From positions 1-12,107 of the forward strand of contig RDOA01000073.1 in assembly GCA_011364925.1 (NCBI GenBank): 12,107 bases of DNA. The letters run 5' to 3'. The position numbers were made by a program, and so were the translations under genes. Below the pieces are notes generated by a model. The model was not told where the DNA came from. It did not search any database and saw nothing but the letters and a program-made list of their open reading frames with translations. Shown here in pieces: positions 1 to 12,107 of this stretch; within the stretch, counting starts at the first letter, position 1; the number at the start of each line of letters is the position of its first letter. This DNA is from Promethearchaeota archaeon. Lineage in GTDB: Archaea > Asgardarchaeota > Lokiarchaeia > Sigyniarchaeales > SOKP01.

Positions 1-78
<78 letters not shown>

Positions 79-230
79 TTTTTAAAAACTGCAGAGACTT
101 AAATGCGCTTGATGAGTTCTTAATTAGCTTTTACCTTTTTTTATTTTGATCTGAACTTGATATCATCAGAATTAGTAAAAAATTTTAATTATTGATATTT
201 TTAGTATTTAATATAAAAAATAAGATTAAA

Positions 231-333
231 GGGCCTGTAGATCAGTCGCAGATCGCTTGATATGAACAAGCACTTTGCTTACTAGGCGAGACTTGCACTC
301 AAGAGGTCACGGGTTCAATTCCCGTCAGGTCCA
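231..333 (+). tRNA. tRNA-Ala(TGC) with a 31-nt non-canonical intron
   Basis: Acceptor GGGCCTG/CAGGTCC with the G3:U70 Ala identity pair and A73. D-stem GATC/GATC. Anticodon stem CTTGA/TCAAG with loop CT-TGC-AC (292-298) forms only after removing 31 nt. T-arm ACGGG-TTCAATT-CCCGT. CCA is not encoded. Confidence 0.93.
260..290 (+). other. tRNA-Ala intron, position ~30/31 (relaxed BHB)
   Basis: Central helix CGCT(254-257)/GGCG(285-288), 3-nt bulges TG^A and AG^A, internal hairpin AAGCA-CTT-TGCTT. A GA repeat at the boundaries allows +/-1 ambiguity; BHB geometry favours 30/31. Confidence 0.78.
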
Positions 334-568
334 TTTTTTCATAAGTATAGCTAATAAAATCCAGAAATTTTTTTAATTATATATTATATATTATGACTTG
401 ATACCATGAAGTTAGTAAGCTATATCGTGTTGACTCTTTTATTTATCTTTCAAACAAATTTAACTCCAGATCAAGAATTATTTAATTTTATATTAATTCT
501 ACTTGGAATAGTATTGTTAATAATCATATTGGTGTATGTTTTATTAACTTCAAAGGAAGAATAACTAT

Positions 569-1780
569 CTACTTAGAAGTTACAATCTTTATAATATCAT
601 TGTGCTGTAATTCGTAATTTTCTCCTAATCTTTTCTTTGTTCGAGCGTCAATACCAAAAATAAAATGGTCAGCGAGGTCAGTATGGACCTTATCTCGTAT
701 AAAATTCCTCAGTAAAGTACCTTTTTTGACTAAAAAAGCATCAGGTAAAACGTTATCGTTGTTATCAGTAAATTTATTGATATCTGATATGGGGTAAACA
801 CAAATTTGGTTTAAGATGTTAAAAGCAGCGTGATTAATCGCGTTCTGAACCCCTGTTTCACCGAAAGGAACAAAAATCTTCTCTTGTATTTTTTTCAGTG
901 TATCTAATTCATTTTGACTAAAACTTTCTTCCGCTAAAATGTTAAAACTATTTGAACCTGGCATGTACTCAATTTTTTTTTCTTGTTCAGATTTTCTCAA
1001 GTAAAATTCTGCTAAAGCACTACAAGGTATAATTTCAGACTCAATTTTGCTTTTAAGTTTTCTGAAATTTTCCATGCTGTTTTCTTTATCGATTTTATTA
1101 GCTACATTTAGGATAGGTTTAGAAATTCGTCTTAATATTTTGGAAAAATTTAAAAGGTCGTCCTCTGTCCATAAAGTAGGGTTTTTTTCTTCCAAATTCG
1201 CGTCTTTAAGTGCGAGTATAATTTCACTTCTATTAATTTTAATTCCTGAAAGACGTTTATATAATTCGTCAATAAATTTTTTGCTTTCTCTTCCGTATGA
1301 TCTAATAAACTTAGTCCAATCTTCTCTTTCTAAAATTTGTTTGAACCACAGATTAATTTCATTTTCAAGAAATACAACATCTTCATAGGGATCATTTTCA
1401 CCAATATTTATTCTTTTTCCTGATTTATCAAGAGAACCACTAATATCGACAATATGAATTAGTACATCTGCTTGGGCTAAATCGTTTAAAAATTGGTTTC
1501 CTAAACCTTTGCCTTTATGGGCGTCTGGAACCAAACCCGCAACATCAAGAACATTTATAGGAATAAAACGATTTCCATCCAGACAGTAAGAATTTTTAGG
1601 ATTATCTTGGAGGTTTAATTCCTTACAAACACAAGCGGTTTTAACATACGCAATTCCTTTATTTGGTTCAATCGTCGTAAAAGGTAATTCACTTACTTTT
1701 GCGTTTGTTAAACAAGCAGCATTTAAGAAAGTCGATTTTCCAGCACTTGGCTTTCCAACAATACCAATTAAAAAATTCAT
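569..1780 (-). CDS. ychF: YchF/Ola1-family (Obg-like) translation-associated GTPase/ATPase, archaeal type, with C-terminal TGS domain
   Basis: GKPSAGKST (G1), PFTTIEPN (G2), DVAGL (G3), GLGNQFL, NKID (G4); C-terminal 'VLPDAFLV...VHTDL...DIIKI' TGS-like region. Confidence 0.93.
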   Translation of the reverse strand: MNFLIGIVGKPSAGKSTFLNAACLTNAKVSELPFTTIEPNKGIAYVKTACVCKELNLQDNPKNSYCLDGNRFIPINVLDVAGLVPDAHKGKGLGNQFLNDLAQADVLIHIVDISGSLDKSGKRINIGENDPYEDVVFLENEINLWFKQILEREDWTKFIRSYGRESKKFIDELYKRLSGIKINRSEIILALKDANLEEKNPTLWTEDDLLNFSKILRRISKPILNVANKIDKENSMENFRKLKSKIESEIIPCSALAEFYLRKSEQEKKIEYMPGSNSFNILAEESFSQNELDTLKKIQEKIFVPFGETGVQNAINHAAFNILNQICVYPISDINKFTDNNDNVLPDAFLVKKGTLLRNFIRDKVHTDLADHFIFGIDARTKKRLGENYELQHNDIIKIVTSK

Positions 1781-1813
1781 TATTGAGGTATAATTATCCT
1801 AATATCTAAAAAA

Positions 1814-3562
1814 TTATTTGTTTTTTTTCTGTTCACTATGCAATTTATTAATAAATGCATTAAAGCTTTCGTAATCTTCCTTGTTAAACAAATCTTCTTC
1901 AGTTTTAAGGGGAAAATCGCCTTCTATCTTATTATTTGGTTCCATCCGATGAGGAATTTCAATTTTTGACGGTTTTGAGAGTATTGTGGATTTAGTGCTC
2001 GACTTCTCAATTTTTCTGAAAATTGGTTCGTTAGAGCTATTATATCCAATTGATTTTGAATGCAATACTTCCTGTGAATTCTCTAGAATCTGTTGATTTC
2101 TTCTTGTTACATCTGAAACTGTTGTCAAATTTCGCTTGATATAGGGAATTTCAAGTAAAAATGGTTCTTTAATTGAATTTACACGCATAATACAAAAACC
2201 TTCTTCTAACATAGACAAAAAAGTTTTTTTTTCGGGATCTAAGTTCAAAAGTTCACACATGATATCTTTTTCTATATGGTTTTTAAAAGTCAAAACGACA
2301 CCATTGTTAGCTAATATTTCTTTACTAATATTTGGACGAGTCGCTATAGTTATCAAACATTCACCAGTACCTCTTTGCAATAATGCAATATCCTCTAGAT
2401 AAGTTGTTAGTTTTGACTTTTTTGAAATATCCTGAGGGGCAAAATACTGTGCATCTTCAATAATTGTAATGTGCTTTATGCCATCATAATTATTAGCTCC
2501 CATCGTAAGATTTCTGTCCCATAAATATTTTAAAACCATGTTCAGGAAAAAGAGCGCGTCCTCCTTTTCTCCACCAAGGCGAATAATTGAACTCATATCT
2601 AAAATCACTTTTTGATTAAAGAGTTTTGATATCGAGAGAGTTGACATAGAATCAAAAATTGCTTTCATAGGACCTATAGAAAATCTTCTTATCCGATTTT
2701 TTAGGCTAATAAGAGTTTGCTTTAACATTGGGATTTCAGTTTTTTTATTTTCAAGGTAGTCTTTACATTTTTGCTCAAATCCTTCCCAACTTTGTAAATC
2801 TTTATTTTCACACACATCTGTTAGTATATCGATTAAAACTCTTTCCATTTGAGGTGAATATTCGGCGTTTTCATCAAGGAATTGTCCACTTTTTAATATG
2901 TCAAAAATTCTTTCAGCATGAATTTTCGGATTGGAATTTATAGGATCAAATATATTAATTGAAAAATTTTCTCCTGGCCATAGAATTATTAAATCTTTTA
3001 ATTTCTCTTGAAGAAAGTGATATTCTCCCTTAAATTCAACTAAAAAAAAAGGTTTATTGTGATGTTTATTTAGGTTTATCAGAAAATTCTGCATAAAATT
3101 GCTTTTTCCCGTCCCAGTTGATCCACATATAAACATGTGTTTTTCAAGATCCTTTATCGAGAGAGAAAAAGCATACTTTTTCCTTCCTGTTTTTATAATT
3201 CTTCCAATTCTAATAGACCCTTCGTTTGAATCTTTATATGAAGGACATTCTAAATCAATGTTGATTTTATCTATTTTGAAAAGGTCGAAAAAGTAGAAGA
3301 TTACTGCACTAAATAAAAATATGATTGAAATATTAAAAAAAAATACTTCTAAAATATAGTAATTAAAATTGCCTATTACATGATCCGAATCTATTAACAA
3401 AAATGAGGGCAAATCTAAAAACAAAAAAATAAATGTAATTATAAAAAGAGGTATGATGACATATTGCAATTTTAAAAGAGAATACCCTCTCTTTTTTAAT
3501 ATATGATATATTAGATTGATGATAAAACATAAAGTAGTTAAAAGAAATATAATATTAACCAT
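1814..3562 (-). CDS. Membrane-anchored HerA/FtsK/VirB4-like P-loop ATPase (DUF87-like)
   Basis: About three hydrophobic N-terminal segments; 'KHMFICGSTGTGKS' Walker A; 'EFKGEY' motif; atypical Walker B 'ITIIEDAQ'; 'QRGTGECLITIATRP' resembling the HerA RK-G...TQRP motif. Confidence 0.82.
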   Translation of the reverse strand: MVNIIFLLTTLCFIINLIYHILKKRGYSLLKLQYVIIPLFIITFIFLFLDLPSFLLIDSDHVIGNFNYYILEVFFFNISIIFLFSAVIFYFFDLFKIDKINIDLECPSYKDSNEGSIRIGRIIKTGRKKYAFSLSIKDLEKHMFICGSTGTGKSNFMQNFLINLNKHHNKPFFLVEFKGEYHFLQEKLKDLIILWPGENFSINIFDPINSNPKIHAERIFDILKSGQFLDENAEYSPQMERVLIDILTDVCENKDLQSWEGFEQKCKDYLENKKTEIPMLKQTLISLKNRIRRFSIGPMKAIFDSMSTLSISKLFNQKVILDMSSIIRLGGEKEDALFFLNMVLKYLWDRNLTMGANNYDGIKHITIIEDAQYFAPQDISKKSKLTTYLEDIALLQRGTGECLITIATRPNISKEILANNGVVLTFKNHIEKDIMCELLNLDPEKKTFLSMLEEGFCIMRVNSIKEPFLLEIPYIKRNLTTVSDVTRRNQQILENSQEVLHSKSIGYNSSNEPIFRKIEKSSTKSTILSKPSKIEIPHRMEPNNKIEGDFPLKTEEDLFNKEDYESFNAFINKLHSEQKKNK

Positions 3563-3979
3563 TTTAAATACTTAAAATTAAAGTGTTTTAAACTACACAC
3601 TATTTATAAGATTATGCTACCTTATTTTCAAAGACAAATTGAAAATGCTAGCTAAATTTAAGTTCAATTATTCGATACTTGGGACTTTTTTTAATAAATT
3701 TAAGATCTGAACAATTAATTGAGATTAACTTAATAATAATCTTCTCTCCAGAACAATCTTGAATAACTCTATTTAATAATATTTAGAATAATAGTGTAAC
3801 GAGTGAAACTAAAACAAGAAATTAAAATTCTTATATTTAAAACACTAAATAAAAACAGATTATAAGAGAAATTTTGTAAAAATGTATTTTCGTAAACTTT
3901 TTTAATTTTATGACTTAGAGATCATTATATAAGTAATAATTGTAACTTATTTAAAAATTCGAGAAGAAGTGAAATTAAA

Positions 3980-5584
3980 ATGTCACAATTATCTGGTGTT
4001 CCAATCCTTATATTAAAAGAGGGTTCGGAGAGAAAACAAGGAAAAGACGCTCAAAAAAACAATATCGCTGCTGCAAAAGCAGTAGCAGAAGCAGTGAGAA
4101 CAACATTAGGACCAAAAGGAATGGATAAAATGCTCGTTGATTCTTTAGGTGATGTTACTATTACAAACGATGGGGCAACAATTCTTGACACTATTGATGT
4201 AGAACATCCTGCAGCTAAGATGATTGTCGAGGTAGCAAAAACTCAAGATGATAAAGTTGGAGATGGGACAACTACAAGCGTAATCATTTCTGGGGAATTA
4301 TTGAATCTTGCTCAAGAATTAATGGAACAAGCGGTTCACCCCTCAATAATCTTTAGAGGATATAAGAAAGCGTTGGTTAAATCAAAGGAAATTTTACGTG
4401 AACTTGCCACAAAAATTGAAATTGACGATACTGATACATTATTAAAAGTAGCAGAGACTTCAATGAATAGTAAACTAATCGCTGGCGTAAAAAATCACTT
4501 TGCTAATATTACAGTTAGCGCTGTTAGTCAAATTAAAGAACAACGCGGAGAAAAAACTGTGATCGATTTAGATCAAATACAAGTGATTAAAAAAGAGGGA
4601 AAGAGCTTATTAGATACAAATCTTATCAACGGAATCATAGTAGATAAGGAGATTGTACATCCGATGATGCCAAAATCAATCAAAGATGCAAAGATTGCGT
4701 TAATTACATCATCACTTGAAGTAGAAAAAACAGAATTTGATGCAGAAATTAGAATTCAAACCCCCGATCAAATCAACAAGTTCATTGAAGAGGAAGCAAA
4801 TATGTTAAAATCTCGGGTATCTAAATTAAAAGATATTGGAACTAATGTTGTCTTTTGTCAGAAGGGAGTTGACGATAAAGCTCAAAATTATTTAGCTCAA
4901 GAAGGTATCATTACAATTCGAAGAGTGAAGAGATCTGATATGGAAAAACTTGCTCGGGCAACACATGCAAAATTAGTTAATAATATCTTTGAAATCACAG
5001 AAACCGACTTAGGAAAAGCAGGTAAAGTAGAAGAAAAGAAAATCGGAGACGACAACATGATATTAGTCTCGGAATGTGCCGATCCTAAGGCTGTGAGCAT
5101 CCTAATAAGAGCCGGAATTGAACATGTAGTAGATGAGGCTGAAAGAATGTTTAATGACGCTTTATCAGTAGTAAAGGCGGCAATCGAGATTCCTTATATC
5201 TTACCTGGGGGTGGAGCTTCTGAAATCGAGTTAGCTAAGCGATTAAGAGCCTATGCAAGCTCGATCGGAGGGAGAGAACAATTAGCTATTGAGATATTTG
5301 CTAATGCTTTAGAGATAATTCCCAAAACTCTTGTTGAAAATGCTGGTTATAATCCAGTCGATTTACTCGTTGAATTACGATCAAAGCATGAGGTTGATAA
5401 TGGTCAGTCTTTTGGTATAAACATAGAATCTGGTAAACCTGATGACATGACAAAGTTAGGCATTCTTGAACCATTAATGGTATTATCTCAAGCTATTCAA
5501 TCTGCTACTGAAGTAGCTTCAATGATTTTAAAGATTGACGATGTTATCGCTGCGTCAGGGTTATCTAAAGGCCCAGAAGCATAA
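3980..5584 (+). CDS. ths: Thermosome subunit (group II chaperonin, CCT/TCP-1 family)
   Basis: [31 protein letters not shown] motif, [13 protein letters not shown]; SD-like GAAGTGA 7 nt before ATG. Subunit type (alpha/beta) cannot be determined by eye. Confidence 0.97.
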
Positions 5585-5620
5585 AACACTTTTATTTTTT
5601 TTATATTTAGAATTTTTCAG
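5585..5620. terminator. Probable oligo-T terminator region between convergent thermosome and tsr3
   Basis: TTTTATTTTTTT run directly after the thermosome stop codon, typical of archaeal intrinsic termination. Confidence 0.45.
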
Positions 5621-6082
5621 TTACAAATTGTTTATCGCTTTAAATTCAGAACCCCACGAAAATTTTGAGAGAATTAAATCACCATACACATCAAAGTGTG
5701 TAATATAGAGAGCGGCCGCTAACGCTTCTACAGAACTCAATTTCTCCCATTTACCAAAATTTACAGGATTTGCAGCAATAAGTGGAGGAAGCTTTCTACT
5801 GGTCTTCACACTAAACTCTTTTACATTAAAAATTCTTTTCCAAGAACAATCAATAACTACCAACCCATATTTTAAAATTGCATCTCGATCAGTAGCGCTT
5901 AATTCCTCGTTAGAAAACGGATTTAGAAGAATAGCATTAAAGATTTTTCCTTTAATTTCAGGTACAATCTTTATCAAATTTAACTTTGCTAACTTGAGAG
6001 CAGTGCATTTCTTCTTGTCACACTCGTTAAAATGGAGACAAAATAGTTTTGGAAAAGAGCGTTCTGCTTTAGGATTAATCAT
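5621..6082 (-). CDS. tsr3: Tsr3 SSU rRNA aminocarboxypropyltransferase (DUF367)
   Basis: CDKKKCTALKL, DCSW, LPPLIAANPVNFGK...LSSVEALAAAL and FSWG motifs characteristic of Tsr3. Confidence 0.93.
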   Translation of the reverse strand: MINPKAERSFPKLFCLHFNECDKKKCTALKLAKLNLIKIVPEIKGKIFNAILLNPFSNEELSATDRDAILKYGLVVIDCSWKRIFNVKEFSVKTSRKLPPLIAANPVNFGKWEKLSSVEALAAALYITHFDVYGDLILSKFSWGSEFKAINNL

Positions 6083-7073
6083 ATTTAAAACTAGTTAAAA
6101 CATTCACAGACTTAATAAAATTTTCCGTAATCCGTTCAGTTCCTACGATTTTCATTATTGAAAATATGATATTTCTCGATTCACACATTATTGGAATTCC
6201 ACCATATGCCAAAGTAAAAAGTCCAATAAAAGAAATATCTTCTGCATTCAAAGTCCCCTCTACTTCGGAGAATTTGAGTTTTCCCGATGGACTCGTAATG
6301 ATTCCAAAGAAATTCTCGGGATCTTTACCAGAGATCGCAATATAACACAACAAATCACCAATAGAAGTTCCTTCAGACTCCTCCTTCATTTTTTGAAAAG
6401 CTACATTAGCACTCGCAGAAAAAGCTTCAACGGATATTTGGAGATTTTGACCGCTAACCTCCCGTGCATCCAATGTTAAACCTGTCGGACTAACAAGACT
6501 ATATCTTATGAATATAGGATTTTGGAGCGAATCCAAAACATAGCTTATCGCCGGTAATTGGTTAGTAGGGTCAAATTTTTCAGGGGAATACGATATAAAA
6601 GGCACTTCAGACCCCATACCAAAAAGATAGACGGCACTTCGCACTTTATTCGAGAAATCTTCGTAATCTTTTTCTGTTTCGTTATTACTACCGAAAAATT
6701 CTCCAAGCTTTTGTTTTATGTAATACATAGAGCTGGCTAAATTGTCAGCATCTAACGGCCATTCTTTCGTATAATCGTGGACTATCGTTAAAAGTGTTTC
6801 ATTTATTCTAATCGAAATTAAACAAACCTTGTCAAAAAAGGTAAACGATATAACTTGATCTTTAATATCTAAATCTTCCCAACTTTCTTCGCTTGCTGAA
6901 AAAGCTGCTGAAGCTAAACTTGTAATTTGATTAGGATTGATCTCAATATCACTTTTCCTCCCGATCTTTGCGATAGAAAGTCCATTTAAATCGCATAATA
7001 TCACCAAAATCGTACCTTGAGACGCTCTCAAGATCGAAGTCAAATACTTTATTAACGAATCCCTCACACTCAT
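6075..7073 (-). CDS. Tandem Roadblock/LC7 (MglB/LAMTOR-like) domain protein
   Basis: Two repeats of the roadblock pattern helix-strand-'xxG'-strand-helix rich in small residues: 'LVILCDLNGLSIA...ITSLASAAFSAS' and 'YSLVSPTGLTLDA...VEAFSASANVAF'. Confidence 0.75.
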   Translation of the reverse strand: MSVRDSLIKYLTSILRASQGTILVILCDLNGLSIAKIGRKSDIEINPNQITSLASAAFSASEESWEDLDIKDQVISFTFFDKVCLISIRINETLLTIVHDYTKEWPLDADNLASSMYYIKQKLGEFFGSNNETEKDYEDFSNKVRSAVYLFGMGSEVPFISYSPEKFDPTNQLPAISYVLDSLQNPIFIRYSLVSPTGLTLDAREVSGQNLQISVEAFSASANVAFQKMKEESEGTSIGDLLCYIAISGKDPENFFGIITSPSGKLKFSEVEGTLNAEDISFIGLFTLAYGGIPIMCESRNIIFSIMKIVGTERITENFIKSVNVLTSFKYD

Positions 7074-7239
7074 AAGAAAACCATACCTTTCCTATCTAGG
7101 CTTATCTTCGCTATAAATTCTTACTGCTTTAATAACAATAATATTAATTCTTAAATATTTCTCATTTTTATTTTTATCCATCAATGTTAATACATATCAA
7201 ATCACGACTCTAACTAAAAAATTTATTTAGTTTTCTCTC

Positions 7240-7247
7240 TTTAAATA
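7240..7247 (+). promoter_or_regulatory. Putative TATA box for tRNA-Leu
   Basis: TTTAAATA about 32 nt upstream of the mature tRNA 5' end. The AT-rich background limits specificity. Confidence 0.4.
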
Positions 7248-7278
7248 CTAAAACAACAATGATAATTTTTCCTTCTAA

Positions 7279-7363
7279 GCGGGAATTGCCAAGTCTGGTC
7301 TACGGCGCTGGACTTAGAATCCAGTCTCAGAGGAGTTCGGGGGTTCGAATCCCTCTTCCCGCA
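7279..7363 (+). tRNA. tRNA-Leu(TAG), intronless
   Basis: Acceptor GCGGGAA/TTCCCGC+A73; anticodon stem CTGGA/TCCAG, loop CT-TAG-AA; long variable arm CTC-AGAG-GAG; T-loop TTCGAAT. Confidence 0.97.
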
Positions 7364-7495
7364 TATATTTTTTAGTAATAAAAATAATATTTTTTTAATA
7401 AACCAATTAAATCTAATTCTAATTTAAAAAAATTTAAAATCGAACCTTAATTAGTCTCTTCTATCAAAATTGCTTCTGTAGTGTAGTCCGGCCAA

Positions 7496-7525
7496 TCTTT
7501 CCCGATACGACTTAGAAAGGGCTTG
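7496..7525 (+). other. tRNA-Glu intron 1, position 21/22 (30 nt)
   Basis: Central helix GGCC(7490-7493)/GGCT(7520-7523), bulge AA^T, intron helix CTTTC/GAAAG, 3' site TG^G. Confidence 0.85.
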
Positions 7526-7551
7526 GCATACTAGGCCTTCACCCTGGTGAC

Positions 7552-7581
7552 AATATGGTTCGATGCGAACTGTATCATTAA
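7552..7581 (+). other. tRNA-Glu intron 2, position 48/49 (30 nt)
   Basis: Central helix GGTG(7546-7549)/CATT(7576-7579), bulge AC^A, 10-bp intron hairpin ATATGGTTCG-ATG-CGAACTGTAT, 3' site AA^C. Confidence 0.82.
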
Positions 7582-7658
7582 CCGGGTTCGAATCCCGGCA
7601 GAAGCACTACAGGCATTTTGCATAGGAATTGAAGAGGAGCCTCGATAGCTCAGTTAGG

Positions 7659-7686
7659 TAGAGCACCGCATCGGTGTGCTTGACAA
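7659..7686 (+). other. tRNA-Asn intron 1, D-loop (~19/20; 28-30 nt, boundaries ambiguous)
   Basis: Central helix GTTA(7653-7656)/TGAC(7681-7684), bulge GG^T, intron hairpin AGAGCACCG-CAT-CGGTGTGCT with one mismatch. A 10-nt direct repeat GTAGAGCACC also allows a 30-nt excision. Confidence 0.65.
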
Positions 7687-7702
7687 AGTAGAGCACCCGG
7701 CT

Positions 7703-7739
7703 TTGTAAAATCTTCCATGGATTTACCAATACACCGGAG
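7703..7739 (+). other. tRNA-Asn intron 2, position 33/34 (37 nt)
   Basis: Perfect central helix CCGG(7697-7700)/CCGG(7734-7737), bulge CT^T, intron helix TGTA/TACA, 3' site AG^G immediately before the GTT anticodon. Confidence 0.88.
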
Positions 7740-7765
7740 GTTAACCGGGCGGTCGCATGTTCGAT

Positions 7766-7797
7766 TTGCCATCTGGATTAGTCAGGTGATACGAAAA
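7766..7797 (+). other. tRNA-Asn intron 3, position 59/60 (32 nt), strict BHB
   Basis: Exon helix GCATG/CATGC, central helix TTCG(7760-7763)/CGAA(7792-7795), bulges AT^T and AA^C, intron helix TG-C-CATCTGG/TCAGGTG-A-TA. Confidence 0.9.
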
Positions 7798-8109
7798 CCA
7801 TGCTCGGGGCGTACATTCTTATCTTTTTTATAAACATAGATCTTTCCAAGCTGTAATTTCAACAAGGCTTATATGTTCTTTTTAATCTTCAGTTTTAAAA
7901 AATAAGAAGAAATATACGGTGTTATTAAAAAAACACCGAATTATGGAACAATCCCAGTTTCACCAGGCATTCTATTCCCTCCGATTAATAGTTAAAGGAA
8001 AATTTACTTTCTTTTTTATTTTAGAGTGAAAATGTTCAAAATTTAAGTGTTGCTTAATATTCTATTTTTATCGAATTATTTAAAGTCCGAAATTGTTAGA
8101 ATTTTTTTC

Positions 8110-9333
8110 TTAAATTAAATCAGACGGCAAAATGGGATTAACAAGTAAGTTTCGAAAATTCTTAATTGAAGGTATTTCTCCAAATTTTTGCTTTATAATC
8201 TTAGTTCCAATGTTGTAAGTAAACGCGTTTTTTGAATAAACAGGATTATTTAATCTTTTTATTTGATTTCTAATATCCTCTTTACTGAAAATTTCAAATT
8301 GAGATCCATATTCTAGTAATTTTTTATCAGTGTATTTTTCAATAAGTGCACGATACGCAAAATCATACCAAAAAAGTGAAATTTTATGTCTTATTCTATT
8401 CTGGGCTATTAGAGCTTCAAGAGAGTCTTCTTTTGATGAATTTGGACAAAATTCTCGCAGACTAATTTCTACAATTTCTTGATCAGAAAAAAGAATACTT
8501 AATGCTAGATCAGCAATTCCTTCAGCAATTATTAATTTTGGGCTTTGAAATATTAATAATGAATGCTCAAATTGATTCAATTCGCGATATAACTTCTTTT
8601 CATTTAGAACAAAATGAGTATGATGGCCAGGGTATCCTTCATGAGCAGCACTCGAAAGTAAACTAGTCCAATAAATGCTATAACTAGGATTCACCTCTAT
8701 TCGACTAGTGAAATTACCCAAATACCAATTATAGTAGTTCCATACTATTTTTTGGCTTGATTCATTGTTTCCTACTAGTTCAATCATAATTCTTTCATTT
8801 TCAGGTAAAAGCTTTTGAAATAAATGCTCAGTCTGTTTTTTAACTATTTTAAGAGCTTTTTTGAATAGATGATAAGTTTGGGTCTCGGGAACTTTTCTTA
8901 TCTCTCTTAAATATGCCATTCTTGCTCCCAAATCTTGAAAACCTCCATAAGCCCTATTGAACTCGTATCTTAAGTTTTCAAACTCAGATTCATTAACTGG
9001 TTCTAAAAATGCATCATATAGTCTTAAAAATTGTTCCTCAATAGGCATCTCGATACCTATTAAATTTTCTACAGAAGTTTTTATAGCTGTTAAAAGTTTT
9101 GTTAAGTAGTGTTCTCGTGTTTTCCCATAACCTTGTACTTCCAAATTTTTTATTAAATCATTACAATCATTCAAGAGTTTGTATGGTGATTTCAAAGATT
9201 CATTTTCAACAAGTTTCTTTATTTTTTCTGGACCAAAATAAAAATCTATATATCCCTTAATATGCTTGTCAATTCGAAGTACCAAGAAGAGAAAATTTTC
9301 TCCAAACTTTGAAATTTTTACCATCTTTAACAA
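8110..9333 (-). CDS. DUF885-like zincin metallopeptidase-fold protein
   Basis: 'AAHEGYPGHHTH' plus downstream 'IAEGIA' match the HExxPGHH...EG pattern of DUF885/gluzincin-like proteins. No signal peptide apparent. Confidence 0.7.
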   Translation of the reverse strand: MLKMVKISKFGENFLFLVLRIDKHIKGYIDFYFGPEKIKKLVENESLKSPYKLLNDCNDLIKNLEVQGYGKTREHYLTKLLTAIKTSVENLIGIEMPIEEQFLRLYDAFLEPVNESEFENLRYEFNRAYGGFQDLGARMAYLREIRKVPETQTYHLFKKALKIVKKQTEHLFQKLLPENERIMIELVGNNESSQKIVWNYYNWYLGNFTSRIEVNPSYSIYWTSLLSSAAHEGYPGHHTHFVLNEKKLYRELNQFEHSLLIFQSPKLIIAEGIADLALSILFSDQEIVEISLREFCPNSSKEDSLEALIAQNRIRHKISLFWYDFAYRALIEKYTDKKLLEYGSQFEIFSKEDIRNQIKRLNNPVYSKNAFTYNIGTKIIKQKFGEIPSIKNFRNLLVNPILPSDLI

Positions 9334-9474
9334 GCCAGAGGAATTTCTTAAATAAAAAGTGTAAATATTAGAATCTTTAATACTAATTGATTTTGCTTAA
9401 TTTAACAATTTTGATTATTTAGTAAAAACTTTTATCGAACTGATTCCTTTGTACGATATCATTTAAGAAATAAG

Positions 9475-9999
9475 TTAAGTTTGGTTAGCGTAATATATCA
9501 ACCACTTTGCCATGGCTTGAAACGATTCTTGTATATTAATGTTCTCTTTTGACGAGGTAAAAACACACTGATTACATTTAGCTTGAGTAGCGTATTCATT
9601 TGCGATATCGTAGTCAACTTCATGGTTAGCTAAGTCCCATTTCATTCCTAAGAGGATTATCGGGATAAAACCTGCTTTCTGACGGATAATTTTTAACCAC
9701 ACCGGTATCTCTCGGAATGTGTCGTAGTCTGTTATATCGAAACAAATTAATCCTCCACTTGCGCCTTTGCAGTAATCTGGTAAGAGTTCTCGAAAGCGTT
9801 TTTCACCGGCGAAATCCCATAATTGCATCTTTACGGACTCTCCGGTGTCAAGTAGTTCTGATTTCGTGTGAAATCCAGCTCCAATCGTCATTTTATAGCC
9901 TTCTTGAAATTTGCCAGTACAGTATCGAGTTACCATTGCGGTTTTTCCTACACCACCCGCTCCTGCTACAATTACCTTAAATATCCACGAACTCATCAT
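9475..9999 (-). CDS. Rab-like (Ras superfamily) small GTPase
   Basis: GAGGVGKT, TIGAGF, LWDFAG, RFRELL..YCKGA (RabF-like), GMKWD (G4), TSSK (G5); no C-terminal prenylation motif. Confidence 0.92.
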   Translation of the reverse strand: MMSSWIFKVIVAGAGGVGKTAMVTRYCTGKFQEGYKMTIGAGFHTKSELLDTGESVKMQLWDFAGEKRFRELLPDYCKGASGGLICFDITDYDTFREIPVWLKIIRQKAGFIPIILLGMKWDLANHEVDYDIANEYATQAKCNQCVFTSSKENINIQESFQAMAKWLIYYANQT

Positions 10000-10207
10000 T
10001 TCTTATTACAAGAATCCTTTACTTTATTAGTTTAAATAAGAATTCGTTTTCTTAATAATGCTAAATCGGTGTACACTTTTTATAAAACTTAATATTTTTA
10101 AAATTATTTAAAACTAAAATAAAAAAAGGTTTTTATAAGAATTTAGTCTTATATTTTTTGGGATTATATGTTTAATCTTTTAATAATAAAGGTTGTGAAA
10201 AAAGAGT

Positions 10208-10537
10208 ATTAAAGACGACGACATTTGTGCGATATGTAGTTTTCCAAAAGACCTATGTATATGCGATAGCTTAAGCGCAGACGAACAACAAATAATCATT
10301 TCTAACGACCGACGTAAATGGGGGCGCGTGGTCACAGTTATCAAGTTTGAAGGAAATATTGAAGCTAATTTAAAGGATATCCTAACGCAAGCTAAAAGAA
10401 AAATGGCATCAGGAGGAACTGTAAGAGGTAACGAGATCGAACTTCAAGGCGATCATAAACTAAAGCTTAAAAAGTTCCTGATTGATTTAGGTTTTCCTGA
10501 GGAAAATATTTTTATCCAGGAAAGGAAGAACACATAA
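10208..10537 (+). CDS. sui1: Translation initiation factor aIF1/SUI1 (109 aa if started at ATT 10208; the track's GTG start at 10328 is a truncation)
   Basis: In-frame extension IKDDDICAICSFPKDLCICDSLSADEQQIIISNDRRKWGRVVTVI matches the archaeal SUI1 N-terminus (CxxC..PK.LCxC, RRxG). C-terminal 'ASGGTV..NEIELQGDH' SUI1 signature. In-frame TGA at 10196-10198 bounds the ORF. Confidence 0.9.
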   Translation: MKDDDICAICSFPKDLCICDSLSADEQQIIISNDRRKWGRVVTVIKFEGNIEANLKDILTQAKRKMASGGTVRGNEIELQGDHKLKLKKFLIDLGFPEENIFIQERKNT

Positions 10538-10619
10538 CAACTAAAGCACAAAATAGCAATATAAAGCATTTATCTTTCTTTTAATATCATAGTTTCAATA
10601 AAAAAGATATTAGATTTTA

Positions 10620-11057
10620 ATGAGTACACTATACTATAAGGTAATTTTTAAGGGCATTAAGGGTGATTCATCCGAATCATATTCTCTGACTTTTAAAGAC
10701 ATAAATCTAGAAAAACCTATTAAGATTCCCTCTCAATTTTTCGCTTCTCTAAAGTCACTAAGCCAAAAACAAACAAATGTTATAAATTTTCAAAATATTC
10801 GAGAAGTAGTAAAAATTGGAGATTCCGATGACAAATACAATTTTAATTATTATATTGTTGTTCTCTTTACAAATTTAACGGATGGAAATAAAGAGGGTTT
10901 TTTAGTAGGGAATTTAAAAAAACATGGAGATATTTTAATAGGAATTTGGCCTTTTAATCAAGAAAACGATTCATTATCTTCAGAATCAATTTTAGGAAAA
11001 CTAAGGCTCCTAACTGAGGGAAATAAGTTTAAAGATATTTGCGTAATATATTCTTAA
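10620..11057 (+). CDS. Hypothetical protein (145 aa)
   Basis: ATG-started 438-nt ORF filling the gap in AT-rich DNA, with globular alpha/beta-like composition and no recognised motif. Confidence 0.7.
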   Translation: MSTLYYKVIFKGIKGDSSESYSLTFKDINLEKPIKIPSQFFASLKSLSQKQTNVINFQNIREVVKIGDSDDKYNFNYYIVVLFTNLTDGNKEGFLVGNLKKHGDILIGIWPFNQENDSLSSESILGKLRLLTEGNKFKDICVIYS

Positions 11058-11084
11058 ATCGAGCCTATTTTAGGATTAAAAGAA

Positions 11085-12020
11085 CTAAAAATAACTTTCT
11101 TCATTTTTTTTTAAAAAATCTATCAATTCTATTTCATTTGGCATTCCTGGTCTTGCTCCGAGCTTCTGAATTTTTAATGCGGCAGCCGCGTTAGCATATT
11201 TACAAGATTTTTCTAGGTCCCAACCTTTTATCCAATAAGCCAAAGAGAATGCGCCATTAAAAGTGTCTCCAGCACCAGTTGTGTCGATTACATTCTTTAC
11301 TTCATAGGAAGGTATTGCTTTTTGAAACTCCTTTGTTGTTATCAATACACCATTATGTCCTAAAGTAATTATAACAATTGGAATCCCCTTGTTAACTAAA
11401 TTCTGAGCAGCTTTCTCCGGTTTACTACAATTTGTTATGAATTTCGCACCTTCCTTGTTAGGAAGCAAAATATCAGCATTCATTAGCACATTTTTTAGAT
11501 TACTCCACCCTCTTACCGCGATTTGGGATTCTAGATCTATGCTGATCCTGACATCGTTTTGCTTTGCAATTTCAATAGCTTTTTCTGTAACTTCCTGATG
11601 AATAACTGTAGTATGTAGTAGTTTAGAATTTGAGATATAATCTTCACTCAAGTCCTCAATTTCTATTTTAGTAGTCTGCATATGAGGGGATTGGATAATA
11701 GTTTTCTCTCCTTGAGCAAGAAATATGAAATTGACTGGCGTTTTCTTGTCAACAATTTTTTTAATACAAGTAATATCGACATTTTCCTTCACAAAATCTT
11801 CAACTAAATAATCACCGTAAGAATCATATCCAACAGCTCCTATAAATCCACTTCTTCCACCTAATCTCGCAGTGGCTACTAGGTAATTTGCTGTTACTCC
11901 TCCTGGAAAATAATTTTCACTTAAAGCATTAATTTTTTCATCAGGTTTTGGAAAGTGTGGGATTTCAGTAACCCAATCTATTACGATTTCTCCTAAACCT
12001 ACAATATCAACCTGTTTCAT
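11085..12020 (-). CDS. PfkB/ribokinase-family carbohydrate kinase
   Basis: PGGVTAN..ATARLG...IGAVGYDSYG (signature 1), NKEGA, ITLGHNG, DTTGAGDTFNGAF (signature 2). Confidence 0.93.
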   Translation of the reverse strand: MKQVDIVGLGEIVIDWVTEIPHFPKPDEKINALSENYFPGGVTANYLVATARLGGRSGFIGAVGYDSYGDYLVEDFVKENVDITCIKKIVDKKTPVNFIFLAQGEKTIIQSPHMQTTKIEIEDLSEDYISNSKLLHTTVIHQEVTEKAIEIAKQNDVRISIDLESQIAVRGWSNLKNVLMNADILLPNKEGAKFITNCSKPEKAAQNLVNKGIPIVIITLGHNGVLITTKEFQKAIPSYEVKNVIDTTGAGDTFNGAFSLAYWIKGWDLEKSCKYANAAAALKIQKLGARPGMPNEIELIDFLKKNEESYF

Positions 12021-12107
12021 GACTTCTAACTATACAGTTTTTTATTATCTAGCATCTAATAAACATTAGAAACCACAAATATTAAAAAAAGATACTAAAA
12101 AAAGAAA

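Follow-up and report, generated by a model that had tools for sequence, protein, structure and literature searches.

Six BHB-type introns at non-canonical positions in the tRNA genes of a Loki-type Asgard archaeon, most probably removed by a broad-specificity splicing endonuclease

The archaeal DNA discussed here, a stretch of 12,107 nt that we call the window, begins with the 3' end of a 16S rRNA gene (no 23S gene follows it within the window) and carries four tRNA genes, all on the + strand, three of which are interrupted. The genes and the six introns within them are as follows.

1..77, + strand: archaeal 16S rRNA 3' end, upstream of tRNA-Ala (Rfam RF01959, 62.7 bits, model positions 1402-1478)
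231..333, + strand: tRNA-Ala(TGC), one intron (Rfam RF00005, 52.9 bits, with a 37-nt anticodon-loop insert; own parse)
262..292, + strand: Ala intron, 31 nt, at 32/33; central helix CTTG/CGAG, bulges AT^A and AC^T, h=2, h'=1
7279..7363, + strand: tRNA-Leu(TAG), class II, no intron (ARAGORN; Rfam 55.8 bits)
7472..7606, + strand: tRNA-Glu(TTC), two introns (own parse)
7496..7525, + strand: Glu intron 1, 30 nt, at the D-loop/D-stem junction, 21/22; HBh', central helix GGCC/GGCT, h'=5, h=0
7552..7581, + strand: Glu intron 2, 30 nt, at 48/49, behind a 4-nt variable region; HBh', central helix GGTG/CATT, h'=10
7639..7811, + strand: tRNA-Asn(GTT), three introns (own parse)
7659..7686, + strand: Asn intron 1, 28 nt, in the D-loop at 19/20; HBh', central helix GTTA/TGAC, h' of 2 bp, an A.G mismatch and 6 bp
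7703..7739, + strand: Asn intron 2, 37 nt, at 33/34, setting the anticodon as GTT; HBh', central helix CCGG/CCGG, h'=4
7766..7797, + strand: Asn intron 3, 32 nt, in the T-loop at 59/60; strict hBHBh', central helix TTCG/CGAA, h=5 (the T-stem), h'=2

On the raw DNA, Rfam and ARAGORN unaided detect tRNA-Ala and tRNA-Leu only, and the Glu and Asn genes emerge from our own parse. Once the six inserts are taken out in silico, the canonical cloverleaf is regained and ARAGORN calls the products as Ala(tgc), Glu(ttc) and Asn(gtt), as expected, which bears out the initial annotation in its count of three interrupted genes among four and of six introns, 28-37 nt long, at six different non-canonical sites with 37/38 unused in the window. 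We also considered split or permuted tRNA genes and rejected them, as the exons of all the interrupted genes are colinear within 103-173 nt and lie neither at separate loci nor in permuted order.

At all six junctions, four of four central pairs form between two 3-nt bulges, and they do so exactly at the boundaries that the cloverleaf defines. Our helix and bulge parse agrees with the earlier division into one strict and five relaxed BHB motifs, the strict hBHBh' being that of Asn 59/60; among the relaxed ones the Ala motif is near-strict, and the remaining four are HBh' with h=0 and thus possess no exon-exon outer helix. That five of the six introns are not strict does not exclude them from the class, because relaxed forms are an accepted subclass of it. 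According to a 2026 preprint (10.64898/2026.10.13.758758), relaxed BHB classes often arise by chance; in our own control, in which each intron was given 2000 dinucleotide shuffles and the motif was scored at the exact boundary, the motif appeared in 0-4% of shuffles per intron, and in 0/2000 each for Glu intron 1 and Asn intron 2. Two boundaries are ambiguous by about 2 nt: the Glu 48/49 intron can be drawn as 30 nt or 28 nt, and the Asn D-loop intron as 28 nt or as 30 nt at 7658-7687. In the latter case a 10-nt repeat (GTAGAGCACC, with 7658-7667 identical to 7688-7697) makes several 30-nt placements equivalent, the start of the intron duplicating sequence of the next exon. The introns had also been described as mutually dissimilar save for the heptamer GATACGA; the sharing is real, being common to two of them, and its significance is not, since some 7-mer is shared in 770 of 2000 shuffled intron sets (38%), and we therefore reject GATACGA as a mark of intron kinship.

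The closest relatives of this genome are Promethearchaeia (Loki-type Asgard) metagenome-assembled genomes, in agreement with the lineage first assigned to it, and these provide orthologues in which the same genes can be followed. Across the genus the exons are near-identical while the introns differ in sequence, each of them with 5-9 compensatory pairs. The geometry of 3-nt bulge and 4-bp helix is maintained in every orthologue, a count of central-helix pairing that is partly circular because both the orthologue calls and the genome census described below place introns by the BHB motif. The Ala intron occupies the same site in five relatives and displays one-sided as well as compensatory changes. 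The exons of tRNA-Glu are conserved in 19 orthologues, which carry 0-2 introns: intron 1 is present in 17 of the 19, its h' helix covarying, and intron 2 in 10, with nine covarying pairs, and is precisely missing in two relatives (L009 and L016) that read TGAC directly followed by CCGGG. Orthologues of tRNA-Asn possess 1-4 introns; most have a D-arm insertion, whose called site ranges from 18/19 to 22/23, and for Asn intron 2 there are 12 distinct orthologous introns with compensatory changes in all eight h' pairs examined, while covariation in Asn intron 3 extends over nine orthologues. A further intron is found at 63/64 in the Asn gene of most relatives, and the Ala gene of one relative (L010) has an additional intron.

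These comparisons bear directly on whether the genes are alive. The two that Rfam and ARAGORN leave uncalled on raw DNA, Glu and Asn, could be pictured as decaying pseudogenes that have collected random insertions and whose working counterparts are encoded elsewhere, and the C33 of tRNA-Glu and the draft state of the assembly (112 contigs) lend themselves to such an account. We regard it as extremely improbable, given that no further Asn(GTT) or Glu(TTC) gene came to light in a genome whose completeness is rated at 100%, that near-identical exons persist genus-wide around diverging introns that still pair, and that the insert boundaries match BHB geometry far above shuffles.

The genome also encodes the enzymes that such introns would need. 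Exactly two open reading frames, of 200 and 205 aa on contigs C29 and C22, are matched by the EndA models PF01974 and PF02778; each subunit has an EndA domain at both termini, and the models matched no third gene. The alpha subunit aligns over its full length with chain B of the Aeropyrum pernix enzyme (PDB 3P1Z/3AJV; E=3e-34) and retains the Tyr-His-Lys triad (VVYRKG...LEHSP...SVRKK), its His aligning with the one mutated in 3AJV. The Crenarchaea-specific loop (CSL/L1) of A. pernix aligns to it without a gap (GISKPR here and DVEKPR there), including a lysine matching K44, so that triad and loop lysine are common to both enzymes (SKPR here vs EKPR). The second paralogue, beta, reads KDSAKF where M. 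jannaschii reads KEHSVY, and has thereby lost the catalytic His to Ser. From its sequence, the pair is predicted to form the broad-specificity (alpha-beta)2 architecture, the permissive endonuclease that had been anticipated, and not a strict EndA only; identity to the A. pernix enzyme is only moderate, and subunit assembly and substrate range are predictions here. RtcB is encoded in the genome as well. Kaneta 2018 (PMC5829648) describes the role of K44 and the L1 loop and the occurrence of (alpha-beta)2 EndA with an L1 loop in Asgard archaea. An endonuclease with the loop lysine on its catalytic subunit is known to be able to cut relaxed motifs, also where they lie at non-canonical sites.

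With gene anatomy, a motif at every junction, covarying conservation in relatives and the enzyme genes all in view, we consider it highly probable that the inserts are ordinary protein-spliced archaeal BHB tRNA introns. In the pre-tRNA, a local helix would form between four exon nucleotides just ahead of the 5' splice site and four nucleotides close to the intron 3' end, a fold that would put both splice sites into 3-nt bulges; the (alpha-beta)2 endonuclease, with the loop lysine on its catalytic subunit, would then cut both bulges, and RtcB would ligate the exons. What we infer from this arrangement is the cutting and joining themselves and, for the Asn D-loop and Glu 48/49 introns, where exactly the splice sites lie. 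The four motifs devoid of an exon-exon outer helix, and the Asn D-loop intron with its ambiguous boundaries and exon-like copy, might instead suggest removal by a route other than BHB and EndA (self-splicing or another nuclease), or that some inserts are retained as enlarged loops. This we judge very improbable: inserts of 28-37 nt are far below group I/II size, a ribozyme core taking hundreds of nucleotides, and no Rfam match to group I/II or another intron family occurs in the window, the bulge and helix geometry is held in every orthologue, a matching broad-specificity EndA is in the genome, and a T-loop or anticodon loop that kept some 30 nt would not fit the L-shape. In the contigs of one sediment run, coverage was limited to the 16S end, tRNA-Leu and parts of protein-coding genes, with matches that are 88-99% alike, come from other organisms and contain no exon joints.

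The introns of the window exemplify a condition that extends across the genome and the genus: the majority of tRNA genes are interrupted, and introns come and go from one species to the next. Our BHB-dependent, splice-aware parse, in which only scores of at least 25 were accepted because random 'solutions' of the relaxed-motif search score up to about 23, recovered 38 tRNA genes from the draft genome, 28 of them interrupted and 10 uninterrupted, with about nine expected isoacceptors absent from this recovery; all 38 in-silico spliced products are called by ARAGORN with the expected anticodon. The 43 introns lie at 20 positions and concentrate in the T-arm and D-arm regions, 59/60 being the commonest site (n=8) and 37/38 holding only 6 of the 43. 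An interrupted share of about 74% of recovered genes, at about 1.1-1.2 detected introns per recovered gene, combined with gains and losses between congeneric species, upholds the proposed intron expansion in this lineage, and it is this census, together with the EndA and RtcB gene content, on which the joint proposal of expansion and a permissive EndA holds. Standard tools badly under-call these genes, Rfam finding 24 tRNAs and ARAGORN 11 as opposed to at least 38 by the splice-aware parse, and annotators of such genomes will miss essential tRNAs, those for Asn and Glu among them.

Why so many introns should be kept is a separate matter. A published protection hypothesis holds that they persist for destroying the attachment sequences used by integrative elements, and the clustering in T-arm and D-arm regions would suit it, as would the window itself, where we, like the initial annotation, found no integrase domain and no att-like tRNA-fragment repeat. 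However, the absence of an integrase from one 12-kb window is not evidence, 10 tRNA genes of the genome are uninterrupted, and the 2026 preprint (10.64898/2026.10.13.758758) reports finding no link between intron gains and mobile elements in either direction; we think protection an unlikely explanation.

Heavily interrupted tRNA genes are already on record for Asgard archaea (Valentin-Alvarado 2024, PMC11291895; Goswami et al. 2026 preprint, 10.64898/2026.10.13.758758), and the published cases share with ours several small introns per gene, mainly at non-canonical D-arm, anticodon-arm and T-arm sites, BHB-type boundaries that are partly invisible to standard annotators, repeated gains on terminal branches and a widespread (alpha-beta)2 EndA. 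They differ in their focus on Atabeyarchaeia, Freyrarchaeaceae and Jordiarchaeaceae, at about 2.2 introns per gene, whereas the present genome belongs to a Promethearchaeia genus whose density is near the mean of 0.91 that the preprint gives for other Asgard families; Lokiarchaeia are not named in the preprint text. Similarly, the Thermoproteales (Sugahara 2008; Fujishima 2010) have about 70% of tRNA genes interrupted by up to three introns at non-canonical positions, with relaxed HBh'/hBH motifs and an (alpha-beta)2 EndA containing the CSL, but there intron sequence families recur across tRNAs and are read as transposition, unlike the six mutually dissimilar introns here; the 2026 preprint (10.64898/2026.10.13.758758) likewise reports that Asgard archaea lack such families. 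Because earlier publications have described the trait in Asgard archaea, the window is a sound but ordinary example and conceptually offers nothing beyond that work (PMC5829648, PMC11291895, 10.64898/2026.10.13.758758). What it does is extend the published record of intron-rich tRNA genes in Asgard archaea to a Loki-type (Promethearchaeia) genus, and the fine-scale presence and absence between species provides usable material on intron gain and loss.

One could go further and propose that intron turnover is ongoing within the genus and that exon-copy introns may mark intron birth, for instance when local duplication or template switching generates the pairing partner along with the intron, a proposal to which we give only a slim chance; if it were true, the genus would make the origin of archaeal tRNA introns directly testable. 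Measuring the longest direct repeat at each intron's own offset against offset-shifted controls, we found no general signature of target-site duplication among the 43 introns (mean run 2.09 vs 2.12 in controls, none of 6 or more), and the 10-mer repeat of Asn, at offset 30, is a single case.

Two smaller observations concern individual tRNAs. Four tRNAs of the genome encode C33 in place of U33, among them tRNA-Gln, tRNA-Leu(GAG) and the tRNA-Glu of the window, whose anticodon loop is CCTTCAC; in tRNA-Glu this could signal reduced function, and our literature search for C33 precedents gave only the tRNA-Cys of Sulfolobales. Finally, the single 75-nt intron called in a 'Lys TTT' gene at positions 8815-8973 of contig C44 is probably a miscall, the locus resembling instead a Leu(CAA) gene with two introns flanking a micro-exon, like that of one relative (L014).

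As the initial annotation had claimed, three of the four tRNA genes in the window are interrupted, by six introns at six different non-canonical sites, a reading confirmed by both the coordinates and the restored tRNAs. On the raw window sequence, ARAGORN calls tRNA-Leu only, and Rfam adds to it the 16S 3' end and a tRNA-Ala bearing a 37-nt insert; the genes were located by direct sequence reading and by scoring all possible bulge-helix-bulge (BHB) geometries, in which h and h' are the outer helices, hBHBh' is strict and HBh', without the exon-exon outer helix, is relaxed.

tRNA genes and introns of the window
231-333, +, tRNA-Ala(TGC); sequence reading and BHB scoring, Rfam with insert
262-292, +, Ala intron, 31 nt, 32/33; h=2, h'=1
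7279-7363, +, tRNA-Leu(TAG), intact; ARAGORN, Rfam
7472-7606, +, tRNA-Glu(TTC); sequence reading and BHB scoring
7496-7525, +, Glu intron 1, 30 nt, 21/22; HBh'
7552-7581, +, Glu intron 2, 30 nt, 48/49, boundary of 4-nt variable region and T-stem; HBh'
7639-7811, +, tRNA-Asn(GTT); sequence reading and BHB scoring
7659-7686, +, Asn intron 1, 28 nt, D-loop 19/20; HBh'
7703-7739, +, Asn intron 2, 37 nt, 33/34; HBh'
7766-7797, +, Asn intron 3, 32 nt, T-loop 59/60; h=5 (the T-stem), h'=2

In every intron, the central helix is formed by exon positions -6 to -3 relative to the 5' splice site and intron positions -6 to -3 relative to the 3' splice site, and the splice sites fall in the two 3-nt bulges left by this four-base pairing. 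Both outer helices occur only in Asn 59/60, four of the six introns have the intron-intron helix alone and the Ala intron falls between (h=2, h'=1), matching the one strict and five relaxed motifs first described; the products spliced in silico are called by ARAGORN as Ala(tgc), Glu(ttc) and Asn(gtt). When exons were held fixed and each intron was shuffled 2000 times with dinucleotides preserved, the number of shuffles with the motif at the exact boundary ranged from 0 to 85 among the introns, and from 3 to 237 with the boundary free to slide 3 nt. The heptamer GATACGA, common to two introns, was rejected as a sign of kinship because 38% of shuffled sets share some 7-mer.

The 16S-Ala and Leu-Glu-Asn arrangements are syntenic among relatives, whose tRNA exons are nearly invariant and whose introns diverge in sequence and length. 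Glu intron 2 is precisely missing in two relatives (L009 and L016), where TGAC directly adjoins CCGGG. Relatives also have introns where the window has none: most carry one more in Asn, their fourth, at 63/64; L010 carries another in Ala, its second, at ~25/26; and in more distant relatives an intron splits tRNA-Leu(TAG) at 21/22, 23/24 or 37/38. Across the genus, 19 distinct Glu sequences have 0-2 introns (21/22 in 17/19, 48/49 in 10/19, one copy intron-free) and 13 distinct Asn sequences have 1-4. The intron-intron helices covary: for the Asn 33/34 intron (12 distinct sequences), all eight h' pairs examined show compensatory double changes and the first four keep pairing in 12/12. Because the motif itself served to place the introns of the orthologues, central-helix counts are partly circular; h' pairs past the two or three that it requires are free of this circularity.

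The genome contains exactly two genes with EndA Pfam domains, encoding proteins of 200 and 205 aa. The first matches the Aeropyrum pernix catalytic alpha chain end to end (3P1Z_B, E=3e-34), keeps the full Tyr-His-Lys triad, and aligns without gaps through the Crenarchaea-specific loop (CSL), placing an SKPR lysine opposite K44. The closest matches of the second are the EndA proteins of M. kandleri and M. jannaschii; because Ser replaces the catalytic His, it is predicted to be the structural beta subunit. RtcB ligase is also encoded. An (alpha-beta)2 EndA with the L1/CSL insert has already been reported in Asgard archaea, the loop lysine conferring broad specificity (Kaneta et al., 2018, PMC5829648), and the permissive EndA proposed at the outset is thus supported at the level of sequence by an alpha chain with triad and loop lysine and a beta chain lacking the catalytic His.

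Genome-wide, Rfam finds only 24 tRNAs and ARAGORN 11, to which its intron option adds 12. My own parser, proceeding from T-arm seeds through acceptor pairing to a cloverleaf parse allowed to skip BHB candidates, recovers 38 genes, a motif-dependent set from which about nine expected isoacceptors are absent; ARAGORN accepts all 38 spliced products with the same anticodon. By this motif-dependent count, 28/38 genes (74%) are interrupted, by 43 introns at 20 positions, led by 59/60 (8), 21/22 (6), 37/38 (6) and 58/59 (3), so the introns of the other tRNAs are not confined to 37/38, an outcome that would have told against the initial reading. The extensive intron expansion proposed there is likewise supported. 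Inspection by eye alone added Ser(CGA) and a probable Cys(GCA), outside the parser calls. The latter (C40:26750-26900, minus strand) stands out for the unusual sequence of its T-loop, TGCAAAT, with G at position 55, and for a D-arm region that is long and interrupted; its sole detector match is a weak Rfam hit (E=7.8). A class II tRNA at C44:8815-8973, parsed with a single 75-nt intron, is probably Leu(CAA) with two, of ~29-30 and 45-46 nt, the anticodon lying on a 4-5-nt micro-exon between them; the second intron's motif probably forms only once the first is removed.

As to how introns arrive, the 43 show no general flanking-repeat signature, and searches of the window bore out the earlier remark that neither integrase nor att-like repeat lies near its tRNA genes. 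An exact 10-nt direct repeat, GTAGAGCACC, at 7658-7667 and 7688-7697, allows the Asn D-loop intron to be read as either 28 or 30 nt, with its splice site ambiguous accordingly; its first copy starts the intron and resembles the D-stem 3' strand and positions 26-28 of the following exon. This exon copy, kept in some relatives, is a single case that may hint at origin by local duplication.

In Atabeyarchaeia and Freyarchaeia, 92-95% of tRNA genes have introns, often at non-canonical sites and several per gene (Valentin-Alvarado et al., 2024, PMC11291895), and an October 2026 preprint (10.64898/2026.10.13.758758) reports, for 90 Asgard genomes, 0.9-2.4 intervening sequences per tRNA gene, enriched at BHB boundaries, with gains recurring on terminal branches, two-subunit EndA widespread and no arrival route identified. 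Since this richness is already published, the locus is, with good support, a further example of an Asgard trait, in a Loki-type genus that neither source singles out.

The source is a draft of 3.9 Mb in 112 contigs (the window being C86), rated 100% complete. Its thermosome gene has its closest public relatives in Promethearchaeia/Promethearchaeota MAGs (80-87% identity), which place it among Loki-type Asgard archaea; a neighbouring Ras-family GTPase gene and a weak, sub-threshold MAPKK1_Int match are consistent with this. The 620 nt that separate the Ras-like GTPase gene from the ORF after it are unassigned but for a 69-aa ORF (10328-10537). Positions 1-333 hold the 16S 3' end and then tRNA-Ala, the remaining 11.8 kb of the window lack 23S rRNA, and an Obg-like GTPase gene on the opposite strand stands in its place, so 16S and 23S seem unlinked; relatives repeat this arrangement on the 16S side, again with only a few kb between tRNA-Ala and the thermosome gene.

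U33 is near-universal in tRNAs. Four tRNAs here encode C33 instead: Glu(TTC) (window 7536-7542, loop CCTTCAC), Gln(CTG) (C21:65636-65738, CCCTGAA), Gln(TTG) (C47:13676-13777, CCTTGAA) and Leu(GAG) (C101:71088-71172, CCGAGGC). C33 is kept in Gln and Leu(GAG) of all same-genus relatives examined; Glu has T in most relatives and C33 in three others (L143-L145). Sulfolobales tRNA-Cys provides a precedent (PMC7668247).

Follow-up and report, generated by a model that had tools for sequence, protein, structure and literature searches.

In one family of Lokiarchaeia, the intron state of the tRNA-Glu(UUC) gene conflicts with the tree of a neighboring gene. This conflict is new and, as a result of sequence comparison, suggests a lateral exchange of tRNA alleles. 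The gene from which the comparison starts carries two introns, one of them at the junction between the variable loop and the T-stem (48/49), and it lies in a stretch of 12,107 nucleotides (contig RDOA01000073.1 of the Promethearchaeota archaeon assembly GCA_011364925.1), called here the window. The occurrence of noncanonical and variable-region tRNA introns in Asgard archaea as such is already published (in 2024, PMC11291895; in a preprint, 10.64898/2026.10.13.758758).

The tRNA-Glu(UUC) gene and its surroundings

The tRNA-Glu(UUC) gene occupies 7472..7606 on the + strand and covers positions 1–73 of the tRNA (CCA is not encoded). Exon 1 (7472..7495) holds positions 1–21; exon 2 (7526..7551), positions 22–48, with the anticodon TTC at 7538–7540; and exon 3 (7582..7606), positions 49–73, with the T-arm and the 3′ strand of the acceptor stem. 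Intron 1 (7496..7525) falls at 21/22 and intron 2 (7552..7581) at 48/49, both 30 nt long and, like the exons, on the + strand; the numbering of the two sites assumes a variable loop of 4 nt (44, 45, 46, and 48). Excision of 7496–7525 and 7552–7581 leaves a 75-nt molecule with a full cloverleaf, all four stems paired, that is called Glu(ttc) by ARAGORN. The two 30-nt introns had been placed at these coordinates in a sequence-only reading, and the placement holds, since the cloverleaf is restored and the orthologs share the junctions.

Position 33 is C (window 7537), where a U is normally near-universal, a point overlooked in that reading. C33 is found in 32 of 133 distinct Glu(UUC) orthologs, for which 15 changes on the tree are needed, and also in Gln(UUG), Gln(CUG), and Leu(GAG) of the same genome. 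It may be tolerated or edited. Upstream of the gene, an element at 7426..7453 (+ strand), with TTTAAAA at 7433–7439, is conserved in the relatives L161, L175, and L018. From its position and the archaeal promoter consensus, it is likely a BRE/TATA promoter.

The host assembly amounts to 3.9 Mb (33% GC) in 112 contigs. The window begins with the end of an archaeal 16S rRNA, followed by a tRNA-Ala(UGC) at 231–333 with a 31-nt intron placed at 32/33. The order around tRNA-Glu is a 332-aa gene (6075..7073, − strand), which serves as host marker for the trees, tRNA-Leu(UAG) without intron (7279..7363, + strand), tRNA-Glu, tRNA-Asn(GUU) with three introns in the D-loop and at 33/34 and 59/60 (7639..7811, + strand), and a 407-aa gene (8110–9333). 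The latter has tRNA-Asn on one side and a Rab-like gene on the other; it is missing at the equivalent place in most relatives and stands upstream of tRNA-Glu in L006 and L109. Among relatives, the region 3′ of tRNA-Glu is highly variable. The spacer between tRNA-Glu and tRNA-Asn (7607–7640) is an imperfect inverted copy of the leader and 5′ end of tRNA-Glu (7453–7481), which suggests a local template switch. In tRNA-Asn, a 10-nt direct repeat (7658–7667 and 7688–7697, 30 nt apart) flanks the D-loop intron and makes its boundary ambiguous; that intron looks as if it were the product of a duplication.

Motifs and boundaries of the two introns

In intron 1, the central helix forms between GGCC (7490–7493) and GGCT (7520–7523), with bulges AA^T and TG^G and a 5-bp intron stem. 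In intron 2, GGTG (7546–7549) pairs with CATT (7576–7579), including two G-U pairs, the bulges are AC^A and AA^C, and the hairpin has a stable 10-bp stem (z = −3.6). The GGTG/CATT helix is weak, with a pairing probability of ~0.15 in the precursor ensemble. Each intron combines a complete 4-bp central helix with a 3-nt bulge and, in the intron stem, at least one flanking helix. In both, the first outer pair is mismatched, so that they belong to the relaxed HBh′ class only and not to the strict hBHBh′ one. The earlier description of the motifs, with a central helix, bulge, and hairpin and no outer exon helix, is right in that nothing stacks directly outside. However, at intron 2 a 4-bp ACCC/GGGT pairing (positions 37–40 with 51–54) is possible beyond one U-C mismatch; as it is entirely exonic, covariation cannot probe it.

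Four states occur among the orthologs: some carry the two introns, some have just intron 1, L089 has just intron 2, and L025 and L135 have none. The junction is always as predicted, intron 1 being missing at the same junction in L025, L089, and L135. As in archaeal introns spliced by EndA, the canonical tRNA is restored and the insert is missing at the exact junction in orthologs. The alternative boundaries 7553–7580, named in advance as the placement that would speak against 7552–7581, disagree with the ortholog junctions.

Inserts at 48/49 among relatives

Within the class, an insert at 48/49 of Glu(UUC) occurs in 35 of 161 genomes and a plain junction in 54 of 161. All 35 genomes belong to three genera of a single Lokiarchaeia family, that of the present host. 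A general pattern for 48/49 inserts, applied to one genome per species, gave 34 matches, 33 of the Glu(UUC) type, and none that was accepted in archaeal groups outside this family, with the proviso that the pattern is narrow and that such inserts in other tRNAs or other archaea may escape it. Matches titled Hod-, Hermod-, or Thorarchaeota are identical in sequence to family members, and their neighbor gene falls inside the family tree. A metagenome search added 68 further loci. Among the orthologs, 21/22 is the commonest intron site of the D-arm.

No 48/49 insert was accepted in Glu(CUC) in the pattern searches, the inserts of the family being all in Glu(UUC). One pattern match in a Glu(CUC) of an uncultured archaeon (L067) was left out, because a 9-nt direct repeat is present there, no helix forms at 48/49, and an intron at 37/38 explains the match better. 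At this locus (L067:1344-1422), the start of the 40-nt insert repeats the following exon over those 9 nt, which makes it a candidate for an intron born by tandem duplication.

Of 79 distinct inserts at 48/49, 75 have a wholly paired central helix (mean of 46.9 and maximum of 58 after shuffling); since the inserts share ancestry, such helix and stem counts lend support but should not be read as probabilities. The 48/49 site is shared by at least five intron families, and the letters of the central helix follow the host exon: GGTG/CATT, GCCG/CGGC or CGGT, and CGCG/CGCG. Cross-combined, the halves pair at only 2–3 of 4 positions. The family of intron 2 has 60 distinct members, each exactly 30 nt long. 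In an alignment of 19 of them, the structure is 91.5% paired versus 24–48% in slid controls, and the intron stem has 11 cells with two-sided changes, a value reached in 1 of 500 shuffles. Residues C10, T14, C15, and G16 of the family (window 7561–7567) are almost invariant, although T14 and C15 are in the loop.

History of the 48/49 site

On the tree of the neighbor gene (88 loci), which can only stand in for the species tree, the presence of the intron needs 22 changes, the intron family 26, and the anticodon-stem type 20. Sister loci that are 96–98% alike bear different versions of promoter, introns, and anticodon stem. We lean, by a little, toward a history in which tRNA-Glu(UUC) allele types would have been swapped across species and genus borders through homologous recombination of short tracts at the conserved tRNA exons. 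An allele type would then consist of the promoter spacer, the D-arm intron, the anticodon stem, and the 48/49 intron, with few types in the family. The upstream tRNA-Leu(UAG) is a possible homology arm for such exchange.

A patchy 48/49 site could also come from vertical descent, with one old gain followed by many precise losses and divergence, from ancestral polymorphism, or from mis-joined metagenome contigs; we regard this as possible, but on the doubtful side. Descent would account for the confinement of the inserts found to three genera of one family and to their Glu(UUC), with none in Glu(CUC), and the pairs L052/L053 and L006/L180, which differ by one precise intron, look like cases of simple loss. 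Loss, however, cannot swap the anticodon stem and the D-arm intron together, as is seen between L090 and L138: the flanks are 99% and 91% alike and exons 1 and 3 are identical, whereas positions 22–48 and all introns differ (39% alike). The L090 version is present on two further contigs. Descent is also at odds with the pairs L113/L232 and L189/L142, in which the neighbor gene is 98% alike and the spacer 57% and 66%, respectively, while L113 and L189, with neighbor genes 84% alike, are closer in the spacer (88%) and in the tRNA gene (93%). AU tests reject agreement in both directions (p values of 7e-41, 2e-53, and 4e-4, for groups picked after the data had been seen). As for mis-joining, every genome here was assembled from metagenomes, and tRNA genes, being repeats, are prone to it. 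Also against this rival reading as a whole, both versions are found in independent assemblies of one clade (L113 and L185 vs. L146 and L232).

If alleles are exchanged, there is no clean whole-cassette rule, because the spacer is only a slightly better predictor than the neighbor gene: the allele type of the nearest neighbor matches in 47 of 82 cases by spacer and in 43 of 82 by neighbor gene. The clade of the present gene (L001 and kin) looks vertically inherited. A search for a viral donor in IMG/VR, weak since made with two exact patterns, gave no match.

Two further loci deserve mention. In the tRNA-Asn of L090 and L138, the last intron differs in site (T-loop vs. ~63/64) and in sequence, a second swap within 200 nt. 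The Glu locus L044 groups with another genus, and the genome in which it is binned carries another Glu(UUC) locus (L024) of its own type; L044 is probably a bin contamination.

The GGTTCGA motif and tRNA finders

Intron 2 does contain, as had been pointed out, the motif GGTTCGA (7557..7563, + strand). It is a 7-base match to the T-arm, of which ~0.001 would be expected in 30 nt by genome frequency, and it had been proposed that the intron derives from a duplicated T-arm with the motif as its relic. Such an origin is now very improbable. The motif, private to this genome, occurs in 1 of the 60 homologous introns, with RGAYCRT as the family consensus at those columns. It is buried in the intron hairpin as its 5′ arm, and a T-stem around it cannot close. 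When the opposite arm of close relatives is reverse-complemented, the region agrees with it at 10 of 11 bases; no other hairpin of the family is as long (10 bp), and the promoter holds an equally good inverted match. GGTTCGA is best seen as a by-product of the perfecting of the hairpin in this lineage, for which template switching would be the simplest reading; the inverted match in the promoter is a possible second template.

The gene is missed by ARAGORN without introns and by Rfam, and ARAGORN with introns miscalls it as His(ATG). The expectation that finders would fail is borne out, but not the cause given for it, a T-loop mimic: the His(ATG) miscall uses the true T-arm, so that the introns themselves are responsible.

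Splicing machinery and intron load of the genome

The genome contains two EndA genes and the ligase RtcB. One EndA aligns best to the alpha subunit of A. pernix, with K58 aligned to K44 and with Y141, H149, and K180 kept, which we take, numbering included, to be the catalytic triad. The other EndA gene also matches a beta-subunit model. In A. pernix EndA, K44 has the role of the loop lysine, and Asgard EndA has the crenarchaeal loop (PMC5829648). By gene content, the host thus has EndA genes with the loop lysine for relaxed motifs together with the ligase, and the enzyme is predicted to be a two-subunit (alpha-beta)2 EndA with a broad-specificity loop that would allow relaxed motifs.

It is very probable that 7472–7606 is a working tRNA-Glu(UUC) gene, with predicted ordinary EndA splicing through relaxed motifs. 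The sequences show the inserts, their exact boundaries, the motifs, the covariation, and the enzyme genes; we infer transcription, cleavage, ligation, and their order. The gene would be transcribed from its own archaeal promoter into a precursor of 135 nt or more. Each intron would fold into a hairpin and form, with four exon bases, a relaxed bulge–helix–bulge (HBh′) motif; the (alpha-beta)2 EndA would cut in the four bulges, RtcB would join the exons, CCA would then be added, and the product would be a functional tRNA-Glu(UUC). Splicing probably precedes the folding of the anticodon arm, because the 48/49 motif needs positions 42–43 out of the anticodon stem. The introns are best regarded as passengers that the host tolerates, coming and going at 48/49.

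That the gene is instead a pseudogene, or that the mature tRNA keeps the 48/49 insert as a long variable arm, would suit the weak central helix and the unusual C33 but is the least probable of the readings, as every stem and every invariant base except 33 is intact, C33 recurs in the Gln and Leu tRNAs and in the orthologs given above, no other Glu(UUC) gene was found in the assembly, and a retained arm would not need a helix that covaries with the exon across families.

Only two Glu tRNA genes were found in the assembly, this Glu(UUC) and, on another contig, a Glu(CUC) with a 21/22 intron and a plain 48/49 junction; with 112 contigs, a second Glu(UUC) copy could be unassembled. GAA makes up 44,153 of the 58,188 Glu codons in long ORFs. 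In a census with spliced profiles, 38 tRNA genes were resolved (with Sec, Cys, Ile(GAU), and Leu(UAA) not among them), and 28 of these have introns, mostly of ~30 nt, at sites from 15/16 to 59/60, with some boundaries uncertain and with a partial circularity, since the census was guided by the motif. The sites include 44/45, 45/46 (twice), and 46/47, and, because of this spread, 48/49 is one of many odd sites here. A second copy of intron 1 or intron 2 was sought in the genome and none was found beyond chance matches of 12–16 nt, and the census introns are dissimilar to them. Intron copying within the genome, as in Thermoproteales, was rejected because no other tRNA gene has a similar intron. 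One census match (C40-:14251) is probably a tRNA-Cys, with an insert in its D-loop and a long extra arm, and another (C64+:6532) is probably a tRNA-Sec that bears an intron.

Comparison with known systems

With this gene, a known pattern gains a well-supported intron site where the variable loop meets the T-stem. The census shows the Lokiarchaeia to be intron-rich too, and the case explains how such genes come to be missed or miscalled by finders. The suspicion that 48/49 is not a commonly recognized site agrees with its absence from the positions in PMC4090602 (a partial list) and with the lack of matches outside one family. It was not found as an intron site in the literature searched, the SPLITSdb and GtRNAdb catalogs lying outside that scope. 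In Supplementary Data 4 of PMC11291895 (coordinates only, compared by eye), no row is clearly at 48/49, the tails being ambiguous from the handling of CCA.

The comparative result outweighs the gene itself. Goswami et al. 2026 (bioRxiv 10.64898/2026.10.13.758758) describe repeated gains in a catalog of 90 Asgard genomes that takes in variable-region insertions. In its main text, that preprint gives no general route of arrival, which it names as the central open problem and on which the present comparison bears; recombination and horizontal exchange are nowhere mentioned there, nor are Lokiarchaeia or an individual 48/49 site named. Going by that main text, exchange between species is a route that the preprint did not test. 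If true, exchange would give Asgard tRNA introns a way into and out of lineages, independent gains would be overcounted, and 48/49 would stand as an unlisted site with at least five intron families. The sister loci with swapped tRNA middles make this route directly testable.

In Atabey- and Freyarchaeia, tRNA genes are intron-rich with noncanonical sites (PMC11291895). As in the published Asgard introns (PMC11291895 and the main text of 10.64898/2026.10.13.758758), there are here several short introns per gene at noncanonical sites of the D-arm and variable region, with BHB-type boundaries, repeated gain and loss, an (alpha-beta)2 EndA, and genes that finders miss. Unlike here, the focal families in those texts are Freyr-, Jordi-, and Atabeyarchaeaceae.

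The pre-tRNA-Glu(UUC) of Methanopyrus kandleri (Kaneta et al. 2018, PMC5829648) is of the same isotype and also has a relaxed HBh′ intron in the D-loop, which is cut efficiently by EndA with the crenarchaeal loop (PMC5829648). Its second intron is at the canonical 37/38 (PMC5829648), whereas here neither is canonical and one is at 48/49. Multi-intron tRNAs of Thermoproteales (Sugahara 2008; Fujishima 2010; both as cited in PMC4090602 and PMC4033280) likewise have noncanonical sites (45/46, 53/54, and 59/60 among them) and relaxed motifs. According to the same two secondary accounts, similar introns recur there in different tRNAs of one genome; here, in contrast, the genome holds no second copy, and homologs are found only in the orthologous gene of other species. 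In the tRNA-Thr(GGU) of Caldiarchaeum subterraneum (Sugahara et al. 2012, PMC3293823), introns likewise differ at one locus among very close relatives. A recombinase-bearing insertion with a tRNA fragment is described there (PMC3293823), whereas here no viral copy was found and the swapped tract goes down to positions 22–48. For the heterogeneity in C. subterraneum, recombination was proposed as the cause (PMC3293823).

Follow-up and report, generated by a model that had tools for sequence, protein, structure and literature searches.

Positions 7639-7811 of the window, by which we mean the whole 12,107-nucleotide stretch of DNA that was analysed, very probably hold a tRNA-Asn(GUU) gene of a Lokiarchaeia archaeon, present as a single copy and functional, from whose transcript three introns would be spliced out by EndA; both transcription and intron cleavage we infer here from the sequence. 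The window is one whole contig of a 3.9-Mb MAG (100% complete, 4.2% contaminated), and the host is an Asgard archaeon of the Promethearchaeota (Lokiarchaeia). In coordinates of the window, the gene and its neighbours are arranged as follows.

1-77: 16S rRNA 3' end
231-333: tRNA-Ala(UGC), after the 16S rRNA 3' end, with a 31-nt intron at about 30/31
7279-7363, plus strand: tRNA-Leu(UAG), intron-free, first gene of a Leu-Glu-Asn cluster that is also present in relatives
7426-7439, plus strand: A-run followed by TTTAAAA, a candidate BRE/TATA box picked out by eye about 35 nt upstream of tRNA-Glu
7472-7606, plus strand: tRNA-Glu(UUC), two 30-nt introns (21/22, 48/49), ending 32 nt before tRNA-Asn
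7639-7811, plus strand: tRNA-Asn(GUU) gene, 173 nt, three introns and four exons
7639-7657, plus strand: exon 1, tRNA positions 1-18 (acceptor 5' strand, D-stem 5' strand, D-loop up to G18)
7658-7687, plus strand: intron 1, probable site 18/19, 30 nt, relaxed BHB (alternative register 19/20, 7659-7686, 28 nt)
7688-7702, plus strand: exon 2, positions 19-33, 15 nt
7703-7739, plus strand: intron 2, site 33/34, 37 nt, HBh' motif
7740-7765, plus strand: exon 3, positions 34-59, anticodon GTT through T-loop
7766-7797, plus strand: intron 3, site 59/60, 32 nt, strict hBHBh'
7798-7811, plus strand: exon 4, positions 60-73, discriminator G73, CCA unencoded
7816-7829, plus strand: pyrimidine/T-rich tract 3' of the tRNA-Asn gene, a candidate terminator picked out by eye

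The tRNA-Asn gene and its genomic setting

Spliced forms were generated by enumerating BHB-like motifs and removing them in silico. A normal-length cloverleaf requires the removal of all three inserts, and once these were taken out ARAGORN called a tRNA-Asn(GTT), which bears out an earlier note on this DNA that had placed a 173-nt tRNA-Asn(GTT) with three inserts at 7639-7811. The mature product, in the 18/19 register, is 74 nt long, carries the GUU anticodon, G73 and the invariant nucleotides, and pairs in all of its stems; compared with intron-free orthologues (G128, G118 and G066) it shows 4-5 differences, of which four lie in the acceptor stem and preserve its pairing. Introns account for 99 of the 173 nt (57%), in keeping with the description of the gene as more than half intron, and the unspliced loop does read CT-TTG, the anticodon loop arising only once 7703-7739 is removed, as had been stated. 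The expectation that standard annotation would probably miss the gene was also correct, as neither ARAGORN nor Rfam called the tRNA-Asn on the unspliced window; the content of four candidate RNA runs was tRNA-Leu-like sequence only.

That the standard finders make no call at the locus could be taken to mean that it is a pseudogene or a chance arrangement. We regard this as hardly credible, for the exons are nearly invariant over 89 orthologues, every stem pairs, and the splice motifs are better than those of shuffled introns. Moreover, the check for another tRNA-Asn that the earlier note had proposed, made with ARAGORN, a motif search, Rfam and a splice-aware beam search, turned up no further gene in the genome, within a tRNA census (35 genes rebuilt) that is incomplete and leaves room for a second Asn gene that is more broken. 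An ARAGORN 'tRNA-Asn' on contig C91 was rejected, being a tRNA-Pro(CGG) with a 25/26 intron.

The rebuilt census comprises 38 introns, or about 1.1 per gene, a few single-intron boundaries being visibly misplaced: 10 genes have none, 15 have one, seven have two and three (Asn, His and Val-CAC) have three. Intron length in this genome (G000) has a strong mode at 29-31 nt (n = 38). Other genes with more than one intron include the following.

G000:C11:96994-97151 (L282): tRNA-His, three introns (22/23, 32/33, 45/46)
G000:C16:81712-81879 (L283): tRNA-Val(CAC), three introns (28/29, 44/45, 58/59)
G000:C64:8883-9032, minus strand (L281): candidate tRNA-Ile(UAU), two introns, with relatives L284-L291

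A tRNA-Ile(UAU)-type 5' half ending in CT-TAT-AA was seen in 18 family genomes, a looser sequence pattern for this tRNA having returned noise only. A search for the TiaS domain with one Pfam model, PF08489, gave no match in this genome and in 40 relatives and a match in four of four archaeal controls. This suggests that Lokiarchaeia may decode AUA in a eukaryote-like manner, without agmatidine, and a literature search on tRNA-Ile(UAU) or agmatidine-free AUA decoding in Lokiarchaeia found nothing.

As for the surroundings of the gene, tRNA-Glu and tRNA-Asn probably lie on the same transcript. In some congeners (L009, L011, L013, L021, L024 and L026) tRNA-Asn points the opposite way to the Leu-Glu pair and would therefore require a promoter of its own there. 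A sigma-70 promoter scan, inapplicable to archaea and giving chance-level counts, was set aside. In the tRNA-Glu(UUC) at 7472-7606, C replaces U at position 33, and C33 recurs in the rebuilt forms of tRNA-Leu(GAG) and of the two tRNA-Gln of this genome. Two minus-strand ORFs of the window were singled out by eye as candidates for a Roadblock/LC7-type-like protein (6075-7073) and a Rab-like small GTPase (9475-9999); Roadblock/LC7-type proteins and Rab-like small GTPases are typical Asgard eukaryotic-signature proteins.

Splice motifs and the register of the D-loop intron

All three introns show, in strict or relaxed form, the archaeal BHB arrangement of a 4-bp central helix with 3-nt bulges and a cut after the second nucleotide. 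Only intron 3 (59/60) is a strict BHB, with H TTCG/CGAA, a 5-bp h formed by the T-stem, an h' helix and cuts at AT^T and AA^C. Intron 2 (33/34) has an HBh' motif (H CCGG/CCGG, h' TGTA/TACA, exon helix absent; cuts CT^T and AG^G), and intron 1, taken at 18/19, a relaxed one, in which H AGTT/GACA comprises 3 bp and an A.A and the cuts fall at AG^G and AA^G. The earlier attribution of correct BHB geometry to each intron thus holds strictly at 59/60 and has to be loosened for the other two. When each intron was shuffled with its dinucleotides preserved, pairing of H and h' as good as that observed arose with p = 0.0001 for 59/60, p = 0.002 for 33/34 and p = 0.008 for 18/19, this last value having to be multiplied by about 11 because a 10-nt repeat permits 11 equivalent boundaries. 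In the ensemble of the full precursor, the 59/60 motif is the favoured fold (P about 0.8), the 33/34 motif is partly formed (H 0.64, h' 0.11), and the D-loop H helix has a probability of 0.06.

We compared the gene with a set of 89 orthologous tRNA-Asn genes from the family, a sample biased to intron-bearing copies because the query itself contained introns. Each insert is missing from some orthologues with precise junctions, and presence or absence is independent from site to site. On this sequence alone the boundaries of the D-loop insert are ambiguous, since its first 10 nt repeat the downstream exon, of which they are an exact copy (positions 19-28). Judging from the orthologous sequences, the intron is likely to be cut at 18/19 (7658-7687, 30 nt), and we placed it there because the 11-nt D-loop of a 19/20 product is absent from the orthologues and because repeat-free 18/19 junctions exist elsewhere. 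All 89 orthologues reduce to a tRNA of 73-74 nt with a D-loop of 9 nt (rarely 8 nt), and 23 other orthologous genes have an 18/19 intron without any junction-blurring direct repeat. The earlier note, which had the 33/34 (37 nt) and 59/60 (32 nt) sites right, had preferred 19/20 in the D-loop.

Use of the 19/20 register (28 nt), from which a 76-nt tRNA and an 11-nt D-loop would result, seems unlikely to us, even though it would offer a full 4-bp H (GTTA/TGAC) with 3-nt bulges, is better by 2 kcal/mol than the 18/19 form, retains G18-G19 in a product that ARAGORN accepts, and was also the choice of the splice-aware beam search. The resulting D-loop occurs in none of the 89 orthologues, and the apparent defect of the 18/19 form, a mismatch at the first H pair beside the 3' bulge, is the commonest relaxed form among the introns of the family, being present in 49 of 163 distinct introns. 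Slipped pairing towards 19/20 is possible in four relatives (G020, G005, G101 and G102) but would destroy G19, so that these must use 18/19. Local folds of the D-loop gave -11.0 kcal/mol for 18/19, -13.0 for 19/20 and -11.2 for 22/23, against -17.1 for a non-productive 7-bp helix, which is locally 4-6 kcal/mol stabler than any cleavable register; the G020 allele is unable to fold into this 7-bp helix. A nested arrangement, with a 22-nt inner intron at 22/23, was rejected, as the 8-nt remnant that it leaves would be too short for splicing, and the D-loop antideterminants for GatCAB were dropped as a register criterion because the host genome has an AsnRS gene.

Orthologous genes and the origin of the D-loop intron

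Introns per orthologous gene range from 0 to 5, and in this sample, biased as it is to intron-bearing copies, 46 of the 89 genes have three or more and six have none. The commonest sites are 59/60 (53 of 89) and 33/34 (49 of 89, with a compensatory TCGG/CCGA in three), followed by 63/64 (35), 22/23 (30, plus three misparsed) and 18/19 (24), while 37/38 is occupied in three. The three-site combination of the window is found again in G006 and in one G126 allele. Intron sequences diverge yet keep the motif, with compensatory H/H' changes (TCGG/CCGA, AGCA/TGCT), and AA precedes the 3' cut in 139 of the 163 distinct tRNA-Asn introns; together with the 29-31-nt mode this suggests a sequence preference at the 3' site. 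Because the intron set changes among congeneric species (0-5 introns), the tRNA-Asn introns are, by this comparison, labile at family level, not an ancient inheritance, and reflect gains and losses by lineages at a small number of permissive sites.

Several of the orthologues deserve mention in their own right. Nine relatives (L044, L046, L048, L052, L078, L079, L081, L082 and L103) have a 60-nt insert at 63/64 that is a nested pair, in which an inner 30-nt intron (H GGGA, 4/4 paired) sits inside an outer one, also of 30 nt, a single base ahead of the outer 3' site. The tRNA-Asn of G146 has five introns, counting its nested pair, and in that of G016 (L065) the 33/34 intron measures 53 nt, which exceeds its counterparts in relatives by about 20 nt and may mean another nested intron. 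Two MAGs, G009 (L004, L068) and G126 (L043, L275), each have two differing tRNA-Asn alleles, which may be either strain mixtures or true paralogues; of the G126 alleles, one has a 22/23 and the other an 18/19 intron.

The exact 10-nt exon copy at the start of the window's D-loop intron has no counterpart in the genome, where the next longest repeat of the downstream exon among the 38 introns is 3 nt and all other in-register exon repeats are likewise of 3 nt or less. A general copying or mimicry of the host exon by introns was rejected over the 38 introns (Fisher p = 0.99, none <0.05), and with it a GGTTCGA 'T-loop mimic' in tRNA-Glu (p = 0.07). There is homology between the 18/19 and 22/23 introns, with a mean best score of 25.7 against 16.6 when shuffled, unrelated site pairs scoring like shuffles; they have a common hairpin core, and one 8-nt indel separates the two alleles. 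A weaker relationship links the 59/60 and 63/64 introns. In the 22/23 introns, 5.07 of the first 6 nt on average agree with the downstream exon. Three genomes (G016, G028 and G008) carry both the 18/19 and the 22/23 intron, flanking a 4-nt exon, and on a one-gene tree 22/23 introns extend over six genera, among them the deepest branches for which a D-intron was assembled, as against two genera with scattered 18/19 introns.

A local duplication that shifted the splice sites by 4 nt would be the simplest account of the D-loop intron, its direction and mechanism being tentative. We give slightly less than even weight to the reading that local duplication within the gene turned an older 22/23 intron into the 18/19 intron, with splice sites moved 4 nt upstream, and, jointly with this, that the duplicated unit was either about 8 exon nucleotides or exon 16-22 plus intron, the window allele keeping the exon copy unchanged. 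The homology of the two introns above shuffles, the single indel between the alleles, the exon copy in the window, the likeness of 22/23 introns to the downstream exon, the double-intron alleles and the wider, deeper distribution of 22/23 all speak for it. Against this, the tree is that of a single gene taken from MAGs, and loss, allele exchange or binning noise could have scattered the 18/19 carriers and blurred the direction; 30 nt is the modal intron length of the genome in any case; the perfect repeat could be secondary, through recombination between 22/23 and 18/19 alleles; and exon-copying is not general in the genome, none of the 38 introns being significant. The fuller claim of a local intron gain, in which the 18/19 intron was made from the gene's own 22/23 intron and a duplicated stretch of exon, the exon copy being still unmutated in the window allele, we put forward as a tentative possibility. 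If it were true, then the tRNA-Asn of Lokiarchaeia, with the related 59/60-63/64 pair and the nested introns of the nine relatives, would be a natural series of within-gene intron multiplication.

The D-loop of the window could also be an assembly chimera of 22/23- and 18/19-type strain alleles, or a recent recombinant that splices poorly, and the gene would have three introns in this case too. Its 5' half is that of a 22/23 allele and its 3' half that of an 18/19 allele, the two meeting in a shared core about 20 nt long; it misfolds in silico; and the exact allele is unique, being present in one of 161 genomes of the class, in none of the other 160 and in no metagenome contig. Mixed populations do exist, as the paired alleles of G009 and G126 attest. 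We nonetheless consider this quite improbable, because the sole difference here from the G020/G005 allele is a 2-nt swap (GT vs TG) at the intron start, which mutation explains equally well, because usual assembly k-mers are longer than the shared core, and because both remaining registers yield a tRNA.

Predicted processing and relation to known multi-intron tRNAs

The host genome encodes a broad-specificity EndA and a ligase. Of two EndA paralogues, encoded on contigs C29 and C22, the alpha protein aligns best to the EndA of Aeropyrum pernix (E 3e-34), has a CSL/L1-loop lysine (K58 opposite K44) and intact catalytic Tyr/His/Lys motifs, and the second, which lacks the catalytic His, is likely to be a structural subunit; an RtcB gene is also present. 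The L1 loop allows cleavage of relaxed motifs and has been reported throughout Asgard archaea (PMC5829648). In the proposed pathway, a Glu-Asn precursor, probably one transcript with a 32-nt spacer, would be cut by a broad-specificity (alpha-beta)2 EndA at the three BHB-type motifs of tRNA-Asn and rejoined by RtcB. Segments of 30 nt (18/19), 37 nt (33/34) and 32 nt (59/60) would be released to leave the 74-nt tRNA-Asn, which would then be trimmed and receive CCA later. Since each central helix is contained in one exon, no order of splicing would be obligatory. The folding model nevertheless suggests that the T-loop intron may be removed first and the D-loop intron last, because the T-loop motif is preformed (P about 0.8), that of the anticodon loop partly and that of the D-loop hardly (0.06); the D-loop step would also be the slowest and the least precise. 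In C. merolae, the order of removal tracks motif stability (PMC3728597).

A three-intron tRNA whose introns are removed in order, as demonstrated by RT-PCR, has been described from C. merolae (PMC3728597). Like the present gene, it has one intron each in the D-arm, the anticodon loop and the T-loop, but it is a eukaryotic nuclear gene with its anticodon intron at 37/38 instead of 33/34, and there is no sign of a common intron ancestry. Thermoproteales tRNAs have a maximum of three introns, with intron transposition (review, PMC4033280). They resemble the window gene in their three non-canonical introns, relaxed BHB motifs and (alpha-beta)2 EndA with a CSL/L1 loop. Related introns recur there across tRNA types, whereas the relatedness that could be detected here concerns neighbouring sites of one gene (18/19-22/23 and, more weakly, 59/60-63/64), and relatives of this tRNA-Asn have as many as four or five. 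Earlier reports of nested tRNA introns in Thermoproteales were not found in our literature search, which did not extend to Sugahara et al. 2007.

Among Asgard archaea, three complete genomes have multiple introns in more than half the tRNA genes that they contain (2024, PMC11291895). A census of 90 Asgard genomes (Goswami et al. 2026, bioRxiv 10.64898/2026.10.13.758758) described up to five introns per gene, systematic misses in the D-arm and repeated independent gains by a route that it left unidentified; the mechanisms it put to the test were copying from one tRNA type to another, mobile elements and reverse transcription, and its text is silent on nested introns, sliding and within-gene tandem duplication, and its main text never names Loki-/Promethearchaeia. 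The present gene shares with the published Asgard tRNAs more than one non-canonical BHB intron in a gene, D-arm introns that annotation overlooks, a pair of EndA paralogues and repeated lineage-level gains. The published focal lineages, Atabeyarchaeia and Jordiarchaeia, differ in having 2.2 introns per gene, against about 1.1 per rebuilt gene here (38 in 35), which is close to the 0.91 of the census for other families.

Three-intron tRNAs are therefore not the rarity that the earlier note had supposed, as at least three introns were found in 46 of the 89 orthologues (in a biased sample) and also in the tRNA-His and tRNA-Val(CAC) of this genome, and up to five have been published for Asgard archaea. 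Its further suggestion, of a bearing on the origin of eukaryotic tRNA splicing, is weak: the sites of the window gene are 18/19, 33/34 and 59/60, the canonical eukaryote-type 37/38 intron being absent, and the intron set turns over among congeneric species.

As a three-intron tRNA, the gene adds little to a class already described for Thermoproteales, red algae and Asgard archaea. What it brings is an example from Lokiarchaeia, a group not among the focal lineages published so far, in which close relatives have 0-5 introns at single tRNA loci; it also shows that an essential tRNA of such genomes goes unrecognized by ARAGORN and Rfam. Beyond this, the tRNA-Asn is a compact substrate for how an Asgard EndA picks between competing relaxed registers, and its allele series, with two related intron pairs 4 nt apart, double-intron alleles and nested introns, is a testable case for the gain and movement of BHB introns.

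Follow-up and report, generated by a model that had tools for sequence, protein, structure and literature searches.

In bacteria, translational autoregulation has been proven for the infC gene, which encodes IF3 and whose start codon, preceded by a Shine-Dalgarno (SD) sequence, is AUU or, in some species, AUC. As cited in PMC4705826 and PMC6237735, both IF3 and eukaryotic eIF1 limit their own synthesis via a weak start, which for eIF1 is an AUG in poor context (Ivanov et al. 2010). In archaea, 30S binding and discrimination against non-AUG codons are known for the aIF1 proteins of S. solfataricus and P. abyssi, and with the S. solfataricus factor 30S complexes are reported to form in vitro on AUG and not on AUU mRNA (PMC4705826, PMC6237735). 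A zinc knuckle is described as a feature of archaeal aIF1 (PMC6237735). For the aIF1 gene of S. solfataricus, a −1 frameshift was proposed (Cobucci-Ponzano 2010), as summarized in the review PMC8211752. SD sequences are called rare in Lokiarchaea by reviews. The literature that could be searched yielded the eukaryotic and bacterial precedents alone and no non-AUG start or autoregulation described for archaeal aIF1, an absence that is in itself no proof.

The aIF1 gene described here lies in a window (the whole stretch of 12,107 nucleotides that was analysed) of a Loki-type Asgard genome (Promethearchaeota) with 33% GC, in which Ras-family and roadblock-like genes are also found. The gene resembles infC in that the gene of a factor that rejects non-canonical start codons itself begins at AUU behind an SD, in that related genomes keep the unusual codon, and in the proposed logic, by which more factor would lead to less initiation on its own mRNA. 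The two differ in that IF3 is unrelated in fold and descent to aIF1, which is homologous to eIF1, and in that autoregulation, proven for infC, is proposed for aIF1. Dozens of other genes in this lineage start at ATA, ATT or ATC (collectively ATH), which makes the AUU of aIF1 less exceptional than that of infC in E. coli. Compared with eIF1, where the weakness resides in the Kozak context and scanning, that of aIF1 would reside in the codon (AUU, AUC, AUA or CUG) read together with an SD. A poor-context AUG of the eIF1 type was considered for this gene and discarded, as it has an AUU with an SD 9 nt upstream; the underlying logic may be shared. The S. solfataricus case is similar in that the 5' part of the annotated frame looks interrupted, which prompted a recoding hypothesis. 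Here, by contrast, no conserved shift site or upstream start is found, and the interruption lies upstream of the probable true start, as part of the SD.

The aIF1 gene and its leader

The aIF1/SUI1 coding sequence spans positions 10208–10537 of the forward strand and consists of 109 codons followed by TAA (10535–10537). The frame is matched by PF01253 (SUI1) at 1.8e-14, with 54.3 bits against a cut-off of 25.5, and by NCBIfam PRK00939 with 106.7 bits (cut-off 98), positions 2–101 of the 102 in the profile being aligned from residue 4. It is the only SUI1 copy in the 3.9-Mb assembly. The N-terminal zinc knuckle, CxxC...CxC, is encoded at 10226–10264 (forward strand) with Cys codons at 10226, 10235, 10256 and 10262; these correspond to C6, C9, C16 and C18 of the 109-residue protein and are kept in all relatives compared. 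The length of the protein is likewise close to the 100 or so residues expected of an archaeal aIF1. The SUI1 domain follows at 10283–10498 on the same strand (Pfam match, residues 26–97). By orthology, the protein is assumed to bind the 30S subunit and to discriminate against non-AUG codons. Downstream, at a distance of 82 nt, lies a forward-strand ORF of 145 residues (10620–11057) without a Pfam match, and a similar ORF is located downstream of aIF1 in relatives (loci L030 and L089).

Upstream of the knuckle, the frame reads TGA (10196–10198) AAA AAG AGT ATT (10208) AAA GAC GAC GAC ATT (10223) TGT GCG ATA TGT, with no ATG, GTG or TTG in frame between TGA 10196 and the CxxC...CxC motif. The TGA, on the forward strand, is formed by the SD and closes the aIF1 frame on its upstream side. 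It is followed by a non-coding, A/G-rich spacer of 9 nt (10199–10207, forward strand), which in relatives is 8–9 nt long, varies in sequence and contains stops. The ATT at 10208–10210 (forward strand) is assigned as the initiation codon from its bracketing by relatives, the homologous Met position and the NCBI protein. A run of six A residues occupies 10198–10203, and an out-of-frame mini-ORF, GTG AAA AAA GAG TAT TAA (10195–10212, forward strand), arises as a by-product of the SD, the 9 nt that follow it and ATTAA. These elements had been listed in a preliminary description of the locus made from the DNA letters, and the positions given there for the TGA, the ATT, the A run and the mini-ORF, as well as the absence of a canonical start, all agree with the sequence.

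The NCBI record of this contig holds a 109-residue protein, MKDDDIC..., initiated at ATT; the start itself is thus already placed by automated NCBI annotation. The gene calls of Logan, ENA and JGI/IMG contain instead a 69-residue form of aIF1 that begins at an internal GTG (10328–10330, forward strand), which is the start chosen by gene finders confined to ATG, GTG and TTG. This has a practical cost: in the public JGI, ENA and Logan calls aIF1 has lost its zinc knuckle, and many Asgard annotations therefore give the impression that an essential factor is incomplete or absent.

The SD element, AGGTTGTGA, is located at 10190–10198 of the forward strand, ends 9 nt before the ATT and is complementary to the 16S rRNA tail at window positions 60–77. 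The 3' end of this rRNA is itself contained in the window (positions 1–77) and terminates in GGATCACCTCCT. An SD-like element complementary to the 16S tail through its GTGA had been proposed at this place; the complementarity stands, but the pairing is described more accurately by aligning AGGuuGUGA with AGGAGGUGA in register; seven of the nine positions match AGGAGGTGA in register and two central ones do not. The GAAGTGA cited in parallel for the thermosome gene is indeed present, 7 nt upstream of its ATG at 3980. The duplex between the aIF1 SD and the 16S rRNA is predicted at −7.9 kcal/mol, with AGG and GUGA paired around a 2x2 mismatch, and is stronger than that of 89% of 804 confident ATG genes. 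A "poor SD context" was therefore rejected for aIF1, whose value falls in the top 11% of the genome. In the same 804 genes, GTGA peaks at −10/−11 and ranges from −14 to −7, and that of aIF1 begins at −13. The spacing of 9 nt is atypical for ATH genes of this genome, which have a sharp optimum at 6.

Further upstream, a T-rich, TATA-like block, CTTATATTTTTTGGG (10148–10162, forward strand), constitutes a candidate promoter about 50–60 nt 5' of the ATT, and in the alignment both g1 and g22 show TATTATTTTTTAG there. As judged from this block, transcription would start about 25–30 nt before the ATT. The fixed distance of the SD and the upstream T-rich block suggest a leadered mRNA rather than a leaderless one beginning at the GTG or the ATT. 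No conserved RNA structure was detected at the aIF1 start by RNAalifold, which predicted zero pairs across 21 family sequences, and the single-sequence fold of the region was no better than those of shuffled sequences (z = −0.28).

Conservation of the ATT codon and competing start assignments

Close relatives were collected from a set of species-representative genomes as 72 loci with more than 70% identity to aIF1. In none of the 72 does the segment from the upstream stop to the CxxC motif contain a canonical start, and the codon homologous to ATT 10208 is ATT in 69 and ATC in the remaining 3. The SD sequence AGGTTGTGA occupies −18 to −10 in 70/72. Chance would not account for such agreement. 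The alignment of sui1 5' regions that had been suggested earlier thus reveals a conserved non-AUG start, and an ATG at the position of the ATT, which the preliminary description had regarded as evidence against its proposal, occurs in 0/72. The layout as a whole is kept in 72/72 and strongly supports the AUU start. All 17 genomes of the same genus retain AAAGGTTG TGA NNN NNN NNN ATT AAA GAN GAN GAN ATT TGT.

A further 60 aIF1 loci of the same order were read. Genus g22 has TGA TAA GAG AGT ATT, with a second stop; TAG CGT or TAG CCT directly precedes the ATT in g14 and g15, placing a stop two codons 5'; some g16 and g23 genomes read TAA AAA ATT; and g17 displays AAGGAAGGAA. In three g21 genomes, ATC replaces ATT and the overlapping TAA is lost. 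Every sampled genus of the family has the odd aIF1 start, with upstream stops as near as one to two codons. Because these stops fall within the three codons that precede the ATT, the latter codons are non-coding and the ATT is the sole near-cognate codon left. The residues encoded after it also bear on the start, as the AAA GAN GAN GAN codons vary mainly at their third positions and the Lys and acidic residues are kept, which indicates that translation begins at or before these codons. Two genera, g18 and g20, and also a second aIF1 clade present in some MAGs have a spacer of 8 nt, which brings the GTG of the SD into frame; the SD motif thus holds its distance to the ATT and not its frame, as expected of an SD and not of a start codon.

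In sister genera, the homologous position is occupied by ATG CCC AAG (g8), TTG CCA AAA (g2) or GTG CCA AAA (g11), and g5, g10 and g12 have ATA CCA AAA, which would yield the same MPK N-terminus. The start codons of these sister genera lie 6–12 nt after GGAG(TGA) or AGGTGA.

A second aIF1 gene, 56–63% identical, occurs in part of the family's MAGs (L071–L079; for example G005:C60, G007:C23, G044:C222 and G116:C58); in it, a perfect GAGGTGA stands 8 nt before ATT or ATA. This gene may be a true paralogue or a product of bin contamination.

SD-guided initiation of aIF1 at AUU 10208 is very probable on this comparative evidence. A start at GTG 10195 would give access to the aIF1 frame through a +1 frameshift (at TAT-TAA-A) or through termination followed by reinitiation at ATTAA. 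In its favour, the GTG-N12-TAA runs across the ATT both in this window and in the majority of g1 and g22 genomes, and PMC8211752 discusses possible −1 recoding of the S. solfataricus aIF1. The mini-ORF is not a stable element, however: g17 has no ATG, GTG or TTG in any frame within 30 nt upstream, locus L034 of g12 lacks the GTG, the ORF stops early and away from the ATT in g16 and g23 (GTG ACA TAA; GTG AAA ATT TAA), and the ATC variants of g21 are without the overlapping TAA. Since the mini-ORF is absent, displaced or deprived of its stop among genera, neither a +1 frameshift nor reinitiation represents a conserved mechanism. GTG 10195 also has no SD of its own, AGGT being found at −5 of the start in 0/804 genes, and reasoning suggests that a shifted tRNA-Tyr or tRNA-His could not pair again on ATT. 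Such a start is very improbable, and a programmed +1 frameshift gene of the prfB or antizyme type was rejected, as a conserved upstream start, a shift site and a zero-frame stop are lacking. The preliminary description had offered GTG 10195 in another form, with one extra A in the A run (a sequencing error or +1 slippage) and a product MKKSIKDDDIC; slippage by RNA polymerase would have the same effect. The removal of one A does open the frame from GTG, and the 8-nt spacer of g18 and g20 puts the GTG in frame. Several same-genus genomes, though, have a broken A run (AACAAG, ATAAAA, AGAAAG, AAAAGG), and these independent assemblies keep the frame relation nonetheless, so that neither an extra A nor homopolymer slippage is the explanation. 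Moreover, the codons that would encode KKS hold TAA in g22 or TAG in g14/g15, and 72/72 relatives agree; this reading, which does not survive the comparison, is the most improbable of all.

A start further downstream, at ATT 10223, ATA 10232 or GTG 10328, agrees with Prodigal-type calls, which pick GTG 10328, and ATT 10223 is also invariant. The Ile before the first Cys (I-C-P-x-C), however, is conserved in genomes with an ATG start as well, the third-position changes and retained acidic residues after ATT 10208 point to translation of these codons, the SD spacing would be at least 24 nt, and a protein begun at GTG 10328 would lack the zinc knuckle and one third of the SUI1 domain. A downstream start accordingly has hardly any probability.

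Non-canonical starts in the genome and across Asgard lineages

The whole genome was scanned for SD-anchored starts using the cores GGTGA, AGGTG, GAGGT and GGAGG, a stop no more than 10 codons upstream and at least 100 open codons downstream. At an aligned spacing of 6, the observed counts exceeded the background for ATG (38 vs 4.2), TTG (18 vs 1.4), ATA (17 vs 6.6), ATT (17 vs 7.8), GTG (6 vs 0.6) and ATC (7 vs 2.6); no other codon was clearly enriched at this spacing, TCT being the next with 6 vs 1.8. Over spacings 5–7, the excess of ATH starts in this genome amounts to about 40; the ATH codons count among the alternative initiators in NCBI table 11. Their typical layout is GGTGA-N6-ATH, in which the TGA of the SD serves as the in-frame stop, and genes of this kind would be truncated by gene finders limited to ATG, GTG and TTG.

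Full-length profile matches support several of these starts (genome G000). They include the ATC start of uS4 (contig C112, plus coordinates 12337–12837, −; profile positions 2–164 aligned from residue 2), the ATA start of PheT (C81, 52236–53909; profile 1–551 aligned from residue 1) and the ATT start of V-ATPase subunit D (C29, 12371–13000). An ATH start is also found in an aldolase gene (C44, 9379–10185, −) and in small GTPase genes (C26, 38151, and C112), where the next canonical start would remove the P-loop. A presumed uL15 was dropped from the ATH genes, as it showed a weak L18e match only.

These genes resemble aIF1 in having an SD, a short spacer and an ATH codon, often with the TGA of the SD as the in-frame stop. 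They differ in their spacing, which is 6 and not 8–9 nt, and in their distribution, since aIF1 shows such a start throughout the family and again beyond it, and most of the others are patchy. Other initiation-factor genes were considered as ATH starters and excluded, the aIF1A copies having TTG and ATG and aIF2-beta ATG. The two aIF1A (eIF-1a) genes are located at G000:C53:28996–29406 and G000:C101:16288–16755; the probable starts are TTG in one (MAKKKGK...) and ATG in the other (MPKMKKK...). An altered initiator tRNA was likewise discarded. The one initiator-like tRNA gene found has a normal CAT anticodon and a GGG/CCC stem; ARAGORN detects 11 tRNAs genome-wide, a number attributed to introns, so that a second initiator may have escaped detection. 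The gene lies on the minus strand of G000:C44, at about 13376 of the reverse complement (GGGCTCATAACCC anticodon arm), and shows an apparent insert after the anticodon stem.

The aIF1 start was compared with four control genes in a panel of 30 genomes, of which 16 belong to the family (12 genera) and 7 to the sister family, the last 7 being drawn from other families at the level of order, class and phylum. Each of the four controls starts at ATH in this genome, which biases the controls towards ATH. Among the 30 informative aIF1 genes, the start is ATG in 4, TTG in 3, GTG in 1 and non-canonical in 22 (14 ATT, 1 ATC, 6 ATA and 1 CTG), with an in-frame GTG inside the SD in 4 of these 22. For uS4, 29 genomes were informative, with 25 ATG, 2 TTG, no GTG and 2 ATH starts; for PheT, 27 gave 23 ATG, 3 TTG, no GTG and 1 ATA. 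The aldolase was informative in 15 (10 ATG, no TTG or GTG, 5 ATT) and V-ATPase D in 21 (10 ATG, 1 TTG, 1 GTG), the 9 non-canonical starts of the latter (8 ATH, 1 ACG) being all within the family, where they make up 9/12. Two more potential controls, uS13 and uS11, have N-termini too variable for codon-exact homology and show a canonical start wherever the region is readable. As the panel genomes are related, these counts overstate independence and describe a pattern rather than test it; within that limit, none of the other four genes has a non-canonical start as stable or as widespread as that of aIF1. The ATH starts of uS4, PheT and the aldolase are recent and scattered, and the odd start of aIF1 is shared by the whole family. 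Beyond the family, a non-canonical aIF1 start occurs in six panel genomes, all control genes seen there being canonical.

The single ACG belongs to the V-ATPase D gene of locus L296 (G152, genus g23), where it appears to act as the start right after an in-frame TGA, behind AAAGGTGA; relatives of this gene have ATT, ATC, ATA or ATG at the same position.

In a phylum-wide sample, ATA starts of aIF1 were found in families f6, f7, f10, f11 and f15. At this position, 6 of the 8 f27 genomes have CTG and the remaining two GTG. Control genes of these ATA- and CTG-using families are canonical. The start is GTG or TTG in f5, f26 and f28, and ATG in about half of the sampled Asgard families; DPANN relatives caught in the scan also have ATG. 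In f27 (GC 44–55%), the CTG members (L098, L107, L128, L109, L093 and L133) carry this codon behind CAGGAG, with a stop two codons before it in three loci, and the GTG members are L135 and L138.

Proposed self-limitation of aIF1 synthesis

The aIF1 mRNA would carry a leader, and AUU 10208 would be selected on it in the ordinary way, under the guidance of the SD. The AGGuuGUGA element would pair with the 16S tail and position the P site some 9 nt further on; its GTG and TGA would be incidental, and the first residue of the protein is presumably Met, delivered by the initiator tRNA. We infer that selection keeps the weak codon on this gene because aIF1 itself rejects non-AUG codons. Discrimination of aIF1 against AUU has been shown in a crenarchaeon and is assumed, by orthology, to carry over to Asgard archaea. 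Initiation on the aIF1 mRNA, as well as on other ATH-started genes, would then fall when aIF1 is in excess and rise when it is scarce. Such homeostasis would follow the logic of infC/IF3 and eIF1, and the family-wide AUU layout hints at a self-limiting loop of this kind.

The AUU may also be a true start without regulatory meaning, in a lineage that tolerates ATH behind a good SD, the codon reflecting a modest expression level or drift. This explanation has an appreciable probability, well short of an even chance. It agrees with the genome-wide scan, in which ATH codons are enriched together with ATG, TTG and GTG at the best SD spacing, and with the profile-supported ATH starts of uS4, PheT and V-ATPase D. 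The presence of some 40 SD-led ATH genes deprives the feedback reading of its main premise, uniqueness, and the retention of ATH at V-ATPase D across most of the family means that retention alone is no proof of feedback. Because ATH starts are common here, uS4 included, AUU may not be a very weak codon in this lineage. The ATG start of aIF1 in about half of the Asgard families sampled also speaks against the loop. An absence of regulation accounts less readily for the fixation of the odd start at aIF1 against its patchiness at uS4, PheT and the aldolase, for the six genomes outside the family in which aIF1 stands apart from canonical controls, for the use of a different codon, CTG, in f27, and for an SD spacing of 9 against the optimum of 6 of other ATH genes. 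The loop is plausible; as a proposal it is weakened by genome-wide ATH use and strengthened by the exceptional retention of near-cognate starts at aIF1 across Asgard lineages. Overall, an AUU start at 10208 combined with selection for a self-limiting aIF1 loop that keeps the weak codon is given a probability of roughly 0.55; for the feedback reading taken by itself, given the AUU start, the estimate is a little under one half.

A broader proposal is that weak-start self-control of e/aIF1 predates eukaryotes, that its Asgard form consists of AUU, AUC, AUA or CUG behind an SD, and that aIF1 dosage also sets the output of an ATH regulon comprising ribosomal and ATPase subunits. This extension is tentative and, on balance, doubtful; if true, it would constitute a global stringency dial undescribed in archaea. 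Archaeal initiation systems that already exist in vitro would allow a direct test of the aIF1 case. Were the loop to prove real, each of the three domains of life would regulate a fidelity factor via its own hard-to-recognise start, and the archaeal version would be found in the closest relatives of eukaryotes, where it would bear on the origin of eIF1 autoregulation.
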